A stretch of DNA of 64,000 bases from an uncultured Mycoplasmatota bacterium (GTDB lineage: Bacteria; Bacillota_I; Bacilli_A; RF39; UBA660), in contig USGP01000002.1 of NCBI GenBank assembly GCA_900554315.1, positions 10,404-74,403 of the forward strand, written 5' to 3'. Of this stretch, positions 1 to 64,000 are shown piece after piece. Within the stretch, counting starts at the first letter, position 1. Each line of letters starts with the position of its first letter. The translations under genes and the position numbers were made by a program. Under the pieces are notes generated by a model. It had not been told where the DNA came from. It did not search any database and worked only from the letters and a program-made list of their open reading frames with translations.

Positions 1-1618
1 ACCAACATAGAAACTCTATTATCTGAAGAATCATGATTCGCTAACTTCATAGAAATATTATTAGACAAATCTATAGCATCCATTCTAGAAACTCGAAATA
101 CAAAATAATTAATTACATTGGCAAAAATAGAATTTTGTAATTCTTGACTAATTTGAGAAAAATATTGTTGAGCCAAAATTAAAGACAAACCATATTTTCT
201 AGCTTCGGATAAAAACTTTAATAAAATAGGATTTTCAATAACAGAAACTTCATCTACAACAAAAATAATGTGTTCATCAATCTTTCTATCTTGAATAAGA
301 GTCATCAGTTGCTGCATAATCAAACCAGAAATAGTTTTAACACAAGAATCACCCAAAACATTTCTATTTAAAGAAAATAAAGTCAAAAAGTTCTGTTGAA
401 TTGCATCTTGTAATGATAAAACATTTTGATCATCCTTTTGAAAAACAGGAATCAACTCCATCTCATCTAAAAAAGCAATAACAGGAGCGATAGCTTCATT
501 ATAATACTTATTCTTCATTTCATTATAATCAGTCAAAAAGAAATTTGAAATAGTATCTGGTAAATCACCAACAAGTAAATGTTGCCTATATTCTATATCA
601 AGTAATAGTTTTCTCAAATTTTTAAAACCAAATTGCTTACGATACAAAAGAAGCAAAAGACTATGCCTCAAAACCCTCTCTAACTTAGAATTAAATAAAT
701 CTCCCATATAAGAGCTAAGTAAAGATAGCAACAACTCTCCAGCAACTACCACATTACCAGAAGTATTTAAAAACAAATTAACACTATGTTCCAAAGACTC
801 AAAATCAACAACCAAACTATTAGAAATTCCACCAATATCATCCACTAAAGATGCATGAGGATCGATAACAACAACCTTATATTTTAATCTATAATCTAAA
901 TGACTAGACAAACGACTAATTAATAAACTAAGAAATTTTGATTTACCACTCCCACTAGAACCTACTACTAAAGAATGCTTATCAAAAGAATAACTAGATA
1001 AATTTAAAAAATAATCATTTGAAAAATATGGAAAAGTAGAAATAGAAAATAAGGCTTGGATAGAATCACTAGAAAATAAAGGTAATGCTTTTTGAAAATC
1101 TAAATATTTAGGAGGGCCCTGATAAGTATATTTTTTACTTTTAGAAAAATCAATACTAAGCAATTCATCAGCAAACGTTTTAAATAATTTTCTTTTAATA
1201 ATAATATGGTTGTCCAATAAATACAAATAAGCTCTACAAGAAAAGTCATTACCAACAACAAATTTAAATTTTAATTCCAAAAACTTCACATCTTGATGAA
1301 ATTTCATTTTTACCTTATCCATAATATCAAGAATAGAATCTGTAAATTGATTCATATATGGTAACCCACGTTCATAAGAAAAAGACCATTGAACATCTAC
1401 TTTACGAAACATAAAATCAGATTGTTCACCTAATACAGTAGGCAAAACAGAATCGGTAACAACAAAATAATGTATTTTATTTACATCACAAGTAACATAC
1501 ATAGTAAAACGAGAAAAAGTGCCTAAATAATTTGCTAATTTTAAAAACATAGTATGCCATGATTCCTTGGAAACAAAGTTAGATGTTAAATAAATTTCAT
1601 AGACATTGCTTCTTCTCA
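1..1618 (-). CDS. P-loop NTPase of the HerA/FtsK/VirD4-like (DUF87-type) class; partial, C-terminus lies beyond the left edge
   Basis: Absent from the ORF track because there is no stop inside the window. The reverse frame from ATG 1618-1616 stays open to base 1, with RBS AAAGGAG upstream. Translation MRRSNVYEIYLTS... shows Walker A GSSGSGKSKF, KVVVIDPHASL, Walker B IIFVVDEVS and ARKYGLSLILAQQYF in the order typical of HerA/DUF87 and coupling ATPases. Confidence 0.55.
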
Positions 1619-1649
1619 TAAACGACTCCTTTTGACACTAATTATAACA

Positions 1650-1674
1650 AAAAAAAGATACTATTTAAAGTATC
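1650..1674 (-). terminator. Intrinsic terminator after pflA, followed by an extended -10 (TGTTATAAT, plus-strand 1641-1649) for the ATPase gene
   Basis: Minus strand reads GATACT-TTAAAT-AGTATC followed by a T-run. The 5' arm overlaps the pflA stop. Confidence 0.45.
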
Positions 1675-2371
1675 TCTCCTTAAAATAATCATATAGTTGA
1701 TTACACTTTTCTTTATCCATATCTTGTTTATCTTCATATGGATAAGGAATTCCTAATTTAATATACTTTTCCCTACCAAGTCGATGAAATGGAAGAAAGT
1801 CAACTCTTTCAATATTATGAATATGCTGCAAATAATCAACTAAACTATCCATATATTCACAAGAGTCTGTTATACCAGGAACAACAACTTGACGTATCCA
1901 AATCTTCTTCTTCATCTTATTACATACATCGATAAAGTGTTCAACTTCCTTCATAGGTAATCCTGTAATATCACGATACCCCTCTGGATCTGTATGTTTT
2001 ACATCTAATAAAATCAAATCTACATAAGATAACAACTCTTCATAATCACCAAGTCCAACACCAGAAGTATCTAAAGCAACATGAACATGTTTTTCTTTTA
2101 AAAGTTTACATACTTCGATAATAAAATCTTTATGTAAAAGAGGTTCCCCTCCTGAGAAAGTAACTCCCCCGTTATTTCGAAAATAAGGTTCACATCGCAT
2201 AATACGTTTTACTAATTCCTCAGGAGTATAATTATCATCCCTCTTTTTCCACATTTCTGGATTATGACAATATTTGCAACGTAACATACATCCGTTAAAG
2301 AAAACTACACACCGAATACCAGGACCATCGACAAGACCAAAGGTTTCTAATGAATCTATGCTAGCCTTCAT
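1661..2371 (-). CDS. pflA: Pyruvate formate-lyase activating enzyme (radical SAM)
   Basis: Radical SAM CxxxCxxC motif (CMLRCKYCHN) and GGEPLL. It lies immediately downstream of pflB. Confidence 0.9.
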   Translation of the reverse strand: MKASIDSLETFGLVDGPGIRCVVFFNGCMLRCKYCHNPEMWKKRDDNYTPEELVKRIMRCEPYFRNNGGVTFSGGEPLLHKDFIIEVCKLLKEKHVHVALDTSGVGLGDYEELLSYVDLILLDVKHTDPEGYRDITGLPMKEVEHFIDVCNKMKKKIWIRQVVVPGITDSCEYMDSLVDYLQHIHNIERVDFLPFHRLGREKYIKLGIPYPYEDKQDMDKEKCNQLYDYFKERYFK

Positions 2372-2373
2372 AA

Positions 2374-4614
2374 TTACATTTTCTCATGGAATGTTCTAGC
2401 AATAACTTCCTCTTGTTGCTTTCTAGTTAATTTGTTAAATCTTACAGCATATCCTGATACACGAATAGTAAGTAGTGGATATTTATCTGGATGATCCATA
2501 GCATCAATTAATGTTTCACGATTTAATACATTAACATTCAAATGATGTGCTCCTTGAACAAAGTATCCATCCATCAAATTAACTAAGTTTTCTACTCTTT
2601 CTTCTGCAGTTTGACCTAAAGCGTTAGGAACAACAGAGAATGTATTAGAAATACCATCACGGCAACAATTTGCCCAATCTAATTTAGCAACAGAGTTTAA
2701 AGAAGCAATAGCACCACTTTGATCTCTTCCATGCATAGGGTTAGCACCTGGAGCAAAAGCAACACCTGCTTTTCTACCATCTGGAGTAGCACCAGTATTA
2801 GAACCATATACTACGTTAGAAGTAATTGTTAATACTGATAAAGTTGGATGAGCATTTCTATAACAAGGATGAGAACTTAATTCTTTGTAGAAAACATCCA
2901 AAATTTCTTTTCCAATCTCATCTACTCTATCGTCATCATTACCATATTTAGGGAAATCACCCTCGATTTCAAAATCAACAGTAATTCCATCTTCATCACG
3001 AATTGGTTTAACTTTTGCATATTTAATTGCAGAAAGTGAATCTACTGCTACAGAGAATCCTGCAACTCCATATGCCATCAAACGATTTACATAAGTATCA
3101 TGTAATGCCATTTGTCCAGCTTCATAAGCATACTTATCATGCATATAATGAATAATATTCATTGCATCAGAATAGATTCTAGCAACTTCATGCATCATCT
3201 TATAATATGCAGTCTTAACCTTATCATAGTCAAGCACTTCATCAGTCATCTTTTCAAATCCAGGAATAACAAGTTCACGTTTAACTTCATCAACACCACC
3301 GTTAATAGCATAAAGTAATGTCTTAGCCAAGTTACAACGAGCTCCAAAGAATTGCATATCTTTACCAACACGCATTGCAGATACACAACAAGCAATTGCG
3401 TAATCATCACCCATACTTGGACGCATAACATCATCATTTTCATATTGAATAGAATCAGTAGCAATACTAACTTTAGCACAATATTTCTTCCAAGCTCTTG
3501 GTAAATCTTGAGCCCATAAAATAGTCATATTTGGTTCAGGAGCACTTTCCAAATTTTCCAAAGTATGAACAATACGATAAGAAGTCTTATTAACCATTGA
3601 CTTTCCTTCTGTAGTAAGTCCTCCTAATGAACATGTTACCCAAGTTGGGTCTCCTGAGAATAATTCATCATATTCAGGAGTTCTCAAATGTCTAGCAGCT
3701 CTTAACTTAATAACAAATTGATCAATAATCTCTTGAGCTCCCTCTTCAGTTAAAGTACCATTCTTTAAGTCTCTTTCAAAATAAATATCAAAGAAAGCAT
3801 CTACTCTACCTAAAGACATAGCAGCACCATTATCTTCTTTAATAGCAGCTAAATATCCAAAATAAGTCCATTGAACAGCTTCTTTAGCATTCTTAGCAGG
3901 TACAGAAATATCAAAGCCATAGCTTTTAGCCATATCTTTAATTTCTTGTAATGCTTTATATTGCATTGAAATCTCTTCACGTAAACGGATAGTTTCATCA
4001 TCCATAACTGTAATTTTCATGTTATCCCAGTCACTCTTCTTTTGCTCCATCAAATAATCAATACCATAAAGAGCAATTCTACGATAATCACCAATAATTC
4101 TTCCACGACCATAAGCATCAGGAAGACCAGTTAATAATTTATTATGACGAGCTTTTCTAATTTCTTTTGTATAAGCATCAAAAACTCCATCATTATGTGT
4201 TTTTACTAAATTTGTTCCCTTAATAAATTTTTCAAGTTCAGGATTCATCTTGTAACCATAAGCTTCAAGCTCTTGATAAACCATCTTAATTCCACCTTTA
4301 GGAACAATACTTCTTTTTCCTAATTTATCAGTTTGAAGACCAACAATTACATCATCATCTTCACTAATATAGCCTGGAGCAAAAGCATTAATTCCAGCAG
4401 GGTGATCCACATCGATATCAATAACGTGTTTTTTTACTTCTTCTTGACACATGTCTTCATATACTTTTAAAACACGTCTAGTCTTATCAGTTGGCCCACT
4501 TAAAAATGATTCATCACCATCATAAGCTACATAGTTCTTTTTAATGAAATCACTTACATTAATTTCATTACACCATGCACCTTCTTTAAAATCTTTCCAT
4601 TGTTCTTGTTCCAT
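2374..4614 (-). CDS. pflB: Formate C-acetyltransferase (pyruvate formate-lyase)
   Basis: Length fits (746 aa from the chosen start; track ORF 753 aa); glycyl-radical motif RVSGYAVRF near the C-terminus and the active-site CC pair (IACCVSAM). I chose the start MEQEQWKDF at 4614 because GGAAGGTGA lies 7 nt upstream; the track start at 4635 is a GTG with no RBS. Confidence 0.93.
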
Positions 4615-4699
4615 TAATCTATCACCTTCCCACACATATTATACCATATTAGTATTTCATTCCAAAGAAAATAATATACATTTTTGCAAACTTTACAAC

Positions 4700-4728
4700 T
4701 AGATTTTTTTTTAAAAATATGCTATAAT
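4700..4728 (+). promoter_or_regulatory. Candidate ssrA promoter with extended -10 (TGCTATAAT)
   Basis: TATAAT at 4723-4728 is preceded by TG, with a weak -35 TAGATT 17 nt upstream. The box ends 10 nt before the GGGG 5' end of the tmRNA. Confidence 0.5.
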
Positions 4729-4738
4729 CTACGCATAC

Positions 4739-5118
4739 GGGGCTGTTCCGGTTTCGACGGGAATATTTGAGCACAGATGGCAAGTCGAACACCCACGTTA
4801 CGGGTACAAAAAAATAAACGCAAACAAAATTAAAAATGCAGTTGCTAACATGTTTGGCGGAAACCAAGCAGTAGCATTTGCCTAATAAGAATAAGGCCTG
4901 CGCTTTCTTTTATTTCTTACCTAGGAAATAACTGAAGGTTCAAATTTTATAGGTTATAGCTATTTTTCTCCCAAAAAATAGAAAGAAGTAAAGGGATAAT
5001 ATATTATCTTGGTCGTTAACTACTTGGATAATATATGAATATAATTAGTTAACTAAACTTGTAGAGGTTTGTGTAGCTTTATTTTCGGACAGGAGTTCGA
5101 ATCTCCTCAGCTCCACCA
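4739..5118 (+). ncRNA. ssrA: tmRNA (SsrA), 380 nt with encoded CCA
   Basis: 5' GGGGCTGTTCCGGTTTCGACGGG acceptor/D-like start and 3' GGACAGGAGTTCGAATCTCCTCAGCTCCACCA T-arm/acceptor. The internal tag frame 4820-4885 is GCA AAC AAA ... GCA TTT GCC TAA TAA, giving (A)NKIKNAVANMFGGNQAVAFA with a double stop. Confidence 0.92.
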
Positions 5119-5159
5119 TTGACGTTTCTGTTCGAACTTTTTCGGACATTGATATATAG

Positions 5160-5186
5160 AAATCAATCGAAAGATTGGTTTTTTTC
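5160..5186 (+). terminator. Intrinsic terminator of ssrA
   Basis: AATCAATC-GAAA-GATTGGTT hairpin followed by a T-run, about 40 nt after the CCA end. Confidence 0.65.
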
Positions 5187-5225
5187 TGTTTTAGGGAAGA
5201 AACAAAGTCAGAAAGGTTGGTGTCT

Positions 5226-5501
5226 ATGGTTAATATAATCAAACAAGAAATTGATATGGAAGAATCTTTAAAAAGAAGATTAGATATTATCTGTGATTTT
5301 TGTAATACTACTCCAAAGATTATCAATGGTAGTATTAGAAAAGTTGATAAAACAAATCTTACATATATTGAGCCACATAGAATTATTATTAAAAACATAA
5401 CATTTCTTGCATTTAATTATTCTACTGATATTTATATTAAAAATTTGAAAAACAAAATTAAACTATCAGAATTAGAAGATTTTATCAATAAAATCAAGTA
5501 A
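5226..5501 (+). CDS. Hypothetical small protein (91 aa)
   Basis: Open frame whose start I moved to ATG 5226 (MVNIIKQEI), because the track start at 5175 falls inside the ssrA terminator hairpin. No family recognised. Confidence 0.35.
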   Translation: MVNIIKQEIDMEESLKRRLDIICDFCNTTPKIINGSIRKVDKTNLTYIEPHRIIIKNITFLAFNYSTDIYIKNLKNKIKLSELEDFINKIK

Positions 5502-5595
5502 TACACCACTTCTCAAACAATGGACTTTTTACGACAAATGTTGCATAATTAATATAGGTGGTAACCTAGTTACCTAGAGTCTTACAATGTAGTTT

Positions 5596-5644
5596 AGAGA
5601 AGTGAAAGTATTATCTTAAGTAGTACCTTTACTTCTCTTTTTTT
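5596..5644 (+). terminator. Intrinsic terminator upstream of the recombinase/relaxase pseudogene
   Basis: AGAGAAGTGAAAG ... CTTTACTTCTCT stem with one bulge, followed by a T-run. Confidence 0.5.
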
Positions 5645-5669
5645 GAAATTAAAGAAAGGAAGATGATAA

Positions 5670-7123
<1,454 letters not shown>

Positions 7124-7138
7124 TGCTTTATATCATCT

Positions 7139-7678
7139 TTATTTATGTAGATGAGATGGTGCTTCTGTTAATTCTTGATTGCCATTTGCAGATAATTTAA
7201 TACTTTCAGGTTCTGTTAAGAAATACATTTTGCCAACTACTGTTTCTCTTATAGATTGTAACCATTTATCATCATCACCAATTATAGATCTACCATAAGC
7301 TGAAATTAGAATAGAGTTTATATCGCCAATCTCATTTATGTTTCTTTGTATAGTACTTGCATCATTATGAACAAATCCACAAGCATCCGAACAAGCTAAA
7401 AGTAACTCTAATGCTTGGAAATCTTCTAAACTTTGTAATTGATTCCAAACTTCACCATTCTTTAAAGTTGTTAGGGTAGATAAACTTATCATAGGATGTT
7501 CATCAATACCTAACTCTTGTAAAATAGTTGCTATTGTTTGTTTACTTTCTTCTAATTTTCTTTCATCAAAACCAATTCTCATACTTGTTAATATACCATT
7601 ACCAACTACATATGGATCATTTTGACTTTCTGCAAATAATTGCATAATACTATTTTTCATATCTTTAGTACTTAACAT
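7139..7678 (-). CDS. Hypothetical protein (179 aa)
   Basis: Start set at ATG 7678 (MLSTKDMKN), with GAGGGGG 6 nt upstream; the track start at 7696 is a TTG lying inside the RBS. A near-consensus promoter sits upstream. No family recognised. Confidence 0.55.
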   Translation of the reverse strand: MLSTKDMKNSIMQLFAESQNDPYVVGNGILTSMRIGFDERKLEESKQTIATILQELGIDEHPMISLSTLTTLKNGEVWNQLQSLEDFQALELLLACSDACGFVHNDASTIQRNINEIGDINSILISAYGRSIIGDDDKWLQSIRETVVGKMYFLTEPESIKLSANGNQELTEAPSHLHK

Positions 7679-7710
7679 ATAAATCCCCCTCTTCAATATG
7701 AATGAGGTTT

Positions 7711-7738
7711 ATTATATCATATTTTTCTGATTTGTCAA
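7711..7738 (-). promoter_or_regulatory. Near-consensus sigma-A promoter for the 179-aa ORF
   Basis: Minus strand reads TTGACA, a 16-nt spacer, then TATAAT (plus-strand 7733-7738 and 7711-7716). Confidence 0.6.
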
Positions 7739-7740
7739 AA

Positions 7741-7776
7741 TTTCCGTGCAGTTTTCCGTGCAGTTTTCCGTACAGT
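7741..7776. repeat. Three tandem 12-bp direct repeats (TTTCCGTGCAGT x2, TTTCCGTACAGT)
   Basis: Read directly from the sequence. A fourth, degenerate unit (TTTGCAAAATTT) follows. The array abuts the -35 box of the promoter above. Confidence 0.9.
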
Positions 7777-7910
7777 TTTGCAAAATTTGTGGTAGAATAT
7801 TTTTAAAGATTGATATTTTATATGTCAAATTCGTTGATTTTGTGAAAAGTTGTAGATTACTACGTCATTCGCACCATTAGAAAATTACGTTCAAAATTGA
7901 ACTCAACATA

Positions 7911-7939
7911 AAAAAGGCAATCATTTCGATTGCCTTTTT
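7911..7939. terminator. Bidirectional intrinsic terminator
   Basis: AAGGCAATC-ATTTC-GATTGCCTT hairpin flanked by an A-run and a T-run, 6 nt beyond the stop of the JAB-domain gene. Confidence 0.7.
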
Positions 7940-7944
7940 ATAAT

Positions 7945-8652
7945 TTATCTAGTAAAGCCACCATTATCAGCCTGTTTTAGGCCATAAGTATTAACAGGAC
8001 GTAAACTATTATCATTTTCTTTTACATAAACTTCAGTAAAACGATAAAAATTTTCTACTTTATTATCATAAAAAACAAAATTAATATCTCCACTACTAGT
8101 AACTAAACACCCCATTAAATCAACTTGATGATCACGAAAAACAGAATTTTCTTCATTCATCTCAACATAACTAGTAAAATCCCCTAAAGAAAAATTCTCG
8201 TGAACATCTCCAATAGGAGGATGCGAATGCCCATGACAAACAACTAATTTTGTATTCAAAGATTCCCTCATTCTTTCACCTAAATTATGGACCATATCAG
8301 AATTAAAAGTAGCCATAGTTGAATGTCTATCATCAGAAGATGTATAAGCTTCAGAAAATTCAACTACATTAGGTTGCGTCTCATAACCATACAAGAAAAA
8401 AGGGATTTCTTTTCTATCTTCATTAGTCACATCACAAACAGCATTTAAAAACTGATATACCTCGTTAGATAAAATAACTTGTCCAAACGGAACATCAGAT
8501 ATAATAGCTGAATTAATAGGAGCCATATCACCAAGTGTCCGATAATTATCAAAATTTTCTTGATGATAAGAACCATAAGGACTTTTCTGCACTAAAATAT
8601 TTTCTACCTTTTGCAAATATTGATCTCTTGTCATAATATCACCTACTTTCAT
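7945..8652 (-). CDS. Standalone JAB/MPN (JAMM) metalloprotease-domain protein
   Basis: Complete JAMM signature: upstream glutamate (KEIPFFLYGYE), then CHGHSHPPIGDVHENFSLGD (HxH ... S-x-x-D). The start is either 8652 or, more likely, ATG 8634 (MTRDQYL), which is preceded by AGGTGA. Confidence 0.6.
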   Translation of the reverse strand: MKVGDIMTRDQYLQKVENILVQKSPYGSYHQENFDNYRTLGDMAPINSAIISDVPFGQVILSNEVYQFLNAVCDVTNEDRKEIPFFLYGYETQPNVVEFSEAYTSSDDRHSTMATFNSDMVHNLGERMRESLNTKLVVCHGHSHPPIGDVHENFSLGDFTSYVEMNEENSVFRDHQVDLMGCLVTSSGDINFVFYDNKVENFYRFTEVYVKENDNSLRPVNTYGLKQADNGGFTR

Positions 8653-8677
8653 TATAACATAAAATCAATTTTACTTC

Positions 8678-8706
8678 TTGACAAATTTACAAAGGAAGAA
8701 TAAAAT
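8678..8706 (+). promoter_or_regulatory. Candidate tgt promoter
   Basis: TTGACA (8678-8683), a 17-nt spacer, then TAAAAT (8701-8706). Confidence 0.5.
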
Positions 8707-8744
8707 ACAACATGAAATATAATTCATGTTAAAAAGGAGGTAAA

Positions 8745-9965
8745 ATGCAAGAAAAAAAACAATTCTATTATGAAATCACAAAGAAAATACCAGGTAAATT
8801 AGGAAGAGCCGGAATAATACATACTCCACATGGAAATATAAAAACACCAACCTTTATTGCAGTCGGAACAAAAGGAAAAGTAAAATTTGTCTCAGGAGAA
8901 AATCTAAAAACAATAAATATACAAGCAATGTTAAGTAATGGATATCATTTAAGAAATCAATCAATAGAAATATTTAAAAAAGGAGGATTGTCAAAGTGGT
9001 CCAATTGGAATGGACCTACAATTACCGATTCTGGAGGATTTCAAGTAATGTCTTTAGGATCAGGACTAGGTAAAGTAGTAAGCATGGACAAAGTAGAAGA
9101 AAGAACAAATACAGATAAAAAAAACAGATTAGCTAAAGTTACAGAAGAAGGAGTAGAATTTTTTGATCCAATCATAAACAAAAAGGACTTTATTAGCCCA
9201 GAAAAATCTATGCAAATACAATGTCAAATAGGTGCAGACATACACATGGCATTCGATGAGCTTACTTCTTTAGCCGATGATTATGATTATAATGTAGAAG
9301 CACTAAAAAGAACAGAACGCTGGGCCGAAAGGAGCCTAGAAGAACATAAAAAACATTGTAATGATCTAGATTACTATCAAGCACTATATGGAGTATTACA
9401 AGGAGGAAGATGGGAAGATCTTAGACGAAGTACAGCAAAGAAATTGGCAAAAATGGATTTTGATGGTTATGGATTAGGAGGAGCTTTTCTAAAAGAAGAC
9501 TTAGGTGATATCTTAAAATGGTGTTGTGAAGAGCTACCAGAAGAAAAGCCCAGACACTTGTTAGGATTATCGCGACCAGATGATATCTTAATTGGTATAG
9601 AAAAGGGAGCAGACACTTTCGACTGTGTAGCTCCAACAAGAGAAGCAAGACATGGAAGAATATATACCAAATATGGATACATAAAACTAGCAAAGTACAA
9701 AGATAGTGATGAAACATTAGATAAAAACTGTGATTGCCCAACCTGTCAAAATAAATGGACGAGAAAAGCTCTATATAAATTAATGAAATCAGATAATAAA
9801 GAAGACAAAATAAAATATTTCAACTTAGCATCAATTCACAACCTAAGATTCATCGTAAGACTAACAGAAGAAGCAAGAGAAGCAATTTTAAATGACAACT
9901 TTGACAACTATAAAGAAACATTCTTAAAAAACTATTATCAACAAAACAAAAAAGAGAATTCTTAA
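8745..9965 (+). CDS. tgt: tRNA-guanine transglycosylase (queuine tRNA-ribosyltransferase)
   Basis: TDSGGFQV, MAFDEL, TFDCVAPTR and the zinc motif CDCPTCQ...H (IHNLRF) appear in canonical order. Compared with E. coli-type Tgt there is a ~30-aa insert after GGFQVMSLG. Confidence 0.8.
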   Translation: MQEKKQFYYEITKKIPGKLGRAGIIHTPHGNIKTPTFIAVGTKGKVKFVSGENLKTINIQAMLSNGYHLRNQSIEIFKKGGLSKWSNWNGPTITDSGGFQVMSLGSGLGKVVSMDKVEERTNTDKKNRLAKVTEEGVEFFDPIINKKDFISPEKSMQIQCQIGADIHMAFDELTSLADDYDYNVEALKRTERWAERSLEEHKKHCNDLDYYQALYGVLQGGRWEDLRRSTAKKLAKMDFDGYGLGGAFLKEDLGDILKWCCEELPEEKPRHLLGLSRPDDILIGIEKGADTFDCVAPTREARHGRIYTKYGYIKLAKYKDSDETLDKNCDCPTCQNKWTRKALYKLMKSDNKEDKIKYFNLASIHNLRFIVRLTEEAREAILNDNFDNYKETFLKNYYQQNKKENS

Positions 9966-9977
9966 ATTCTCTTTTTT
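9945..9977. terminator. Bidirectional terminator between convergent genes
   Basis: AGAGAATT-CTTA-AATTCTCT hairpin with flanking A- and T-runs; both stop codons overlap it. Confidence 0.6.
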
Positions 9978-10872
9978 AATGAATAGTAGCTCCCCATTCA
10001 ACAACTGAAAAACCATTACGTTCCCGATGAACTAATTTCTGTTCTTTTACTCTTATCTTTTTATTCAAAGGCTTAAAATCAACAAGAATCCTAATAACAG
10101 AATCTGGTTGTTCACTAAAATATAATGGCATATACTGATTAATTTCTTCCTCTGTTCTAAAATAAATATAATTATAAGGGTTATTTTCTAAACGATTTAT
10201 CCAATATACAATAAATTCATTAATTTCACGATCATTTAATCCCAAATAAGCCAACTTATCTTCTAAAAATGAAACAGTTTCTTCTCCTTTAACAACAAAT
10301 CCAGTAGCCATATCTAATTCAGTAAAATCTTTAGCTTCCCAATATAGCCCGTAATAATTTCTTTTCGTATTATAATCATAAATAGTAGAATCTTTTGATA
10401 CATGAATATTCCAAGAATTTTGATATTTAGGATACGTACTAGTTAACAAATCAGACTTTCCCAATTGAATAGTTAAATCCATATCATGTTCAGGATAAAC
10501 ATAAATCATTGGTTTATATGCAATACCACCACAATCTTCTTCTTGTTTTACATATCGATAATATACTTTCACATTATTATATCTACTGCTAGATACAGCA
10601 AAAGAGTCATCATAATCAACACTAGCACAACCACCACAATGCGTCTCAAGATCATAATAAATATTCAGTGTCTTACCAACAACCTTATAATTAGTATCAA
10701 CAACACTTTCTCTACAAGAATCTAATGCATAACTAACAACCACTCTATCATCATAAACCTCATAAGAACAATCGTCAAAAGAAGAATAAGCCTTTCCACC
10801 ACTAAAAGCTACAAAAGACAATACCAAACCAATCCCAAGTAAAACAAATCCCACATAAAATACTTTATTCAT
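9976..10872 (-). CDS. Membrane-anchored hypothetical protein with a Cys-containing N-terminal half
   Basis: N-terminal TM segment (VFYVGFVLLGIGLVLSFVAF) and RBS GGGAG. The C-terminal domain contains KPMIYVYPE ... YYGLYWEA. No named family recognised. Confidence 0.55.
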   Translation of the reverse strand: MNKVFYVGFVLLGIGLVLSFVAFSGGKAYSSFDDCSYEVYDDRVVVSYALDSCRESVVDTNYKVVGKTLNIYYDLETHCGGCASVDYDDSFAVSSSRYNNVKVYYRYVKQEEDCGGIAYKPMIYVYPEHDMDLTIQLGKSDLLTSTYPKYQNSWNIHVSKDSTIYDYNTKRNYYGLYWEAKDFTELDMATGFVVKGEETVSFLEDKLAYLGLNDREINEFIVYWINRLENNPYNYIYFRTEEEINQYMPLYFSEQPDSVIRILVDFKPLNKKIRVKEQKLVHRERNGFSVVEWGATIH

Positions 10873-10976
10873 ATAACAATACTCCCTACTATAATAAATA
10901 GTATACTATCTATTTCAAATTTGTAAAACAAAATATAAAATATGATATAATAAAAAAAATAGAAAGGAAGTAAAAT

Positions 10977-11750
10977 ATGTATAAGATTAATAATTTTACA
11001 AATAATGATGACATTAAAGTATTAAAACAATTAGGACCATTTACAGTTGTAGAATACCAAAGAGATTTAAGCGTCACACCATCAACAGCCCAAATAAGTT
11101 ACTTTAGTAATATTATGAATGTCAGAAAAAGACAAGTAATTTGTAATTTATCAGTTTCTCCCATCACAATACAAGCTGGTGCAATGCAATGGATGGTCGG
11201 TAACGCAAACGCTACAACGGGAATAAAAGGAGTTGGAGACTTATTTTCAAAAGCTGTTAGAGGAAAAGTCACTGGAGAATCAGCAATTAAACCAGAATAT
11301 ACAGGAGACGGAGAAATTGTTTTAGAACCTACTTACCGTCATATCCTATTACTAAATATGGAAGACTGGAACAATTCAATTGTATTAGATGATGGACTAT
11401 TTCTAGCATGTACTTCAAACTTAAAGCAAAGAGCCGTGATGAGAAGTAATATTTCATCAGCAGTAGCTGGAAACGAAGGACTATTTAATCTAGGAATTGA
11501 AGGAAAAGGAACACTTTGTATAGAATCACCATGTCCACAAGAAGAATTAATAGAAATTGAATTAAATAATGATGTAGTAAAAATTGATGGAAATATGGCA
11601 ATAGCATGGAGTGGAAGCTTAGAATTTACTGTAGAACGCTCAGGAAAAACATTAGTAGGATCTGCTGCATCAGGAGAAGGACTTGTAAATGTATATAGAG
11701 GAACTGGAAAGGTTTTACTTGCCCCAGTAGATAATTATGCAAAAATTTGA
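10977..11750 (+). CDS. AIM24-family (DUF124-like) protein
   Basis: Pattern QAGAMQWM ... GNEGLFNLGIEGKGTLCIES ... IDGNMAIAW ... SGEGLVNVYRGTGKVLLAP resembles the repeated GEGLF/G-x-G motifs of AIM24/TIGR00266 proteins. Judged from memory only. Confidence 0.55.
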   Translation: MYKINNFTNNDDIKVLKQLGPFTVVEYQRDLSVTPSTAQISYFSNIMNVRKRQVICNLSVSPITIQAGAMQWMVGNANATTGIKGVGDLFSKAVRGKVTGESAIKPEYTGDGEIVLEPTYRHILLLNMEDWNNSIVLDDGLFLACTSNLKQRAVMRSNISSAVAGNEGLFNLGIEGKGTLCIESPCPQEELIEIELNNDVVKIDGNMAIAWSGSLEFTVERSGKTLVGSAASGEGLVNVYRGTGKVLLAPVDNYAKI

Positions 11751-11801
11751 TACAAACAAAAAAATATGTTACAATGAAAAAAATAAAAAGAGGTGTATTA
11801 A

Positions 11802-12329
11802 ATGAAAAATTATAGAAACAGTTCATTAACATTTTTAAGTGTAATCATGATTATCTTTGGAGTATGCTATGCAATACTAGGTACATTAAGTATTATAGGA
11901 ACAATAACAGGAGTTTTCCCAGGACATGAAGAGCATAATATAATAATTATTTTATTAGCCTACATTACATCAATTCTTGCAGTAGTAGGTGGAATCATCG
12001 GAATTAAACAAAAATATTCTCTTACAAAAAAAGTAGCCATTATATTTGCAATGGTAGGACTAGCTTCCATCATTTACATACTATTAACACAAGAAGCTTT
12101 TAATAACTTTGATGTAATAACAATTGTCTTAGGATTAGGAATTGCCTTCTTTGCAGCAACATCTGAAAAAGAAATAAAAGAACTAAAAAAATTAGAAAAA
12201 AAGAAAAAAGAAGAAGCAAAGATGAAAGAAAAAACAAAAACAACTGAAAAAACTCCAAAAAAGAAAACAGTAAAGAAAAGTGAACCCAAAAAGAAAAAAA
12301 CAACTACAAAAACAAAAAAAGAAAAGTAA
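11802..12329 (+). CDS. Small integral membrane protein with a lysine-rich C-terminal tail
   Basis: Four hydrophobic segments followed by about 50 aa of K/E/T low complexity; RBS AGAGG. Confidence 0.55.
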   Translation: MKNYRNSSLTFLSVIMIIFGVCYAILGTLSIIGTITGVFPGHEEHNIIIILLAYITSILAVVGGIIGIKQKYSLTKKVAIIFAMVGLASIIYILLTQEAFNNFDVITIVLGLGIAFFAATSEKEIKELKKLEKKKKEEAKMKEKTKTTEKTPKKKTVKKSEPKKKKTTTKTKKEK

Positions 12330-12345
12330 AAACTTTTCTTTTTTT
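12318..12345. terminator. Bidirectional terminator between the membrane-protein gene and smpB
   Basis: AAAGAAAAGT-AAAA-ACTTTTCTTT hairpin with a T-run. Confidence 0.55.
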
Positions 12346-12784
12346 ATGAATAATTTTTAATGTTACGTAATGCTTCACGTTTCATATCTCGTTCTTTAAT
12401 AGACTCTCTTTTATCATAATCTTTCTTACCACGACAAATTCCTAAAGACACTTTCAAATAATTATCCTTAAAATACAACTTTAAAGGTACCAAAGTTAAT
12501 CCTTTCATTTCAATAGCAGATTCAATTTTCTTAATTTCTTTTTTATGTAATAAAAGTTTACGACTTCTTGTTTCTTCATGATTAAAAATATTTCCTTCCT
12601 TATAAGGAGAAACAAACATATTCAATAAATAAACCTCATGATTTTTTACAATACCATAACAATCCTTAATATTACAATTACCAGCACGAATAGATTTAAT
12701 TTCTGTACCAGTTAAAACAATACCTGCTTCCAATGTTTCTTCTACAAAATAATCATGTTGTGCTTTTCTATTAACAATTTCCAT
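12344..12784 (-). CDS. smpB: SsrA-binding protein SmpB
   Basis: NRKAQHDYFVEETLEAGIVLTGTEIKSIR is the canonical SmpB N-terminus. Start set at ATG 12784, with AGGAG 8 nt upstream. Confidence 0.9.
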   Translation of the reverse strand: MEIVNRKAQHDYFVEETLEAGIVLTGTEIKSIRAGNCNIKDCYGIVKNHEVYLLNMFVSPYKEGNIFNHEETRSRKLLLHKKEIKKIESAIEMKGLTLVPLKLYFKDNYLKVSLGICRGKKDYDKRESIKERDMKREALRNIKNYS

Positions 12785-12788
12785 ATTA

Positions 12789-13976
12789 TCAACTCCTACT
12801 AAGTCCCCAAACAAGTTCTGGATAACGTGAGCTAACTACTGATTTATATTGATTATAATAAGAGGAATAATTAGGTAATAATTCATCATTTAACATAGAA
12901 TACGGATAAACAACAAAATTACGTTTTCCTCCAAAACTAGATTTTGTATAAATTAGTTCTGCTCTAGGATTATCTATCGTAACTTGAACATCATCTTTCG
13001 TCACTACTTTATTTATTGTAACTTCCATCATTAATCCTGTCAATCTTTCAATTCCAACTTGATCAGAAATAAAATTACCAAGAGAATAAATAACAAAAGT
13101 TTTTCCATCATTAATATATTCTACAGGCTCTACAACATGTGGATGAGAACCAATAATAAGATCCACTCCCAATGAAGAAAGATACTGACTAATTTCTTCC
13201 TGCTGACTAGAAACATCCATAGAATATTCTGTTCCCCAATGCATCGCAACAATAACAACATCAACCTGATCACGAACCTTTTCAATATCTGATTTGGCTT
13301 TTTCAGGAGAATAAACATTATTTAAATACTCTTTACCACTAGGAGTTTCTAATCCATTTGTCCAGGTTGTATAAGAGAAAAATGCATACTTAATACCATT
13401 ACATTCATAAATACGTACCTTGTCTCTCTCCTCTTGCGATGTTCTTTGGCCATCCCATACGATACCGTCTTGACTAGACCAATAATTAACGGAGTGAACC
13501 ACACCTGCTTCTCCTTTATCCATCGTATGATTCGTTGCTAAAGAAACCAAATTAAAGCCAGCATCAACAAAAGCATCTCCAACAGCATCTGGAGAATTAA
13601 ACTGTGGATAATTAGAATATCCTAAATCAGCACCACCTAAAATAGTTTCTTGATTATAGTATGCTAAATCATACCAAGATGAAATTGGTTTGATTTTTTT
13701 TAACATAGGAATAAAATTATACGTACCATCACTCTGCAAAGCATCTTCATATATAGCACTGTGAATCAATGCATCTCCTACCATAAGCAATTGAATACTA
13801 TATTTCTGAGGATACTTAGGTTTTTCTTCTTTTTGTACTACTTTTTTAGTTTCTTCCTTAGAACCAAAGAAAAAGTTAGAAAGACCAAAACAGGTAACAA
13901 GACATACTAACAAAATACAAATAAATATTAATATCTTTCCACCCATTTTTAATCTTCTAACTTTTTTTACTGCCAT
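12789..13976 (-). CDS. CapA-family (PGA_cap metallophosphatase-like) membrane-anchored protein
   Basis: N-terminal TM segment, then MVGDALIH, NHTMD, MHWGTEY and GSHPHV, the motifs typical of CapA/YwtB-like proteins. Confidence 0.7.
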   Translation of the reverse strand: MAVKKVRRLKMGGKILIFICILLVCLVTCFGLSNFFFGSKEETKKVVQKEEKPKYPQKYSIQLLMVGDALIHSAIYEDALQSDGTYNFIPMLKKIKPISSWYDLAYYNQETILGGADLGYSNYPQFNSPDAVGDAFVDAGFNLVSLATNHTMDKGEAGVVHSVNYWSSQDGIVWDGQRTSQEERDKVRIYECNGIKYAFFSYTTWTNGLETPSGKEYLNNVYSPEKAKSDIEKVRDQVDVVIVAMHWGTEYSMDVSSQQEEISQYLSSLGVDLIIGSHPHVVEPVEYINDGKTFVIYSLGNFISDQVGIERLTGLMMEVTINKVVTKDDVQVTIDNPRAELIYTKSSFGGKRNFVVYPYSMLNDELLPNYSSYYNQYKSVVSSRYPELVWGLSRS

Positions 13977-13980
13977 ATCA

Positions 13981-16089
13981 TTACAACTTCCTTACTACCT
14001 CAAAATCAATTGTTTTTTCTTCTTTAGATGCTCTTACAACTTTAACAACAACTCTCTCACCAATTGTATATTTAACATGACTTCTTTCACCGGTTAAAGT
14101 CATATGTTCTTCATCATAATGGAAATAATCTTTCATATCACGAAGAGGAACCAAACCTTCAATTAAATTATCTAATTCTACAAACATACCAAAATTAGTT
14201 ACAGTAGAAATCATACCTTCAAATTCCTCACCAATATGATCTTCCATATACTCAGCCATTTTCATATCATCTACTTCACGTTCACAATCTACACTAGCAC
14301 GTTCCCTATCAGAAGAATGTTCTGAAATATAGACAAGCTTTTCTTCCCACTTACGAATAGTTCCCATATCTAATTGCTTTTCAAATAAATATGTACGTAA
14401 TAATCGATGAACAGTTGTATCAGGATATCTACGAATTGGAGAAGTAAAATGTGTATAACACTGACTAGCAAGGCCATAATGTCCTAAGTTTTCTGGACGA
14501 TAAACCGCTTTTTGCATACTTCTAAGTAATAAACTAGATAAAATTTTAAATTCTGGCTTATCTTCCAAAAATTTAATAATTCTCTGAACTGTCTTTGGAC
14601 TAGTATCTTTTAAATCACCAGGAATCTGGTAACCCAAACTACCAACAAAACTTAAATAACTACGAAGTTTTTCTTCTTTTGGTACTTCATGAACACGATA
14701 AATAAATGGTAATGCCATAAAATATACATGAGTGGCTACACACTCGTTAGCAGCAATCATAAAGTCCTCTATTAGTTTTTCTCCTTTACCACGGTCACGT
14801 AATACAATCTCAGTAGGCTTACAGTTTTCATCAACCAAAATTTTAGCTTCATCAACCTCAAAATCAATATAACCACGTTTAATTTTCATTTTCCTCAAAA
14901 TTTCGGCTAATTCTTCCATAATTCTCAATGATTTTTCAAAAGGTTCATAGCCTTCAGGAACAACATTATTTTCTAAGATACTATTAACATTTTTATAAGT
15001 CATCTGTTTACGTGAACGAATAACGCTAGGGAATATTTCATAATCTAATTGTTTCCCCTCATGATCAAACTCCATAACACAAGAAATAGCCAAACGATCA
15101 ACATTAGGATTTAGGGAACAAATACCATTAGATAACTCATGAGGTAACATAGGAATAACCCTATCGACTAAATAAACACTAGTACCACGTTCCATAGCTT
15201 CATTATCCAAAGGACTACCCTCTTTTACATAATAACTAACATCAGCGATATGAACACCCAATTTATAATGACCATTATTCATAATTTCAATAGAAATAGC
15301 ATCATCGATATCCTTTGTATCATCACCATCTATTGTAAATATTTCCCAATTTCTTAAATCCCTACGACCAATCATATCAATATCTCTAACTTGCATTGGT
15401 AGGCTTTTTACTTCTTCTTTGACATCATCAGGAAACTCTGTATGAATATTATACTTATAAACAATAGATAAAATATCAACACCAGGATCATTTTTATGAC
15501 CAATAATTTCAACAACTTTACCAGAATATTTCATATTCTTATTCAATTTCTTAATAAGTTCAACAACTACTTTATGACCATCAACAGCATTTAAAGAGTC
15601 TTCCTTAGCCACTTGAATATCAAGTTTTATTTTTGAATCATCCAAAGTAATATGTCCAACACCTTTAGAATCAAAATTAATTTCCCCAATATAACGTTCA
15701 ACTTGACGTTTCAAAACTTTTAAAATACGACCTTCCATACGATCAATATTCATTTTACTAGTAATTTCTACTAAAACAATATCTCCATGAATAGCACCAT
15801 TCATATTTTCTGGAGCCACATAAACATCATCATCTAAATTTTCTACTTCAACAAAGCCAAATCCCTTTTTATTTGCACGTAAAACACCTTTTCGTAAATG
15901 ACTATCTTCAAGCATCATATATCGCCCTTTATTAGAACAATAAATAATAACATCTTCTTCCATCTTACGTAGTTCTTCACTCAAGTCTCTAACTTCATTT
16001 ACCTCATGTAGATTTAAAGCATCTTGCAACTCATAAATAGTAAGTGCTTTTTTACTATTCTTTAATATATTAATAATATTATCTCTCAT
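13981..16089 (-). CDS. rnr: Ribonuclease R
   Basis: RNB-domain motifs (DGDDTKDIDDAISI, YLVDRVIPMLP) and a C-terminal S1 domain (GMISTVTNFGMFVEL). Start at ATG 16089, with GAAGGTGA upstream. Confidence 0.9.
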   Translation of the reverse strand: MRDNIINILKNSKKALTIYELQDALNLHEVNEVRDLSEELRKMEEDVIIYCSNKGRYMMLEDSHLRKGVLRANKKGFGFVEVENLDDDVYVAPENMNGAIHGDIVLVEITSKMNIDRMEGRILKVLKRQVERYIGEINFDSKGVGHITLDDSKIKLDIQVAKEDSLNAVDGHKVVVELIKKLNKNMKYSGKVVEIIGHKNDPGVDILSIVYKYNIHTEFPDDVKEEVKSLPMQVRDIDMIGRRDLRNWEIFTIDGDDTKDIDDAISIEIMNNGHYKLGVHIADVSYYVKEGSPLDNEAMERGTSVYLVDRVIPMLPHELSNGICSLNPNVDRLAISCVMEFDHEGKQLDYEIFPSVIRSRKQMTYKNVNSILENNVVPEGYEPFEKSLRIMEELAEILRKMKIKRGYIDFEVDEAKILVDENCKPTEIVLRDRGKGEKLIEDFMIAANECVATHVYFMALPFIYRVHEVPKEEKLRSYLSFVGSLGYQIPGDLKDTSPKTVQRIIKFLEDKPEFKILSSLLLRSMQKAVYRPENLGHYGLASQCYTHFTSPIRRYPDTTVHRLLRTYLFEKQLDMGTIRKWEEKLVYISEHSSDRERASVDCEREVDDMKMAEYMEDHIGEEFEGMISTVTNFGMFVELDNLIEGLVPLRDMKDYFHYDEEHMTLTGERSHVKYTIGERVVVKVVRASKEEKTIDFEVVRKL

Positions 16090-16155
16090 TAGTATCACCT
16101 TCTAACCATATTATACCGTATTTTTAAAGATATAACTAGTATTAAAATTATACAA

Positions 16156-16179
16156 CAAAAAAAGCTCTAAAAAGAGCTT
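16156..16179 (-). terminator. Intrinsic terminator after secG
   Basis: Minus strand reads AAGCTCT-TTTT-AGAGCTT followed by a T-run. Confidence 0.6.
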
Positions 16180-16184
16180 AACGA

Positions 16185-16400
16185 TTAAATGAACATAGAT
16201 ACTAAACAAATACCAAAAAACGCTAATCCAAGAACCCAAGTAAGACGAGTAATAAATAATTCAGATCCTCTTTCTTTACGATGCGTAAACAATTCAGAAG
16301 TACTTCCTGAAATAATTTGTGCAGCACCTTCTGCTTTACTACTTTGTAATAAAACAATCACAATAAGCAAAATAGATATAATTAAGAGCGCTGTTTCCAT
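16185..16400 (-). CDS. secG: Preprotein translocase subunit SecG
   Basis: 71 aa with two TM segments and LLQSSKAEG, sited next to rnr as in B. subtilis. Confidence 0.8.
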   Translation of the reverse strand: METALLIISILLIVIVLLQSSKAEGAAQIISGSTSELFTHRKERGSELFITRLTWVLGLAFFGICLVSMFI

Positions 16401-16455
16401 AGCACACCTCCGTTAACAATACCAATATAATACCATATTTTTAAACTGAATGCAA

Positions 16456-17217
16456 CTAACGAAGTAAAGTTTTTACCTTATAATCTGTAAATTCCGAAAT
16501 AGGAGTACCATAATCGCTTCCAATTTCTGTTTGAATATCTTGAAAAAAGCCTCTAGAATTAGATTGTTTTTTCACCCAACGGTCAATTTCACGTTTTCGA
16601 CTTTTATCATAAGCATCCGATTTTTCCATCTCATAAGCCAAAAACTTAGCCATAGCAAAATTTAAAGATGACTGATTCATATCAGCAGGGCTTCCACTCG
16701 TAACTTCATATTTATCCATATCACATAAGTACATAAAATCAGAACCAAATAAATAGCTACCTCGATTAATATCTTTAGCTCTAACATGATTAGCAGTCAT
16801 TTGTGAAAAATCTTGTTCTAACAAATCCCAAGACTCAATCAAATCCCCACAACTAAAGTCTCCCGGTTGACGATACCTTGGAGTTCCTTTTTTCTTAGGA
16901 GAAGTTAAATCATCAATATAAGGCATCACATATCCAGTATAAACACCATCCTGATTTAATAAAATATCTGTAGGTTGAGTTATACGTTGTAAATGCAAGT
17001 GATCTTTAAAATATAAAGCTTTTTCAAAAGTCATAAGACCCTGTTCTTTTCTTAATGTAATATCATATTTTAATAATTTTAGTGCTTGATTATTAAATTG
17101 AAAAATATACCCATCATGTCCAGCACCAATTCTAGGTAACTTATATACATTAGGAATCGTTTTATAATTACTAGAAATAGTGACTGGTAATTCCTCATTA
17201 GGTACGCTTCTACTCAC
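16456..17217 (-). CDS. Small protein-kinase-like fold protein (function unknown)
   Basis: GTG start with GAGGGGGG upstream. The motif order is G-rich loop IGAGHDGYIF, ALKLLK, hinge GYVMPYID, catalytic-loop-like VRAKDINRGS, then LCDMDKY (DFG-like). Confidence 0.45.
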   Translation of the reverse strand: MSRSVPNEELPVTISSNYKTIPNVYKLPRIGAGHDGYIFQFNNQALKLLKYDITLRKEQGLMTFEKALYFKDHLHLQRITQPTDILLNQDGVYTGYVMPYIDDLTSPKKKGTPRYRQPGDFSCGDLIESWDLLEQDFSQMTANHVRAKDINRGSYLFGSDFMYLCDMDKYEVTSGSPADMNQSSLNFAMAKFLAYEMEKSDAYDKSRKREIDRWVKKQSNSRGFFQDIQTEIGSDYGTPISEFTDYKVKTLLR

Positions 17218-17261
17218 TAAAATCCCCCCTCATTGTTTGACATATTATATCACAAATAAGC

Positions 17262-17299
17262 AAAAAAAACAAGATATCAAATATAATCTAATATCTTGT
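17262..17299 (-). terminator. Intrinsic terminator after the proS operon
   Basis: Minus strand reads ACAAGATAT, a 13-nt loop, ATATCTTGT, then T8. The 5' arm overlaps the proS stop. Confidence 0.5.
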
Positions 17300-18956
17300 C
17301 TATCTCTAACTCTTGAACTTCTTCTAAATCGCGTCGTTTCATCTCAGCAATTCTTGACTCTGCTTTACGGCCGATTGTAATACGATTAGGAATACCAATT
17401 AAATCCATATCCTTAAACTTAACACCAACTCTTAAATCACGATTATCTAAAAGAACAGATTTACCTGCACTTTCTAAGGTATGATAAAGCTCCTCAGCCA
17501 AAGAAACTTGAACCTCATCTTTCATATTAACAATAACAATCGCTATATCATAAGGAGAAAGTTCAGGCGTAAAAATAATACCAAAATCATCATGATGTTG
17601 CTCCACATAAGCAGCTAAGACTCGTGCAACACCAATACCATAACACCCCATAACAACAGGCATTAAGTGATTGTCCTCATCAGCATAATACAATCCTAAA
17701 GATTCAGAATACTTTGTACCTAATTTAAAAGTATTCCCTACTTCAATTCCTTTCTTAAACTGTAGCTTATTTCCACAAACAGGACAAACATCACCCTCAC
17801 AAACAAATCGAATATCTGCTACCATATCGTAATGAAAATCACTCATATTAACATTAACATAATGATAATCCGTCTTATTAGCACCTACCACAAAATTTTG
17901 CATATCTAAAACTTCCAAATCCACAACAACAGGAATATTTAGACCAATAGGGCCAGCAAATCCTACTTTAGCATGAGTAATTTCTTCGTCCTCTTCAACA
18001 GAAGCCATCTCAATCTCCTTAGCCGATAAAATTTTACTAACCTTAGTTTCATTTAATTCTCTATCACCACGAAGTAAAAAAGCATAAAACTTACCATCCA
18101 CTTTATAAATTAATGTTTTAACAGTCTTTTTAGGGTCGATATCATAAGAATGAGATAACTCATCAATAGTACCAACACCAGGAGTATGTAATAATTCTTT
18201 ATCTAACTTCTTCTCTTCCGTATTTTCTTCCAAATGACCTTGACACTCGCATATTTCAATATTCATTGCTTTATGACAATGATTGCAAATAACGATAGTA
18301 TCTTCACCAATATCACAAATTGCTTGAAATTCTTCAGATAAACTTCCTCCCATAGCTCCAGTATCAGCCTGCACTACTTCATAATTAAGGCCAATTCGTT
18401 TAAAAATCCTATGATAAGCGTCAAACATAGCTTGATAAGATTTTGATAACTCTTCTTCATTTTTATCAAAAGTATAAGCATCCTTCATAATAAATTCACG
18501 AGTTCTAATTAAACCATATCGACTTCTAGGTTCATCTCTATACTTATTAGCAATCTGATATAAACTTAATGGCATATCTTTATAAGAATGAATAACATCC
18601 TTTGCTACTTCTACAAACATCTCTTCATGAGTAGGACCTAATACATATCCTCTACCAACACGATCATGAAGACGAAACATATCATCTCCAAAAGCTTCTA
18701 ATCTACCACTTTTTGCATAAACATCTTCAGGAAGTAAACTAGGCATAACCAACTCATTAGAAGAAATACCATCCATTTCTTCTCGAATAATATTTTCAAT
18801 TTTCTTTAAAACACGAAGCCCTAAAGGTAAAAATGTATAAATACCACTACCAACTTTTTTTATCATTCCAGCACGAACTAATAAATTTGCACTAACAGAA
18901 TCTTCGTCCTTGACATCTTCTTTTTGTGTAAAAAAATAATTACCTTTTAATTTCAT
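17277..18956 (-). CDS. proS: Proline--tRNA ligase, bacterial type (with INS editing domain)
   Basis: 559 aa, starting ...LLVRAGMIKKVGSGIYTFLPLGLRVL. Class II motifs and a large insertion between motifs 2 and 3 are present. Confidence 0.9.
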   Translation of the reverse strand: MKLKGNYFFTQKEDVKDEDSVSANLLVRAGMIKKVGSGIYTFLPLGLRVLKKIENIIREEMDGISSNELVMPSLLPEDVYAKSGRLEAFGDDMFRLHDRVGRGYVLGPTHEEMFVEVAKDVIHSYKDMPLSLYQIANKYRDEPRSRYGLIRTREFIMKDAYTFDKNEEELSKSYQAMFDAYHRIFKRIGLNYEVVQADTGAMGGSLSEEFQAICDIGEDTIVICNHCHKAMNIEICECQGHLEENTEEKKLDKELLHTPGVGTIDELSHSYDIDPKKTVKTLIYKVDGKFYAFLLRGDRELNETKVSKILSAKEIEMASVEEDEEITHAKVGFAGPIGLNIPVVVDLEVLDMQNFVVGANKTDYHYVNVNMSDFHYDMVADIRFVCEGDVCPVCGNKLQFKKGIEVGNTFKLGTKYSESLGLYYADEDNHLMPVVMGCYGIGVARVLAAYVEQHHDDFGIIFTPELSPYDIAIVIVNMKDEVQVSLAEELYHTLESAGKSVLLDNRDLRVGVKFKDMDLIGIPNRITIGRKAESRIAEMKRRDLEEVQELEIDKILDYI

Positions 18957-18996
18957 AATATCCTCCTATAAAAGAATATATATTATTTTATGCAAA

Positions 18997-20409
18997 TTAA
19001 TATTGAATTCCCCAAACAACACGATGTTTTGCTTCTTTACCGCATACAACGCAATGATGAGTTGGTTCTTCTTTTTCTAAAATACATCTAGATTTAAGAC
19101 CGCCAATTTCTTTTAAAGATTCTTCACAAGCTTGATCACCACACCAATCTGCAATAATAAATCCTGGATGATTTTCAATAATCTCACGAATCTTATCAAC
19201 AGTCTCTACTTCATAAGTCATCTTGTCACGTCTTTCTTTTGCCTTATCATATAAATTCTTTTGCATAGCATTCATCAAATCAGTTACATAAGAAACAATA
19301 TCAACATCAGTAGAAACTTTCATTTTCTCATGTGTATCACGTCTAGCAACTGTATAGAAATCATTCTTCAAATCTCTTTCACCAATCTCAATACGAACTG
19401 GAATTCCATTTACTTCAGATTCTTTAAATTTAAAACCTGGAGACTTATCAGAATCATCAACCACAACAGAAATACCACTCTCTTTTAATGCCTGATAAAC
19501 TTCATCTACTTTCTCATTAACATCTCCAATAGGAACAATAACTACCTGTTTTGGTGCAATCTTTGGTGGAAGAACCAATCCAAAATCATCACTGTGAACC
19601 ATAATTAAAGCACCAATCATACGCGTAGTAACGCCCCAAGAAGTTTGATAAGCATATTCTAATTCGTTATTTTTATTAGTAAAAGTAATGTCATAAGCCT
19701 TTGCAAATTTCTGACCAAAGTAATGACTAGTACCTGATTGTAAAGCAACACCATTATACATAAGAGCTTCTATTGTTAAAGAGTACTCAGCCCCAGCAAA
19801 CTTCTCTTTATCTGTTTTCTTACCAGTAATAACTGGGATTGCCAAATAATCCTCAAAAAACTTCTTATAAATATTTAACATTAATCTAGTTTCTGCTTCT
19901 GCTTCTTCTGCAGTAGCATGAACAGTATGACCTTCCTGCCATAAAAACTCTCTACTTCTTAAAAATGGTTTTGTTGTTTTTTCCCATCTCATAACACTAC
20001 ACCATTGGTTATATTTCATAGGTAAATCTCTATAAGATTTAACAACACTACTATAATAATCACTAAATAAAGTTTCACTGGTTGGTCGAACACAAAGTCT
20101 TTCCTCTAACTCTTTAGATCCACCATGAGTTACCCAAGCAACTTCAGGAGCAAAACCATCAATTAACTCTCCTTCTTTTTTCAACAAACTCTCAGGAATA
20201 AGTAAAGGCATATAAACATTTTGATGACCTGTTTCTTTAAACATACCATCTAATACCTCTCTCATTTTTTCCCATAAAGCATAACCAGCAGGTTCAAATA
20301 CCACACAGCCCTTTACATTAGAATAATCACAAAGCTTAGCAGCTTTTACAACATCTGTATACCATTTTGCAAAATCTACATCTCTACTTGTAATAGCTTC
20401 ATTTTTCAT
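18997..20409 (-). CDS. proS: Proline--tRNA ligase, archaeal/eukaryote-like type (no INS domain; C-terminal zinc-binding domain ending in Tyr)
   Basis: MKNEAITSRDVDFAKWYTDVV... is the typical N-terminus of this type. The C-terminal extension has Cys residues (CGDQAC, HHCVVCGK) and the protein ends ...WGIQY. Start at ATG 20409, with GGAGGG upstream. Confidence 0.85.
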   Translation of the reverse strand: MKNEAITSRDVDFAKWYTDVVKAAKLCDYSNVKGCVVFEPAGYALWEKMREVLDGMFKETGHQNVYMPLLIPESLLKKEGELIDGFAPEVAWVTHGGSKELEERLCVRPTSETLFSDYYSSVVKSYRDLPMKYNQWCSVMRWEKTTKPFLRSREFLWQEGHTVHATAEEAEAETRLMLNIYKKFFEDYLAIPVITGKKTDKEKFAGAEYSLTIEALMYNGVALQSGTSHYFGQKFAKAYDITFTNKNNELEYAYQTSWGVTTRMIGALIMVHSDDFGLVLPPKIAPKQVVIVPIGDVNEKVDEVYQALKESGISVVVDDSDKSPGFKFKESEVNGIPVRIEIGERDLKNDFYTVARRDTHEKMKVSTDVDIVSYVTDLMNAMQKNLYDKAKERRDKMTYEVETVDKIREIIENHPGFIIADWCGDQACEESLKEIGGLKSRCILEKEEPTHHCVVCGKEAKHRVVWGIQY

Positions 20410-20659
20410 AAAATCCCTCCTATAAAAAAAGAATGATACCAAAGGAGTGCTTATGCACGGTACCATCCTTTATTACTTAATTCAATAACGATGTAAGAAC
20501 ACCGGAAGCAATGCTTCGCCAAAAAGGTAGGAATATAATTAGATTATAATTGAGTTCACACTATCCTCAAATCACTGATATAAGAGCTAATTACATTATG
20601 TCCTTTTATAAGGCTTTAAACGATAAAATTAGAATAATACAGAAATATTCATTTGTCAA
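20410..20659 (-). promoter_or_regulatory. T-box riboswitch leader (proline specifier CCU) with its promoter and terminator/antiterminator
   Basis: On the minus strand: promoter TTGACA-17-TATTCT. Stem I base helix is AAAAGG...CCUUUU, with UUCCUA just 5' of the closing helix (CCU plus purine, plus-strand 20529-20531). There is an AGUGA bulge. The T-box sequence AAAGGAUGGUACCGUG (plus 20456-20471) overlaps the terminator GGAUGGUACC/GGUAUCAUUC plus U7 (plus 20424-20470). Confidence 0.72.
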
Positions 20660-21925
<1,266 letters not shown>

Positions 21926-21935
21926 CTATTTACAT

Positions 21936-23294
21936 TTATTTTTGAGTGTTTTTTAAATCTTTAACATAGTTTTTAAATTCTGTTCCACGAATTTCACACT
22001 CTTTATATTGATCCCATGAAGCTGAAGCAGGACTTAATAAAATAACATCACCCGGAACAGATACTTCATAACACTTTGCAAATCCATCTTTTAAAAACTC
22101 AAAACTATAAACTGGAATTTCCATAGTTTTTGCAAACTGAACTACTCGATTACGACACTCCCCAATCGCAACAATACATTTAACATGATCCAAATAAGAA
22201 GATAACTCAAAGAAATCTTGCCCACGCTCTAAACCACCTAAAATTAAAATAGTAGGATCATCAAAAGAAGATAACGCAATCTGTGTACATTTAATATTAG
22301 TAGCTTCGGTATCATTATAAAATTTACGACCATCTACAGTACCAACATACTCTAAACGATGTTCTACACCAGTAAAATGACGAACCACATCCACAATAAT
22401 AGAATCTGGAATATCTAACTCTTTCGCAACCATCAAAGCCGCCATAACATTTTCTACATTATGTAAACCAGCAATTAAAATATCATCACGATTTAAAATC
22501 TTCTTACCATAATAATAAATATCTCTACCATCTAAATAGCAACCATTAATAGAATTTTCACTTGAGAAAAATTTCTTTATAGACTTAATGTGTTTTGTTT
22601 CATCCAAAACATCTGTATTTTCTACATTTAAAATAGCTATATCATCAGCAGTTTGATTTTGAAATAACTTTGCCTTTACTTTTTTATAAATTTCATAGCT
22701 ACCAAAGAAATCAATATGTGCTGGACTTAAGTTTGTCATAACAGCTATATGTGGACAAAACGTAGATAAATTCTCAAGTTGTTGGCAAGATACTTCCATT
22801 ACTACAATATCCCCCTCTTTCAAATCATTCAAAATTCCAGAAAGAGGATAACCTATATTTCCTGCTAAATGAACTCTATCACCGTATGCTCTTTTAACAA
22901 TCTCATAAGTTAAAGAAGTTGTTGTTGTCTTACCATTGGTACCAGTAATTCCAATAAGAGTAATGTTTTTAGGAAACAAACGATAAGCCATCTCTACTTC
23001 ATTGAGTACTTCAATTCCTAACTCTCTAGCTTTCAAAACATACTTATGATGAATAGGAACACCAGGATTCTTAATAAGATAATCAAAAGAAGAATCTAAC
23101 AAATCATCAGGATGAGAACCAAAAACAAATTCTACACCCATATCTTTCAATTCTTTTATTTTTTCCTGATCTAAAGCATCTTCCTTTTTACTATCATTCA
23201 AAATAACCTGATTACCGCGCTGAACTAAAACCTTAGCAGCTTCATAACCACTTCTTGCAAAACCTAAAATTAAAATCTTATTATTTTCAAACAT
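21936..23294 (-). CDS. murD: UDP-N-acetylmuramoyl-L-alanine--D-glutamate ligase
   Basis: Rossmann N-terminus ILILGFARSGYEAAK, the Mur ligase P-loop GITGTNGKTTT and a C-terminal SPASASWDQY motif. Confidence 0.85.
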   Translation of the reverse strand: MFENNKILILGFARSGYEAAKVLVQRGNQVILNDSKKEDALDQEKIKELKDMGVEFVFGSHPDDLLDSSFDYLIKNPGVPIHHKYVLKARELGIEVLNEVEMAYRLFPKNITLIGITGTNGKTTTTSLTYEIVKRAYGDRVHLAGNIGYPLSGILNDLKEGDIVVMEVSCQQLENLSTFCPHIAVMTNLSPAHIDFFGSYEIYKKVKAKLFQNQTADDIAILNVENTDVLDETKHIKSIKKFFSSENSINGCYLDGRDIYYYGKKILNRDDILIAGLHNVENVMAALMVAKELDIPDSIIVDVVRHFTGVEHRLEYVGTVDGRKFYNDTEATNIKCTQIALSSFDDPTILILGGLERGQDFFELSSYLDHVKCIVAIGECRNRVVQFAKTMEIPVYSFEFLKDGFAKCYEVSVPGDVILLSPASASWDQYKECEIRGTEFKNYVKDLKNTQK

Positions 23295-23411
23295 AATATC
23301 ACCAATATAAGTATACTATAAACTAAAAAAATTAGCCACTGAAATAAGTATAATATATTGAAAGGAATATCTTTTTTATGGTATAATGAACAGAGAATAG
23401 GAGAAGCGTCT

Positions 23412-24650
23412 ATGAGGATAGTAACAATAACCCCTGAACAATTCGACCGCTATGCATCCAGACATAGATACAGAAATTATTATCAGTCATCAGCATACGG
23501 AAAAACCATGAGAAAATTCGGATTTAATATACACTTTTTGGGTATTACAGACGACTCTAATACATTGATTGGCGCTTCCTTAATCATATACAGAGAAGTC
23601 TTCATGGGGCACAAAATTGCTTATGCTCCAAGAGGAATGTTATTTAATTATGATAACCCTAATCAACTACAAGAATTAGCTGAAAAATTAAAAAAAGTAT
23701 TGGGAAAGCAAGGCTTCATGCTTCTAAAAATTGATCCCTACATTCCAGCATCAATTAGAGACCACGAAGGAAACATTATGAATTTTAATAACCAAATAAA
23801 TCTCATAATGGCAAACCTTCAAAAATCAGGGTTTAAACATCAAGGAAGAACCCTATTCTTTGAAGGAGAAAAACCAAGATGGGAAGCTCTAGTGATGTTA
23901 AACAAAGACATTAGAGAAATCTTTAACAGTTTTGATAAAAGAACAAGACACAAGATTAGAAAAGCCGCAAACAGTGGTGTACAATGTTATAAAGATCCAA
24001 GTAAAAATATAAATACTCTTTATAACTTCATTAAAAGAAAATCACCAAAACCGATTGAATTCTATAGAGAATTAATTAGTAATTTTGGAGACAATTGTGA
24101 TGTTTATTATGCTAAAATAAATACGGAAATATATGTAGTAAATAGTAGAAGAGAATATGAACGAGAAATGGATAAAAATAACCTAATAGCAGAAAAAATA
24201 CAACAACCAGACATTTCTCAACAAGCAAAAAATGCACTATTAAATAAAAAAATGGAATCAGATAAGTTATTAAACACTTATAAGAATAGCATGGTACAAG
24301 CCACAGAATTATTAAAACAATACCCAAACGGAATTATTGTTGCTGGAGCAATTGTATTAAAATATGATAATTCTGCATTCTTATATATGGATGGTTTTGA
24401 TACAAAGTTTTCAAATCTTAATCCTGGATATTTATTAAAATGGAGAATGATAGACGACTATAATAAACAGCAACTAAAATATCTAAATTTAAATGCCATT
24501 GTTGGTGAATTTGAAAGAAAAAATAAATTTAGTGGTCTAAACGAAATGAAATTAGGATTTAATTCAATTATTACAGAATATATTGGTGAATTTGATATTA
24601 TATTAAATAATTTTACTTATAACTTATATAGAAACTTTGGAAAAAAATAA
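23412..24650 (+). CDS. FemAB-family peptidoglycan bridge aminoacyltransferase
   Basis: About 410 aa. The N-terminus reads FLQSxxW-like (YYQSSAYGKTM), there is a central coiled-coil insert, and the C-terminal acyltransferase lobe carries YLYMDG / GLNEMKLGF. Start at ATG 23412 after GGAGA. Confidence 0.7.
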   Translation: MRIVTITPEQFDRYASRHRYRNYYQSSAYGKTMRKFGFNIHFLGITDDSNTLIGASLIIYREVFMGHKIAYAPRGMLFNYDNPNQLQELAEKLKKVLGKQGFMLLKIDPYIPASIRDHEGNIMNFNNQINLIMANLQKSGFKHQGRTLFFEGEKPRWEALVMLNKDIREIFNSFDKRTRHKIRKAANSGVQCYKDPSKNINTLYNFIKRKSPKPIEFYRELISNFGDNCDVYYAKINTEIYVVNSRREYEREMDKNNLIAEKIQQPDISQQAKNALLNKKMESDKLLNTYKNSMVQATELLKQYPNGIIVAGAIVLKYDNSAFLYMDGFDTKFSNLNPGYLLKWRMIDDYNKQQLKYLNLNAIVGEFERKNKFSGLNEMKLGFNSIITEYIGEFDIILNNFTYNLYRNFGKK

Positions 24651-24671
24651 ACAATAGAAATCAGGGATAAC

Positions 24672-25046
24672 ATGAAAAAAACAGTTGTCGTACTCTGTGG
24701 TAGTATGAAAGTAAAAAACGAGATATTAAAAATCAAAGATGAACTAGAGAAAATGAATTGTAATGTGCTATTACCAATAGAATGTATGAAAGGTTTACCA
24801 AAAGAAATAGCCTCTAGAGCTCATTTTGACAGAATACAAGATCCGAAAAGTGATATTATACTAGTAGTAAATGCTACAAAAAATGGCATAGAAAATTATA
24901 TTGGACCAAATTCTTTTGCAGAAATTGCATTTGCATTTTATTTTAGAAAAGAAATATGTGTATTAAATGACTTTTATGAACCATACCTAGATGAATTAGA
25001 AGGTTGGAAAGTAAAAGCATTACATGGAGATTTAAAAAACTTATAG
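24672..25046 (+). CDS. Small Rossmann-like protein, possibly of the nucleoside 2-deoxyribosyltransferase-like superfamily
   Basis: VVVLCGSM ... ILVVNATKNGIENYIGPNSFAEIAFAFYFRKEICVL resembles the G...E core of the PF05014-type fold. This is a weak, by-eye assignment. Confidence 0.3.
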   Translation: MKKTVVVLCGSMKVKNEILKIKDELEKMNCNVLLPIECMKGLPKEIASRAHFDRIQDPKSDIILVVNATKNGIENYIGPNSFAEIAFAFYFRKEICVLNDFYEPYLDELEGWKVKALHGDLKNL

Positions 25047-25070
25047 GCATTCAAAGAATGCCTTTTTTTA
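25045..25070 (+). terminator. Intrinsic terminator
   Basis: AGGCATTC-AAA-GAATGCCT followed by T7. Confidence 0.75.
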
Positions 25071-25080
25071 TTGAAACAAA

Positions 25081-25103
25081 AAAAGAACCAAACGGTTCTT
25101 TTT
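25081..25103 (-). terminator. Intrinsic terminator after tuf
   Basis: Minus strand reads AAAAGAACC-GTTT-GGTTCTTTT with a T-run. Confidence 0.7.
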
Positions 25104-25110
25104 ATTACTA

Positions 25111-26295
25111 TTACTCAACGATTTCAGTAACGTTACCAGCACCAACAGTACGTCCACCCTCACGAATAGAGAATTTAGTTCCTTGTTCAAGTGCGATAGA
25201 GTGAATTAATTCAACTTCCATGTTAACGTTATCACCTGGCATTACCATTTCTACACCTTCTGGTAAAGTAATAACACCAGTTACGTCTGTAGTTCTGAAA
25301 TAGAATTGAGGACGATAGTTTGTGAAGAATGGAGTATGACGTCCACCTTCTTCTTTGCTTAATACATAAACTGCAGCTTTGAATTTATGATGAGGTGTAA
25401 CACTTCCTGGTTTAGCAAGAACTTGTCCACGTTCAACTTCTTCACGAGAAATACCACGTAATAATACTCCGGCATTGTCTCCAGCTTCAGCAAAGTCTAA
25501 TTGTTTACGGAACATTTCAATTCCTGTAACAACAGTCTTCTTAGTTGGTTTAATACCAACGATTTCAACTTCGTCATTAAGTTTTAACATACCACGTTCA
25601 ACACGTCCTGTAACAACAGTACCACGTCCAGTGATAGTGAATACATCTTCGATACTCATTAAGAATGGTTTGTCATTATCTCTTTCAGGAGTTGGAATCC
25701 AAGTATCAACAGCATCCATTAATTCGTTGATCTTTTCTACCCACTTAGGATCTCCTTCAAGAGCTTTAAGAGCAGAACCACGGATGATTGGAGTTTCATC
25801 TCCGTCATATCCATATTCGTTTAATAATTCACGAACTTCCATTTCTACTAAGTCTAATAATTCTTCATCGTCAACCATATCACATTTATTTAAGAATACA
25901 ACCATTTTAGGTACTCCAACTTGACGAGCAAGTAAGATATGTTCACGAGTTTGAGCCATAGGTCCATCTGTAGCAGCAATAACTAAGATAGCACCATCCA
26001 TTTGAGCTGCACCAGTAATCATGTTCTTAACATAGTCAGCATGTCCTGGACAGTCAACATGAGCATAATGTCTCTTTTCTGTACTGTATTCAATGTGTGC
26101 AGTATTAATAGTAATACCACGTTCTCTTTCTTCTGGTGCCTTATCGATATTAGCAAATTCAACAGCTTCATTACCATATTTACCAGCTAAAACTTTACTA
26201 ATAGCAGCAGTTAAAGTAGTTTTACCATGATCTACGTGTCCAATTGTACCAATGTTAACATGTGGTTTTGAACGATCAAATTTTTCTTTTGCCAT
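25111..26295 (-). CDS. tuf: Elongation factor Tu
   Basis: [28 protein letters not shown]... is unmistakable. Confidence 0.98.
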
Positions 26296-26378
26296 ATATT
26301 AATTTCCTCCTTTTTCATTTACAACATATATTTTATCTAATAATTGAAAGATTTTCAACTATTTTGATACACTTTTAA

Positions 26379-28448
26379 CTAATTTCCACTCTTTTTAATA
26401 ATTTCATCAGCAATGTTTTTAGGAACTTCTTCATAATGATCGAAGAACATAACAAATGTTGCACGACCTTGTGTATTAGAACGAAGATTAGTAGCATAAC
26501 CAAACATTTCTGCAAGTGGTACCATAGCACTCAATTTAACAGCGTTACCTTGAGTTTCTTGTCCTAATGGACGACCTCTTCTTGATGTCAAATCACCCAT
26601 AACATTACCAAAATATTCATCAGGTGTAGTAACATCAACCTTCATAATTGGTTCTAATAATACAGGATTACATTTATTTCTAGCTTCTTTTAAAGCCATA
26701 CTTGCAGCAATCTTAAATGCCATTTCATTAGAGTCAACATCATGATAACTACCATCATATAATGTACATTTAACATCAATCATAGGATATCCAGCAAGAA
26801 TACCAGATTGCATTGCTTCTTGTAATCCTTTATCAACAACTGGAATATATTCACGAGGAACAACACCACCAACGATTTGATCAACAAATTCGTATCCTTT
26901 ATCAGGATTTGGTTCAAATTTAACCCAAACGTGTCCATATTGTCCACGACCACCAGATTGTTTAATATATTTACCTTCACATTCTCCAGCTTTCTTAATA
27001 GTCTCACGATAAGCAACTTGTGGAGCACCAACATTGGCTTCAACATGGAACTCACGTTTCATACGATCAACTAATACATCTAAGTGTAACTCACCCATAC
27101 CAGCAATAACTGTTTGACCAGTTTCATGATCAGTATGAACTTTGAAAGTTGGATCTTCTTCAGCTAATTTTTGTAATGCTAAAGCCATCTTATCTTGATC
27201 AGCTTTTGATTTTGGTTCAATAGCTAATTGAATAACTGGTTCTGGGAACTCCATCTGTTCAAGAATAATAGGTTTCTTTTCATCACATAAAGTATCACCA
27301 GTAGTAGTATTCTTAAGACCAACAGCTGCTGCAATATCACCAGTATAAACATCAGAAATTTCTTTACGATGATTTGCATGCATTTGAAGAATACGACCAA
27401 TTCTTTCTTTAGAATCTTTAGTTGAGTTTAATACATAACTACCACTAGATAAATGACCAGAATAAACTCTAAAGAAAGTTAAACGTCCGACAAAAGGATC
27501 AGTCATAACTTTAAATGCTAAAGCTGCAAATGGTTCATTATCACTAGGATGACGAACTGCTTCATTACCATCCAAATCTGTTCCAGTAATTGATGGAATA
27601 TCTAATGGACTTGGTAAATAGTCAATTACAGCATCAAGTAATAACTTAATACCCATATTTCCTAAAGCTGTTCCACACATAACTGGGAAAAATTCAGCTT
27701 TTAATGTACCAGTTCTAATAGCTTTCTTAATCATTTCAACAGTAACTTCTCCACCATCAAGATATGTCATCATCATATCATCATCAAATTCAGCTACTGC
27801 ATCAATTAATTCAGCACGCTTTTCTTCAGCAATGTCTTTAAGATCTGCAGGAATTTCAATTTCCTTAGCGTTTTCTGCTTGTTGTCCATCATATTCATAA
27901 GCCTTCATAGTAACTAAATCAATTACTCCATGGAATTGATCTTCAGCACCAATTGGCCATTCAATAGGTTTTGCATTAACACCTAAACGATCTTTAATTG
28001 TTTTTAAACTGTATTCAAAGTTTGCTCCCATTTTGTCCATCTTATTTGCAAAAATAATTCTTGGAACTTTAAATTCAGAAGCTTGTCTCCAAACAGTTTC
28101 AGTTTGTGGCTCAACACCTGCTTGCGCATCAATCAACGCAACAGAACCATCAAGTACACGCAATGAACGTGAAACTTCAATAGTAAAGTCTACGTGTCCA
28201 GGAGTATCGATAATATTTAAACGATATCCTTTCCAGTGAGCTGTTGTAGCTGCAGAAGTGATAGTAATACCACGTTCTTGTTCTTGTTCCATCCAGTCCA
28301 TTTGTGATTCTCCATCATGAGTTTCACCAATCTTATGAGTAACTCCTGTATGGAACAAAATTCTTTCGGTACAAGTAGTTTTACCTGCATCGATATGAGC
28401 CATAATTCCAATATTTCTTGTCTTTTCTAAAGACGTATCTCTTGCCAT
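26379..28448 (-). CDS. fusA: Elongation factor G
   Basis: [20 protein letters not shown] and DTPGHVDF; 689 aa. Confidence 0.97.
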
Positions 28449-28463
28449 ATAATGACTCCTTTC

Positions 28464-28931
28464 CTACCATCTATAATGTGCAAAAGCTTTATTAGCTTCA
28501 GCCATTCTATGTGTATCTTCACGTTTTTTAACTGTAGCACCAGTACCATTAGATGCATCAACGATTTCATTAGCTAAGTTATCAGCCATTCCCTTACCAC
28601 CACGGTCACGAGAAAATTTAGTTAACCATCTTAAAGCCAAAGCTTGACTTCTAGCTGGTGATACTTCGATTGGTACTTGATAATTTGAACCACCAACACG
28701 ACGACTCTTAACTTCAAGTTGAGGCTTGATATTTTCCATAGCAGCTTCAAAAACTTCTAGTGGTTCTTTACCAGTCTTATCTTTTACTTTATCAAATGCT
28801 TCATACACGATTGTTTGAGCAATTCCTTTTTTACCATCCAACATAACTGTATTAATTAACTTAGTAACAACTTTAGATTTATATATTGGATCTGGTAAAA
28901 CATCTCTTTTTACTGCACGTCTTTTACGCAT
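28464..28931 (-). CDS. rpsG: 30S ribosomal protein S7
   Basis: [27 protein letters not shown]... ending ...AFAHYRW. Confidence 0.97.
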
Positions 28932-28960
28932 TTTTACTTCCTCCCTTCAAAAACTTAAAA

Positions 28961-29380
28961 TTACTTACTATCTTTTGGTCTTTTAGCACCGTATTTACTA
29001 CGACCTTGTTTACGGTCTTTAACACCAGCAGTATCTAATGTACCACGAATAATGTGATAACGAACACCGATTAAGTCCTTAACACGGCCACCACGAATTA
29101 AAACAACACTGTGCTCTTGTAAGTTGTGTCCAATACCAGGAATATATGTATCAACTTCCTTACCATTAGATAAACGAACACGAGCATACTTACGTAATGC
29201 AGAGTTAGGTTTCTTAGGTGTTTTAGTACCAACACGAGTACATACACCACGTTTTTGAGGAGAGCTAGTATTAGTAGTTTTCTTTGTTAATGTATTCAAT
29301 CCAACATTTAATACTGGAGCGCTACTCTTTCTAACCTTTTTCTTACGTTTATTATGAACTAATTGGTTTAATGTAGGCAT
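28961..29380 (-). CDS. rpsL: 30S ribosomal protein S12
   Basis: [14 protein letters not shown] ... [19 protein letters not shown]. Confidence 0.97.
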
Positions 29381-29602
29381 AAAATATATCTCCTTTCTTT
29401 ACACATGTCCAGGTGTATCATCATAGCTCCTAAATAAAACTTTGCCCATGCAAAGTAATTTAATTAGCAGATATAATATAACATTTAGAAAATAGAAAGT
29501 CAATAGAATTAGGAAAAAATAAAAGAAATTTTAATAACAAAAAAGGAATACTATAATTAATGACAAATAGTGTTATAATAATACAGAAAAAGAGGCGAAA
29601 AA

Positions 29603-30025
29603 ATGTATAATGAAATAATAAAAACAGCACATACCCAATCAAGCAAAGCCTTTTTATCTCTAGCCACAAAATTAGGATTAGATACAGACTTTTTTATATC
29701 CGTTTGTGACATTCCTATTGCAATAGAAGAAAACACTTCAACAGCCTTAATAATTAACTCACCAATATCTATGCAAGAAAAAGCTGGAGCGTTACTAATT
29801 TCACAAATGGGCGAAGGAATGCTAAAATGGTATATGTTATCAGCCTATGAAATAACTTATCAGGATAAGTTTGCAGAAGCATTAAAAGACGATTATAACA
29901 CTTTATTAAGATGCTTTGCAGAATTATACGAAAATAAACCACTAGCATTGAACGAAATAGAACAGATAGTATATAAAAGAAAAGAAGCTTTCGACCAAGT
30001 ATTTCCAATAAAAAAACAAGTTTAA
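29603..30025 (+). CDS. Hypothetical protein (140 aa), opposite strand to the flanking rpoC and rpsL
   Basis: RBS AGAGG and a clean ORF that ends in the loop of a bidirectional terminator. No family recognised. Confidence 0.5.
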   Translation: MYNEIIKTAHTQSSKAFLSLATKLGLDTDFFISVCDIPIAIEENTSTALIINSPISMQEKAGALLISQMGEGMLKWYMLSAYEITYQDKFAEALKDDYNTLLRCFAELYENKPLALNEIEQIVYKRKEAFDQVFPIKKQV

Positions 30026-30046
30026 TAATGAAAACTTGTTTTTTTA
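30009..30046. terminator. Bidirectional intrinsic terminator
   Basis: AAACAAGTTT, an 8-nt loop, AAACTTGTTT, with flanking A- and T-runs. Confidence 0.7.
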
Positions 30047-30220
30047 TTCAAGGTTATATTTTAAAATTATATATTCATTCTCCATTAAATGAATATCCGA
30101 ATCTTTTTCATGATCAACGTGATAAACTAAATAACCAATTATAAATAAAAAGATAATAAAAACAACTAAAAAACCAATCATATTAGAAATACCCCAACCT
30201 TTATTATTTAACTTTGCCAT
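30044..30220 (-). CDS. Small membrane protein (58 aa), not in the ORF track
   Basis: Reverse-strand ATG at 30220 is preceded by GGGTGA. Translation is MAKLNNKGWGISNMIGFLVVFIIFLFIIGYLVYHVDHEKDSDIHLMENEYIILKYNLE. It has its own promoter and ends at the bidirectional terminator. Confidence 0.45.
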   Translation of the reverse strand: MAKLNNKGWGISNMIGFLVVFIIFLFIIGYLVYHVDHEKDSDIHLMENEYIILKYNLE

Positions 30221-30237
30221 ATCATCACCCTAATCAT

Positions 30238-30266
30238 ATTTTACTAAAGTTTCCTATGTTTGTAAA
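30238..30266 (-). promoter_or_regulatory. Sigma-A-type promoter for the 58-aa ORF
   Basis: Minus strand reads TTTACA, a 17-nt spacer, then TAAAAT, immediately after the rpoC terminator. Confidence 0.5.
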
Positions 30267-30273
30267 GAAGCAC

Positions 30274-30298
30274 AAAAAAAGGAGTAGAAACCTACTCC
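30274..30298 (-). terminator. Intrinsic terminator after rpoC
   Basis: Minus strand reads GGAGTAG-GTTT-CTACTCC plus T7, overlapping the rpoC stop. Confidence 0.7.
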
Positions 30299-33200
30299 AT
30301 AAATTCATCTTCTAATTTATCTAATGGTTCTTCATCAATAAATTGAGATGCAAGTTCATAATCGACATTACGATAAGCTTTTGCTCCAGTACCAGCTGGA
30401 ATTAACTTACCAATAATAACATTTTCTTTTAATCCTTCTAAGTGGTCAACTTTACCTTTAATAGCAGCATCAGTTAAGATACGAGTTGTCTCTTGGAATG
30501 ATGCAGCTGATAAGAAGGAATCAGTTTCAAGAGCAGCCTTTGTAATACCAAGAAGAATAGGTTTACCAAGAGCAGGCTTTTTACCTTGAATAACAGCTTC
30601 TTTATTACTATCAGTAAATTCACGGAAGTTAACAAGTGATCCAGGAAGAAGTTTGGTATCTCCACCTTCAATAATACGAATCTTACTAATCATACGACGA
30701 GCAATAACTTCGATATGTTTATCTGCAATATCAACACCCTGTGAACGATAAGTATATTGAACTTCTTTCAAGATATACTCTTGAGTAGTAAGTGGATCAG
30801 TAACAGCTAATAATTCTTTTGGACTAATAGCACCCTCAGTAAGCTTATCTCCACAAACAACATCGTCACCTTTTTCAACGCAAAGTTTTGCACCATAATT
30901 AGTAACATGTTCTTTTGTTTCTAATTTGTTAGTAATACTAATCTTAAACTTACCGTGATCTTCTTTAATCTTAGTAACTTTACCATCAATTTCAGCAATT
31001 GTTGCTTTACCTTTTGGATTACGAGCTTCGAATAACTCTTGTACACGAGGAAGACCTTGAGTAATATCTTCTCCACCAGCAACACCACCAGTATGGAATG
31101 TACGCATTGTAAGCTGTGTACCAGGTTCACCGATAGATTGAGCAGCCATAACACCAACAGCTTCACCAATTTCAACTAAGTTACCAGTTGCTAAGTTGCG
31201 ACCATAACATTTTTGACAAACACCGTTAACAGTATTACATGTAAGAATTGTGCGAATTTCTACTTCTGTAATTCCTGCTGCAATAATCTTATCAGCAATA
31301 GATTCTGTAATCAATTGTAATTTATCAACAATAACTTCTTTTGTTTCTGGATTAATAACTTTCTTATTTGTGAAACGACCAACAATACGATCATGTAAGC
31401 TTTCAATAACAGCACCAGTTTTTTCATTGATGAAATCACGAACAACAACACCTTGATCTGTGCCACAATCTTCTTCACGAACAATAATATCTTGAGAAAC
31501 ATCAACTAAACGACGAGTTAAATATCCAGAGTCTGCTGTCTTCAATGCAGTATCTGCACTACCCTTACGAGCACCATGTGTAGATAAGAAGAATTCAGCA
31601 ACAGAAAGACCTTCTTTAAAGTTTGAAAGAACTGGAATTTCAACAGATGATCCATCTGGTTTAGCCATGATACCACGCATACCAGCAATCTGTGTAAAGT
31701 TGGAAATATTACCACGCGCTTTAGAATGCATCATCATGAAGATAGGATTATCTACTTCTTTATTTGCAATTTCTTCAAGTTCTTCTTGAACTTGATCCTT
31801 TGCACCATTCCATGTTTCAATTACTTTATTAAATCTTTCTTCTTCAGTAATAAGACCACGTTTATATTGTTTATTAATCTTATCAACCATCTTTTGATTT
31901 TCAGCAACGATTTCAGACTTTTTATTACTTGTAACAACATCTGCCATACTGATAGTAATACCAGCAATTGTTGAATACTTAAATCCTAAATCTTTTAAAC
32001 TATCAAGCATTGTAGAAGTTTCAGTAGTTTTATAACGCTTAAATACTTGATCAATAATCTTCTCCAAAGTTCCTTTAGCAAAAGGCTTAACTAAAGGCAT
32101 ATCTTTAATAGCAGCTTTAATATCAGTACCTTTTTCCAAGAAATACTTATTAGGAGTAATATTTTGAATATTATCATCCGTAGGTTCATTAATATAAGCA
32201 AATGAATCTGGTAAGATTTCATTAAACTTAATTTTACCAACAGTTGTAACTAAATATTTACCTTTTTGACTCTCAGTAAACAATTTATGTTTAAATGAAT
32301 CAACAGGAATAGCAATACGAGTATGTAGAGTTAATTCACGTCTCTCATAAGCCATTAATGCTTCATTAGTATTTTTAAATACTCTACCTTCACCATCTTC
32401 ACCAGCTTTTTCCATTGTAATATAATAGTTACCTAAAACCATATCTTGTGCTGGTGTAACAATTGGTTTTCCATCAGAAGGTTTCAAAATATTTCCAGAA
32501 CCTAACATCAAAAGTCTAGCTTCAGCTTGTGCTTCTTCTGAAAGTGGAACGTGCACTGCCATTTGATCACCATCGAAGTCTGCATTAAATGCTGGACAAA
32601 CCAATGGATGCAAACGAATAGCTTTTCCACCAACTAAAACAGGTTCAAAAGCTTGAATTCCTAAACGGTGTAATGTAGGAGCACGGTTTAATAATACTGG
32701 ATGCTCTTTAATTACTTCCTCAACAATATCCCAAACAACAGGATCTTGATTATCAATTAATCTCTTAGCAGCTTTAATATTATGAGCAATATCTTTGCTT
32801 ACTAATCCATGAATAACATGAGGTTTAAATAATTCAAGTGCCATTTCTTTAGGAATACCACATTGATACATTTTAAGACTAGGTCCTACAACGATAACAG
32901 AACGTCCAGAATAGTCAACACGTTTTCCTAATAGGTTTTGACGGAAACGACCTTGTTTACCTTTTAACATAGATGAAATTGATTTTAATGGTCTATTTCC
33001 AGCTCCAGTAACACTTCTTCCACGACGACCATTATCAAATAATGCATCTACAGCTTCTTGTAACATACGTTTTTCATTTTGGATAATAATTCCAGGAGCA
33101 CCTAAATCAATAAGTTTCTTTAAACGATTATTACGGTTAATAACACGACGATATAAATCATTTAAATCACTAGTAGCAAAACGTCCACCATCCAACTGAA

Positions 33201-33924
33201 TCATTGGACGTAAATCTGGTGGAATAACTGGAATACAATCTAAAATCATCCATTCAGGTTTATTACCAGAATGATAGAAGGCATCCAAAACATCTAATCT
33301 CTTTAATAAACGAGTTCTCTTTTGACCTTGAGCATTCTTTAATTCTTCTTCTATTTCATCAATTTCTTTCTTCAAATCAACTTTCTTTAATAATTCCTTA
33401 ATAGCTTCAGCACCCATACCAACTTTGAAACCAGTACCATATTTTTCATAATATGCTCTGTATTCTTTTTCTGATAATGTTTGCTTATTTTCAAGAGGTG
33501 TATTTCCTTTATCAATAACTACATAACTAACAAAATATAATACCTCTTCCAAATCTCTTGGACTCATATCAAGAACTAATCCCATACGAGATGGTACACC
33601 TTTAAAGAACCAAATGTGAGAGACAGGAGTTGCTAACTCAATATGTCCCATACGTTCACGACGAACTTTAGAACGAGTTACTTCAACTCCACAGCGATCA
33701 CATACAATATTTTTATAACGTACTCTCTTGTATTTACCACAAGCACATTCGAAGTCTTTTGTAGGTCCAAAAATCTTTTCACAGAATAATCCATCACGCT
33801 CTGGACGAAGAGTACGATAATTAATGGTTTCAGGTTTCTTTACTTCTCCATAAGACCATTCACGAATTTTTTCAGGTGAAGCGATTCCAATTTTTAATGC
33901 ATCAAACTTATTTACTTCTATCAT
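30292..33924 (-). CDS. rpoC: DNA-directed RNA polymerase subunit beta'
   Basis: 1210 aa with the [12 protein letters not shown] catalytic motif and zinc Cys clusters. Confidence 0.98.
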
Positions 33925-36900
33925 TAAAGATCAGCTCCTTCCTCAAATTCTTCTTCCTTTTTTAAGTCTTCTTCTAACTCATCATCAAAGTCTTGATCAT
34001 CGTCTACATCTTCATTCTCATCATCAGTTTCTTCATCTTCAGAAGATGTAATAGCAACAGCCGGCGACTTCTCAACTTCAGAGATATCTAATTTAGTATC
34101 TTCATGATCCTCTTCTTCTTCAATTTCTTTCAATTCTAATGTTCTACCTTCATCATCAATAATAGAAACATCTAATCCTAAAGCTTGGAATTCTTTCATC
34201 AATACTCTAAATGATTCTGGAACACCCGCTCCTTTAATTTCTTGTCCTTTAATAATAGCTTCATATGTCTTAACACGGCCAACAACATCATCAGACTTAA
34301 TAGTCATCATTTCTTGTAATGTATGAGCTGCACCATAAGCATATAATGCCCAAACTTCCATTTCTCCAAATCTTTGTCCACCAAACTGTGCTTTACCACC
34401 AAGAGGTTGTTGTGTAACTAAAGAATATGGACCAGTAGAACGAGCATGAAGTTTATCATCTACCATGTGGTGTAACTTAATCATGTACATAACACCAACG
34501 GCAATACGATTATCAAATGGTTCACCAGTACGTCCATCATAAAGAACGGTTTTACCATCCTCAGCCATACCAGCTTCCTTCATCATAGCTTGAATATCAT
34601 CAATATGAGCACCGTCAAATACTGGAGTAGCAATATGAACACCTAACTTCTTAGCAGCCATACCCATATGAATTTCAAGAATTTGTCCTAAATTCATACG
34701 AGAAGGAACACCTTGTGGATTTAACATAATATCAACTGGTGTACCATCTGGCATATATGGCATATCTTCTTGAGGTAAGATAAGTGAAATAACACCCTTA
34801 TTACCATGACGTCCAGACATCTTATCTCCAACTTGAATCTTACGTTTTTGAATGATGTAAACACGAATTACTTTGCTAACACCAGCTGGTAATTCATCAT
34901 TATCTTTACGAGAATAAATCTTAATATCATGAACAACACCATCTCCACCATGTGGAACACGAAGTGAAGTATCACGAACTTCTCGAGTTTTCTCTCCGAA
35001 AATTGCATGTAATAATTTTTCTTCTGAAGTAAGTTCTGCCATACCTTTAGGAGTAACTTTACCAACTAAGATATCTCCTTCTTTTACTTCAGTACCTATG
35101 GTAATAATACCATTTTCATCTAAGTTACGACGAGCTTCTTCACTAACATTAGGAATATCTCTAGTAATTTCTTCAGGTCCTAATTTAGTTTCACGACATT
35201 GCATTTCATAGTCTTCAAGATGTAATGAAGTAAATTTATCATCTTTTACTAAATTTTCATTTAAAATTACTGCATCCTCATAGTTATATCCATTGAATGT
35301 CATGAAAGCAACTGTCATATTTTTACCTAAAGCAAGCTCACCTTTATCTGTAGAATTACCATCAGCTAAGATAGTAACACCAGCCTTAACTTTATCACCA
35401 ACATGTACAATTGGTCTTTGATGTGAACAAATACTAGAGTTAGCAAGTTCAAAGTTAGCTAAACGATAAGTATCTTTACCATTTGCAGTCTTAACAACAA
35501 TTTTTCTTGCATCTACGTATTCAACAACACCATCAGCTTTACAAACAATTTCAACTCCTGAATCTTTAGCTGCAATAAATTCAACACCAGTACCAACATA
35601 TGGAGCCTCAGTCTTAATTAAAGGCATAGCCTGACGTTGCATGTTTGCACCCATCAATGCACGAGTAGCATCATCATGTTCCAAGAATGGAATACAACTT
35701 GTAGTAACAGATACAACCTGTTGTGGACTTACATCAATATAATCAACCTGCTCAGGTTTAGCCAAAATATTATCACCACGGAAACGAGCATTTACCATTT
35801 CATCAGTAATAACATTATCTTCATTTGTACCAACTGTAGATTGAGAAATAATATAATCAAGTTCTTCATCAGCAGTTAAATAAACAACTTCGTCAGTAAT
35901 CTTTTTATCTACAACTTTACGATATGGAGTCATAATAAATCCATACTCATCAATTTTAGCATAACTTGCAAGTGAAGTAATAAGTCCGATATTTGGTCCT
36001 TCAGGAGACTCAATTGGACAAATACGACCATAATGAGAAGCATTAACGTCACGTACTTCAACTCCAGCACGATCTCTTGATAATCCACCAGGTCCTAAAG
36101 CTGATAAACGACGTTTATTAGTAAGTTCTGCAATAGGGTTAGTTTGATCCATAAATTGAGATAATTGAGAACTACCAAAGAATTCTTTCATAGCAGCTGT
36201 AACTGGACGAATATTGATTAATGTCTTTGGAGTAACTTCTTCCATTTCCTGCGTAGTCATACGCTCACGAATTACTCTCTCCATACGAGAAACACCAATT
36301 CTAAATTGATTTTGTAAAAGTTCCCCTACTTGACGAATACGTCTATTTCCCAAATGATCAATTTCATCATAGTTACCTACACCATGTAATAAATTCAAAT
36401 AATAAGAAACAGAAGCATAAACATCTGAAATTGTTAATCTCTTAACATCAATACTTTGATCATTACCAATGACAATAAGTTTTTTCTTTTTATCACTTGG
36501 ATCAACAATCTTAACAATTTGTACTTTATTATAAGTATCTAATTCATCATTAATAGTAACTTCTTGTAAACCGAAACCAGCAGCTAACGCACTCTTTAAA
36601 ATATCTAAATTTGCTTTTGTAATTTGTGTACCTTTTTCAAGAACAACAACACCATCAGCATCACAAACATCCTCAGCTAAAGTTTGATTCAACAAACGAT
36701 CAACCACATTAAGTTTACGATTAAACTTATAACGTCCAACTTTAGCTAAATCATATCTAAATTCATCAAAAAATCTAGTAATAATTTGGTTCTTAGAAGA
36801 ATCTAATGTAGCAGGTTCTCCAGGTCTTAATTTTTCATAAATTTCAATTAAAGCCTCATCTGTATTTTTAGTAGAATCTTTTGCAATAGTATTTTTTAGA

Positions 36901-37547
36901 TAATCATCTTCACCAAACATTGATAAAATTTCATCATCACTAGATAAACCAAACGCACGTAATAAAGTAGTTAAGGTTACTTTTCTTGTACGGTCAATTC
37001 TAACATATAATACATCTCTTGCATCAACTTCAAATTCTAACCATGTTCCACGTGTTGGAATAATCTGTGAAGTAATTAATTCACGACCATTTTTATCCAC
37101 TTCACGATTAAAATACACACTAGGAGAACGAACTAATTGTGAAACAATAACACGTTCTGCTCCATTGATAACAAAAGTTCCACTTTCTGTCATCATAGGC
37201 ATATCACCCATGAAAATCTCTTGTTCTTTTACTTCACCAGTTTCACGGTTTAGTAAACGAACTTCAACACGTAAAGGTGCTGAATATGTTGTTTCTCTAT
37301 CTTTACTTTCCTTAATAGAGTAACGAGGTTCATCAAAATGGTAATCACCAAACTCAAGTGATAAAGTTCCAGAGAAATTTTCTACTGGAAATAAATCTTC
37401 AAATACCTCTTTGATACCTTCATTAATAAATTTTTCATATGATTTCTTTTGGATTTCTAACAAATCTTTTAGTTCATAAGTATTTCTAATACGTGAGAAA
37501 TTTCTTCTTTCTCGATAGTCACCATATTTAACTATTTTGTAAGCCAC
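33924..37547 (-). CDS. rpoB: DNA-directed RNA polymerase subunit beta
   Basis: 1207 aa, GTG start with AGGGGTGA upstream. Canonical beta motifs are present and the C-terminal tail is acidic. The stop overlaps the rpoC ATG (TAATG). Confidence 0.98.
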
Positions 37548-37643
37548 TCAATTCACCCCTAACACAATTTTTTTAAAGAAAATACATACAACAAAAATAT
37601 ATTGCCAATTTATATTAATAGCACAACAAGTGCAATAAGTCAA

Positions 37644-38231
37644 TTATAAATGGCACTGAAGAATGAAAAAGCCTTTCTTTTTTTCTAATACCTTAACATT
37701 ATAGACTTTTTCGAGGTCGACAATTAGCGATTTAGCACCCTGTTCCTTTCGAATAACCAGAAAAAGATTACCGCCATCTTTTAAGTATTCGTGTGCATTC
37801 ATCACAATGTCATAAACAATTTTTTTACCGGCTCTAATCGGAGGATTAGTAATAATTGTTGCATACTTAGATGTAATAGAACTGTAGCAATCACTTTCAA
37901 AACAAGAAACATAATCCGAAACACCATTTAATTTAGCATTTCTTCTAGAAAGATGTAATGCTCTTAAATTAACATCAACCATATCAACCTTAGATGACAA
38001 AACCTTTGCCAAAACGATTCCTAAAACTCCATAACCGCATCCCATATCTAGAATTTTGCCTCCAACCTCTTCAAGCGGGATTGATTCAAGAAGAAGTCTA
38101 CTGCCAAAATCCAAACCGTCTTTTGAAAAAACTCCATTATCAGTTAAAAAAGTAAAATGGTTTCCTAAAACCAAACACTTGGTTTCTTTTATATCACTTG
38201 GTAAATATTCGTTTGTAAAATAATGCCCCAT
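37644..38231 (-). CDS. Class I SAM-dependent methyltransferase, RsmC/YbxB-like
   Basis: ILDMGCGYGVLG (motif I) and ITNPPIRAGK (the NPPxH-like motif). It sits in the same slot between rplL and rpoB as B. subtilis ybxB. Start at ATG 38231 after GAGGGG. Confidence 0.75.
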   Translation of the reverse strand: MGHYFTNEYLPSDIKETKCLVLGNHFTFLTDNGVFSKDGLDFGSRLLLESIPLEEVGGKILDMGCGYGVLGIVLAKVLSSKVDMVDVNLRALHLSRRNAKLNGVSDYVSCFESDCYSSITSKYATIITNPPIRAGKKIVYDIVMNAHEYLKDGGNLFLVIRKEQGAKSLIVDLEKVYNVKVLEKKKGFFILQCHL

Positions 38232-38423
38232 CTTATCCCCTCTAAACAAAAAAGAAGGAGAAAACTCAAAACATTTGATAAGTTTTCTCCCTTTCGTAAA
38301 CATATAATACAGTAAATGTTTTAATTTGTCAAACGTTTTTTAATTTTTTGACGAAATTTTACAAAAATAGTTATTTTTAACATCTATTCACATTAAAATA
38401 AATCAAAAAACGATTTAAAACAT

Positions 38424-38450
38424 AAAAAAAGAAGTTAATTACTTAACTTC
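38424..38450 (-). terminator. Intrinsic terminator after rplL
   Basis: Minus strand reads GAAGTTAA-GTAA-TTAACTTC plus T7. Confidence 0.65.
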
Positions 38451-38807
38451 TACAGTAGCTCCAGCTTCTTCAAGCTTAGCTTTAATTTCATCAGCTTCAG
38501 TAGTAGAAATGTTTTCTTTAACTGCTCCGTTGTTATCAACGATATCTTTAGATTCTTTTAATCCTAAACCAGTAATTTCTTTAACAACTTTGATAACAGC
38601 AACTTTAGCAGCTCCAGCATCAGCGATTGATACAGTAACTGCACTTGGAGTATCATCAGCAGCAGCTCCAGCAGCAGGTGCAGCAACAGCTACAGCAGAT
38701 GGATCAACACCAAATTCTTCTTTCATTGCATCTACTAATTCTTTAATTTCTAATAAATTCATTTCTTTTAAACTACTGATAAATTCTTCTTTAGTTAATT
38801 TAGCCAT
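38439..38807 (-). CDS. rplL: 50S ribosomal protein L7/L12
   Basis: Ala-rich hinge and a C-terminal [21 protein letters not shown]. Confidence 0.96.
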
Positions 38808-38831
38808 TTTATTTCCTCCTTATATTTATAA

Positions 38832-39326
38832 TTAATTTTCTTCTTTTTGTTGACTATATAAGTCTAAGCAAATTGATAGGTCTCTTGGAATTCCCATCAT
38901 ACCACCAGCAAGCATAGTAAGTAATCCATCTCTTGATGGTATAGTAGCATATTCTGCTAATTTAGCCTGATCAGCTTTTTCTCCATCAACAATCCCTACT
39001 TTTAAAACTAATGCTGGATGATTTTTAGCAAATTCTGACAATACCTTAATTGGTGCGATTTGATCTTCACCATAAGCAAAAGCACTTGGTCCAGTTAATG
39101 ATTCATCTAAATCAATATCTAAATCATGAAATGCACGTGCCATTAAAGTATTTTTATATACTTTATAATCAGAGTTAGATTCTCTTAACTTAACACGTAA
39201 CTCTTTAGCCTCACTATCAGTAATACCACGATAATCAAATAATACGATAGTATTAGCATTTTGAACACGATCTTTAATCTCATCGATTACAGCTTGCTTT
39301 TTCTTTAAGTTAGCTTCACTTGCCAT
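38832..39326 (-). CDS. rplJ: 50S ribosomal protein L10
   Basis: Position upstream of rplL and L10-like sequence. ATG 39326 lies 7 nt after AAGGAGGTG. Confidence 0.93.
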   Translation of the reverse strand: MASEANLKKKQAVIDEIKDRVQNANTIVLFDYRGITDSEAKELRVKLRESNSDYKVYKNTLMARAFHDLDIDLDESLTGPSAFAYGEDQIAPIKVLSEFAKNHPALVLKVGIVDGEKADQAKLAEYATIPSRDGLLTMLAGGMMGIPRDLSICLDLYSQQKEEN

Positions 39327-39329
39327 CAA

Positions 39330-39486
39330 AACACCTCCTTAATTTTTCGGGATGCCATAAAAAAGGTTCTCACGAACATAGACGTGAGAACCTTTCGTAT
39401 ACTTAAGATTAAGTCCTCGGTAGGATTTATGTTATACCTACTGTCTATGGCACCTACAAATTGTCTTTATTATATCCTATAACTTT
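39330..39486 (-). promoter_or_regulatory. rplJ (L10) leader with promoter and attenuator hairpin
   Basis: The minus strand carries a TATAAT box, a GTAGG...CCTAC hairpin, then AAAGGTTCTCACG-loop-CGTGAGAACCTTT plus T6 about 30 nt before the RBS. This matches the attenuation-type L10 leader known in Firmicutes. Confidence 0.6.
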
Positions 39487-40182
39487 CTATTTGTCAAAAT
39501 TATTTTCAACTTTAATTCCAGGACCCATAGTTGAAGCTATAGCGATACTCTTAACATAATCACCTTTTACAGTTGCTGGTTTAACTCTTAAGATAGCAGC
39601 TACAAAAGCATTTAAGTTTTCTAGCAAATCTTCTTCTGAGAATGAAACCTTACCAATAACTCCGTGAATAATTCCGAAACTATCAGCACGATATTCAACA
39701 CGACCAGCTTTAACTTCTTGAACAGCTTTAGCAACATCTAACGTAACAGTACCAGTCTTAGGGTTTGGCATTAAACCTTTAGGGCCTAAAACTCTACCTA
39801 ATTTACCAAGAAGTGGCATCATATCTGGAGTAGCAATCATAGTATCAAAATCGAACCAATTTTCTTTTTCGATTTTTTCTAACATATCAACGTCTCCTAC
39901 ATAATCAGCACCAGCTTCTTTTGCTTGAGCAGCTTTTTCTCCTCTAGCAATAACTAAAACTTTTGTAGTTTTACCAGTTCCTTTTGGAAGAACAATTGCT
40001 CCTCTTAATTGTTGATCAGCTTTTTTAGTATCAATATTTAATCTCATAGCCACTTCAACAGTACCATCAAAAGAACTAGTAGAAGTTTCTTTAACTAACT
40101 TAACAGCCTCTTCTTTAGAATATACTTTGTTACGTTCTAACTTAGACATAGCTTCTGTATATTTTTTACTTCTCTTTTTCAT
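39487..40182 (-). CDS. rplA: 50S ribosomal protein L1
   Basis: Canonical L1 sequence ([22 protein letters not shown]). Confidence 0.96.
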
Positions 40183-40249
40183 CTTTTTTCCTCCTTACGT
40201 GGTAATAGCGGTATAAACCTTCCACATAGGTATAACCTACATAGAATAA

Positions 40250-40687
40250 TTACTTATCAGTATAACCAGGGATTGAAATACCCATATTTCTTGCAGTTCC
40301 TGCAACAATCTTCATTGCAGATTCTACATCGTAAGCATTTAAATCTGGTAATTTGATTTCAGCAATTTCTCTTAATTGATCTTCAGTTAAAGTAGCAACT
40401 GTTTCATTAACTCCTTTAACAGATCCTTTATTGATTTTTGCATATTTTTTAAGTAAGAATGGTACAGGTGGAGTTTTAATAACGAAATCAAAACTTCTGT
40501 CATCATAAATTGAAATTTCTACTGGTAAAATATCACCCATTTTATCTCTAGTAGCATCATTATACTTAGTACAAAAATCTTGTAAATTAATTCCTGCAGG
40601 TCCTAATACAGTACCAACTGGTGGAGCTGGAGTAGCTTTTCCTGCTGGAATTTGTAATTTAATCTTCTTTATTGCTTCTTTTGCCAC
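40250..40687 (-). CDS. rplK: 50S ribosomal protein L11
   Basis: KIKLQIPAGKATPAPPVGTVLGPAGIN. GTG start at 40687, 8 nt after GGAGG. Confidence 0.95.
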   Translation of the reverse strand: MAKEAIKKIKLQIPAGKATPAPPVGTVLGPAGINLQDFCTKYNDATRDKMGDILPVEISIYDDRSFDFVIKTPPVPFLLKKYAKINKGSVKGVNETVATLTEDQLREIAEIKLPDLNAYDVESAMKIVAGTARNMGISIPGYTDK

Positions 40688-40837
40688 GAAAAACACCTCC
40701 TATATTTTAGTTTTCGCGAGTGGTCCAAATAGCTTGATTCCCGCTTTCATAAATGCAAACCATGCTTCCCACTAAATCTATATTAATTTAATATAGCCCC
40801 TAAATAATAACATACTATTTATGTTTTTGCAACTATT

Positions 40838-41371
40838 TTATGCTTTTTGAATTTGATTTAACTCAACTTCAACAGAAGTCTCTTGACCAAATAAGTCAAC
40901 CAATAACATAACTTTTTGATTTGGTAAATCTACACTATCGATTTTACCAAACATACCATTAAATGGACCATCAACAATTTTAACAGTTGTACCAACAACT
41001 AAATCTTTATCAACATCCATACGACTTATTCCCATATTACCTAAAATCTTATCAACTTCATATGGTTGTAATGGTGTTGGTTTAGCACCCTTACCACTTG
41101 ATCCAATAAAGCCAGTAACACCAGGAGTATTACGAACTACGTACCAAGCTTCATCAGTCATAACCATTTCAACCAATATATAACCTGGGAACATTTTTTT
41201 AACTTTTTCTTTTTTAACACCGTCTTTAATTTCTACAACTTTCTCTTCTGGAATAACAACTCTAAAAATATAGTCTTGCATATCCATTGATTCAGCACGC
41301 ATTTCCAACTTTTCCTTTACCTTATTCTCATGTCCTGAATAAGTATTAACAACATACCATTGCTTTTCCAT
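40838..41371 (-). CDS. nusG: Transcription termination/antitermination factor NusG
   Basis: WYVVNTYSGHENKVK N-terminal domain and a C-terminal KOW motif. Confidence 0.95.
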   Translation of the reverse strand: MEKQWYVVNTYSGHENKVKEKLEMRAESMDMQDYIFRVVIPEEKVVEIKDGVKKEKVKKMFPGYILVEMVMTDEAWYVVRNTPGVTGFIGSSGKGAKPTPLQPYEVDKILGNMGISRMDVDKDLVVGTTVKIVDGPFNGMFGKIDSVDLPNQKVMLLVDLFGQETSVEVELNQIQKA

Positions 41372-41386
41372 AAACTAAAACTCCTT

Positions 41387-41719
41387 CTATCTAAAAATTG
41401 ATTGAACTAATGCAAAAAGAATATCAATAATATAAAAGAACACTGAACAAAAAACAATAAACAATACAGTTGCGATAGAATATTTAACCATATCCTTCTT
41501 TGTTGGCCAATGAACTCTTTTAGCTTCTGTTTTAACACCATGACAAAAAATACGAAATCTTACCCAAAGGCTCTTTTTTTCTGACGTATTTTTTACAGTA
41601 GACTGTTTACGTTCCTCTTTCTTTTCCTTTTTTTGTTTAGACTTCTTTTCTTCTTTATGAAACTGAGTTTCGTCAATCTTATAATTTTCTATTTCTTTTC
41701 TCTTTCTAACTTCAGCCAT
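41387..41719 (-). CDS. secE: Preprotein translocase subunit SecE with a K/E-rich N-terminal extension
   Basis: The C-terminal 55 aa (VKTEAKRVHWPTKKDMVKYSIATVLFIVF...) are SecE-like. Position upstream of nusG fits. The true start is uncertain. Confidence 0.75.
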   Translation of the reverse strand: MAEVRKRKEIENYKIDETQFHKEEKKSKQKKEKKEERKQSTVKNTSEKKSLWVRFRIFCHGVKTEAKRVHWPTKKDMVKYSIATVLFIVFCSVFFYIIDILFALVQSIFR

Positions 41720-41816
41720 ATTTCACCATTCCTATTTTTTATTCAAAATAAAAACACTTTCCGTGTTCACCATTAAAATAGCATAAACACTAGAAAATGT
41801 CAACAAATAATTAAAA

Positions 41817-42764
41817 TTATGATAAATAAGATAAAAGCAAGATAGATAAACCAAGAATTAAAATTAAAATTGGATAAATCAAAGCTCTAGCAAAAGCTGC
41901 TTCTCTCATAGAAGAATTAGCTCGTCTTGAAATACTTGCATAGATAATTCTATTTTCTTTCTCATTATCTGGGATAAGATCTGCAGCATTATATATGGTT
42001 GGGGAACTTTTAACCAATTGTTTAGAAGGTTGATTGCCAGTTGAAGAAAGCTCTTTTTCTAAATTCATTAATTCTCTTTTCTTTCTCTCTCCAACGTAAG
42101 CACTATAATAGACAGAAGCTCCTCTTTCAATAATTCCCTTGTAGTAAGGAACATCTTCTTCTGGTATAAAAGTAGCAAACTGTTCAAAATTTTCTTTTAA
42201 ATAAGCCATAGCAGAAGTATCAAAGTATTGCAAACAATTAGCATAAATACCAATTTGTAACACAGAAGATAAAAAGATATTATTTCGAACCATTTCCTTT
42301 TGTGCAGGTACTTCTAAAGGAAGAGATGCTAAATCATCAAACTTAACTTGATGTAGAGAATGATTCAACAATTCAATTCGATTCAAAGCAAAAGAACTAA
42401 TATAATATCCTTGGTCATGGATATATTTCATAGCAACATCCATATTAACAAATAATGATTGCAAATCATCCGTATCATAACCTTGAGAAAGCCATTCTTG
42501 TAAAGTAATAGAATCGACCTTTTTATTAGGGAATGGGATGATAGTTGCTTGTTTCAAGTCCTTTAATTTTTGCTTTTTTTCTAAATCATCAGAACTATTA
42601 TTAGAAGGGAATGGGATAACAGTTGCTTGATTAGGATTACTTTGTTGTTTACTAGCTTCAGAAAAATTTTGGTCATCACGGGAAAAAGAAACAACTTTAT
42701 TTTGTTTCTGTTCATAAGGGTTAGCATCAACATACGGAATCCATTCGTCCCAAACATCCTTCAT
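41817..42764 (-). CDS. Tail-anchored membrane protein with a degenerate protein-kinase C-lobe-like core and a duplicated ATxIPFP motif
   Basis: RBS AGGTGA and a C-terminal TM segment (LIYPILILILGLSILLLSYL). MKYIHDQGYYISSFALNRIELL ... VKFDDLASL parallels YLH..HRDLKP.N.LL ... VK..DFG, but the catalytic residues are replaced. Confidence 0.5.
   Translation of the reverse strand: MKDVWDEWIPYVDANPYEQKQNKVVSFSRDDQNFSEASKQQSNPNQATVIPFPSNNSSDDLEKKQKLKDLKQATIIPFPNKKVDSITLQEWLSQGYDTDDLQSLFVNMDVAMKYIHDQGYYISSFALNRIELLNHSLHQVKFDDLASLPLEVPAQKEMVRNNIFLSSVLQIGIYANCLQYFDTSAMAYLKENFEQFATFIPEEDVPYYKGIIERGASVYYSAYVGERKKRELMNLEKELSSTGNQPSKQLVKSSPTIYNAADLIPDNEKENRIIYASISRRANSSMREAAFARALIYPILILILGLSILLLSYLS
42528..42629. 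repeat. Two 24-bp near-identical repeats 78 bp apart inside the 315-aa ORF
   Basis: AGGGAATGGGATGATAGTTGCTTG (42528-42551) versus AGGGAATGGGATAACAGTTGCTTG (42606-42629). They encode QATIIPFP and QATVIPFP. Confidence 0.85.
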
Positions 42765-42808
42765 ATTCTATTCACCTATTTTAATTTTAAAACAAATCAA
42801 AATAATTT

Positions 42809-43405
42809 TCAATTTAAATAATAGGAATATAAAAACTTTTTTAAAAATTTTCTAACTTTTAGCATTCTAGAGTCAACAGTTGACACAGAAATATCCAACA
42901 ACTTAGAAATTTCTTTATAAGAAAAACCATTAAATCGTAATTCAAAAACACAGCGACTTACCAAATCCATTAAATACGTTTTCTGATAAAGATAATAGAT
43001 TATTTCATTTTCATTAGAATGATAAAACGTACCGAAAAATGTAGAATCAGGAACAATACGATATGAATAATCTTCATCCGGCAAAGAACAATTTAAAACT
43101 TGTTGCTTTTTGGTAGAAATAGATCGGCAATAAGTACAAATTTGACGCTCTACACAAAGAGTAGCATAAGTATAAAAAATAGAATTAGAACTTTCTCTAT
43201 AACTAGTAATTGCATTATTAAGACCAATAAATCCTTCCTGAAGTAAATCCTGAAATTCACCACCACAATTAGATACAAATTGAAAATATTTTTTTGCAAT
43301 TGACTTAATTATAGGTAAATATTTTTTATACAAAATATCATAACTACCATCCGTATCTTCACTTATTAAATATAAAGTTTCATAATCATTAGTCTTATAA
43401 TCCAA
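42809..43405 (-). CDS. sigH: RNA polymerase sigma factor, SigH-like
   Basis: DLLQEGFIGLNNAITSYRESSNSIFYTYATLCVERQI aligns with B. subtilis SigH DIVQEGMIGLYKSIRDFKEDKLTSFKAFAELCITRQI. A C-terminal HTH is present. The slot after rlmB is conserved. TTG start. Confidence 0.75.
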   Translation of the reverse strand: MDYKTNDYETLYLISEDTDGSYDILYKKYLPIIKSIAKKYFQFVSNCGGEFQDLLQEGFIGLNNAITSYRESSNSIFYTYATLCVERQICTYCRSISTKKQQVLNCSLPDEDYSYRIVPDSTFFGTFYHSNENEIIYYLYQKTYLMDLVSRCVFELRFNGFSYKEISKLLDISVSTVDSRMLKVRKFLKKFLYSYYLN

Positions 43406-43412
43406 AATAACC

Positions 43413-44111
43413 TCACTTTCTATTTCGGATTACCTCATATATCATAATTCCACTAGCTACAGATGCATTTAAACTATTAGTAGTGCCATACATTGGTATT
43501 TTTGCAATAAAATCACATTTTTTGCTTACTAAATTTGATATTCCAGAACCTTCGTTTCCAATTACTAAAGCAATATTTCCAGAATAGTCAATGCTTCGAT
43601 AATCAACACTATTCTCTAAAGCTGTCCCAACAACCCAAAAGTTATTTTCTTTTAATTGATCAATAGTAGACGCCAAGTTAGAAACTCTAACAATTTTCAT
43701 ACAATCTAAAGTACCTACACTAGTTTTCATAACAGTAGCATTTACCTGTACTTGTCTATCTTTAGGAATGATAATAGCATCTACACCGGCCGCTTCACAA
43801 GTACGAATAATAGCACCAAAGTTATGTGGATCTTCTATATGATCTAATATTACAACAAAGGATGGATTGGAATTTAGTACATCTCCCAATGTATAATATT
43901 GGTAATCACGAACATAAAGAAGTATACCCTGATGAACACCATCTGCCAAATAATCAATTTCTTTTTTTTGACGAAAAGAATAAGGAATTTTACTTTTTTC
44001 TATCATTGTCAATATTTTTTTATCATCAAATCCCTGTTGTAAAATGATTTTTTGAACTTTTTCTGGATTTTTTAACATTTCAACAGCAACATTTCTACCA
44101 TACACTAGCAT
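43413..44111 (-). CDS. rlmB: 23S rRNA (guanosine-2'-O-)-methyltransferase RlmB (SpoU/TrmH family)
   Basis: ILDHIEDPHNFGAIIRT, LVIGNEGSGIS and SLNASVASGI SpoU motifs. Confidence 0.85.
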   Translation of the reverse strand: MLVYGRNVAVEMLKNPEKVQKIILQQGFDDKKILTMIEKSKIPYSFRQKKEIDYLADGVHQGILLYVRDYQYYTLGDVLNSNPSFVVILDHIEDPHNFGAIIRTCEAAGVDAIIIPKDRQVQVNATVMKTSVGTLDCMKIVRVSNLASTIDQLKENNFWVVGTALENSVDYRSIDYSGNIALVIGNEGSGISNLVSKKCDFIAKIPMYGTTNSLNASVASGIMIYEVIRNRK

Positions 44112-44488
44112 AACTTACCCTCCAATATAATACTCATAAGTTCATCGATTCTATTCTTATTATTAGTTAAATCTAAATAACCAATTAAAGCTTCTAATCC
44201 AGTTGCATACTTATAAGTAATAATATCACAACTTTTAGGATGAGATGTAGTCTTGTAATTTCTAGCTCTTCTTACTACATCCATCTCTTCCTCAGTTAAT
44301 AAGTTTTGATCTATAAGTTTTTGTATAAAACACGCCTGACTTTTTGCACTTACATAGGAAACTGCTTTTTTCTGCAACTCATCAACATGAGCAATTCCTT
44401 GTTGAATCAAAAAACGTCTAACATAATTTTCGTAAATAGTATCACCTAAATACGCAAGAACTAAAGAATTAACTTCAATAACTTTCAT
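44105..44488 (-). CDS. mrnC: Mini-ribonuclease 3
   Basis: LAYLGDTIYE and ATGLEALIGYL RNase III-like motifs; lies between cysS and rlmB as in B. subtilis. Confidence 0.85.
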   Translation of the reverse strand: MKVIEVNSLVLAYLGDTIYENYVRRFLIQQGIAHVDELQKKAVSYVSAKSQACFIQKLIDQNLLTEEEMDVVRRARNYKTTSHPKSCDIITYKYATGLEALIGYLDLTNNKNRIDELMSIILEGKLC

Positions 44489-44502
44489 AAAAACACCAAC
44501 TA

Positions 44503-45894
44503 TCAATCTATAACTTCATAAGTAGTCCCATCACGACCATCAATTAATCGAATACCTTGTTTTAACAAATCATCGCGAATAGCATCAGCCAATGCAAAAT
44601 CTTTATTTCTTTTTGCTTCAGTACGCTTTGCAATTTGTTCAAGGATAAATTGTTCATTATCTAACGTTTTCTTTTCTTGAATTAAATCTAAAGATAATAC
44701 CTGATCAAAATCACGAATAAGAACTAATTTACTACAACCTGAAAGACTTTCTTCTTTTAAAACATCATAAACAACAGACAAAGCATTTGCCGTATTTAAA
44801 TCATCAGATAGAGCTTCGACAAAACGATTACGCAATTCCTCTTCTTTTTCAATATTTCTGTCACCAGAATCACTAATAGAAAATATACGGTTTCTTAACT
44901 TCTTTAGTGTTGCCATTGCTTGATCCAAAGCATCATAAGAAAATACTAGTTGTTTTCTATAATGAGAATTTAGACACATAAAACGAAAAGCAAGTGGATC
45001 ATAACCCTTTTCTTTTAATAAAGTTACAGTTAAAATAGCTCCGTGTGATTTACTCATCTTACCAGTTTCATCTAATAAATGCTCATTATGAAACCAATAA
45101 TTACACCACTTATGACCTAAATAAGCTTCACTTTGAGCAATCTCATTAGTATGATGTGGAAAAATATTATCAACTCCACCACCATGAATATCTAAATATT
45201 CACCTAAATATTTTATAGAAATACCTGTACATTCAATATGCCATCCTGGATAACCACGACCCCATGGAGAATCCCACAACAATTCATGGTTTTCAAATTT
45301 ACTAGTAGTAAACCATAAAACAAAATCTGCTTGATTTCGTTTATTACTATCCTCCTCAACTCCCTCACGAGCTCCAACAACTAAATTATCCTCTTGATGA
45401 TTCGTTAAAACATAATAATCATCCAACTTAGTAGTATCAAAATAAATATTACCACCAGAAATATAAGCAAATTCTTTATCCAATAAAACTTGTATTATCT
45501 GTATATATTCATCAATATTAGCTGTAGCAGGAGAAACTATTTCTGGCATTCGACAATTTACTAACTTAAAATCATCAAAAAAAGCATCTGTATAAAATTT
45601 AGCAATCTCCATAGCTGATTTGTGTTCCCTTTTCCTAGCTACTTCCATCTTATCTTCACCAGAATCAGAATCACTTGTTAAATGTCCAACATCTGTAATA
45701 TTCATAGCTCTAGTTACTTCATATCCCAAATATCTTAATGTTTTATCTAAGATATCATGGCCTATATAATTACGAATATTACCTATATGAGCATAATGAT
45801 AAACAGTTGGACCACAAGTATATAATTTTACTTTTCCTTCTTCATTAGGAACAAATTCTTCAATTTTTCTTGATAATGTATTATAAAGTCTCAT
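44503..45894 (-). CDS. cysS: Cysteine--tRNA ligase
   Basis: CGPTVYHYAHIGN (HIGH) and KMSKS. Start at MRLYNTL. Confidence 0.93.
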   Translation of the reverse strand: MRLYNTLSRKIEEFVPNEEGKVKLYTCGPTVYHYAHIGNIRNYIGHDILDKTLRYLGYEVTRAMNITDVGHLTSDSDSGEDKMEVARKREHKSAMEIAKFYTDAFFDDFKLVNCRMPEIVSPATANIDEYIQIIQVLLDKEFAYISGGNIYFDTTKLDDYYVLTNHQEDNLVVGAREGVEEDSNKRNQADFVLWFTTSKFENHELLWDSPWGRGYPGWHIECTGISIKYLGEYLDIHGGGVDNIFPHHTNEIAQSEAYLGHKWCNYWFHNEHLLDETGKMSKSHGAILTVTLLKEKGYDPLAFRFMCLNSHYRKQLVFSYDALDQAMATLKKLRNRIFSISDSGDRNIEKEEELRNRFVEALSDDLNTANALSVVYDVLKEESLSGCSKLVLIRDFDQVLSLDLIQEKKTLDNEQFILEQIAKRTEAKRNKDFALADAIRDDLLKQGIRLIDGRDGTTYEVID

Positions 45895-45948
45895 AAAATC
45901 ACCTATTATCAGTATATCATAATCACCCAAGAAAAAATACAATTTGTA

Positions 45949-48171
45949 TTACAAACTGTATTTAAAATCAATATTTTCTATTAATTTGTCAACTTTTCTT
46001 GCCCCCATTTCCTGGTATTCAGAGTTTTTTAATATTTCATTAGAAAACTTTATAAAATTACTTTTAGTAATATCAGGAAATTTATTATGAAGTTTGTTGT
46101 GAATAATTTTCCTTATTGACTTTTCAGAAAAAGGAGAAAAATATCCAATAAAATCTATTCTATTTAATAATTCAGCACCTAAAAAAGCTTTTAACGAATT
46201 TCTTATATTAGAAAAAGAGCCAGAAACAAATCCAATTTCTTCTTGATTTGTCCCTAAATTAGAAGTCATAAAAATTTGAACATGTCTAAAAGAAACCTCC
46301 TCTCCATAAGATGTTGTCATAATACCATCATCCAACACTTGAAGGAAAAGTTTCAAAACACTTGGATGTGCTTTTTCAATTTCATCTAATAAAAGAATAG
46401 AATAAGGATGCAATTTTATTTTTTCCAAAACACTAGTTTTATCTAAATATCCAGCATAGCCAGGAGGAGAACCAATAATTTTAGAAACAGAATTAGAATC
46501 TTTATATTCGCTCATATCCAATTTAAAAATTGACTCTTTTGAATAAAAAAGTTTTGCATATTCACGAACCAATAATGTTTTTCCTAATCCACTTTTTCCA
46601 ACAAAAAGAAAACATTTTGGTGTAATTCTATTTTTATTCTTTATACTTAATGATTCAACAAAAGAAGAAATAACATCATCTTGTCCTAATACCTTAGATG
46701 ACAAAACCTTTTTTAAAGCCACAGTATCTAATTGCATAATCTTTTTAATAGGTATATGGGTTTTATGATAAATAACATCATACACTGTATCTAAATCCAA
46801 AATTTCTTTTTTTCTGCTTCTAAACTGCAAATTTAACTGATTTAATTCATTTTGCAAAGTTTGCTCCTTCTTTCGTAATTTAGTAGCATCTTTATAATCA
46901 TGTTGAATAATATAGTTGTTCTTTTTCTCTATTATAGAAGATAACTTAATCTGTAAATGTTGCATATGCTTTTCTTCATCTGTAAAAGAAGAAACTTTGC
47001 GAGAACAAGACTCATCTAACAAATCAATAGCTTTATCAGGTTGCTTTCCCATAGATAAATATCTATCGGACAACTCAGAAATAGAATCTAAAATTTCATT
47101 AGATAAAATGATATCATAATATTCCTCATAAATATCTTTTAAATGATACATAATATTTTTTACATTTTCTAAGCTCGTTTCATATACCATAACTTTCTGA
47201 AATCTTCGATCAAAAGCTTTATCACTTTCTAGATATTTTGTATATTCAGCTTTGGTTGTGGCTCCAATGATTTTAATTTTACCTCTAGCCAAATATGGTT
47301 TTAAAATATTAGAAGCATCAATTGCACCTTCAGCACCACCTGCACCAATAATAGTATGTATCTCATCAATAAACAAAATAATATTAGGAGTTTGTTCTAA
47401 TTCTTGAACAATCTTATTCATTCGCTCTTCAAATTCACCACGATATTTTGTACCAGACACTAAAGCAGACATAGAAACACTCAAAATACGCATATTCTTT
47501 AATTTGTTAGGAACCAAGCCTAATACAATTCGACGAGCAAGTTCTTCTACCAAAGCAGTTTTTCCAACCCCTGCATCCCCAATTAAGAGAGGATTGTTTT
47601 TTTTTCGACGCATTAATATTTCAATAATTTGGCATATCTCATCTTCTCTACCAATAACTGGATCAAATTGTTCACCTCTTGCTTCTTCTGTAAAATCAAC
47701 GGTAAAATCTTCTAAAAAAAGATGTGTAGAAGAATTATGAAGCGAACCAACATAATGAAGAGAAAAAGTATCATACAAAGTATCCAAATCTATTCCCATA
47801 CTCATCATAATACGATTAGCAACACCTTCTCCCTCCTCTAATAAAGACTCAAATAAAGCTTCAACACTGACATCTTTATCGTCATCTTTACTATCTAAAA
47901 TTGCATTTTCAATAATTTTCTTTAACAACGGCGTATATAAAAACCATTCGCTTTCCTTATTTCCAACTCCCAAAACCTCAATTAGCTTTTGTTTAAAATT
48001 TTGATAATTTAAATTAAAATTAGATAACAAATCCAAAAAATCTTGATTACCATAATGAAGAATAGACAATAGCAAATGTTCACTACTAACATAAGGATGT
48101 TTTAATTCTAACATTTCTTTTTTAGACATAATTAAAATCTTTTGAGCTTCTTCTGTAAATCTTGAAAACAT
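45949..48171 (-). CDS. clpC: ATP-dependent Clp protease ATP-binding subunit ClpC-like
   Basis: Clp_N repeat (FTEEAQKIL...), D1 Walker A GDAGVGKTA, and D2 GKSGLGKT. Start at ATG 48171 after GGAG; the longer track ORF is an upstream extension. Confidence 0.8.
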   Translation of the reverse strand: MFSRFTEEAQKILIMSKKEMLELKHPYVSSEHLLLSILHYGNQDFLDLLSNFNLNYQNFKQKLIEVLGVGNKESEWFLYTPLLKKIIENAILDSKDDDKDVSVEALFESLLEEGEGVANRIMMSMGIDLDTLYDTFSLHYVGSLHNSSTHLFLEDFTVDFTEEARGEQFDPVIGREDEICQIIEILMRRKKNNPLLIGDAGVGKTALVEELARRIVLGLVPNKLKNMRILSVSMSALVSGTKYRGEFEERMNKIVQELEQTPNIILFIDEIHTIIGAGGAEGAIDASNILKPYLARGKIKIIGATTKAEYTKYLESDKAFDRRFQKVMVYETSLENVKNIMYHLKDIYEEYYDIILSNEILDSISELSDRYLSMGKQPDKAIDLLDESCSRKVSSFTDEEKHMQHLQIKLSSIIEKKNNYIIQHDYKDATKLRKKEQTLQNELNQLNLQFRSRKKEILDLDTVYDVIYHKTHIPIKKIMQLDTVALKKVLSSKVLGQDDVISSFVESLSIKNKNRITPKCFLFVGKSGLGKTLLVREYAKLFYSKESIFKLDMSEYKDSNSVSKIIGSPPGYAGYLDKTSVLEKIKLHPYSILLLDEIEKAHPSVLKLFLQVLDDGIMTTSYGEEVSFRHVQIFMTSNLGTNQEEIGFVSGSFSNIRNSLKAFLGAELLNRIDFIGYFSPFSEKSIRKIIHNKLHNKFPDITKSNFIKFSNEILKNSEYQEMGARKVDKLIENIDFKYSL

Positions 48172-48272
48172 AATATCATCTCCTATATCTATTTTAGGAA
48201 AAGAAAAAGAGTACATGCAAGAAATACAGTACCCAAAAATAAGACAAAAAAAGAGTCTTTCGACTCTTTTCC

Positions 48273-49802
48273 TTAAATTAGAATTAAAATAGTAAACACG
48301 ATTAATAATAAAACTAATAATTCTAACAATAATTTCCAAATTGTTTTAAACCATTTTCCATATGAGATTTTTAAATAAGATAAAACTCCCATTAAAATTA
48401 TACTGGTTGGAGCAATTAGCATAACCAAACCATAAGCAGCTTGATATACTACTGCAATTAATGGATAATTGTCAGCGTTGCTTACGATACCAGCAACATA
48501 TGGTAATGAAGATTGGAAAGCATAAAGTGTATCAACATTAAATAATGCTGATAAAATAGCTACAATAAATGTAGTAAATACATTAAATCCATCAGTAAGT
48601 CCCAAAATTGCATCATAGATAACCATTTGGAAAGAATGATATGTTGTGATTACTAAAATTAAATAAAGAAGAGAAACAATAACTGCTGGACCTAAAGCGC
48701 GTTTTGCACCTTTAATAAATCCATCAATTAAATCATCAAACTTAACTTTATAAATTAAAGCAATAATCAACATAAATACGATAAGAACTACACATAAATC
48801 TAATACAGACCAAGATCCAAATGGATTAAGAGTTCCTAACAATTTTCCAAAGATTGGGAATCCAAAAATTTCAAATTCAGAAACTGCTGTTGTAGCATCA
48901 TTCATTACTTGTGAGTTAAATGCACCAGCCCATGAAATAAAGGCTAAAACCATAATAATGAAAATTAAAGATAAAACTACTACTAATGGCCAAACAACAT
49001 GTTTTTCTCCACTAACAGCTGCTGGAACATAAGAATCCTCTTCTTCAGTTTCTGTAACAACAATAACTTTTTCTTCTTTTGCTGCTGCTTTAGTTTCCTT
49101 AGAAGATTTAGCTTTTGCTGTTTTAGTTGTTTTCTTAGTTTCTTTAGCAGTAACCTTTTTAACTGCTGAAGCATTATCAGATTTTTTAACTTTTCTAATA
49201 TACATAATAGTATTAAAAATCAATAATACCATTCCTAAGAATAACAAGATGCATTTTACTAACATATCATCAGTAAATTCACTTCCTGTTAAAATACTAT
49301 AGATTACACCAGTATTATTATAACCTAATGTAGTACCTAAAATACCAATCATAGTTGATCCAATAATTGCTAGAGCAGCTACAATCTTATCATATCCCAT
49401 TAACAAGATAAGAGATACTAACATTGGGAAGAAAATAATTAATCCTAATTGTAATCCACATAGAGATGTTAGAAGAGCAATAAGTACCATGATAATTGAT
49501 AAAACCACTACTTCTTTACCTTTAAATGCTGAAGCTAATTTATCTAACATTGTACGATAAGCAGCTACTTTATTTAACACACCGTAGAAACCACCAACAA
49601 TTAAAATGAAGATAGCAATATAACCAAAGTATGCAAATACAGTAATCGAGTAGCTAGATAAGTCAAATAGCCCAACCTGAGATAGTCCTTCATTAACGAA
49701 ACCAGTTTGACTTGAATAGTAACCAATTGGAATCATCCAAGTTAATAAAACAATAACCAATAACGCTATAAGAACCACTTTAAATATATTATGTTTCTTC
49801 AT
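48273..49802 (-). CDS. Polytopic membrane transporter, possibly YfcC/DcuC-like, with a charged low-complexity central loop
   Basis: Many TM segments. Start at ATG 49802 after GGGAGG. The central ~65 aa are K/A/T/E-rich. The family assignment is tentative. Confidence 0.5.
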   Translation of the reverse strand: MKKHNIFKVVLIALLVIVLLTWMIPIGYYSSQTGFVNEGLSQVGLFDLSSYSITVFAYFGYIAIFILIVGGFYGVLNKVAAYRTMLDKLASAFKGKEVVVLSIIMVLIALLTSLCGLQLGLIIFFPMLVSLILLMGYDKIVAALAIIGSTMIGILGTTLGYNNTGVIYSILTGSEFTDDMLVKCILLFLGMVLLIFNTIMYIRKVKKSDNASAVKKVTAKETKKTTKTAKAKSSKETKAAAKEEKVIVVTETEEEDSYVPAAVSGEKHVVWPLVVVLSLIFIIMVLAFISWAGAFNSQVMNDATTAVSEFEIFGFPIFGKLLGTLNPFGSWSVLDLCVVLIVFMLIIALIYKVKFDDLIDGFIKGAKRALGPAVIVSLLYLILVITTYHSFQMVIYDAILGLTDGFNVFTTFIVAILSALFNVDTLYAFQSSLPYVAGIVSNADNYPLIAVVYQAAYGLVMLIAPTSIILMGVLSYLKISYGKWFKTIWKLLLELLVLLLIVFTILILI

Positions 49803-49896
49803 AATTAACCTCCCATTATCATTATACTTAGATAAAAAGCATTTTACAAGCATTTGACTCTTTTTTTTCTGAAATTTTAGTGAAAAAAAGAAAACT

Positions 49897-51378
49897 CTAT
49901 TCAGAGTCTTCTTCTTGTTCATTTAAAGGTCTCATCAATGGAAATAAGATAACATCCTTAATGTTTTGAGAGTTAGTTAATAACTGAACAACACGGTCAA
50001 TTCCCATACCCCATCCACTAATTGGAGGCATACCACATTCCATAGCAGAGATATAATCATGATCCATTGGCATAGCTTCTTCGTCTCCTTGTGCTTTTAA
50101 TTTAGCTTGTTCCTCCAAACGACGAGCTTGTTCTTGTGGATCAACAAGTTCAGAATAAGCATTAATAATTTCAGCACCATTAATAACCAATTGGAAACGA
50201 TCAGTAATTGTAGGATCATCATCATTAGCCCTCGCAAGTGGACTTAAACTAATTGGGTGTTCTGTTAAGAAAATTGGATTAACAATATGTACTCTAGCAA
50301 CCTTCTTATACAATTGATCAACTAAATTACCATATCCCAAATTTTCTAATGGAGTTTCACTGTCAATTTCAATATGATCTTCCTTAATTTTTTCTAACAA
50401 TTTTTCCTTTGTATTATAAACTTTGATATCAATATCACTATAACGCAAAATTAAATCTCTAAAACTTACAGCTTCCCATTCTCCACTTAAATCAACCTCT
50501 TTATCACCAATAGTAATAGTCAAAGTACCAAAAAGTTTCATAATAATTGATTGAAGCATTTCTCTTAAAAATTTCATATTATCTTTGTAATTATAATAAG
50601 CAGCATAACCTTCAATCATAGTAAAATCTTGTAAATGAGTTGCATCAATTCCTTCATTTCTAAAACATCTACCAAGTTCAAATACTTTAGTAAATCCACC
50701 TACAACAGCACGTTTTAAATAAGTTTCAGGAGCAATTCTCAAATACAAATCAATATCTAATGCATTATGATGAGTAATGAAAGGTTTAGCAGTAGCCCCA
50801 CTAGCTTTATTATTCAAAATAGGTGTTTCAATTTCAATATATCCAGCTTCATCCAAATAATTTCTAATTTCACGGATAAAACGACTTCTAAATAAAAATC
50901 TTTGTTTAGACTCGTCATTCATAATCAAATCTAAATATCTTTGACGATAAATAGTTTCTACATCTTCCACACCATGAAATTTTTCTGGTAATGGTTTTAA
51001 AGCCTTACCCAAGAAAGTAATACTATTAGCACGGATTGTTTTTTCACCAGTGTGAGTAGTAAAAGTCTCTCCTTCTACACCAATAAAATCACCAATATCA
51101 TAATTTGTCTTAAAATCTTGATAAGCTTCTTCTCCAACCATATCTAATTTAACAGAAATTTGAATTTTTCCTTTAATATCTCCAATAGTTAAAAAACTCA
51201 TCTTTCCCATTTTACGCATTAAAATAATACGTCCTGCAACACGAACTCCTGTAACACCATCCTCTAACTTACTAGCATCACAAAGTTCATAATTAACCTC
51301 ATATCTCTCAGGATATGGATTCTTAATATTTTTTAATTTTTCTCTTCTTACTTCTTCTTGTTGACTTAACTCTCGCAT
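49897..51378 (-). CDS. lysS: Lysine--tRNA ligase (class II)
   Basis: OB-fold N-terminus, FITHHNALD, and the GMGIDRVVQLL motif 3 region. Confidence 0.93.
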   Translation of the reverse strand: MRELSQQEEVRREKLKNIKNPYPERYEVNYELCDASKLEDGVTGVRVAGRIILMRKMGKMSFLTIGDIKGKIQISVKLDMVGEEAYQDFKTNYDIGDFIGVEGETFTTHTGEKTIRANSITFLGKALKPLPEKFHGVEDVETIYRQRYLDLIMNDESKQRFLFRSRFIREIRNYLDEAGYIEIETPILNNKASGATAKPFITHHNALDIDLYLRIAPETYLKRAVVGGFTKVFELGRCFRNEGIDATHLQDFTMIEGYAAYYNYKDNMKFLREMLQSIIMKLFGTLTITIGDKEVDLSGEWEAVSFRDLILRYSDIDIKVYNTKEKLLEKIKEDHIEIDSETPLENLGYGNLVDQLYKKVARVHIVNPIFLTEHPISLSPLARANDDDPTITDRFQLVINGAEIINAYSELVDPQEQARRLEEQAKLKAQGDEEAMPMDHDYISAMECGMPPISGWGMGIDRVVQLLTNSQNIKDVILFPLMRPLNEQEEDSE

Positions 51379-52106
51379 GTTTCCATCTCCTTTACTTTAT
51401 CACACTTAACAACATCAGTATGAGCAATCACGTCATGTATACCACGACTCTTTTCTCCAAACATAACCATAAAACCACTTATAATAAGAATTAAATATTG
51501 AAACATTCCAATAATTCCTGCCCCATAAAAATAAGCATTTTGATTAGTAAATAACAAAATTGCAAAACTAATCATATTGATAAGTATAGAATTAATAATC
51601 ATTGATCTAAAAATCATTTGATTCATAGACAAATCTTTATCGTCTTGATCAACCACTTTAATCTTTAACAATTGTTTACCTAAAGTTTGACCATTGTTTT
51701 TCAATTGAAAAACAACAAAATATAAGATATTTAAAAATATAGTTATTAAAGAAAGAATTCCTTGCTTTCTAGCCATCTCATAACTAATACTTATACTTTG
51801 AGTTGTATATTCATCAATGCTAATCTTATTATTCATATAATCTTCTACAACTTCAACACTAGAATCATTCAATTTGTTAATAGAATCCATATCCAAAAAA
51901 GGATAAGCAATAAGAGAAGCTACCATAGATACAATAAAAACATCTAAAATAAATGCAACAATTCTTTGAACAAATAAAGCCTTCTCTACAACAGGTTTTT
52001 TCTTAACCTTATGAACAGTAGATTTCTGCTTTTCCCTTTTTGTTTCATCCTTCTTTTCTTTCTCTTCTACAATAGAAGCCTCTTGTACTTTTTTAGTTCT
52101 TGCCAT
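51366..52106 (-). CDS. RDD-family membrane protein
   Basis: [13 protein letters not shown] ... [14 protein letters not shown] ... [12 protein letters not shown] is the typical RDD pattern. The N-terminus is K/E-rich. Confidence 0.65.
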
Positions 52107-53079
52107 CTAATTCCTCCTTAAATGTATTCAATATAGAAATTATATCACGAATATTTGAAGTTTGATAGATTTTATTTTTTACAACAGTACCACCTGGAAC
52201 TCCTTTTAAATACCAACCAATATGGTTACGTATTTCTAAAGTAGCAATATGCTCACTTTTCAAATGACTTAAATAGTCTAAATGATGCAATATCATATCA
52301 AGTTTATCTGAAAAAGAAATATTACTAGAATAAGTTCCAGTATCTAAATAAGAAATAGTATTCTTAATAAGCCAAGGATTACCTAAAATTCCTCGTCCTA
52401 TCATTACAGCAGTACACCCAGTCTCATCCAACATTTTTTTTGCATCTTCTGGAGTTTTAATATCTCCATTACCTATAACAGGAATGCTAACTGCTTCTAC
52501 AACTGCTTTAATAATAGACCAATCTGCTTTTCCACTATATCCTTGACTACGTGTTCTTGGATGAACACAAATTGCAGAAGCTCCTGCTTTTTGAATAATC
52601 TTAGCCACTTCTACAGCATTAATATGATTATAATCCCAGCCACTCCTGATTTTAACCGTAACAGGTACATCAACTGCTTCTACAACCGCCCTCACAATAT
52701 CATATATTTTCTCAGGATTCTTAAGTAATGCAGACCCAGCTTGTGCTCTAACTGCCACTTTAGGAACAGGACATCCCATATTAATATCAATAATATCTGG
52801 ATGCATATTTTCGCATATGTATTTGGCAGCTTCTACAAAGGACTCCTTATCACTACCAAATATTTGCTGAACTATAGGTCTTTCTTCTTCTGTCATATAT
52901 AACATATCTAATGTTTTTTGGTTATGAAAAGTAATTGCTTTATCACTAACCATCTCTGCATAAACAAGTCCACACCCCATCTCTTTACAAATGCGACGAA
53001 ATGCAGAATTACATATTCCAGCCATAGGAGCCAAAACAACCTGATTTTTAATAGAAACGTTACCAATTTTCCACTCCAT
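52093..53079 (-). CDS. dusB: tRNA dihydrouridine synthase B
   Basis: [21 protein letters not shown] and VHPRTR motifs. Confidence 0.9.
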
Positions 53080-53168
53080 TAAATCACCACCACGTTTATT
53101 GCAAAAACTAATATATCATAGAAACAAAAAAAAGAAAAGAAAGTCTTTTCTATAGAATACATACAAAT

Positions 53169-53606
53169 TTAACTTTTCTTTTGTTCTTTTAGCAAATCAC
53201 GAATCTCTTCTAATAACAATACATCTTCAGACTTTTCTTTATCAGAAGTTTTAGAATCGTTTTTTCTTTTAAATTTTTCTAATACTTTTATCATAATAAA
53301 AATAGAAAAAGAAATAATTAAAAAATCTACAATAGCTTGTAAAAAAGACCCATAGGCAACAACCGCACTACCTACTGTAAATTTTAATTTACTAAAATCT
53401 AATCCACCTAACAACACACCAATCAAAGGCATTAACATATCCTGAACTAAACTAGTAACAATCTTACCAAAAGCACCACCAATAATAACCCCGACCGCCA
53501 TATCAACAACATTACCTCTAGAAATAAATTTTTTAAATTCACCAGCACCCTCTTTTAATTTTTTTATTTCTTCTTTTTCACTCACATCTAATACTACTTT
53601 TTTCAT
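53169..53606 (-). CDS. mscL: Large-conductance mechanosensitive channel
   Basis: [27 protein letters not shown]. Confidence 0.9.
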
Positions 53607-53656
53607 ACTACACCTCTTATACTAATAAGTATAACATAAAAAAAGAAGCAAATTAA

Positions 53657-55639
53657 TTATTTATTTGCTTCATCTAATTCTTGTAATAATTCCGCTTTGG
53701 TCATTTTAGAATAACCTTTAACACCTTTTTCTTTTGCAATCTCTCTCAATTTAGTAACAGACATTTCTTCATAATTAGTATCATCATCTTCTTCTGGCAT
53801 CTTACCATTCTCAACTAAATAATCAATCTGTTCTTTTGTAAGAGTTTCATATTCTAATAAGGTATTAGCAATAAGCTCTAACAAATCCCTATTTTTCTTA
53901 ATAATATCTTTAGCTTTATCATGACATGTATTAATGATTTTACGCATCTCCATATCAATTTCATTAGCAACTTCATTAGAAAAATGTTGAGGTTTATTAT
54001 AATCTCTTCCTAAGAAGACACTACCACTTTGTTGCTCAAATTGTAATGGTCCTAAATCACTCATACCATATTCAGTAACCATTGCTCTTGCAATCTTAGT
54101 AGCTTTTTCAAAGTCATTATGTGCACCTGTAGTAATTTCTCCAAAAACAATTTCCTCAGCAGAACGACCACCAAGAAGACCTGTAATTTCTTCTAATAAG
54201 TCTGTCTTAGTAGAACACATTTTCTCTTCACTAGGAACCATCATATTATATCCACCGGCAGAGCCTCTTGGAATAATAGTAACTTTTTGAACATCACTAG
54301 CATTACTTAATTTTAATCCAATAACAGCATGTCCTGCTTCATGGAAAGCAACCAATTTACGATCATTTTCACTATATTTATGGGATGTTTTAGCAGGTCC
54401 CATAAGAACTCTGTCTGTTGCTTCATCAATCTCACTCATAGTAATTTTATCTTTATTTCTACGTACAGCAAGTAAAGCTGCTTCATTAAGTAAGTTTTCA
54501 AGATCCGCACCACTAAATCCTGGAGTACGTTTTGCTAAATTACTTAAAGTAACATTGTCAGCTAAAATCTTGTTTTTAGCATGAACAGCTAAAATTTCTT
54601 CACGGCCTTTTACATCAGGTAAATTAACAGTAATCTGACGATCAAATCTTCCTGGACGCAATAAAGCTGGATCCAAAACATCAGGTCTGTTAGTAGCAGC
54701 TATGATAATAATACCTTCATTAGCGCCAAATCCATCCATCTCAGTAAGTAACTGATTTAATGTTTGTTCGCGTTCATCATGACCTCCACCTAAACCAGTA
54801 CCACGTTGACGTCCAACAGCGTCAATTTCATCAATAAAAATTAAACAAGGAGCATTTCTTTTTGCCTGTTGGAACATATCACGAACACGACTTGCACCAA
54901 CACCAACAAATAACTCAACAAAATCAGAACCACTAATAAAGTAAAATGGAACATTAGCTTCACCAGCAACTGCTTTAGCTAATAAAGTTTTACCAGTTCC
55001 GGGAGGACCAAAAAGTAAAACACCTTTTGGAATTCTAGCTCCTAATTTTTGAAACTTTTTAGGATTTTTCAAAAAGTCAATCAACTCTTTAACTTCTTCT
55101 TTTTCCTCTTTTAAACCAGCAACATCTTTAAATGTTACCTTATTAGCATCAGTATTTAACCTTGCTTTACTCTTTCCAAAATCCATAGAGCTCTTATTTC
55201 CAGCCATTTGTCTACTAAAGAAGAAGAAAGCAAAACCAATTAATAATACAAAAGGTAATACATTAATCAATAGAAGCCAGAAAGAAGAAGAATCAGGATC
55301 AGGTTCAGACTCTAACTTGAAATTTTGAGTTTCACTAGCATTAACTATCTTTTTCATGACCTCATCACTTAAAGGTAAACGAGCAAAGAAAGTTTCGTTT
55401 TTCTTATAGTCTTCCAAAGTACCTCTTACTTCATAAGTATAAGCACTTCCTCTTGCCGTAATTTGAACTTCTTTAATATGTTTCTCATTTAACTCTGTCA
55501 TAAATTCATCATAAGTTAACACATTAACATCATTATTCATAACATTAACTACATAGAAAACTCCAAGCATAATTAATGCTAAGAATAAATATGGCAATAA
55601 ACCTTTTTTTATTGTTTTTTTATCTATTGTTTTGTTCAC
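53657..55639 (-). CDS. ftsH: ATP-dependent zinc metalloprotease FtsH
   Basis: [18 protein letters not shown], the SRH region and the HEAGHA zinc motif. GTG start after AAGGAGG. Confidence 0.96.
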
Positions 55640-55651
55640 AATATTTCCTCC

Positions 55652-56962
55652 TTAACTATATCTCAATATTATATCATACTTTTCTGATTTTTTCTTATCA
55701 TATTTAGATTTTTTTAGCCCAGGAAGCCATACTACAACGCCTTTTGCATCTACAACAACTGGCCATAAATCCCTATCTTCAAGTTTGACTTTTTTATCAA
55801 TAAAGATATCCTTGATTTTTTTAGTACCATTACCTTTAATTGACATTCTATCTCCAAATCTTCTTGTTCTAACAGTTAATGGTAAACTAATTTCTGAACT
55901 AAGTAAACGACAAGTATCATTACCACTACCTTCTAATTCTTCTAGTTGCTCAATAACATGATGATTAGGTAATTCCACATACTTAGAAAGTTCTACTTCA
56001 TAAGTTGTAATTTCATTTGTCACTTTTTTCAATTCTAAATCATTATAAGTTTTAGTAGCAATAACTTCGTTAGGTAAATTAACAAAAGCATTTGCTCTAT
56101 TACTATATATTAAATTTAATAAAAGTTCAATATGTTTATCATTAATTAAAATTAAATCATCCTGATAATAATCATTCATCATATAATATAATACTTCTTT
56201 TTGAATAAAAGAATCCAACTCTTTAAAGGCAGAAATATCTAAAATATTTTTATGAATGACCTTTTTTAAGGCCTTATCTCTTTCATGTTCAATAAACTGA
56301 TTAGCCTCATTTAAAACCGTACTAAATTTCAAATATTTTAAATGAACATTAGAATCTTCCTCTTTTAAAAACGGTAAAATGTATTTACGATAACGATTTC
56401 TAGTATATTTATCCTTAGCGTTAGAATCATCAATATAATACATAACATGATGCTTTTTATCATAATCTTCTAATTCCTGTTTTGTAAAAGAAAGAAGTGG
56501 TCTAACAATTTGATATCCATCCATATCAACAATCTTTTTAAATCCGCTATATCCATTTAAATTAGAACCACGAGTAATACGCATTAAAATAGTTTCAATT
56601 AAATCATCTCCATGATGTGCAGTCATCAAATATTGAGCATGATATTTTCTAACCACTTCTTCAAAGAAATGATAGCGAATATTTCGTGCTTCATTATGAA
56701 AATTATCATCACCATATTCAGTGATCATCATACACTCAAACATAATATTATGTTTTTGACAATAATTACGAATATATTCCTCTTCCTGTACACTCTGTGC
56801 ACGCAAATTATGATTAACATGAGCAACAATCAAACTTAAGGAATACTTTTCTCTTATACGTAAAAGCATATCAACTAAAGCCATAGAATCAGGTCCTGCT
56901 GAACAACCAATTACAATAATATCATTTTTATGAAAATGAAAACAATCTTCTATAGACATCAT
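55652..56962 (-). CDS. tilS: tRNA(Ile)-lysidine synthetase
   Basis: PP-loop GCSAGPDSMAL and position upstream of ftsH. Start at ATG 56962 after GGAGG. Confidence 0.88.
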   Translation of the reverse strand: MMSIEDCFHFHKNDIIVIGCSAGPDSMALVDMLLRIREKYSLSLIVAHVNHNLRAQSVQEEEYIRNYCQKHNIMFECMMITEYGDDNFHNEARNIRYHFFEEVVRKYHAQYLMTAHHGDDLIETILMRITRGSNLNGYSGFKKIVDMDGYQIVRPLLSFTKQELEDYDKKHHVMYYIDDSNAKDKYTRNRYRKYILPFLKEEDSNVHLKYLKFSTVLNEANQFIEHERDKALKKVIHKNILDISAFKELDSFIQKEVLYYMMNDYYQDDLILINDKHIELLLNLIYSNRANAFVNLPNEVIATKTYNDLELKKVTNEITTYEVELSKYVELPNHHVIEQLEELEGSGNDTCRLLSSEISLPLTVRTRRFGDRMSIKGNGTKKIKDIFIDKKVKLEDRDLWPVVVDAKGVVVWLPGLKKSKYDKKKSEKYDIILRYS

Positions 56963-57006
56963 AAATATTACCTCCTTTATCAATCTCAGAAAAAAAGAAA
57001 ACCCCT

Positions 57007-57306
57007 TTACTCTTCAGGAATTTTCAATATAAATTCTCCATCTTTAGAATAAAGATATTTTTCTCTAGCATACCTAGCAATATAATCAGGATTTTGAAGT
57101 TTGTTAGCATCTACTTTCAATTTTTTTTCCTTATTTTTTAAAGATATCAATTCTTTCTCTAATTTTGCTTTTTCCTGATATTTATCATAAATTTCAACCC
57201 AATATTTTCCAATTGTAAACGTTGTGACTACAATAACAATTACGGAAGAAAGTCCCAAAAAGAGCATTCTTCTACGCCTTTTCGTCTTTGCTTTAGACTT
57301 TGCCAT
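57007..57306 (-). CDS. divIC: Septum formation initiator (DivIC/FtsB family)
   Basis: Basic N-terminus, one TM segment and a coiled coil (KEKKLKVDANKLQNPDYIARYAREKY). Position after yabQ fits. Confidence 0.75.
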   Translation of the reverse strand: MAKSKAKTKRRRRMLFLGLSSVIVIVVTTFTIGKYWVEIYDKYQEKAKLEKELISLKNKEKKLKVDANKLQNPDYIARYAREKYLYSKDGEFILKIPEE

Positions 57307-57394
57307 GCAATCACCTACTCTTTCACAATAAATTATAGACCACTTTAAAGTATAGAGCAAGAATCCCTCAAAAAAAATAAAAAGTTTACACTTT

Positions 57395-57670
57395 TTATTT
57401 ACGTATTTTCTTTAAAATAGGAAAAGAAAGATAAAATCCTAAAAATAAAACAAGATAAAAATAAATATGTATAATACCTTGATTAATAATCCTTATAATT
57501 AAAAAATATAGTAAAGCCATATCTAACAAAAACAAAAATGTAAAAAACACTTGTAACACTTTTTTCTTTGAAAAAAGAAGAGAATAATGAAAATTAATTA
57601 ATAAAGAAAATAATATACCATAGAGAAAAGAAAAAATTAAGGATATAATTTGAATCTTTAAATTCATCAT
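57395..57670 (-). CDS. yabQ: Spore cortex biosynthesis protein YabQ
   Basis: 91-aa polytopic membrane protein whose start overlaps the yabP stop (ATGATGA), as in the yabP-yabQ-divIC operon. Confidence 0.65.
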   Translation of the reverse strand: MMNLKIQIISLIFSFLYGILFSLLINFHYSLLFSKKKVLQVFFTFLFLLDMALLYFLIIRIINQGIIHIYFYLVLFLGFYLSFPILKKIRK

Positions 57671-57954
57671 TTAAATAAACGATTAAAAATACTATTTTCC
57701 TTCTCTTTTTTTACTTCCTCAATGTATTGAATACTTTGTATAAGCCCTTTAATAGAAACATTTCCCTGCATAGTATCTAACTTTATAAGTTCCAAACCTT
57801 CACCCTTTATCATAATAAAACCCATAATAGTATCCAAAAGAAATTGTTCATTATCAAAGTTTTCTATCTTTTTTACACCAGTGATTACTAAATTCTTTCT
57901 TTCTAATAAACTAATTCCATGATTATAATTATTAATAGTATCTTGTTTATCCAT
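57667..57954 (-). CDS. yabP: Sporulation protein YabP
   Basis: GVKKIENFDNEQFLLDT..G.. .IKGEGLELIKLD is a YabP/YqfC-like pattern. Confidence 0.75.
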   Translation of the reverse strand: MDKQDTINNYNHGISLLERKNLVITGVKKIENFDNEQFLLDTIMGFIMIKGEGLELIKLDTMQGNVSIKGLIQSIQYIEEVKKEKENSIFNRLFK

Positions 57955-58022
57955 AAAATTCCTCCTGATAAATAATATGAAAAAAACAGTAAAATATGCA
58001 AAAAAAAAGATGCTAACGCATC

Positions 58023-58301
58023 TTACTCTTCTCCTTCAGTTGGATCTTCAGCTTTTTCATAAGCATCTAAAATTGCTTCTTCAAACATAGCTCTAACTTC
58101 TGGATTGATTGGGTGAGCAACATCACGGTAACCACCAGTAGCTGTCTTTCGGCTAGGCATAGCTATAAATAGACCGTTGTCTCCATCAATAATACGAATA
58201 TCATGTACTGCAAAGCTATCATCTAATAATACTGAAGCAATACCCTTCATACGAGATCCTTCCTTATTAATTTTGCGTACATTTACAGATGTAATTTTCA
58301 T
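58023..58301 (-). CDS. spoVG: Septation/sporulation regulator SpoVG
   Basis: MKITSVNVRKIN...KGIASVLLDDSFAVHDIRII.G..GLFIAMPSRK. Confidence 0.93.
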   Translation of the reverse strand: MKITSVNVRKINKEGSRMKGIASVLLDDSFAVHDIRIIDGDNGLFIAMPSRKTATGGYRDVAHPINPEVRAMFEEAILDAYEKAEDPTEGEE

Positions 58302-58395
58302 GTAATATTCCTCCCTCTTAAAGTATTACACTTTATACCTTAATTCTATAATAAATATGGGAAAAATGCAATATATTTTACATTTTCAAAGAGGT

Positions 58396-58608
58396 TTAAT
58401 GCAAAATTTCCAAACTTTGAGTCAAAATGTCACTATAACTAAAAGATTTTATTACTTTATCATCAGATAAAATAGTAAAAATAGAAGGATAAAGATTAGT
58501 AATTACACCACGAAACTCATCAATTTGATTTCTAGCTCCATGAAACCTAAAAAAGCATGGTATCCCTTTATTCTGCATTACAACTTTTTTAACATTTTCA
58601 ATCATCAT
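58396..58608 (-). CDS. veg: Veg protein (biofilm formation stimulator family)
   Basis: RFHGARNQIDEFRGVITNLYPSIFTI ... FSYSDILT aligns with B. subtilis Veg. Confidence 0.8.
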   Translation of the reverse strand: MMIENVKKVVMQNKGIPCFFRFHGARNQIDEFRGVITNLYPSIFTILSDDKVIKSFSYSDILTQSLEILH

Positions 58609-59369
58609 CTTGGATACCCCACATACATCGTACCATTAGTAATAATACCTCCCATACCATCTTTACCATACTTAGTTTTTTCTAAAATAGAAATCAAATC
58701 AATACTTTTATTTCGATCGGACAAAGCTAATGACGTTGCTAAAATTGCAGGATCCAAAGCATGGATATTAATTCTTTTAGGACTAGAAGCAAAATTTGCT
58801 CCAGCCTTAATTAATTCTTCATAATTAGATTGACAAGCACCCGCCACAATAACTAATTTATCTTGACTCTTTTCATACTTTCTTGCTGCCTTTACGGCTT
58901 CTATAAAGTTCATTGAGTTTTGATAATCATTTCTATTTTTTCTTAAATAAGCATCATGTCCTGTTATAACGACAATATCTGGTTGATATTCTTCTAATAA
59001 ATCAACAATTTTATATGGAATATCAATCTCAGGAACAGTAATTCCATTAGCTTTTACATTCATTTCACGATAAAATCGCATACACCTTTTTAAATAATCA
59101 TTATCACCATCAATATGTAAAATTTTTCCAGGTAAATAAAAATATTGACTACGATCCATTTGAAAATCCCGCATATTCTTTTCTAAAATTAATTGATCAG
59201 TATCCTCCACTTTACTTGCCAATACTAAATCTGTAATTAAACTATCTGCATATAATCTTAAATCAACACCCTTTAAGAAAACTATATTACCTTCTATAGA
59301 CATAATTTTGAAAACAACATCATGATTATGAGAAATTCTTGTAACATAATCTCCAACCTTAAATTTCAT
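58605..59369 (-). CDS. yabG: Sporulation-specific protease YabG
   Basis: MKFKVGDYVTR ..., VVITGHDAY, AGACQSNYE and NIHALDPA. Start at ATG 59369 after GGAAGGAGG. Confidence 0.8.
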   Translation of the reverse strand: MKFKVGDYVTRISHNHDVVFKIMSIEGNIVFLKGVDLRLYADSLITDLVLASKVEDTDQLILEKNMRDFQMDRSQYFYLPGKILHIDGDNDYLKRCMRFYREMNVKANGITVPEIDIPYKIVDLLEEYQPDIVVITGHDAYLRKNRNDYQNSMNFIEAVKAARKYEKSQDKLVIVAGACQSNYEELIKAGANFASSPKRINIHALDPAILATSLALSDRNKSIDLISILEKTKYGKDGMGGIITNGTMYVGYPR

Positions 59370-59415
59370 AACATTCCTCCTTCCTAATTTTATGTCAAAA
59401 AAAAAGAAATATTCC

Positions 59416-60219
59416 TTAAGATAATGCATTAGCAATCTCAACAAATATTTCTACAGATAATTGTTCAGCACGAACAGTTAAATCATAATGATGTAATTGC
59501 AAAACAGAAAGCACAACATTCAAATCGTATTTTCTCAAATTATTACGCAAATTTTTTCTCTTAAACTGAAAACTATCTCTTACTAATTGAAAAAACAATG
59601 TCTGATTTTTTAATGGTAATAAATTTTCTTTTTTAGTAAAAGAAATTACAACACTATCAACATTAGGTTCTGGAACAAATTCTTTTCTAGATACAAAAAA
59701 CTCCTTTTTTGTATTATAAAAATAAGAAAGGAAAACACTAATCGAACCATATTCCCTACTTCCAGGTTTCGCTGAAAATCTATCGCCAACTTCTTTTTGT
59801 ACCATCATACAAATTTTTTGAAAATCTAATTTACTTTCCATAATTTTCATCATAATAGGAGTAGTTATATAATAGGGAACATTACTAATAAAATACAAAT
59901 TTTGATAAGTGTAATTTAATAAATCATCTTTAATATTGCTTTCTAAAAAATCCTGAAATAATATTGTAACATTAGAATATTCATACAACTTTAAAGCAAG
60001 TTCTTCTTTTAAATCCGTATCAATCTCATACGCTAAAACATTACCAGCACGTTTTGCCAATGCTTTTGTAAGAATAGCTCCTCCTGGACCAACTTCAACA
60101 ACTAAATCATTTTTTGTCAAAGAGCAAACATCCGCAATTCGTTCTACTACAGACTCTCTTTTTAAAAAATTCTGTCCATATTTCTTTTTAAATTTAACAT
60201 CATAATGTTCCACATCCAT
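59416..60219 (-). CDS. rsmA: 16S rRNA (adenine1518/1519-N6)-dimethyltransferase
   Basis: KKKYGQNFL, VVEVGPGGAILT and SNVPYYITTP. Confidence 0.9.
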   Translation of the reverse strand: MDVEHYDVKFKKKYGQNFLKRESVVERIADVCSLTKNDLVVEVGPGGAILTKALAKRAGNVLAYEIDTDLKEELALKLYEYSNVTILFQDFLESNIKDDLLNYTYQNLYFISNVPYYITTPIMMKIMESKLDFQKICMMVQKEVGDRFSAKPGSREYGSISVFLSYFYNTKKEFFVSRKEFVPEPNVDSVVISFTKKENLLPLKNQTLFFQLVRDSFQFKRKNLRNNLRKYDLNVVLSVLQLHHYDLTVRAEQLSVEIFVEIANALS

Positions 60220-60262
60220 CACCAATAAAACTATAACATAATAAAAAAAGAAAGACAATAAA

Positions 60263-60925
60263 CTATATAATTTCAATGTCTTCCACTAAATTATCCTTAC
60301 TGTCTCTCTTCTTTTTCTGCTTCTGTATTTGTTGTCTAATACGAATAGCTTCACTTACAATTAAATATGCAAGTGGTAACCCAATACATAAAATCCAACC
60401 AAAATAAGTAGATAAAAATTGACGAATATAACCTAAATATGGAATTCTAAAAAGTACTTTACCATATACATCATCCTCATCAACCAAAGTAGCATCAGCA
60501 ACATTATTATTATCACCTTTTGTACGATATAATAACCTACCATCTTCTGCTTCTTCTATACCAATAATTCTATGAGTAATAACTTTTCCACTATAATATG
60601 GATCACGTCCCATATAGCTAATAATATCACCCTGTTTTAAATCATCCGAATCTGTTCTCTGAATAATAATAGCATCTTGAACATTAATAGTTGGTACCAT
60701 ACTAGGACTAACAATAACATAAGCATCAAAAAGTGGGGGTTTATCTTCTCCAGATTTAAGATTATATAATAAATCACCAAAATAAAAAATAAACAATAAA
60801 AATATAATCATTAATAATAAGAAAATAACATATAGGATTACTTTAGTAATAAAATGTAAAAAAAACTGCAAAATTTCTTTTACTGAAACAACATCGTCAT
60901 GATTAGTATCAAAATATTGTTTCAT
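60263..60925 (-). CDS. sipW: Signal peptidase I, ER/archaeal (SipW) type
   Basis: IVSPSMVPTI, GDIISY, VITHRII, LYRTKGDNNNVADATLV and IPYLGYI, plus a C-terminal TM segment and charged tail. It aligns block by block with B. subtilis SipW (VVSGSMEPTF, GDVITF, VTHRIV, TKGDNNAAAD, LPYAGYM). Confidence 0.85.
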   Translation of the reverse strand: MKQYFDTNHDDVVSVKEILQFFLHFITKVILYVIFLLLMIIFLLFIFYFGDLLYNLKSGEDKPPLFDAYVIVSPSMVPTINVQDAIIIQRTDSDDLKQGDIISYMGRDPYYSGKVITHRIIGIEEAEDGRLLYRTKGDNNNVADATLVDEDDVYGKVLFRIPYLGYIRQFLSTYFGWILCIGLPLAYLIVSEAIRIRQQIQKQKKKRDSKDNLVEDIEII

Positions 60926-60993
60926 ACTAATCCCTCCTATCTATCATCATAACAATGATATCACGGTATTTTAAAAAAAACTAGTTTTCGTCA

Positions 60994-61020
60994 GAAAAAA
61001 AAGAGGAGTTTACATCCTCT
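60994..61020 (-). terminator. Short hairpin plus T-run between paralog 3 and sipW
   Basis: Minus strand reads AGAGGA-TGTAAAC-TCCTCT plus T8. Confidence 0.5.
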
Positions 61021-61645
61021 AAATAACTTTTGCTGTCACATTTAATTTAATATTAAAATTTCTACTTACAGAATCGATAATAGTATTTTGATCTACCCAC
61101 ATTCGAAGCCTAAAATTCTCACTAAGATCTTTAGCCTCATCTGAAGTATTACTAAAAGTACCAGAGTATAAAACCATTGTTCCTTTTTTACTACCTAAAA
61201 AACTATCCTCCGTTAATGCATGAAAGTGTTGAGGAATAGAAGTAATTGGTGTATCAGTGTATTGATTCAAATCATATTTTTGCAAATACAACTTAACAGA
61301 GTCATCACTCAACATCTCAGTATCTGTTTTTACTTTTTCTGCTGAAATCTCATAATTTAAAGTGGTATGTGGCGCCAAATTCGTACGAACAACAAACTCA
61401 TAAACATTACCATCTCCAGTTAAATTTTTTCCTACATCATCACTCATTGGCATCATACTATTCATAGAAACAGATTTACTTTGATTATTAAAAGATAAAG
61501 AAATAGTTCCTGTAGATATCATATTACTATTAGAATCAGAAATAAAAGAATTATAAGCTGCATAACTGACTCCTACAAAAGCAATAATTAAAATAGAAAT
61601 GCCAACAATAGATAATATAATTTGTTTAGATTCTGTCTGTATCAT
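61019..61645 (-). CDS. TasA/camelysin-superfamily-like secreted protein, paralog 3 (carries a SipW-cognate-type signal)
   Basis: Start at ATG 61645 after GGAG. ...FVGVSYAAYNSFISDSNSNMISTGTISLS matches TasA ...GGTWAAFNDIKSKDATFASGTLDLS. It shares the MPMSDDVGKNL, YEFVV, YEI, VKLYL and FRLRMWV blocks with the two upstream genes. Confidence 0.6.
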   Translation of the reverse strand: MIQTESKQIILSIVGISILIIAFVGVSYAAYNSFISDSNSNMISTGTISLSFNNQSKSVSMNSMMPMSDDVGKNLTGDGNVYEFVVRTNLAPHTTLNYEISAEKVKTDTEMLSDDSVKLYLQKYDLNQYTDTPITSIPQHFHALTEDSFLGSKKGTMVLYSGTFSNTSDEAKDLSENFRLRMWVDQNTIIDSVSRNFNIKLNVTAKVI

Positions 61646-61703
61646 ATAAATTTCTCCACTTCCTATCATAATAATCATAACACACATTAATTGTTTTGGA
61701 AAT

Positions 61704-61728
61704 AAAAAAAAGACCTCTCATGAAGTCT
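61704..61728 (-). terminator. Hairpin plus T-run between paralogs 2 and 3
   Basis: Minus strand reads AGACTTC-ATGA-GAGGTCT (one G-U pair) plus T8. An extended -10 (TGTTATGAT) follows, ahead of paralog 3. Confidence 0.5.
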
Positions 61729-62320
61729 AACTTACTTTTCCATATACTTTTACTTGAACAGAATATGTCCCGGCCGGATCAACAACAGCACCTTCTCTAA
61801 CCCACATTCTTAATCGATAATTATCAACACGATCAGATGATAAAGAAACTCTATTTAAAACCATAGATTTGGCTGGACTACCCAAATTTGATTTCTTCTT
61901 AATTGGAGTAAATGCCTCAGGTTCTGTTACTTTAGCATAAGTACCACTATTTTGTTTTTCTAAATAAACAACAATATCAGAATCAGAAATTGTTGATGAT
62001 TTATCTTTTATCAAAGCAATTTCATATTTAACTGAATCATCATTACTCACTTCTGATGAAACGGAAAAATCAAAATAACTTCCCTCATCACGTAAAGATT
62101 TACCTGTTTCATTATTCATTGAAGTTAGATTATTAAGAGCAAAAGTATTAGTTGCTGTTTTATAATTCATAGATACCACATTTTTACTTACAACTTCACG
62201 AACATTAGCTTTTTGTTCACGAAAAAACATAAAAAAGGCAAAAACTACAACAGCAATAAGAAGTACACTTACTCCTAATACACACAATACAACATTTCTT
62301 GTTTTATGACCTTCTTTCAT
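61727..62320 (-). CDS. Paralog 2 of the TasA-like family (N-terminal signal anchor)
   Basis: AGGAGG RBS overlapping the stop of paralog 1. One TM segment. Blocks are ETGKSLRDEG, YFDFSV, KYEI, IVVYL and YRLRMWV. Confidence 0.6.
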   Translation of the reverse strand: MKEGHKTRNVVLCVLGVSVLLIAVVVFAFFMFFREQKANVREVVSKNVVSMNYKTATNTFALNNLTSMNNETGKSLRDEGSYFDFSVSSEVSNDDSVKYEIALIKDKSSTISDSDIVVYLEKQNSGTYAKVTEPEAFTPIKKKSNLGSPAKSMVLNRVSLSSDRVDNYRLRMWVREGAVVDPAGTYSVQVKVYGKVS

Positions 62321-62328
62321 ATTTCCTC

Positions 62329-62925
62329 CTAATTTTTAATTTTTGCATAAAGTGCAATTTTAAAACTTCGATACTCTGTCGTAATAGGATAGGAATCATC
62401 TAACCACATACGTAATCTAAATTTTTTTGTTTCACCCTTTTTTAATGTACCTGAATATAACTGTTTACCAGCTGGATCACTGGATGCTACCTTTAAACTC
62501 TTATATGTCGGAACCATCTTATTACGATAAGCATCAAATGGTAAATCAGACTTTCCATCAGTTAAATAAACTTTAACATAATTAGTAGGAAGTTCTAGTG
62601 CAACTCCTACAGGAATAGCATAAATTTCATATTGAATAGAATCTATTCCATTCATATTAGAAGACAATGAAAATTCACTATATCCATATTTACCATGGTT
62701 TTCTGTATAATCTAACTGCTTGCCTAAATCATCTGTAATTGGCATAGAACTATCAACAGATAAACCAGAAGACTGTTCAGAATAAGAAAAAATTAATGTA
62801 GCATTTTTAGTCGCAGAATCATTACCACGAAAATACAAAAGAACACATCCAATAAACGTACATAAAGCAAATAAAATTAATGCAATCATAATAAATAATG
62901 TAGAATGTGAATACTGCTTTTTCAT
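62329..62925 (-). CDS. Paralog 1 of the TasA-like family (N-terminal signal anchor)
   Basis: ATG 62925 after AGGGG. One TM segment. Blocks are MPITDDLGKQL, YSEFSL, QYEI, VKVYL and FRLRMWL. Confidence 0.6.
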   Translation of the reverse strand: MKKQYSHSTLFIMIALILFALCTFIGCVLLYFRGNDSATKNATLIFSYSEQSSGLSVDSSMPITDDLGKQLDYTENHGKYGYSEFSLSSNMNGIDSIQYEIYAIPVGVALELPTNYVKVYLTDGKSDLPFDAYRNKMVPTYKSLKVASSDPAGKQLYSGTLKKGETKKFRLRMWLDDSYPITTEYRSFKIALYAKIKN

Positions 62926-62938
62926 AGTCACAACCCCT

Positions 62939-62956
62939 ATTCTATAGATATAGAAT
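62939..62956. promoter_or_regulatory. 18-bp palindrome (ATTCTATA-GA-TATAGAAT), candidate operator in the promoter region of the paralog cassette
   Basis: Perfect 8-bp arms read directly from the sequence. It lies 14 nt upstream of the paralog 1 start and overlaps -10-like TATTCT/TATATC hexamers. Confidence 0.4.
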
Positions 62957-62980
62957 ACACTATTTTGTATTTTTTTTCAA

Positions 62981-63733
62981 CTAATCTAAACGAAAAACTG
63001 TTTTTGCTGTTTGAGTAGTAATACGCTCTACTTCATCTAAAGTAACATTTTGACATTCGGAAACCTTTTTCGCTACAAGAGGAATATATTTAGAACTATT
63101 TTGTTGACCACGATAAGGGGCTGGTGTTAAATAAGGACTATCTGTTTCTAAAACAATTTTATCTAGTGGAAGTTGAGCAACAACACTTCCTAAATTACTA
63201 TTTTTAAATGTAATAACCCCACCAATGCCTAAAACAAAACCCATCTTAATATATTCTCTTGCTGTTTCAATACTTCCATTAAAACAGTGAATAACTCCAC
63301 GAACAGAATATTTTTTCAAAGTCTGAATAGTATCATAAGTAGCATCTCGACTATGAATAACAACTGGTAAATGAAGTTTTTCAGCAATCAAAAGCTGTTT
63401 TTCAAATAGAGAAATCTGTTGTAAACGATCTTCTTTTCCATAATGATAATCTAATCCAATTTCTCCGACACCAATAACTTTTTTATTCATTAATTGCTTT
63501 TGTAATAATTCAATATCTTCATCATGATAAACACTTGCCTCAGATGGATGATACCCAATCGTAACATAAACGTCAGAAATTTTATTAGCATAATCTAAAG
63601 ATTCTAAAATACTATTCTTATCACATCCAGAAATAATAATAGGACTAACACGATTTTTTCGATTTTCATCTAAAATCTTCTTTATATCATTATAATCATT
63701 TTTCGACAAATGACAGTGTGTATCAATAAACAT
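62981..63733 (-). CDS. tatD: TatD-family metal-dependent DNase/hydrolase
   Basis: MFIDTHCHL, GEIGLDYHY, VIHSRDA, GVIHCF and LETDSPYL. Confidence 0.9.
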   Translation of the reverse strand: MFIDTHCHLSKNDYNDIKKILDENRKNRVSPIIISGCDKNSILESLDYANKISDVYVTIGYHPSEASVYHDEDIELLQKQLMNKKVIGVGEIGLDYHYGKEDRLQQISLFEKQLLIAEKLHLPVVIHSRDATYDTIQTLKKYSVRGVIHCFNGSIETAREYIKMGFVLGIGGVITFKNSNLGSVVAQLPLDKIVLETDSPYLTPAPYRGQQNSSKYIPLVAKKVSECQNVTLDEVERITTQTAKTVFRLD

Positions 63734-63764
63734 ATATACTTACCTCCAAAATAAAAATATCATA

Positions 63765-63938
63765 TTAATGATATTTTTTCCACTCACATACCTTCATTCT
63801 AAAATAAAATAATACTAAAAAAACTAAATATCCAAAATCTAAAAGATTTCTAGTAAAAACTACATACAAAAACATCAAAATAATATAAAAAAAACAAACA
63901 AAGTCTACTGTAAAAAACTGCCAATTATTTTTTAACAT
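63765..63938 (-). CDS. Possible small membrane protein (57 aa), not in the ORF track
   Basis: The reverse frame gives MLKNNWQFFTVDFVCFFYIILMFLYVVFTRNLLDFGYLVFLVLFYFRMKVCEWKKYH. It is hydrophobic. No clear RBS was checked. Confidence 0.25.
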   Translation of the reverse strand: MLKNNWQFFTVDFVCFFYIILMFLYVVFTRNLLDFGYLVFLVLFYFRMKVCEWKKYH

Positions 63939-64000
63939 ATATTTTTCCTTTCCTACAGCAACTACCCTTCTACTATAGCATAAAGAAAAAAAGAAAGATA

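Follow-up and report, generated by a model that had tools for sequence, protein, structure and literature searches.

The window, that is, the whole 64,000-nucleotide stretch of DNA analysed here, carries four minus-strand ORFs, which were confirmed at the coordinates given by a first-pass annotation. They encode P1 (62329..62925, 198 aa), P2 (61727..62320, 197 aa), P3 (61019..61645, 208 aa), and a 220-aa signal peptidase (60263..60925) of the archaeal/ER type (SipW-class, S26B). An alternative GTG start of P1 was noticed at 62931. The true start of P3 is the one at 61645 (MIQTESK): its orthologues begin at the matching position, a GGAG lies upstream of this start, and the longer ORF, beginning at 61687, would overlap a promoter-like site. 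BLASTP comparisons (E-values of 4e-26 for P2/P3, 4e-17 for P1/P3, and 4e-4 for P1/P2) support statistically the assignment of P1, P2, and P3 as true paralogues, with P1 as the most divergent of the three. The shared blocks that had been listed by eye proved to be invariant columns of the P1–P3 alignment (GK.L, F.F, YEI, YL, and RLRMW). The cassette is flanked by tatD (62981-63733) on one side and by rsmA-yabG-veg-spoVG on the other, according to Pfam labels on syntenic loci. No riboswitch or other RNA element was found in the cassette by an Rfam scan. A phage origin was rejected, since the G+C content of the cassette is the same as that of its flanks and the viral fold library gave only generic matches.

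P1 and P2 are separated by a gap of 8 nt containing AGGAGG, and P2 is translationally coupled to P1. Terminator-like hairpins with a T-run follow the stop codons of P2 (61701..61728, minus strand) and P3 (60994..61020, minus strand), and promoter-like sites with an extended −10 are located on the same strand upstream of P3 (61674..61702, TGnTATGAT) and of the peptidase gene (60946..60975). The hairpin sites were called at 61728..61711 for P2 and at 61020..61002 for P3. The number of hairpins with T-runs in the region (two) is not above chance (1.0 ± 1.1 expected). The P2 and P3 hairpins recur at equivalent positions in five further genomes, where their stems differ in sequence, the extended −10 motif of P3 is kept in the orthologous intergenic regions, and the motif upstream of the peptidase gene, CGTGnTAT[TC]AT, is kept in the orthologous loci, so the transcription architecture is common to six genomes. 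The separate transcription units suggested earlier for P1–P2, P3, and the peptidase are plausible, and they are conserved.

The three paralogues differ at their N-termini. The signal peptide of P3 (residues 1–29, 61559..61645, minus strand) ends in V-S-Y-A with a predicted cleavage between A29 and A30, and it is followed by residues 30–52 (AYNSFISDSNSNMISTGTISLSF, 61490..61558, minus strand), a candidate donor strand plus linker that aligns with residues 28–50 of TasA. Among P1–P3, the sequence VSYA|AYNSF...STGTISLS is present in P3 alone, and the canonical small-x-small cleavage site is likewise restricted to P3, in agreement with the earlier statement that only the third paralogue has the cleavage motif. 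At the aligned position P2 has V-F-A-F-F-M-F-F, belonging to a V-x-[AS]-F-F-[ML]-F-F motif inside a hydrophobic stretch of about 24 residues, and P1 has F-I-G-C-V-L-L-Y-F within a hydrophobic N-terminal segment of about 25 residues with a conserved Cys. As judged by eye, P1 has no small-x-small site followed by polar residues. The predicted role of P3 is that of a major subunit, cleaved by the SipW-class peptidase and built on a beta-sandwich body; P1 is predicted to be an uncleaved membrane-anchored subunit, and P2 is predicted to be an anchor subunit as well; P2 retains V-x-[AS], so it could still be cleaved (its cleavage status was also judged by eye). A lipoprotein nature of P1 was considered and rejected as a general feature, since F-x-G-C resembles a lipobox in four of seven orthologues, the others having V or F at −1 or no Cys.

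The cleavage-site region is also the most conserved part of the family, with 72% identity between species vs 41% in the body, and a small-x-small site occupies the aligned position in 238 of 307 members. The signal peptide proper matches the body in its degree of conservation (identity 0.47), in which it differs from generic signal peptides. The family comprises 4,235 clusters at 50% identity and is unnamed everywhere, all copies being labelled “hypothetical protein”, so it is indeed undescribed, as had been supposed. All members met in this analysis came from uncultured gut Bacilli; the carriers include Candidatus Onthousia, Candidatus Faecimonas, and organisms of the CAG-451 type. Weak recurring matches to DUF7472 and to the SAG1386/EF1546 family were discarded: they were confined to the N-terminal hydrophobic region, and the literature was unhelpful.

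The peptidase matched TIGR02228 (archaeal/ER-type signal peptidase I) with 105.9 bits against a cut-off of 51.85. It also matched the Bacillus SipW model NF046067 over nearly its full length (94.8 bits, E 4.6e-27), a score below the equivalog cut-off of 190; judged by these models, it belongs to the same class as SipW and is not an orthologue by NCBI's criterion. Membrane segments are found at its N- and C-terminus, and across 72 related peptidases the catalytic motifs SPSMVP (Ser), THR (His), and TKGDNN (Asp) show a conservation of 95% or more.

The locus survey was based on a tighter subgroup of the family, since broader alignments were too divergent, and it is therefore biased towards one clade. 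Peptidase genes were found at 72 loci, six from the clade of the window and 66 of the 76 from a wider clade; at least most of the remaining loci, which gave no peptidase match, end at a contig edge in or just past the array. All 72 loci have one to seven short same-strand paralogues immediately upstream of the peptidase gene, which confirms the paralogues and the SipW-class peptidase as a conserved cassette. In 62 of the 72 loci, one or more members have a degenerate cleavage site. Such a member typically reads “TS(I/M)L-WY-R-FFY” and is encoded immediately after the peptidase gene (+1 class), and in the clade of the window its part is played by P1 and P2. These two were considered as orthologues of the +1 class, an idea left unsupported by the class-specific HMMs, since both score higher with the upstream-array model. 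An apparent lack of the donor segment in the +1-class gene turned out to be an alignment artefact, produced by gaps in match columns; a residue count gave a normal spacer (34 vs 36 residues). Two conserved neighbours of 229 aa and 151 aa, absent from the clade of the window, were examined as hidden family members with negative results by both hhalign and hmmsearch.

All 76 loci of the wider clade and those of the window's clade lie in one chromosomal neighbourhood, mfd-spoVT-metG-tatD ... rsmA-yabG-veg. A YabE-like 3D-domain gene is still found ahead of the array in the wider clade, which bears out the assignment of the cassette to the yabE/rnmV place between tatD and rsmA. The accompanying view of the cassette as an insertion is not supported if a recent event is meant: the cassette is lineage-wide, always occupies the same slot, and has the G+C content of its flanks. 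The proximity of veg, to which meaning had also been attached, reflects a conserved housekeeping gene order that exists in B. subtilis without the cassette. The stimulation of biofilm formation by veg has no bearing on the cassette. In the literature consulted, veg is described as constitutive.

Besides the short proteins, the family includes long adhesin-type members, which made up 46 of 146 top representatives (300–1,743 aa). All but one of these 46 have a cleavable-type N-terminus, and no LPXTG-like motif occurs within 60 residues of the C-terminus in any of them. In the nine that were scanned, the N-terminal module is followed by Big_2, Listeria-Bacteroides repeats, or BspA-type LRRs. One assembly contains at least 17 genes of such long members. 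They are dispersed and mostly not adjacent to a peptidase gene; thus, the expectation that homologues would keep company with a sipW-type gene held for the short, ~200-aa members and failed for the long ones.

The first-pass annotation had called the three proteins TasA-like, and this description fared differently for the N-terminus and the body. In model scans where TasA itself scored 513.8 bits, PF12389 (Peptidase_M73) gave no match at E ≤ 1 for P1–P3 and none in 46 diverse members, while NF046066 (TasA) gave none for P1–P3 and a single one, at E 0.011, among the 46. TIGR04090 (BsaA family) and TIGR04089 (RER_14450) matched neither P1–P3 nor any of the 46 members. The 34-residue SipW-cognate signal model TIGR04088, which requires at least 19 bits and gives 38 bits for TasA, did not match P1–P3 or five consensus-like members, and two of the 46 members matched it at E ≥ 0.15 only, which is not above noise. 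Thus, none of the family models proposed earlier for profile checks was matched, and BLASTP of the family proteins revealed no similarity to TasA either. A comparison of the family profile with TasA by hhalign gave E 7e-4 at a probability of 26%, covering positions 9–92 of the family and 5–78 of TasA, that is, the signal peptide, the donor strand (28–38), the linker (39–47), and the self-complementing strand (48–61). Ordinary Sec proteins used as controls reached 0.065–0.27, and none of 30 TasA variants with residues 28–62 shuffled attained E 7e-4. The resemblance of the signal and mature N-terminus to TasA is thus weakly supported by the profile alignment, which is better than its controls, and no relationship to TasA is detectable beyond the first ~75 residues.

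Structure was assessed on single chains, with two confident AlphaFold models. The P3 body was modelled as a beta-sandwich with pLDDT above 90. In both models the segment after the predicted cleavage site is the sole disordered part (pLDDT 32), and the next two strands have pLDDT 62–68 vs above 90 in the body. Foldseek detected no close fold neighbour for either model, and TasA was absent from the top 50; a TasA/CalY/camelysin jelly-roll fold superposable on 5OF1/8AUR was not found. Neither sequence nor fold showed a likeness to the bodies of TasA, BsaA, or AbpA above the generic beta-sandwich level (TM at most 0.43), so the term “TasA-like” is not supported for this part. The weak fold matches include the donor-strand pilins FimG, the PapG pilin domain, EcpA, and AbpA.

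The reading that we favour, and to which we assign an even chance, is that of a donor-strand fibre in which P3 is the major subunit, cleaved and transcribed on its own, and P1 and P2 are membrane anchors with degenerate sites. The cassette would then encode a surface fibre or pilus system that is independent of sortases and chaperones and relies on a dedicated SipW-class peptidase. After its export by Sec, P3 would be cleaved behind V-S-Y-A(29), and its freed N-terminal ~11–20 residues would serve as a donor strand entering the beta-sandwich of a neighbouring subunit, resulting in a non-covalent polymer assembled on the same principle as TasA, BsaA, and archaeal AbpA. With its own promoter and terminator, P3, the proposed major subunit, could be produced in excess. 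The co-translated P1 and P2, with their degenerate sites and ~24-residue hydrophobic segments, would stay in the membrane, where they would form the base of the fibre, accept or nucleate it, and hold it on the cell. In related genomes, the N-terminal module fused to adhesin repeats may serve as a “pilin domain” through which adhesins are plugged onto the fibres.

The closest precedent is tapA-sipW-tasA of Bacillus subtilis (5OF1, 8AUR), where TasA assembles by donor-strand exchange (PMC9674648). The two systems have in common a dedicated ER/archaeal-type peptidase encoded with its substrates, a signal peptide ending in A|A-[FY], about 50 residues after the signal that align with the donor strand, linker, and self-complementing strand of TasA, a beta-sandwich body, and an accessory protein beside the major subunit (TapA there and, presumably, P1/P2 here). 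They differ in that the body has no detectable sequence or specific fold similarity, the subunits of ~180 mature residues lack the helices and C-terminal tail of TasA, several paralogous subunits replace a single one, the putative anchors are degenerate-site paralogues in place of a TapA-type protein, and many proteins carry the module in fusion with adhesin domains. In sipW-bsaA-bsaB-bsaC of Clostridium perfringens, SipW likewise accompanies at least two paralogous matrix/pilin proteins, whose disordered N-terminal region is proposed to be a donor strand; the BsaA oligomers are membrane-anchored, and SipW cleavage is proposed to follow strand exchange (PMC11580942). However, TIGR04090 is unmatched here, the order of the genes is different in that the peptidase gene is the last or near-last one, and neither a vWA protein nor a link to type IV pili was observed. 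Nor is the isopeptide triad conserved: a BsaA-style Asn-Glu-Lys lock was rejected since N41 (86%) and K73 (70%) are accompanied by a candidate E99 of only 34% conservation. Among archaeal donor-strand filaments (AbpA bundling pili 7UEG, Sulfolobus threads, cannulae), AbpA was a weak fold match at rank 20 (E 2.9e-3, TM 0.29), no better than unrelated sandwiches; here the hosts are bacterial and the peptidase is dedicated and locus-encoded, whereas AbpA uses a generic signal peptidase (PMC9245690). Chaperone-usher pili and modular pilins (FimG, PapG pilin domain, EcpA) also combine a pilin domain with an adhesin domain and keep their major and minor subunit paralogues together in a single operon, and they gave weak fold matches of high Foldseek probability (FimG, TM 0.43 on target); this likeness is confined to the generic Ig-like/jelly-roll sandwich, and the present organism has a single membrane and no chaperone or usher. 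Sortase-assembled Gram-positive pilins differ by their C-terminal LPXTG signal, of which the 46 long members show none, and no sortase was found among the conserved neighbours of the family loci.

The beta-sandwich of ~170 residues could instead be a CBM-like module binding carbohydrate or cell wall, which retains proteins on the wall non-covalently, as SLH, CWB2, and GW do, with no polymer formed; the short paralogues would coat the wall as free-standing proteins, and the long members would be adhesins anchored via the module. Many of the best fold matches were indeed to CBM61, CBM32, CBM16, CBM4, CBM3a, and phage tail-fibre or CBM-like domains, and the module is N-terminal in proteins without any other anchor. 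These matches are, however, weak (TM 0.2–0.35) and typical of any jelly-roll sandwich, and wall binding would leave unexplained the dedicated peptidase, the peak of conservation at the cleavage site and over the ~20 residues that begin the mature protein, the occurrence of bare modules in tandem arrays, and the degenerate-site paralogue in most loci. We consider this explanation unlikely.

Slightly less probable still is a reading in which the function of the proteins is unrelated, these being ordinary bitopic membrane proteins or secreted ones that lie next to a housekeeping peptidase through one ancestral arrangement. Since all loci share a single chromosomal neighbourhood, the linkage is phylogenetically one event and was perhaps kept by vertical descent, and the long members lie scattered, apart from the peptidase. 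The DNA examined, which is a small part of each genome, contained no bacterial P-type signal peptidase; if the enzyme is the organism's sole type I signal peptidase, its adjacency to the array is less telling. On the other hand, this class is not single-copy everywhere, a second S26B paralogue being present in at least one related genome, and the arrangement of array and peptidase has outlived duplication and loss of copies as well as divergence down to identities of about 25–45%. Moreover, the signal and cleavage motif, highly conserved throughout the family, resembles those of dedicated-peptidase substrates such as TasA, whose N-terminus the profile matches specifically.

That the subunits are type IV pilin-like, with the N-terminal hydrophobic helix retained as a helical filament core, is highly improbable: the helix is well conserved, the sole PDB sequence matches were archaeal type IV pilins (6nav, E 0.049; 8tib, 8fjs, and 6w8x; insignificant, all E-values above 0.04), and Pfam Pilin_N was weakly matched by three of 46 members, but the alignments contain no class III signal (Gly/Ala at −1 before the helix and Glu5 are both absent), about 80 loci contain no prepilin peptidase, assembly ATPase, or platform gene, and the type I signal peptidase linked to the family cuts after the helix.

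Returning to the donor-strand fibre, a broader version of it can be put forward tentatively, with rather less confidence than the roles of P1–P3 themselves. The ~200-residue module may be the universal “plug” of a sortase-free display system in a large clade of uncultured gut Bacilli, in which the peptidase would free the donor strand, short paralogues would polymerise, degenerate-site paralogues would anchor, and dozens of adhesins per genome would dock by means of the module. The fibre family would then be structurally distinct, its TasA-like assembly having arisen by extreme divergence or by convergence on the design of the N-terminal signal and donor strand. The family merits a curated model even if the mechanism is wrong. 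If it is right, a large and wholly unannotated family of more than 4,000 clusters at 50% identity would join the chaperone-free donor-strand filaments, with a clean genetic logic of cleavable subunits, a dedicated peptidase, and degenerate-site anchors, and it would hint at how abundant uncultured gut Bacilli with small genomes attach adhesins without LPXTG and sortase.

Between tatD (62981-63733) and rsmA (59416-60276), the window carries four minus-strand ORFs, P1 (62329-62925), P2 (61727-62320), P3 (61019-61645), and a signal peptidase gene (60263-60925; 220 aa), whose G+C content (0.26-0.30) is the same as that of the flanks. BLASTP comparison showed that P1-P3 are genuine paralogues (P2/P3, 4e-26; P1/P3, 4e-17; P1/P2, 4e-4), and their alignment contains the invariant blocks GK.L, F.F, YEI, YL, and RLRMW. 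The peptidase exceeded the curated threshold of TIGR02228 (archaeal/ER-type signal peptidase I) and aligned end to end with the Bacillus SipW model, at a score under the equivalog cut-off. These results bear out the first-pass annotation, which had described three paralogues and a SipW-type peptidase. Conservation among 72 related enzymes is ≥95% for the motifs SPSMVP (Ser), THR (His), and TKGDNN (Asp). A strongly hydrophobic 57-aa small ORF lies just upstream of tatD (63765-63938, minus strand), and a relative whose P3 is 68% identical carries a gene of equal size there, between metG and tatD (L004, 3696-3869).

The 8-nt gap between P1 and P2 contains AGGAGG, while P1 starts 55 nt (ATG) or 49 nt (alternative GTG) from tatD. 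A hairpin followed by a T-run was found downstream of both P2 and P3, and an extended −10-like sequence, TGnTAT(G/T)AT, upstream of P3 and of the peptidase gene. As the first-pass annotation had noted, the hairpin elements separate P1-P2, P3, and the peptidase gene. Five other genomes have all four elements as well, with hairpin stems that differ in sequence. This conservation supports three predicted transcription units, in which P3 would be under separate control and probably abundant. The peptidase gene and the rsmA ORF, as listed, share 14 nt (60263-60276), the end of the former and the start of the latter; in relatives they lie approximately 44-50 nt apart. Since no terminator-like site was seen downstream of the peptidase gene in the window, it may be co-transcribed with rsmA-yabG-veg. 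The Rfam scan revealed no elements in the cassette; a tmRNA gene (4739-5118, plus strand, 167 bits) and a ribosomal protein L10 leader (39351-39468, minus strand, 54.6 bits) were the only matches in the window.

The small proteins had been proposed to be TasA-like, which did not hold for their body. P1-P3 gave no matches in Pfam and NCBIfam. As a control, the TasA sequence, checked against PDB 8AUR/5OF1, was scanned with the same library and matched the TasA model, TIGR04088, TIGR04090, and TIGR04089, none of which was matched by consensus-like members of the large protein family that includes P1-P3. When 46 diverse members were scanned singly (E ≤ 10), PF12389 was never matched, TIGR04088 was matched by two (E ≥ 0.15) and the TasA model by one (E 0.011), and BLASTP found nothing between P3 and TasA. 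AlphaFold models of full-length P3 (pLDDT 82) and of its predicted mature form (pLDDT 86, pTM 0.82) both consist of an N-terminal helix, a disordered stretch, and an all-beta domain of approximately 160 residues. Foldseek searches of the PDB with both models returned only weak matches (TM ≤ 0.43) to many unrelated sandwiches, with TasA outside the top 50 each time, and a viral fold library search was likewise unspecific. The PDB matches included a viral jelly-roll capsid protein, staphylococcal ClfA/Sdr adhesins, the donor-strand pilins FimG, PapG pilin domain, and EcpA, the archaeal bundling pilin AbpA (rank 44 in the first search, rank 20 in the second), and carbohydrate-binding modules (CBMs). 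That the approximately 200-residue unit shared by the family (the module) is a CBM-like wall-binding anchor is an unlikely alternative.

The other half of the claim, a TasA-like signal peptide and mature N-terminus, was weakly supported: the scores against TIGR04088 do not support it, while a profile of 46 family members matched TasA over family positions 9-92 and TasA residues 5-78 only (E 7e-4, probability 26%). Within the matched stretch lie the signal peptide with its A|A-F cleavage site, the donor strand (28-38), the linker (39-47), and the self-complementing strand of the monomer (48-61), the last three known from the TasA fibre structure (PMC9674648). The control Sec proteins AmyE, AprE, and SacB scored worse against the family profile (E 0.065-0.27), as did TasA with shuffled residues 28-62 (median E 0.08; 0 of 30 shuffles reached the real value), thus the match is weak but not generic. 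In both P3 models, disorder is confined to the residues that immediately follow the predicted cleavage site (pLDDT 32), and the two strands that follow are less confidently modelled than the body.

A small-x-small site occupies the aligned position in 238 of 307 array members, and the five-residue cleavage-site region is the most conserved part of these proteins (0.72 identity between species vs 0.41 for the body). At 0.47, identity in the signal peptide is on par with the body, an uncommon pattern among ordinary signal peptides and one typical of proteins that a dedicated enzyme processes. At least one member with a degenerate site was found in 62 of 72 loci, usually in the form TS(I/M)L-WY-R-FFY, with Leu at −1, encoded by the gene after the peptidase. 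From their sequences, we infer that P1 and P2 would fill this role in the window's own clade (the window clade). P1 has approximately 25 hydrophobic residues and a conserved Cys, whose site was rejected as a lipobox, not being consistent. P2 contains V-x-[AS]-FF[ML]FF within approximately 24 hydrophobic residues; its equivalent in a 46%-identity relative retains the canonical motif, and P2 could still be cleaved.

The order tatD-P1-P2-P3-peptidase-rsmA-yabG-veg-spoVG is invariant in six genomes of the window clade (P3 identity 55-97%), and a seventh, short contig (46%) carries three tandem paralogues up to its end. In a wider clade of 76 species-level genomes, 66 loci contained a peptidase match, each with 1-7 same-strand short paralogues directly upstream; at least most of the remaining 10, which had no peptidase match, are cut off by a contig edge inside the array or immediately beyond it. 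With the window clade counted, 72 loci contain a peptidase; in 52 of them, it is directly followed by another family member of approximately 180 aa. Because the chromosomal context is the same across all these loci, the linkage counts phylogenetically as one event, although it was kept despite much duplication and loss within the array. A coincidental neighbourhood beside a housekeeping peptidase appears improbable. Family members with adhesin repeats are usually away from any peptidase. The cassette had been placed in the yabE/rnmV slot, and a YabE-like 3D-domain gene indeed precedes the wider-clade array. Two conserved genes lie between array and rsmA in 67 of the 76 loci (e.g., L024, 10763-11536; L069, 4592-5047); they encode a protein of approximately 229 aa with one membrane segment and a protein of approximately 151 aa with about four such segments. 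Neither has a Pfam match or is related to the family, both are missing from the window clade, and they could belong to the system as additional components in the wider clade. In a Candidatus Faecimonas-type relative, an inserted IS110-family transposase gene separates rsmA from yabG immediately downstream of the cassette (L084, 7386-8546, minus strand). In the most distant P3-like relative from the first search, a YfhO-family glycosyltransferase gene lies on the opposite strand between tatD and the first family member (L001, 1779-4229, minus strand), hinting that surface components may be glycosylated.

The exhaustive HMM search recovered 4,235 representative clusters (50% identity) at E ≤ 1e-3 and 1,773 at E ≤ 1e-10. 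"Hypothetical protein" was the one label found on public copies, and the named sources were uncultured Bacilli or "Tenericutes" bins, Candidatus Faecimonas, Candidatus Onthousia, and Clostridium sp. CAG:451. Of 146 top representatives, 46 (about one third) are long members of 300-1,743 aa with the module at the extreme N-terminus, and all but one of these 46 have the cleavable-type start …[ST][YF]A|[AV]F…T[GS]T[IV]TMxYTE. Behind the module, nine scanned long members carry Big_2, Listeria-Bacteroides repeats, or BspA-type LRRs; the last 60 residues of the 46 contain no LPXTG-like motif. The C-termini of many long members share approximately GVRP(V/A)(V/I)xLKSxVxIxxGxG(T/S)xxxPYxL (e.g., P0162, P0148, P0167, P0245, P0251, and P0258), to which no Pfam domain is assigned. 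One metagenome assembly, OOIH01 (L089-L102, L104), has at least 17 adhesin-type genes over 15 contigs; its large expansion of 450-560-aa members with near-identical N-terminal modules spans at least 15 contigs, and several members look truncated or split (e.g., L102, 3910-4445). The same assembly encodes a 264-aa fusion of an N-terminal XRE-type helix-turn-helix region and a SipW-type signal peptidase domain (L091, 13662-14456, minus strand; SKSMEP…HRV…TKGDNN).

Taken together, we give about even chances to a donor-strand fibre, in which P3 would be exported, the linked peptidase would cleave it after A29, and its new N-terminal strand would insert into the next subunit to form a polymer, as in TasA, BsaA, and AbpA. 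P1 and P2 would not leave the membrane and would serve to tether or nucleate the fibre, onto which long members might dock via the same module. Membrane-bound P1 and P2 would be consistent with BsaA, whose oligomers are membrane-anchored and for which SipW was proposed to cut after strand exchange (PMC11580942). Type IV-like pilins are very improbable, since the pilin matches are all insignificant, a class III signal is lacking, and no pilus machinery genes lie nearby. Literature and model searches found no curated model or paper covering the family. Signal peptidase I-dependent donor-strand fibres are an already known kind, from which this family differs in details of the body fold, in its arrays of several paralogous subunits, in its degenerate-site paralogues, and in that its module serves as the N-terminal unit on many adhesins.
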